A stretch of 16,489 nt of DNA, taken from contig NW_021825236.1 of NCBI RefSeq assembly GCF_006345805.1, positions 1-16,489 of the forward strand. Reading direction: 5' to 3'. Shown here piece after piece: positions 1-16,489 of the stretch (within the stretch, counting starts at the first letter, position 1; the number at the start of each line of letters is the position of its first letter). The notes beneath the pieces were generated by a model. That model was given only the letters and a program-made list of their open reading frames with translations. It was not told where the DNA came from and searched no databases. Made by a program: the position numbers and the translations under genes. Source of the DNA: Octopus sinensis (Eukaryota).

Positions 1-490
1 TACCACGAATTCCTTAATAAAACTACCATGACAAACAAACTCATAAAAACATAATGATACAAATCTCCCTTTACTAAACTCTAGAACATACCTATATCGC
101 AATCCCCCTAACCTAAACATTTACACACAAATACACACACATAAACCACACACCCACGACACATACAAATACCCACCTCACTCAACATACCTATACATAC
201 ATAAAACCTCAACATATACTCCAAAAACCCACTCAACCCCACACAGACAAATAAACAAACATACATCCCCAAACCTATATAGCAAACCCATAAACACATT
301 CACACACAAATATACATACGTAAAACACCACATATACATATACATACTCACCAAACTCGACATATACAACAATATTAACACACCCACCTTCTACAGATAA
401 ATAATTACACAACCAAAATACGCACACACTCACACACAATCCCACATACATAAACACTCAAAGAAAAACAACATTATTACACATAATACG
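1..490. repeat. Degenerate CA/CATA-rich low-complexity tract, strongly G-depleted on + strand
   Basis: 13 G in bases 1-480 by manual count; ACAC/CATA motifs throughout; minus-strand ORFs here are V/C/Y/M low-complexity translations. Confidence 0.75.
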
Positions 491-610
491 ATATATAAAA
501 TATATAAAATACATCGTAGTGGCGTTTTTTTGACTTTTTATTAAAATTTTATGTATTGATTAAGTCTTTCCTTGTTTGTTTTGCAAAATAGTGGTTTTGT
601 CTCTAATAAT

Positions 611-659
611 ATTATTATATATATATATATATATATAATATATATATATGTATGTAGAT

Positions 660-710
<51 letters not shown>

Positions 711-799
711 TGTATGTATATATAAATATATATATACATATATATATATATATGTATGTATATATAAATATATATATATATATAATATATATTATATAT

Positions 800-832
<33 letters not shown>

Positions 833-844
833 GTATGTATATAT

Positions 845-888
<44 letters not shown>

Positions 889-1013
889 TATATATAATTA
901 TATAGTATATTATATATAATATAATATACTATATATATCTGTATATTATAAATCTATATATATATATATATAATATATATATATATATATAGGGAGAGAG
1001 AGAGAGAGAGAGA
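611..1013. repeat. Interrupted (TA)n microsatellite followed by (GA)n
   Basis: Direct reading: TA run with TATG/TAA interruptions about 611-990, then (GA)n about 993-1013. Confidence 0.95.
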
Positions 1014-1078
1014 GCATATCATACATACATATACACACTATCATAAATATACATGTGTGTATGGATGCGTATTATATA

Positions 1079-1890
1079 CTGGGTGTGTAAGTTATTTGAG
1101 GACGTAAATTTTTTATCATTGCTACATTTTTTGCTAACTCTGTATAATCTTTGTTGCAGAAAATAATAATAGTAGACCCTCCCCTTATTCAAGCAATGAA
1201 GAGGCATGCTGTTATTGTGGTTATAAAGGCTGAGCATAGAGATTTTGAAATATTTCGGTTTTTAAAAGATCTTTCGTCTAGAATGTTCGTAAGGAAGTGG
1301 AGACTGAAGATGGAAACGTATCACCAGTATCACAAAGCATAAAAAGCATTCTAAACGGTCCTAAATCATCAGAATACATGAATTTATCCAGTAAGTTCAA
1401 CAGACCATTGATTACAATCCCAGAAAATCTATGAGGTCAATTGCAAAAGATCTGCATGTGTCAGAAGGAACAGTCAGAAATGTTGTCCACAAAGACATCA
1501 GATATGTCGTATATGATTAGTAAAGGTAATTTGTCAGAAAAAGCCAAGATCAAAAAGGTAACAGAAGAAATGGTAGATGGTCACGTGCAGACCCTTCTGA
1601 AATAACAAGTGTTATGCATACAAAATTTCCTGCAACAGTCATGGTTTTATGACAAGGACATGTAATGCCTCCTTACTTATTTCCGTAAGGCCTTAGAGTT
1701 AAGTCTGCATTGAGGTCCTGAAAATCATCGTTAAGCGTATGCAATGGAAGGCCATATGTGTTTCAGTAAGACTCTACCTTCTCACACATGGCTCTAGTAA
1801 CACAGGAATGGATGACTGCAATTTTTCCTGATCACATAACCCCTAACATTTGGCCTCCTAATTCCCCAGATCTCGATCTATTGGGTTATT
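1079..1890 (+). mobile_element. Degenerate Tc1/mariner transposon of DD37D (maT) type; transposase pseudogene, internally deleted and 3'-truncated
   Basis: HTH-like VQQTIDYNPRKSMRSIAKDLHVSEGTVRNVVHKDIRY (1395-1505); NRRNGRWSRADPSEITSVMHTKFPATVMVL..GHVMPPYLFP; NGRPYVFQ*DSTFSH...IWPPNSPDLDLLGY (1743-1889). The Asp at 1770-1772 lies exactly 37 codons before the third catalytic position (1884-1886, GGT, presumed GAT>GGT). Stops and frameshifts present. Putative left end TA|CTGGGTGT at 1077-1086. Confidence 0.9.
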
Positions 1891-1903
1891 TTATAATATC
1901 ACT

Positions 1904-2081
1904 GGCTTATCAAGTTGTGGGCTGATACAATCGTTGACATTCCGGGGAAAAAACGCTTAGTACCATTTTGCCCGCCTTTGTGGTCGGTGTTCAAATTACG
2001 CTGAGGTTGAGTTTGCTTTCCATTCTTTCGCGGTGGATAAAATAGTGCCAGTTGCGCACTGGTGTTTTTGTACTAGACTTA
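1904..2081 (+). mobile_element. Highly diverged SINE family B copy
   Basis: Colinear with 11071-11302: AATCGTT..CCGGG..GCTTAG..GTTCAAATT..GAGGT..CTTT..CCAGTT.CGCACTGG..GACTTA. Confidence 0.7.
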
Positions 2082-2099
2082 GATGCTCCCTTGAAATTG

Positions 2100-2364
2100 A
2101 TGATGTTCTGACAAAATTTAAAACTGGGTTATAAGCTGAGGGCATTTACAGCAAAAACAGATCGATTTCCAAAAGAAATAAGTTCAAGTTAAGAAATATC
2201 AAAGATTCTATTTGCAAACCAGGAATTGTAGATTTTTTGCAAACCAGGATTTTTGTTTGTGTGTGTGAAATCCCCCTGTTGTCTTCGAAATTGTGCGAAA
2301 ATCCAGAGAATTTCGATGACGTTATGTGACGAATGTCTTCTGCAAAATTCAAATCAGAAATCAA
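2100..2364 (-). mobile_element. Possible decayed non-LTR (LINE) reverse transcriptase fragment
   Basis: Minus ORF begins ISDLNFAEDI, resembling the DLDFADDI catalytic motif, followed at the expected spacing by GISHTQTKILV (GLxINxxKTKVM-like). Otherwise weak. Confidence 0.35.
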
Positions 2365-2401
2365 CTATAGTTGTATTGAAGTAATATTAAGGTTACTGTT
2401 A

Positions 2402-2814
2402 GGGCAGCAAGCTGGCAGAATCGTTAGGACGCCGGGCGAAATGCTTAGCGGTATTTCGTCTGCCGTTACCTTCCGAGTTCAAATTCCGCCGAGGTTGACT
2501 TTGCCTTTCATCCTTTCGGGGTCGATTAAATAAGCACCAGTGACGCACTGGGGTAGATATAATAGACTTAATCCGTTTGTCTGTTCTTGTTTGCCCTCTC
2601 TGTGTTTAGCCCGTTGTGGGTAGTAAAGAAATAGGTATTTAGTCTGCCGTTATGTTCTGAGTTCAAATTCCGCCGAGGTCGACTTCGCATTTTATCTTTT
2701 GGGATCGATTAAATAAGTACCTGTTACGCACTGGGTCGATGTGATGGACTTAATTCTTTTGTCTGTCCTTGTTTGTCTCCTCTATGTTTAACCTCCTGTG
2801 GGCAATAAAGAAAT
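2402..2814 (+). mobile_element. SINE family B, dimeric copy (head + body + repeated body)
   Basis: tRNA-like head AGCTGGCAGAATCGTTAG...GAGTTCAAATTCC (B-box-like GTTCAAATTC). Unit 1 ends GTAAAGAAATA at 2633; unit 2 restarts at GGTATTT (2634) and ends GGCAATAAAGAAAT. Confidence 0.9.
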
Positions 2815-2836
2815 CAATATATTTATGAATTATCAA

Positions 2837-3259
2837 GGGCGGTAAGCTGGCAGAATCATTAGCACGCCAGGTAAAATGCTTAGCCGTATTTCTTCTGCCG
2901 CTACGTTCTGAGTTCAAATTCCGCCGAGGTCGACTTTGCTTTCATCCTTTCGGGGTCGATTCAATAAGTACCAGTTACTCACTGGGGTCGATGTAATCGA
3001 CTTAATCCGTTTGACTGTCCTTGTTTGCCCCCTCTGTGTTTAGCCCCTTGTGGGTAGTAAAGAAATAGGTATTTCGTCTGCAGTTATGTTTTGTGTTCAA
3101 ATTCCACCGAGGTCAACTTTGCCTTTCATCCTTCTGGGGTCGATAAATTAAGTACCAGTTACGCACTGGGGTCGATGAAATCAACTTAATTCTTTTGTAT
3201 GTCCTTGTTTGTCCCCTCGATGTTTAGTCTCTTGTGGATAATAAATAAATAAATAAATA
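2837..3259 (+). mobile_element. SINE family B, second dimeric copy with (AAAT)n tail
   Basis: Same architecture; unit junction AGAAATA|GGTATTTCG at 3067/3068; (AAAT)n about 3241-3259. Confidence 0.9.
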
Positions 3260-3281
3260 TTAAGATTACTATTATGTCTCT

Positions 3282-3492
3282 GGGCTAGAAGAATCGTTGA
3301 AATTCCGGACAAAATACTTAGCGACATTCCGTCCATGTTCCCCTTCTGAGTTCACATTACTCCGGGGTCAACAAAGTAAGTACCAGTTGCTCTGTGTTCG
3401 AATACCGCCGGTATCAATGAAATATGTGCCAGTTATCGCCTTACCCCAAACCCCACCACGAAATTGCTGGCCTTGTGTCAAATTTTGAAACC
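3282..3492 (+). mobile_element. Diverged SINE family B relative with alternative 3' tail
   Basis: GAATCGTT..CCGGACAAAATACTTAGCG..TTCTGAGTTCA..AAGTACCAGTT; tail CCCCACCACGAAATTGCTGGCCTTGTGTCAAAATTTTGAAACC resembles the reverse complement of 13435-13480. Confidence 0.65.
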
Positions 3493-4081
3493 AAAATATT
3501 AAAGTCATTCTTCGTTTAAGAACGCAATAAGTATGAGTAAATCTACTTGTTTCACTTGTTAGATTTAACCCGTGGCTTTCAGTGCTTCCATTTCAATGAA
3601 TTACAACAAATACATCCTTCTTGTCGTCAGTACTTTATTATAATGGCAATTAAAGTGACGATGAAAGGCGATTGCAGGTTATCAACGATCTATTAAAACG
3701 GATAACCGGCCTTTGTAGTTTATGCTTGTCTGTTATTCTGAACAATTGTTCCTCTAATTACGAATGACTTGCAGGTAAACGGATACTGGTCTTACTTATT
3801 ATTACAAGCCTCGGGTTTAAATGATATCAGAAATCTTTTGCGCGTTAGCATTCTCATTCGCTCCAGCTATTGATTATTAATTTTCTTTTATATAAGATTG
3901 TGCATCGAGTCATTTTCCTCGAATCAAAAAAGATTTCCGAGGACGATTTGCGCATGACCAGCAAATAAGCCGAGGTAACTTTTTCAACGTTAAAATCTAA
4001 TACCAAACTTTTGGCTTATATGCTGGTATTTTGGGCGTATATATATACATATATAGATACATATACCTATATATATATATA

Positions 4082-4623
4082 CAGGGTGTCCACAAAGTCT
4101 GGGAACATGGAATACATAAAATCATAACATAGGCGCAGGAGTGGCTGTGTGGTAAGTAGTTTGCTAAGCAACCACATGGTTCTGGGTTCAGTCCCACTGC
4201 GTGGCATCTTGGGCAAGTGTCTTCTGCTATAGCCCTGGGCCGACCAATGCCTTGTGAGTGGATTTGGTAGACGAAAACTGAAAGAAGCCTGTCGTATATA
4301 TGTATATATATATGTATATGTATGTGTGTGTCTGTGTTTGTCCCCCGAGCATTGCTTGACAACCGATGCTGGTGTGTTTACGTCCCCGTCACTTAGCGGT
4401 TCGGCAAAAAGAGAACGATAGAATAAGTACTGGGCTTACAAAGAATAAGTCCCGGGGTCGATTTGCTCGACTAAAGGCGGTGCTCCAGCATGGCCGCAGT
4501 CAACTGACTGAAACAAATAAAGGTAAGGAAAGGAAAAGGAAAGGAAATGAATTAAATATAAGAAATAATAATTTCTTAAAGTATGTGTTAATCCCCATGA
4601 TCCCAGACTTTGTGGATACCCTG
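4082..4623. mobile_element. Tc1/mariner-type MITE with 29-bp TIRs and TA target duplication, interrupted by a SINE
   Basis: Left TIR CAGGGTGTCCACAAAGTCTGGGAACATGG (4082-4110); right TIR 4595-4623 reverse-complements to CAGGGTATCCACAAAGTCTGGGATCATGG (27/29 identical); TA at 4080-4081 and 4624-4625. Confidence 0.92.
4132..4522 (+). mobile_element. SINE family A, full length (tRNA-like head, CORE-like segment, internal microsatellite, stem-loop tail)
   Basis: A-box-like TGGCTGTGTGG, B-box-like GGTTCAGTCCC, CTTGGGCAAGTG core-like motif, internal (TA/TG)n, tail GGCGGTGCTCCAGCATGGCCGCAGTCAACTGACTGAAAC; at least six related copies in the window. Confidence 0.93.
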
Positions 4624-4638
4624 TATATATATACACAC

Positions 4639-4672
<34 letters not shown>

Positions 4673-4674
4673 TT

Positions 4675-4882
4675 ATGGCCGCGTGTGTATCATTGGCGAT
4701 TTTTTCCTCCGTCTTCCCTTCCTTGGACCTTTCCTTTTTCTATGTTTCTAACGAAGAGCTCCGCTCGAAACGTTAAATCCTCCTCCTTTCTTTCCTTTAC
4801 TCAGCGTCCAATAACACTAGACATGTTCCACGCCCTCGCGTTGTTGTGTTTTCTCTTCGTGTTTTCATGTTTGGATTAACTT
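4675..4882 (+). mobile_element. Penelope-like element terminal remnant with minimal hammerhead-like motif
   Basis: Non-simple island between TG and TA microsatellites containing GTTT-CTAACGA-A-GAGC-TCC-GCTC-GAAACGTT-AAAT (4744-4778); architecture shared with 5600-5772. Confidence 0.55.
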
Positions 4883-4980
4883 TATATATAATATATGTAT
4901 ATATATACATATAGTTCTTGACATCCGCCCATCACACCGCTGGCATGTGAAGTTTTTGATGATTTGCTTAACGGGAAAAG

Positions 4981-5172
4981 TATATGTTTGTGTGTCTGTA
5001 TTTGTCCCCCCAATATCGCTTGACAACCGATGATGGTGTGTTTACGTCCCCGTAACTTAGCGGTTCGGTAAAAGAGACCGATAGCATAAGTACCGATAGA
5101 ATAAGTCCTGGGGTCGATTTGCTCGACTAAAGTCGGTACTTTAAATGACTGAAACAAGTAAAAGAGTAAAAG
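4981..5172 (+). mobile_element. SINE family A, 3' half only
   Basis: CGCTTGACAACCGATGATGGTGTGTTTACGTCCCCGTAACTTAGCGGTTCGG...GACTGAAACAAGTAAAAGAGTAAAAG; deletions relative to 4132-4522. Confidence 0.9.
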
Positions 5173-5187
5173 GCATATATATATAGG

Positions 5188-5206
5188 GAGATAGATAGAT
5201 TGATAC

Positions 5207-5256
<50 letters not shown>

Positions 5257-5275
5257 ATAGATAGATAGATACATA
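5188..5275. repeat. (GATA)n/(GA)n compound microsatellite
   Basis: Direct reading. Confidence 0.9.
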
Positions 5276-5479
5276 CATGTCTGTGTGTACATGTTTATAA
5301 GAATATGTGAGAATGATCTATCTATCTACATATGTATGTATGTGTGATGCGAACTACTTATTTAAGCTGGTGTTAATCATAGTTTTCCCTATGTAAGTGT
5401 ATACATATACATACCCGTACACACAAACACACACAGACATGTATATATATATATATATATATATACATATATATATAGA

Positions 5480-5771
5480 AATACAATAAGAGGCTTCCGA
5501 ATAAGAAAGCCTTGTGCTAGAAAGAGCAGTAGAAAACTCAAAACCACCAAATATTACCCTATTGTTATATATATATATATATTTATTTCTCTCCTTTTTA
5601 TCTCTCTTTGTTTCTCTCCTTGTTTCCTTTCTGTGTATCTTTCTGTCGAAGAGCGTAGGTTCGAAACGTAAAAGACTTGTTCCATTTCTATTCCTGAGCG
5701 CCATACTAATACATTTGTTTGTTTGTACACCACCTGCCTTCGTCTTTTGTTTATTTTCCTAAACCTTCCCG

Positions 5772-5772
<1 letters not shown>
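5480..5772 (+). mobile_element. Penelope-like element terminal remnant with minimal hammerhead-like motif
   Basis: TCTTT-CTGTCGA-A-GAGC-GTAG-GTTC-GAAACGTA-AAAGA (5638-5675), then CTGAGCG..AATAC like 4800-4820; flanked by (TA)n on both sides. Confidence 0.6.
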
Positions 5773-5837
<65 letters not shown>

Positions 5838-5861
5838 GGAGTGTGTTTGTGCGTGTGTGTA

Positions 5862-5905
<44 letters not shown>

Positions 5906-6110
5906 ATAAAGGAAGAGCGAAGACTAAGGAAGAGAAGCAGAGATGGACAGAGAGAAATTTGAAGTAAGACATGCATGGTAGTATGGTACGAACATGCGTG
6001 AGAGAGAGAGAGAGAGAGAAGGAGAAATGCAGAGAGAGAGAGATAGAGAGAGAGAGACCGAGAGAAATATAGAGAGATAGAGAGAGCGGGAAAAGAGTGA
6101 GAAAGGCAGA
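5773..6110. repeat. (TA)n, (TG)n, (GA)n compound microsatellite block
   Basis: (TA)n about 5773-5835, (TG)n to about 5883, GA-rich to about 6110. Confidence 0.92.
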
Positions 6111-6670
6111 AAATAGAGAAGGCCTGTGCCATGTGTTTATGCGTGGAGTGCTTTCTCTTGCGTGTTGTATGTGATGTGTATATACTCTGTATGTATGTGT
6201 GTGTGTGTGTGTGTGTATGGTGTTGTGTGTGTGTGTGTATGGTGTTGTGTGTGTTTGCGTAGGTCATTACATGTGAATATTTCGCGTTTGGTTTCTGTGT
6301 GTGTGTGACTCGGTCGTGTGTGTCACGTCGCGTATTTTATTGGGTGTTCGATGTTGAGTATATATTCTGCGTTGTATGTCAACGGATACTCATATCTGAG
6401 TGAGTGCAAGGATGTGCAGCTGCATTTTGACTTTGCATTTATAAACATTGCGTGTGTGACAGAGTGAAAAATGAGGGAAAGAGAGAGAGAAAGAGAGAGA
6501 AAGAAAGAGAATTATTGTTTATGCACACATACATACATGTATATAAAGTGCATAGTGACACACACATCTGTATCCAAACACACGTACACACGTACACACA
6601 TACACACATGTATACATATACGTAAATAGGCATAAGAACATAAACATCTATGTGTGTATATATATATATA

Positions 6671-6770
6671 CAATCGGTTAGCGCGCCGTACTTATAGACA
6701 GTACCTTGTTTGTGTTGTTCACAAAATAGGAGATATGCGGAGGTTGTGAGTTCGAGCCTCACACAGGGCA
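6671..6770 (+). pseudogene. trnI-UAU: tRNA-Ile(UAU) with 38-nt intron, lacking its first ~12 nt (5'-truncated pseudogene or retrocopy)
   Basis: D loop AATCGGTTA + GCGC; anticodon stem CCGTA(6686-6690)/TGCGG(6736-6740); loop CT-TAT-A with anticodon 6693-6695; intron 6697-6734 at the canonical 37/38 site; variable loop AGGTT; T arm GTGAG-TTCGAGC-CTCAC; acceptor 3' strand ACAGGGC + discriminator A6770; TTTTT at 6773-6777. The 5' acceptor strand is replaced by (TA)n. Confidence 0.88.
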
Positions 6771-6781
6771 GATTTTTAAAC

Positions 6782-6838
6782 GGCGGTGCATCAGCATGGC
6801 CGCAGCTCTGAGCTGAAACTAGAGAAAAAAAAAAAAAA
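6782..6838 (+). mobile_element. Variant family-A-type 3' tail with poly(A)14
   Basis: GGCGGTGCATCAGCATGGCCGCAGCTCTGAGCTGAAAC, then A14 at 6825-6838. Confidence 0.8.
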
Positions 6839-6855
6839 TATATATATATTTATTT

Positions 6856-6924
6856 AAGGTAGTGCTCCAGCATGGCCGCAGTCAAAATGACTGAAACAAG
6901 TAAAATAGTAAAAGAGTAAAAGAA
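6856..6924 (+). mobile_element. SINE family A isolated 3' tail (5'-truncated copy)
   Basis: AAGGTAGTGCTCCAGCATGGCCGCAGTCAAAATGACTGAAACAAGTAAAATAGTAAAAGAGTAAAAG. Confidence 0.85.
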
Positions 6925-6925
6925 T

Positions 6926-6968
<43 letters not shown>

Positions 6969-6979
6969 ACATTTGTATA

Positions 6980-7424
6980 GGCGCAGGCGTGGCTGTGTGG
7001 TAAGAAGCTTGCTTCGGTTAACCACATGGTTCCGGGTTCAGTCTCACTACGTGGCAACTTGGGAAAGTGTCTTCTACTATAGTCTCTGGCCGACCAAAAA
7101 TCCTTGTGAGTGGATTTGGTAGACGGAAACTGAAAGAAGCCCGTCGTATACATTTATATATATGTATGTGTGTACGTATGTATATTTGTGTGTGTGAGTG
7201 TGTATATATGTGTGTGTTTTGTCCATCCTCTACCATTGTTTGATAACCGATGCTGGTGTGTTTACGTCCTCGAAGCTTAACGGTTCGGCAAAAGAGATGA
7301 TAAAACAAGTACTAGACTTACAAAGAATAAAATTCCGGGATCGCTTTGCTCGACTAAAGGTGGTGCTCCAGCATGACCGCAGTCAAACGGCTGCAAGAAG
7401 TAAATGAAGACAAGAGTAAAAGAA
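6980..7424 (+). mobile_element. SINE family A, full length
   Basis: Head GGCGCAGGCGTGGCTGTGTGGTAAG...GGGTTCAGTCTC, internal microsatellite and tail, colinear with 4132-4522. Confidence 0.92.
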
Positions 7425-7639
7425 TGTATATAGACAAAACATACGCAAATGTTTACATCATAGACGTATAAACACACAAACATTTAGCAGTAGAGAAGAA
7501 TATTCTTCTGTGCGGCTGCATACGTACATACACGAATAGATATTCCCCTCACACACACACACATACATACATGTATTCACATCAACACATACACACACAC
7601 TCGCTCGGTAAACAGGAAACTGCAGCAGCTTCCGAAGGC

Positions 7640-7870
7640 GCTCCTCGACGTGGTAGCTCGATATGTTAGAAATAGCAGTCGTCTCTCACTGAAATTGCAT
7701 ATTGTCATCTGTAGCCAAAAAACTAAAAAGAATAACAAACAAATTAAGGGGGAGGAATTGCGCAATGCAGTAAATGGTGTGTGTCAATATGGGTGGTTAC
7801 ACATGGAACGGCTTTGATGATTGGTTTTTCTTAATTCGGGCAGACCTAGGGCTAAACAGTATAACGACGG
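7640..7870 (+). mobile_element. Diverged interspersed repeat, family C (probable SINE/LINE 3' region)
   Basis: 7650-7680 matches 11984-12014 at 25/31; tail CTTTGATGATTGG..ACCTAGGGCTAAA matches 9649-9693 CCTATGATCATAGG..ACCTAGGGTTAAA. Confidence 0.6.
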
Positions 7871-7894
7871 TAGCTACAGGTTTTGCACAAACAC

Positions 7895-8084
7895 TCAAAC
7901 ACACACACGCACACACACACACTCACACATACGCACACACACACGCACACACACACACTCACACATACGCACACACACACATGGACACAGACGCGCGAAG
8001 AAGCACATACATAACATAAACAAGTTTATATCCACAGAGAGATATTTCTGCTCGCACTTGCATAGATAGCAAGACGCATCAAGT

Positions 8085-8115
<31 letters not shown>

Positions 8116-8218
8116 CACACACACACACACAGAGTTCCATACATGCATTAATAGTAAGTTACATACATACATCTACATATATATACATACATATTTATAT
8201 TCATACATACACATATAT

Positions 8219-8249
<31 letters not shown>

Positions 8250-8262
8250 CATATATACATAT

Positions 8263-8301
<39 letters not shown>

Positions 8302-8305
8302 CATG
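7895..8305. repeat. (CA)n, (CATA)n, (TA)n microsatellite cluster with a perfect 36-bp duplication
   Basis: 7901-7936 is identical to 7937-7972; other runs by direct reading. Confidence 0.9.
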
Positions 8306-8475
8306 TAGATCGAGTATAACCAGCCGAAACTGCAAAGATGATCTGGAACTCAACTGAGGAAAGAAACTCCGAATGAACTGTCCTTGTTTTTTCCTTGTCC
8401 CTTTTTTATCATCTACCTGTCTGGATGTCGTGTTGTCCCCTGTTGCGTTCTTGTCCCATCTTTTGTATTCTATTT
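8306..8475 (+). mobile_element. Short repeat island, possibly another Penelope-like terminal remnant
   Basis: Embedded between TA/CA microsatellites; CTGAGGA (8354-8360)...GAAT...GTC followed by a pyrimidine-rich tail like the other two islands. Confidence 0.35.
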
Positions 8476-8603
8476 ATACACACACGCACACACACACACA
8501 CATATACGTTCCTGTCATACACATATCTGCATAGTTACAAACTTAAACATCTACATACACACACATATATACGTATTTATATGTATGTGTACATATGTGT
8601 GAA

Positions 8604-8905
8604 GGCGTGCTGCTTGGAGTATTGAGTGTTGCGCTCACGACGGCTAGATCGTGGGTTCGGTTCTCAGACCAGACGGTGGGTTGTGTTTTTGATCAAAAAC
8701 ACTTCATTTCACCATTGCTCCAGTCCACTGGGCTGTAAATGGGTAACCTCTGCAACGGAGCAACCTTTCGATCACGGGGTAACGTTGGCCTTCTCTCGCA
8801 GCCAGCGAGCAGGTGACACATTTGGAAAAGCTAAAGCGTCTCGAAGCGCATTGTAATCAGTGATGTATAACAGCATCCGCTAGTCTGGTCGATAACGCGA
8901 TACCG
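8604..8905 (+). mobile_element. Diverged tRNA-derived SINE with CORE/Meta-like central domain (family D)
   Basis: tRNA-like head with B box GGTTCGGTTC (8654-8663), then GTGTTTTTGATCAAAAACACTTCATTTCACCATTGCTCCAGTCCACTGGGCTGTAAATGGGTAA, resembling conserved SINE-superfamily central domains. Confidence 0.7.
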
Positions 8906-8951
8906 TAACGTATACGTATACAGAGAAATAGACATTCATTTATACATTTAT

Positions 8952-9142
8952 TCATTTACTTGTTTCAGTCGTTTGACTGCGGCCATGCTGGATCACCGCC
9001 TATAGACGAACAAATCGACTCCAGGACTTATTCTTTGTAAGCCTTGCGCTTATTCTGTCCGTCTCTTCTGCCGAACCGCTAAGTTACGGGGTGTAAACAC
9101 ATCAGCATCGGTTGTCAAGCGATGGTGGGAGGTGGACAAGCA

Positions 9143-9179
<37 letters not shown>

Positions 9180-9340
9180 GTATATATACGACGGGCTTCT
9201 TTCAGTTTCCGTCTACCAAATCAACTCCGCAGGGCGTTGGTCGGCTCGACGCTATAGTAGAAGACTGCAGACGAACGTGCCACGCTGAGGAACTGAACCC
9301 GGAATCCTGTGGTTCGGAAGCAAGCTTCTTACCACGCAGC
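8952..9340 (-). mobile_element. SINE family A, near full length, minus strand
   Basis: Reverse complement of tail, body and head; the first ~12 nt of the head are lost into (CA)n. Confidence 0.9.
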
Positions 9341-9639
9341 GACACACACACACGCATAAATGCATAGGTACACAAGAACGTAAACAAATAAATATTTGTA
9401 TATATACATATACACACACAGACGCAGACAGACAGACATACATACATACAGACAGACAGACAAATAGACACACAGTCACACAGACACACATGTATATATA
9501 TATACACATTAGGTCGTGCATATAAACATGCACGAATAGCTGTATCTACACGTACGTGTTTCCATACATATTGAGATACGCCCACTCATGAATACGGTGA
9601 CACACATATCGAAGTTCACCTTTACACATTACGTAATAA

Positions 9640-9712
9640 TAGGCGCCACCTATGATCATAGGTTCGGTCCTTCAGTGCTAACCTAGGGTTAAATAGCACC
9701 GACGATAACAAC
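9640..9712 (+). mobile_element. Family C 3' tail fragment
   Basis: CCTATGATCATAGG...ACCTAGGGTTAAATAGCACCGACGATAACAAC resembles 7812-7870. Confidence 0.5.
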
Positions 9713-9919
9713 ACCGCAACACAATTTTATAGTGACACCACATATAAAGTCCCCGGATGCTCACCTACACGCATATGCACTTACACCCACATAGAGACTT
9801 TGCCGAGCGTATAGGCATACATATGTATATATATATGTGTATATATGTATATATATTTACGATTAGAAACACATGCTGATTCAAACACGCGTGTGTGCGC
9901 ACAAAACCCCTCACATGCG

Positions 9920-9929
9920 CTGGTGCATT

Positions 9930-9964
<35 letters not shown>

Positions 9965-10000
9965 TATATATACTATATATATATATATATACATACATAT

Positions 10001-10032
<32 letters not shown>

Positions 10033-10125
10033 ATATATACATACATAAAAACACTCACACATACACATATATATATATACGTATGTGCGCATATATGTTT
10101 ATATATATATATATACACACACACA
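9920..10125. repeat. Interrupted (TA)n/(CA)n microsatellite
   Basis: Direct reading. Confidence 0.92.
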
Positions 10126-10369
10126 TATGAGTGTGGGTGCGTGGAAAATGTGCACTCACACACAGACACACATATAGACATAATTGCGTATTCAGGCAGA
10201 TATATGTATACACGTACACGCTCATATACAAACAGAGATGTATATATACACACTTATACATACATAAACGTATTTCATACACATACATATATAGTAATAC
10301 ACACACACACACACATACATGCACAACCACATGCAAGCTTGAATATACATTTCCACATACATAGCTAAA

Positions 10370-10420
10370 TTCTGATTGATCGAGACACTTCCATTTGTGC
10401 CCACCCAACCTTGTCTATTC
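10370..10420 (-). repeat. 51-bp inverted copy of 12083-12133
   Basis: Reverse complement is identical to 12083-12133 except one base (12091). Confidence 0.95.
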
Positions 10421-10595
10421 ACATACGCATAATTACATATATATTCACATACGCATAATTACATATGTGTATACCCATACGCACGCACGCAGACATACAC
10501 ACGTACTTTCACAAGCACTCAGTTTTATGCGTACTCACACAAACGCATATTCACACGCATGCGTAAAGCTGCATAGACATATGCAAAATCTTCTA

Positions 10596-10799
10596 CGAGG
10601 TGGGGGTCTTGGAAAGTGCCTCATTTAAAGGGCATCGCGAACGCCCTTCAGAGTTCTTTTGCAGGGTTTAGAGAAACTGTAGACCTGCTACAATGCGTGC
10701 GTGAATCTGAGGGGGTGAATATGTTGAATAAATTCATAAATAAGGGATCCTCCTGTATTTCATTTTACCCAAAGCCAGGAACTTTACAGTGCCCCTTCG
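10596..10799 (+). mobile_element. Mariner internal-deletion derivative (MITE-like), copy 1
   Basis: TA|CGAGG...CCTTCG|TA ends with imperfect TIRs; interior encodes a broken GLEKL*..NACVNLRG(E)YVE* mariner C-terminus; homologous to 11038-11493. Confidence 0.8.
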
Positions 10800-11036
10800 T
10801 ATGTATGTATGTATGTATGTATGTATGTATGCATGCATGTATGTATGCATGCATACATACATACATGCATGTATGTATGCATGCATGTATGTATGTATGT
10901 ATGTATGTATGTATGAATATATGTATGTATGCATGTATGTATGTATGTATGCATGTATGCATGCACGTATGTATGTATGTATGTATGTATGTATGTATGT
11001 ATGTATGTATGTATGTATGTATGTATGTATGCATGT
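10800..11036. repeat. (TATG)n microsatellite with TGCA variants
   Basis: Direct reading; starts at the TA flanking the MITE. Confidence 0.95.
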
Positions 11037-11037
11037 A

Positions 11038-11493
11038 AAGGTGGTGCTTTAAGGGTATCACAATAGGCAAGGCGCCGAGCTGGCAGAATCGTTAGCACGC
11101 CGGGCGAAAAGCGTAGCCGTATTTCGTCTGCCGATACGTTCTGAGTTCAAATTCCGCCGAGGTCGACTTTGCCTTTCATCCTTTCGGGGTCGATTAAATT
11201 AAGTACCAGTTACGCACTGGGGTCGATATAATCAACTTAATCCGTTTGACTGTCCTTCTTTGTCTCCTCTGTGTTTGGCCCCTTGTGGGCAGTAAAGAAA
11301 TAGGTATCACAAAAGGCTGGCTGGAGGCCCAAACTTCCGAGTTCTTTTATAGGGCTTAGAAAAACCGAAGGACCGCTGCAATAAGTGTGTGAACCTAAGA
11401 TGGGGATATGTTGAATAAAATCATAATTAAGTGATCCCCACCCCTGTATATCCTTTTAACCAAAGCCAGGAAGTTTCCAGCATCGCCACCTCG
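11038..11493 (+). mobile_element. Mariner internal-deletion derivative, copy 2, split by a family B SINE
   Basis: 11353-11418 reads GLEKPKDRCNKCVNLRWGYVE*, matching the mariner transposase C-terminal pattern; right TIR CCAAAGCCAGGAAGTTTCCAGCATCGCCACCTCG; left TIR shortened. Confidence 0.82.
11071..11302 (+). mobile_element. SINE family B monomer with 10-bp TSD
   Basis: Well-preserved head and body; GGTATCACAA at 11054-11063 and 11303-11312. Confidence 0.93.
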
Positions 11494-11799
11494 TGTATAT
11501 ATACACATACATGCACACGTGTACCCAAGTTTACAATTACCCACCCACAAGGAACCTCATACATATTCATACAAATATAAATTTACATACACTTATCCAT
11601 ATATTCGCGCACATAAAGTCATTTGCATATATCTACATATGTTGGCAAACGCATTTTTACGTACGTTTACGAACACACGCACACACACACACACACAGAC
11701 ACTCACACGCATACACAAGCTTTCGTAGAGCAACATATATATATAGAAAAAGAGATGAGAGAACATCGTTGTCATGACAACATTATTATCACTTCTGTC

Positions 11800-11970
11800 A
11801 ATGAGAGAAACTACGACAACAATAGCAACAACGATAACAACAAGAATAACGGTAACAACAGCAGAATAAACGCCACCACCACCACCACCACCACCACTCT
11901 AACCGCCATCGCCACCACCACCACCAACACCAACAACAACAACAACTACAGCAGCAGCAGCAGCAACAAC
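11800..11970. repeat. (AAC)n/(ACC)n/(AGC)n compound trinucleotide repeat
   Basis: Direct reading. Confidence 0.9.
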
Positions 11971-11971
11971 T

Positions 11972-12150
11972 GGAAGCCACCGTGTGGAAGCTAGAGCTGC
12001 TCGAAATAGCAGTCAAAATCCTACGCGCAATCGGCGGTATAACAGCTTGTAAGAAGGACTTTGTGCATGATGCAGCTACGCAGAATAGACGAGGTTGGGT
12101 GGGCACAAATGGAAGTGTCTCGATCAATCAGAACCAGCCTTAGACTTCCA
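11972..12150 (+). mobile_element. Diverged family C copy
   Basis: GTGGAAGCTAGAGCTGCTCGAAATAGCAGTC is 25/31 identical to 7650-7680; contains the other arm of the 51-bp inverted repeat. Confidence 0.55.
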
Positions 12151-12683
12151 TAGCAACCAAAACACAATCACAAGTGCAACAGCAACAATAACAACAAAAA
12201 CAAAAACAAAAACAAATGCAGTTGTAGCAACATCAGCAATGAAGCGAGAACAGTTACTTGATGGCGTGACCTGTTAAATACAGCAGTTAAATGACACAAC
12301 AGCATCATTGATAATGAGCAAACGACAGAGCGAGTAGTATTCCTTCGGTATTGGTCTCCAGCGCGTCAATGTGAAGAGAAAACGTTATCCACCCTTTTTA
12401 TTTTCTACTAGCCTAGCCTTTTGATCTATGTCACGAGGAAAGGTCGTATGGGTGAATGACGTATGTACCAATACCGAAGGATTGCCCAGTGTGTATAGTT
12501 CAGTCTGGTTCGGTCTGGTAAATATATGAACCAAATTTCAATCAATATCATGTCGTATTCCAATAATGAAGTAAACATTCTCAACAACGCCTTCCGAGAT
12601 ACACAACTGAACGCGATGGCTATGGTTGGAGTGCCTTTGATTCTTTTGAAAAGGACATCTGATACACGTACACACGCGTACAG

Positions 12684-12994
12684 CACTAGTACTTATTCTA
12701 TCGGTATCTTTTGCCGAACCGCTAAGTTACAGGGACGTAAACACACCAGTATCGGTTGTCAAGTGATGTTGGGGGGACAAACACAGACACACAAAAATAT
12801 GCACACACATACATAGGTATATACATATATACGACGAGCTTCTTTGAGTTTCCGTCTACCAAATCCACTCGAAAGGCTTTGGTTGGCCCGAGGCTATAGT
12901 TGAAGACACTTGCCTAAGATGCCACGCAGTGGGACTGAACCCGGAACCATGTGGTTAGTGAGAAAGCCACTTACCACACAGCCACTCCTGCGCC
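12684..12994 (-). mobile_element. SINE family A, minus strand, lacking the 3' tail
   Basis: Ends CTTACCACACAGCCACTCCTGCGCC (reverse complement of the head); body colinear. Confidence 0.92.
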
Positions 12995-13035
12995 TATAAA
13001 GTGATGTTGCACGTATTTTGCATACATACACATAC

Positions 13036-13093
<58 letters not shown>

Positions 13094-13434
13094 TTGTGTG
13101 TGTATGTATGTATATATATACATGTATGTATGTATATACGTCTGAGGGCAAGTGTAATTTATATTCAGTGCTTACTGTCGAGTATGCAGCGTACGTAAGG
13201 TAATCGAATGAGAAGACACAGTTTTCGGTGGTGGAACGGAAACAAGAATTCTATTTGAGAATTCTCACAAGGAAAGAAAATTAGATGAAATCAATGGCGT
13301 TAATTATTTTGTTATTCTAATTACTTTATCGACCCACCAAACCCTAACTCAGCCACGTGAACGAAAAGAAACCTCAGGCAAAATGCCCATTATCAGTTTC
13401 ACCAATACGCCGTTCACTGAATAAAAATTATACC

Positions 13435-13825
13435 GATTCCAAATATTGGCACAAGGACAGCAAGTATGTGGGGTGGTGGCGAGAAGTCAATCACATCGAC
13501 TTCCAGTGCTTATTTTATTGAACCCGAAAGGATGGAAGGTAAAGTCGACCTCGGCGGAATTTGAACTCAGAACGTAAAGATAGATGAAATGCTTATTTCT
13601 TTACTACCCACGAGGGGCTAAACACAGAGAGGACAAACAAGGACAGAGAAAGGGATTAAGTCGATTACATCGACCTCAGTGCGTAACTGGTACTTAATGC
13701 ATCGACCCGGAAAGTATGAAAGCAATGTCTGCCACGGGTGAATTTGAACTCAGAACGTAAAAACAGGCGAAATACCGCTAAGCATTTCGCCCGGTGTACT
13801 ACCGTTTCTGCCATCTCACCGCCTT
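13435..13825 (-). mobile_element. SINE family B dimer, minus strand, with alternative tail on unit 2
   Basis: Unit 1 ends GTAGTAAAGAAATA (13594); unit 2 restarts AGCATTTC (13593) and ends ...GCTGTCCTTGTGCCAATATTTGGAATC. Confidence 0.88.
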
Positions 13826-13846
13826 ACTAATAGTAACTATATTATT

Positions 13847-13985
13847 AAGGCGGATGAGCTGATAAGACCGTTAGCATGCCGGACTAAATGCTTAGCGGCA
13901 TTTCTTCCGTTTTCACATACTGAAGTAGAATTCCAACGAGGTCGACCTTACTTTTCATTTCGGGTCGATAAAAACGAAATTACTG
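13847..13985 (+). mobile_element. Diverged SINE family B, 5' part
   Basis: AAGGCGGATGAGCTG..CCGTTAGCATGCCGGACTAAATGCTTAGCGGCATTTC..GAGGTCGAC..GGGTCGATAAAA. Confidence 0.8.
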
Positions 13986-14008
13986 GCCCTGTATCAAAAG
14001 ATGACCCA

Positions 14009-14407
14009 CTCTTTTACTTGTTTCAGTTATTTGACTGCGGCCATGTTGGAGCAACGCCTTTAGTCGAGGAAATCGATCCCAGGATTTATTCTTTGTAAGC
14101 CTAGTACTGAGTCAATAGGTCCATTTTGCTGAACAGCTAAGTTACGGGGATGTAAACACACCAGCATCGGTTGTCAAGTGATGTTGGGTTGGAGGTGGGA
14201 CAAACACAGACACGCAAACATATATATATATATATACATATGTACGACGGGCTTCTTTCAGTTTCCGTCTACCAAATCCACTCACAAGGATTTGGTCGGC
14301 TCGAGGCTACAGTAGAAGACACATGCCCAAGGTGCACCGCAGTGGGACTGAACCCAGAACCGTGTGGTTGGTAAGCAAGCTACTTACCACACAGCCACTC
14401 CTGCGCC
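14009..14407 (-). mobile_element. SINE family A, full length, minus strand
   Basis: Reverse complement of tail through head, ending CCACTCCTGCGCC. Confidence 0.93.
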
Positions 14408-14409
14408 TA

Positions 14410-14466
14410 TGATAGTAGTAGTAGTTGTTGTTGTTGTTGTAGCAGTAGTAGTAGTAGTAGTATTAT

Positions 14467-14505
<39 letters not shown>

Positions 14506-14530
14506 CAATAATAATGATAATAATAATAAC
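14410..14530. repeat. (TAG)n/(TTG)n/(TAA)n microsatellite
   Basis: Direct reading. Confidence 0.92.
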
Positions 14531-14698
14531 AAAGATGATCAAGTTTACGTGTCATCGTATGGAGATCGATAAACACGAATACCAGTTGAGCGCTCGCTTA
14601 TTCTGCTAGAATATCAGGCTTGGTACCTACGGTAGGAAGAATTATCTGGCCATTATTCTTTTTCTGAATGTAAGCCTTTCTTTGTCGTTAACAATGAA

Positions 14699-14751
14699 AT
14701 CATCATCATAATCATCATCATCATCATCATAATCATCATCATCATCATCAT

Positions 14752-14790
<39 letters not shown>

Positions 14791-14811
14791 AATCATCATC
14801 ATCATCATCAT

Positions 14812-14844
<33 letters not shown>

Positions 14845-14865
14845 AATCATCATCATCATCATCAT

Positions 14866-14900
<35 letters not shown>
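14699..14900. repeat. (ATC)n with periodic ATA interruptions
   Basis: Direct reading; run lengths 10,6,10,6,12,6,6,3 read from the poly-Met frame. Confidence 0.95.
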
Positions 14901-15000
14901 GTATTAGTAATAGTAGTAGTATTCAATTCGGTACAATGCAAGAGATTTTGAGGGATGGTGTTGATCGAATGTACTTTACATCATCGACCCCATAGGGAGG

Positions 15001-15096
15001 AAAAACAACAACAACAACAACAACATAATAATAGTAATAATAATAATAATATAATAATAATAATAATAATATAATAATATAATAATAATAATAATG

Positions 15097-15141
<45 letters not shown>

Positions 15142-15150
15142 GCAACAACA
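15001..15150. repeat. (AAC)n then (AAT)n microsatellite
   Basis: Direct reading. Confidence 0.93.
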
Positions 15151-15403
15151 AAACAACCATGGCAAAACTAAAATCCCGAAAAAAAAATCATTGCATATTT
15201 ATAAAAAAAATATAAAGAAAAAGGATAAAGATTTTTAAAAAATGCAATAAAGAAATAAATATAGGGAACCCTCGCCTCTCCCACTCCCCGGAACTAGCGA
15301 AAAACAAATAGATAAATAGATGAATAAATAAATACATAAATGGCTCCCACAAAAGGAAAGGAAGAGGATTACAGAAAAAAAAATAAGCAACAATAACAAA
15401 AAG

Positions 15404-15520
15404 GCAGCAACAAGAACAACAACAACAACAGCTATATCGACAGCGACGATGAAAGCGGCGGCGCTGGCGGTGGTGGCGGTGGTGGTGGTGGTGGTGGTGG
15501 TGGTGGCTGCAGCGGCGGCG
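15404..15520. repeat. (AAC)n and (GGC/GGT)n trinucleotide repeats
   Basis: Direct reading. Confidence 0.88.
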
Positions 15521-15659
15521 GGAAGACGAGCAACAGAATGAGTATGTAACAGAATTCAATAGAAATCCAAGAAGGAAAGAAGAAATAAATAAATAAATGA
15601 AAGGTAAAACAATAATCTCCTAGGATAAATAGTAAAAATAATGTAAAAGAAAGCAACAG

Positions 15660-16256
15660 TGTGTACTTTCACTTTCGTTTTGAGTGACGCCATTTTTCTA
15701 CTTTCTCTCGTTCTCTGTGTTTTTCCTCTCTACCTCACCTCTTACGCTGTGTCTCACTGTATTATGTTCCATATTTCTCTTCGACTGAATTTATTCCCCC
15801 CCCCCTCTCTCTCTATCTCATTCTTCTTTTGTATATGCCTGAATCTGTTCTTCTCTCTCAACCCCTCACACTTTCTAATGCTCTCCCTCTCACTCACTCT
15901 CCAAGTGTCTGAATCTCGTTCTCCTCACACTCTACTCACGCTATAACTCTGTCAGTAACTCTCTATTTCGCTCTCTTGTTCTATCTAACTCTCTGCCCCC
16001 CCCATCTCTCTCTCTTTTACAATACACTCCTCTAAATTCAACCCCCCTTCTCTCTCTCTCTCGCTCTTTCCCTCTCCGTATAATATATACAATACTCTCT
16101 GTCTTTCATTTCTGTCCCACTGTCTCTACCTCTCTATCATTCTATGCCTGCCTGTCTATCTCTCTCGGTATCTCTTCGTGGTATTTACTTCACATACAAA
16201 CACACGCACACAAAAACACGTATTCAAAATACATACACACAAATACGCAGGGTACA

Positions 16257-16295
<39 letters not shown>

Positions 16296-16489
16296 TTATC
16301 TATGTTCTCTGGTCTCTTCTGTTTTTCACTTACAACATACAATATACTTAAATATCACAGAGCTTTCCCGGACAAAATACGTATCCAATATGTATCTCTA
16401 TGAAACTGTTACACTTCCTCTCACTCACCTCTCTCCCTTTCTCTCTCTCTCTCTCTCCTCTCTATCTCCCTCTGTGTCTGGCTTTCACT
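15660..16489. repeat. Degenerate CT-rich and CA-rich low-complexity region
   Basis: CTCT runs, (CA)n at about 16258-16292, G-poor on + strand. Confidence 0.75.

What the first reader, a model, noticed from the sequence alone, without database searches (positions are those of the whole stretch)
6671..6849. Unspliced pre-tRNA-Ile(UAU) fused to a SINE/LINE-type stem-loop tail and poly(A): candidate new retroposon or chimeric retrocopy
Seen: a tRNA-Ile(UAU) from position 13 onward with paired anticodon stem (CCGTA/TGCGG) and T arm. Its 38-nt intron has C32 (6691) opposite the antepenultimate intron G (6732), the anticodon-intron pair used by eukaryotic splicing endonuclease, and an internal hairpin (TTTGTG/CACAAA, CCT/AGG). 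Eleven nt after the discriminator comes a variant family-A tail, then A14, and the whole unit sits between (TA)n runs. Known: 5' truncation plus poly(A) is typical of target-primed reverse transcription, and most tRNA-derived SINEs have decayed, intronless heads. Inference: a read-through pre-tRNA acquired a LINE-recognised tail and was retroposed, either as a nascent SINE or by RT template switching. TTTTT at 6773-6777 would normally stop Pol III, which favours a chimera or occasional read-through.
Basis: partly seen in the sequence, partly recalled or inferred. Interest (0 to 1): 0.75.

Follow-up and report, generated by a model that had tools for sequence, protein, structure and literature searches.

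The report
Pre-tRNA-Ile fused to SINE tail retrocopy
A 168-base insert in octopus-type repeat DNA joins an unspliced, 5'-shortened isoleucine tRNA precursor to the tail of a local mobile element and a poly(A) run; it is most likely a one-off by-product of reverse transcription, showing how new short mobile elements could start but not proving a new family.

Summary
Bases 6671-6770 are tRNA-Ile(UAU) from position 13 to the discriminator. It has a 38-nt intron at the canonical 37/38 site, followed by GA+T5, AAAC, a 43-nt two-hairpin tail and A14. (TA)n runs abut both ends.

The exons from position 13 to 65 are identical to intact tRNA-Ile(UAU) genes of other marine eukaryotes. Only the 3' acceptor strand differs.

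Three features favour one retroposition event of a chimeric RNA or cDNA, most likely a reverse-transcriptase template switch from a tail-bearing SINE/LINE RNA onto a nascent pre-tRNA:
- The tRNA part ends exactly at its Pol III terminator.
- The only flanking direct repeat (12-14 nt) brackets the whole unit, not the tail alone.
- A14 is the only A/T homopolymer of 10 or more in 16.5 kb.

The tail is not a decayed copy. Its second hairpin carries two compensatory pair swaps and recurs at an unrelated Octopus vulgaris/sinensis locus.

A new SINE family is neither supported nor excluded, because no host genome could be searched. The internal T5 and the lost A box make this copy a poor master element.

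This is a new instance of a known kind, of moderate interest.

The parts
6657..6670 (.). (TA)7 directly abutting tRNA position 13. It is the 5' copy of the candidate target-site duplication, or the left half of a (TA)n target.
   Evidence: The best flanking direct repeat (12 nt exact, 14 nt with one mismatch) pairs this run with 6838-6851.
6671..6696 (+). tRNA-Ile(UAU) 5' exon remnant, positions 13-37. It holds the 3' half of the D arm, the anticodon stem 5' strand CCGTA and the loop CTTATA. Positions 1-12, with most of box A, are missing.
   Evidence: ARAGORN with prosthesis. (identical to L001/L002 genes).
6697..6734 (+). 38-nt intron at the canonical 37/38 site. It starts GACAGTACCTT as in four intact genes of other eukaryotes, has G at -3 opposite C32, and contains an internal hairpin.
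6735..6770 (+). tRNA-Ile 3' exon, positions 38-73. It holds the anticodon stem 3' strand TGCGG, the variable loop, an intact T arm/box B (AGTTCGAGCCT), the unusual 3' acceptor strand ACAGGGC and the discriminator A.
6771..6777 (+). Natural 3' trailer GA plus the T5 Pol III terminator. This is the expected 3' end of the primary transcript.
   Evidence: The same GATTTTT follows the intact gene in L001, and the other genes have 2-5 nt followed by T4-5.
6778..6781 (+). Junction AAAC. AAA corresponds to the TAAAG that precedes hairpin 1 in the standard SINE, and C6781 extends hairpin 1.
6781..6802 (+). Tail hairpin 1 (CGGC-G-GUGC AUCA GCAU-G-GCCG), of the standard SINE tail type.
   Evidence: MFE fold, z=-2.8 for the whole tail..
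6803..6824 (+). Tail hairpin 2 (CAGCU CUG AGCUG) plus GAAACTAGAG. This is the 'type B' variant, with two pairs swapped relative to the standard CAGUC/GACUG.
   Evidence: The same variant occurs at an unrelated O. vulgaris / O. sinensis locus.
6825..6838 (+). A14 tail.
   Evidence: the only A or T homopolymer of 10 nt or more in the 16,489-base window.
6839..6851 (.). (TA)5.5 then TT. It is the 3' copy of the candidate target-site duplication.

Best explanation
The stretch 6671-6838 is one retroposed insert, dead on arrival, lying in a (TA)n microsatellite of an Octopus-type genome. It is a bipartite chimera.

Proposed mechanism (inferred, not shown):
1. A LINE reverse transcriptase began target-primed reverse transcription on an A-tailed RNA carrying the two-hairpin 3' tail used by the local SINE/LINE families.
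2. It copied only about 47 nt of that RNA.
3. It then switched template onto the 3' oligo-U end of a nascent, unspliced and untrimmed pre-tRNA-Ile(UAU).
4. It copied the precursor back to position 13, and the cDNA was then joined to the target.

Shown:
- The anatomy of the unit.
- The tRNA part has gene or precursor features: an intron, a trailer and T5.
- The flanking repeat brackets the whole unit.
- The tail belongs to a recurrent, structurally conserved type.

Inferred:
- That the joining was at the RNA/cDNA level by template switching.
- That the event was a single one.
- That the copy is inert, because box A is truncated and T5 lies before the tail.
For: (1) The tRNA-derived part ends exactly at the end of its own terminator (GA+T5, 6771-6777). 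Tail homology starts within 0-4 nt of that point. Intact tRNA-Ile(UAU) genes have the same short trailer plus T4-5, and L001 has an identical GATTTTT. This is the expected 3' end of a Pol III primary transcript, as with the small Pol III RNA partner of U6/L1 chimeras formed by template switching (PMC4476161).

(2) The best direct repeat flanking any candidate insert is 12 nt exact or 14 nt with one mismatch, and it lies at 6657-6670 and 6838-6851. That brackets tRNA+tail+A14 as one unit. No repeat of 6 nt or more fits a tail-only insert starting at 6765-6790.

(3) Only 39 (TA) runs of 10 nt or more exist in 16.5 kb. The chance that a given point abuts one is about 0.24%.

(4) A14 is the only A/T homopolymer of 10 or more in the window. 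The five standard SINE copies end in (AGTAAAAG)n-like repeats instead.

(5) The tail folds into the same two hairpins as the standard tails. Hairpin 2 differs by two double-sided pair swaps (T-A/C-G to C-G/T-A). The same hairpin-2 variant with GAAACT.G occurs at an unrelated locus beside rhodopsin in O. vulgaris and O. sinensis. The tail therefore comes from a real tail lineage.

(6) Exon positions 13-65 carry no change relative to functional genes, which fits a recent copy of a functional gene's transcript.

(7) Published context. Template switching from SINE RNA onto a tRNA has been proposed for PittSINE (PMC5729268). It has also been proposed generally for SINE origins, and pre-tRNA retropseudogenes are reported in human (PMC4476161). 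Sense and antisense tRNA/L1 chimeras with target-site duplications exist in primates (bioRxiv 10.1101/2025.02.02.635956). O. vulgaris has recently active CR1, Dong-R4, RTE and L1-Tx1 LINEs (PMC13282606).
Against: The intron, trailer and terminator are equally what a resident gene looks like, so none of them proves an RNA intermediate.

The flanking repeat is low-complexity (TA)n in a window where 4.2% of bases are (TA)n. The one other type-B tail found is also followed by (TA)n. The 3' run could therefore reflect target preference or microsatellite birth rather than a duplication.

Copy number and the orthologous site could not be examined.

The 3' acceptor strand (ACAGGGC) differs at 3-4 of 7 positions from all four comparator genes, while the other 53 exon bases are identical. 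This is unexplained unless the host's own gene has that stem.
Confidence: 0.5

Rival explanations
1. This is a copy of a propagating or source-locus element. In one version, a young SINE family has an unspliced tRNA-Ile(UAU) gene as its head. In the other, a single source locus has a tRNA-Ile gene directly upstream of a tail fragment, and occasional read-through of T5 (or a Pol II transcript) yields a tail-bearing RNA that the LINE machinery retroposes. This copy would be a 5'-truncated offspring.
For: The retroposition hallmarks are the same as for the best explanation. The tail is a functional recurrent type. O. vulgaris is reported to have about 900 young SINE families, most of them unclassified (PMC13282606).
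Against: T5 lies between head and tail and should terminate Pol III before the tail (established Pol III biology). A source locus would itself need a tail-only insertion exactly at the terminator. No second copy was found in the window or in 72 kb of Octopus DNA sampled, but that sample is tiny. The antisense-ORF search found no copy, but a calibration with the abundant SINE shows that route has no power.
Confidence: 0.2
2. This is a resident tRNA-Ile(UAU) gene remnant plus an unrelated insertion. A real gene lay here and a 5'-truncated tail+poly(A) retrocopy landed just past its terminator. Separately, the first 12 nt of the gene were lost next to an expanding (TA)n array.
For: The intron, the natural trailer and T5 are gene features. 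5'-truncated tail-only copies do occur nearby, for example 6853-6926. (TA)n arrays are common in the window. A T5/AAA site resembles AT-rich endonuclease targets.
Against: It needs three coincidences: a tail insert exactly at the end of T5, a deletion ending exactly at a (TA)7 run, and the same (TA)n after A14. No target-site duplication exists for a tail-only insert. No unique upstream gene flank survives.
Confidence: 0.2
3. The arrangement is an assembly or DNA-level artefact. Possible causes are a mis-join in repeat-rich sequence, or non-homologous repair, gene conversion or segmental duplication that juxtaposed a tRNA fragment and a SINE tail.
For: The region is dense in microsatellites and SINE fragments, which are hard to assemble. 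The odd acceptor strand is unexplained.
Against: The junctions are clean. The pieces have the order, orientation and ends expected of retroposition. There are no Ns or duplicated blocks around the unit.
Confidence: 0.07

Closest known systems
Bipartite chimeric retrocopies made by LINE RT template switching (U6/L1 and other small-RNA/L1 chimeras; tRNA/L1 chimeras in primates)
   Same: A small Pol III RNA sits at the 5' side, in sense orientation, and ends at its natural 3' end. It is fused to a 5'-truncated retroelement 3' end with an A tail. One target-site duplication surrounds the whole (PMC4476161; bioRxiv 10.1101/2025.02.02.635956).
   Different: The 5' partner is an unspliced pre-tRNA with trailer, not a mature snRNA or tRNA half. 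The primate tRNA/L1 chimeras are mostly antisense halves. The 3' partner is only the ~47-nt stem-loop tail of a cephalopod SINE/LINE lineage, not L1. The host is an octopus-type genome.
Proposed origin of tRNA-derived SINEs, and SINE head exchange (PittSINE from TguSINE1)
   Same: [quoted passage not shown]
   Different: Only one 5'-truncated copy is known here. It has an internal T5 and has lost box A, so there is no evidence it founded a family. Known SINE heads are intronless.
Pre-tRNA / tailless tRNA retropseudogenes of mammals (Schmitz et al. 2004, as cited in PMC4476161)
   Same: A retrocopy of a nuclear tRNA precursor, which implies nuclear recruitment of the template.
   Different: Those retropseudogenes lack any tail or poly(A). 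This one carries a SINE/LINE tail and A14.
The ~400-bp tRNA-headed SINE of the window (copies at 4128-4521, 6977-7431, 8928-9340, 12678-12998, 14010-14411)
   Same: It shares the two-hairpin tail ...GGCGGTGC.YCAGCATGGCCGCAG..CTGAAAC.
   Different: It has a different head and no ~300-nt body in common. Its hairpin 2 is of the other type, and it ends in (AGTAAAAG)n rather than A14.

Membership tests
Functional tRNA-Ile(UAU) gene | Complete cloverleaf with both acceptor strands and a full D arm | tested here: not met
   Positions 1-12 are absent. ARAGORN and Rfam find no tRNA in the native sequence.
Functional tRNA-Ile(UAU) gene | Anticodon UAU with an intron at 37/38 and an anticodon-intron pair (C32 with intron G at -3) | tested here: met
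   ARAGORN with a 5' prosthesis calls Ile(tat) with a 38-nt intron. Positions were read directly. The intron starts the same way in four intact genes.
Functional tRNA-Ile(UAU) gene | Internal Pol III promoter (box A and box B) and a downstream T run of 4 or more | tested here: not met
   Box B (6749-6759) and T5 (6773-6777) are present. Box A positions 8-12 are deleted.
tRNA-derived SINE family | Many dispersed copies with different flanks | not testable with these tools
   No cephalopod genome collection is available. No second copy was found in the window or in 72 kb of Octopus loci. The protein-index route has no power, because the abundant SINE gave only one hit.
tRNA-derived SINE family | LINE-recognised 3' tail | tested here: met
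   The two-hairpin tail is shared with the local SINE. It carries compensatory changes and recurs elsewhere. The partner LINE itself was not identified.
tRNA-derived SINE family | Pol III transcript can run from head through tail (no internal terminator) | tested here: not met
   T5 at 6773-6777 lies between head and tail.
Template-switch bipartite chimeric retrocopy | Two unrelated transcripts in the same orientation, with the 5' partner ending at its natural 3' end | tested here: met
   The pre-tRNA ends with trailer+T5, and the tail follows within 0-4 nt.
Template-switch bipartite chimeric retrocopy | One target-site duplication around the whole chimera, and none around either part | tested here: met
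   A 12-14-nt repeat lies at 6657-6670 and 6838-6851. No repeat fits the tail alone. Caveat: the repeat is (TA)n.
Template-switch bipartite chimeric retrocopy | A-rich 3' end and 5' truncation typical of target-primed reverse transcription | tested here: met
   A14 is unique in the window. The copy is truncated at tRNA position 13.
Template-switch bipartite chimeric retrocopy | Empty orthologous site, or insertion polymorphism | not testable with these tools
   The window's ORFs are not indexed. The orthologous locus could not be fetched.
Tailless pre-tRNA retropseudogene | No poly(A) or retroelement tail | tested here: not met
   A tail and A14 are present.

The most novel reading that the evidence does not exclude
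The unit is one 5'-truncated copy of an undescribed, young Octopus retroposon family. Its head would be a complete, still intron-containing tRNA-Ile(UAU) gene with its trailer, and its tail the 'type B' stem-loop. It may insert preferentially into (TA)n microsatellites. That would be a SINE caught at birth, before the intron and terminator are lost.
Probability: 0.12. Interest if true: 0.7.

Novelty: new member of a known kind. Interest (0 to 1): 0.35.

Why it matters
tRNA-derived SINEs are thought to arise when a LINE reverse transcriptase jumps from a tail-bearing RNA onto a tRNA, but fresh intermediates are rarely seen. This locus would be such an intermediate, in a cephalopod genome where SINEs are a major and still active fraction.

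It also implies that the template was a nuclear, unprocessed Pol III transcript carrying its intron, trailer and oligo-U. That bears on where the reverse transcriptase picks up bystander RNAs.

As a single, inert copy it has no functional consequence. Its value is as a mechanistic snapshot and as a search key for related loci.

Tried and rejected
tRNA detection:
- Rfam at gathering and E-value thresholds gave nothing usable. The tRNA model scored 15 bits at E=5.5 on a mis-registered stretch, and the other hits were microsatellite-like miRNA noise.
- ARAGORN on the native sequence found no genes.

Searching for further copies:
- I used the fully open antisense frame of the unit as a 52-aa 'protein' query. 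It returned only four intact tRNA-Ile genes from other organisms.
- As a calibration I queried the very abundant standard SINE in the same way. It returned one hit, so the null result carries no weight.
- Exact look-ups of 11 window ORFs were not on record.
- A metagenome scan with the variant-tail 18-mer gave 44 unrelated bacterial hits, and a viral scan gave 4.
- Scans of genome contigs and viral contigs with a T-arm+acceptor 21-mer and with the standard tail 25-mer gave no hits.
- A full-text search for the tail motif in papers gave no hits.

Other analyses:
- CpG decay as an age gauge was rejected. The window's CpG observed/expected ratio is 0.9, so there is no depletion to measure.
- For the type-B tail, the orthologous O. 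bimaculoides site falls in an assembly gap of Ns.
- MAFFT misaligns hairpin 2 of the variant by one column. I therefore read pair changes from the folds rather than from the count of structure pairs.

Models considered and rejected:
- A TRAMP-polyadenylated pre-tRNA retrocopy would lack the tail.
- A SINE body interrupted by the unit is ruled out, because no SINE head or body lies upstream of 6657.

Full report
**Setting.** The window is AT-rich (38% GC), dense in microsatellites, and has no credible protein-coding ORF. It carries five copies of a ~400-bp tRNA-headed SINE, at 4128-4521, 6977-7431, 8928-9340, 12678-12998 and 14010-14411. These copies end in ...GATTTGCTCGACTAAAGGCGGTGCTCCAGCATGGCCGCAGTCAAATGACTGAAACAAGTAAAAGAG followed by (AGTAAAAG)n-like repeats. 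The same SINE hits the flanks of the Octopus vulgaris rhodopsin gene at 82-86% identity, so the window comes from an Octopus-type genome.

**Checking the observation.**
- 6671-6696 is tRNA-Ile(UAU) positions 13-37.
- 6697-6734 is a 38-nt intron at the canonical 37/38 site.
- 6735-6770 is positions 38-73.
- C32 (6691) can pair with the antepenultimate intron base G6732.
- The anticodon stem (CCGTA/TGCGG) and T arm (GTGAG/CTCAC) are intact.

No tool calls a tRNA in the native sequence. When 12 nt complementary to the 3' acceptor strand are supplied, ARAGORN returns tRNA-Ile(tat) with exactly this intron.

Using the open antisense frame of the unit as a query, I retrieved four intact tRNA-Ile(UAU) genes from other marine eukaryotes: L001, L002, L051 and L052. 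All have a 35-nt intron starting GACAGTACCTT and a 2-5-nt trailer followed by T4-5. The window's exon positions 13-65 are identical to L001 and L002. Only the 3' acceptor strand differs: ACAGGGC against CYGGAGC. This is unexplained unless the host's own gene carries that stem.

**The 3' part.** After the discriminator come GA+T5 (6771-6777), which is identical to the trailer and terminator of L001, and then AAAC. A 43-nt tail follows, and it folds into the same two hairpins as the standard SINE tails.
- Hairpin 1 is of the standard type.
- Hairpin 2 is CAGCU/AGCUG instead of CAGUC/GACUG. Two adjacent pairs are swapped, with changes on both strands, so the stem is preserved.
- This hairpin-2 variant, together with GAAACT.G, recurs beside an unrelated sequence in the rhodopsin flank of O. 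vulgaris and O. sinensis. It is therefore a real tail lineage, which I call type B, and not private decay.
- The tail ends in A14, the only A or T homopolymer of 10 nt or more in the window.

**One insert or two events.** A systematic search for direct repeats between any left boundary from 6600 to 6800 and the sequence after A14 gives its best result at 6670/6671. The repeat there is 12 nt exact, or 14 nt with one mismatch. No repeat of 6 nt or more fits a tail-only insert.

The repeat is (TA)n, which covers 4.2% of the window in 39 runs. The chance that a given point abuts such a run is about 0.24%. The tRNA-derived part stops exactly at the end of its terminator, where a Pol III primary transcript ends, and tail homology begins within 0-4 nt of that point.

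A resident gene with an independent tail insertion would need three things:
- an insertion exactly at the terminator with no target-site duplication;
- a 5' deletion ending exactly at a (TA)7 run;
- the same (TA)n run after A14.

One caveat applies. The other type-B tail is also followed by (TA)n. The 3' run may therefore reflect a target preference or microsatellite birth. Even so, a (TA)7 abutting tRNA position 13 still points to insertion of the whole unit into (TA)n.

**Mechanism (inferred).** I propose the following sequence.
1. Target-primed reverse transcription started on an A-tailed RNA bearing the tail.
2. After about 47 nt, the reverse transcriptase switched to the oligo-U 3' end of a nascent pre-tRNA-Ile(UAU).
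3. Synthesis stopped at position 13.

The cDNA reads through positions 58, 37 and 26, where mature tRNAs usually carry RT-blocking modifications (general knowledge). Together with the retained intron and trailer, this fits an immature nuclear precursor.

The mechanism is established for U6/L1 chimeras and has been proposed for SINE origins and SINE head exchange (PMC4476161, PMC5729268). Pre-tRNA retropseudogenes and tRNA/L1 chimeras are known in primates (PMC4476161; bioRxiv 10.1101/2025.02.02.635956). O. vulgaris is reported to have recently active CR1, Dong-R4, RTE and L1-Tx1 LINEs and hundreds of young SINE families (PMC13282606).

RNA ligation before reverse transcription, or read-through at a source locus, are variants that I cannot separate from template switching.

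**A new SINE?** This could not be tested. None of the searchable collections holds cephalopod genomes, and the abundant standard SINE itself is almost invisible in them. The anatomy of this copy is unfavourable for a master element: box A is truncated and T5 would stop Pol III before the tail. I give about 0.12 to the reading that it belongs to a young, intron-retaining tRNA-Ile SINE family.

**Verdict.**
- The chimeric-retrocopy interpretation is supported by internal evidence, with a probability of about 0.5 for a one-off template-switch product. Adding the family or source-locus rival (0.2) gives about 0.7 for any single-event retroposition.
- The new-family interpretation remains open.
- The resident-gene rival is not excluded (about 0.2).

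It is a new instance of a known kind, and a tidy snapshot of the step thought to create SINEs. Interest is moderate.

Noticed in passing
window 6853-6926: A second tail-only fragment, of the standard tail type (AAGGTAGTGCTCCAGCATGGCCGCAGTCAAAATGACTGAAAC + (AGTAAAAG)3), lies 14 nt after the unit. It is followed by (CA)23 and a full-length SINE at 6977. Two 5'-truncated tails and one full copy therefore sit within 800 bp.
   Followed up: partly
window 6763-6769: The 3' acceptor strand ACAGGGC differs at 3-4 of 7 positions from four intact tRNA-Ile(UAU) genes (CYGGAGC), while the other 53 exon bases are identical. It is either a lineage-specific acceptor stem or something unexplained.
   Followed up: partly
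L054 about 7250-7340 (O. vulgaris OX597836.1, minus strand) and the orthologous L055 (O. sinensis): A type-B tail CAGCATGGCCACAGCTCGTAAGCTGAAACTGG + (GAAAT)n + (AT)7 abuts an antisense fragment of the window's second SINE family. Both type-B tails seen are followed by (TA)n, which hints at a (TA)n-targeting partner LINE or at microsatellite birth from the tail.
   Followed up: partly
window 2401-3268; also 11078-11307 and 13506-13846 (minus): A second SINE family has a B-box-like GAGTTCAAATTCC and ...GGTCGACTTTGCCTTTCATCCTTTCGGGGTCGAT.... At 2401-3268 it forms a tandem pair with a 434-bp period at 86% identity, and has an internal 184-bp periodicity.
   Followed up: no
window 10368-10420 and 12083-12135: A 51-53-bp inverted repeat at 98% identity, with arms 1.7 kb apart (TTCTGATTGATCGAGACACTTCCATTTGTGCCCACCCAACCT...). 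It may be the terminal inverted repeats of a DNA transposon. No obvious target-site duplication was seen.
   Followed up: partly
window 616-991, 10799-11037 and 14413-15141: Very long microsatellites: (TA)~194, (GTAT)60, and a block of trinucleotide arrays consisting of (TAG)31, (ATC)67 and (ATA)40.
   Followed up: no
L002 (ENA marine metagenome contig): The same contig carries a tRNA-Asn(GTT) gene about 900 bp from the tRNA-Ile(UAU) gene. It is an ordinary eukaryotic tRNA cluster in a 'metagenome' contig.
   Followed up: no
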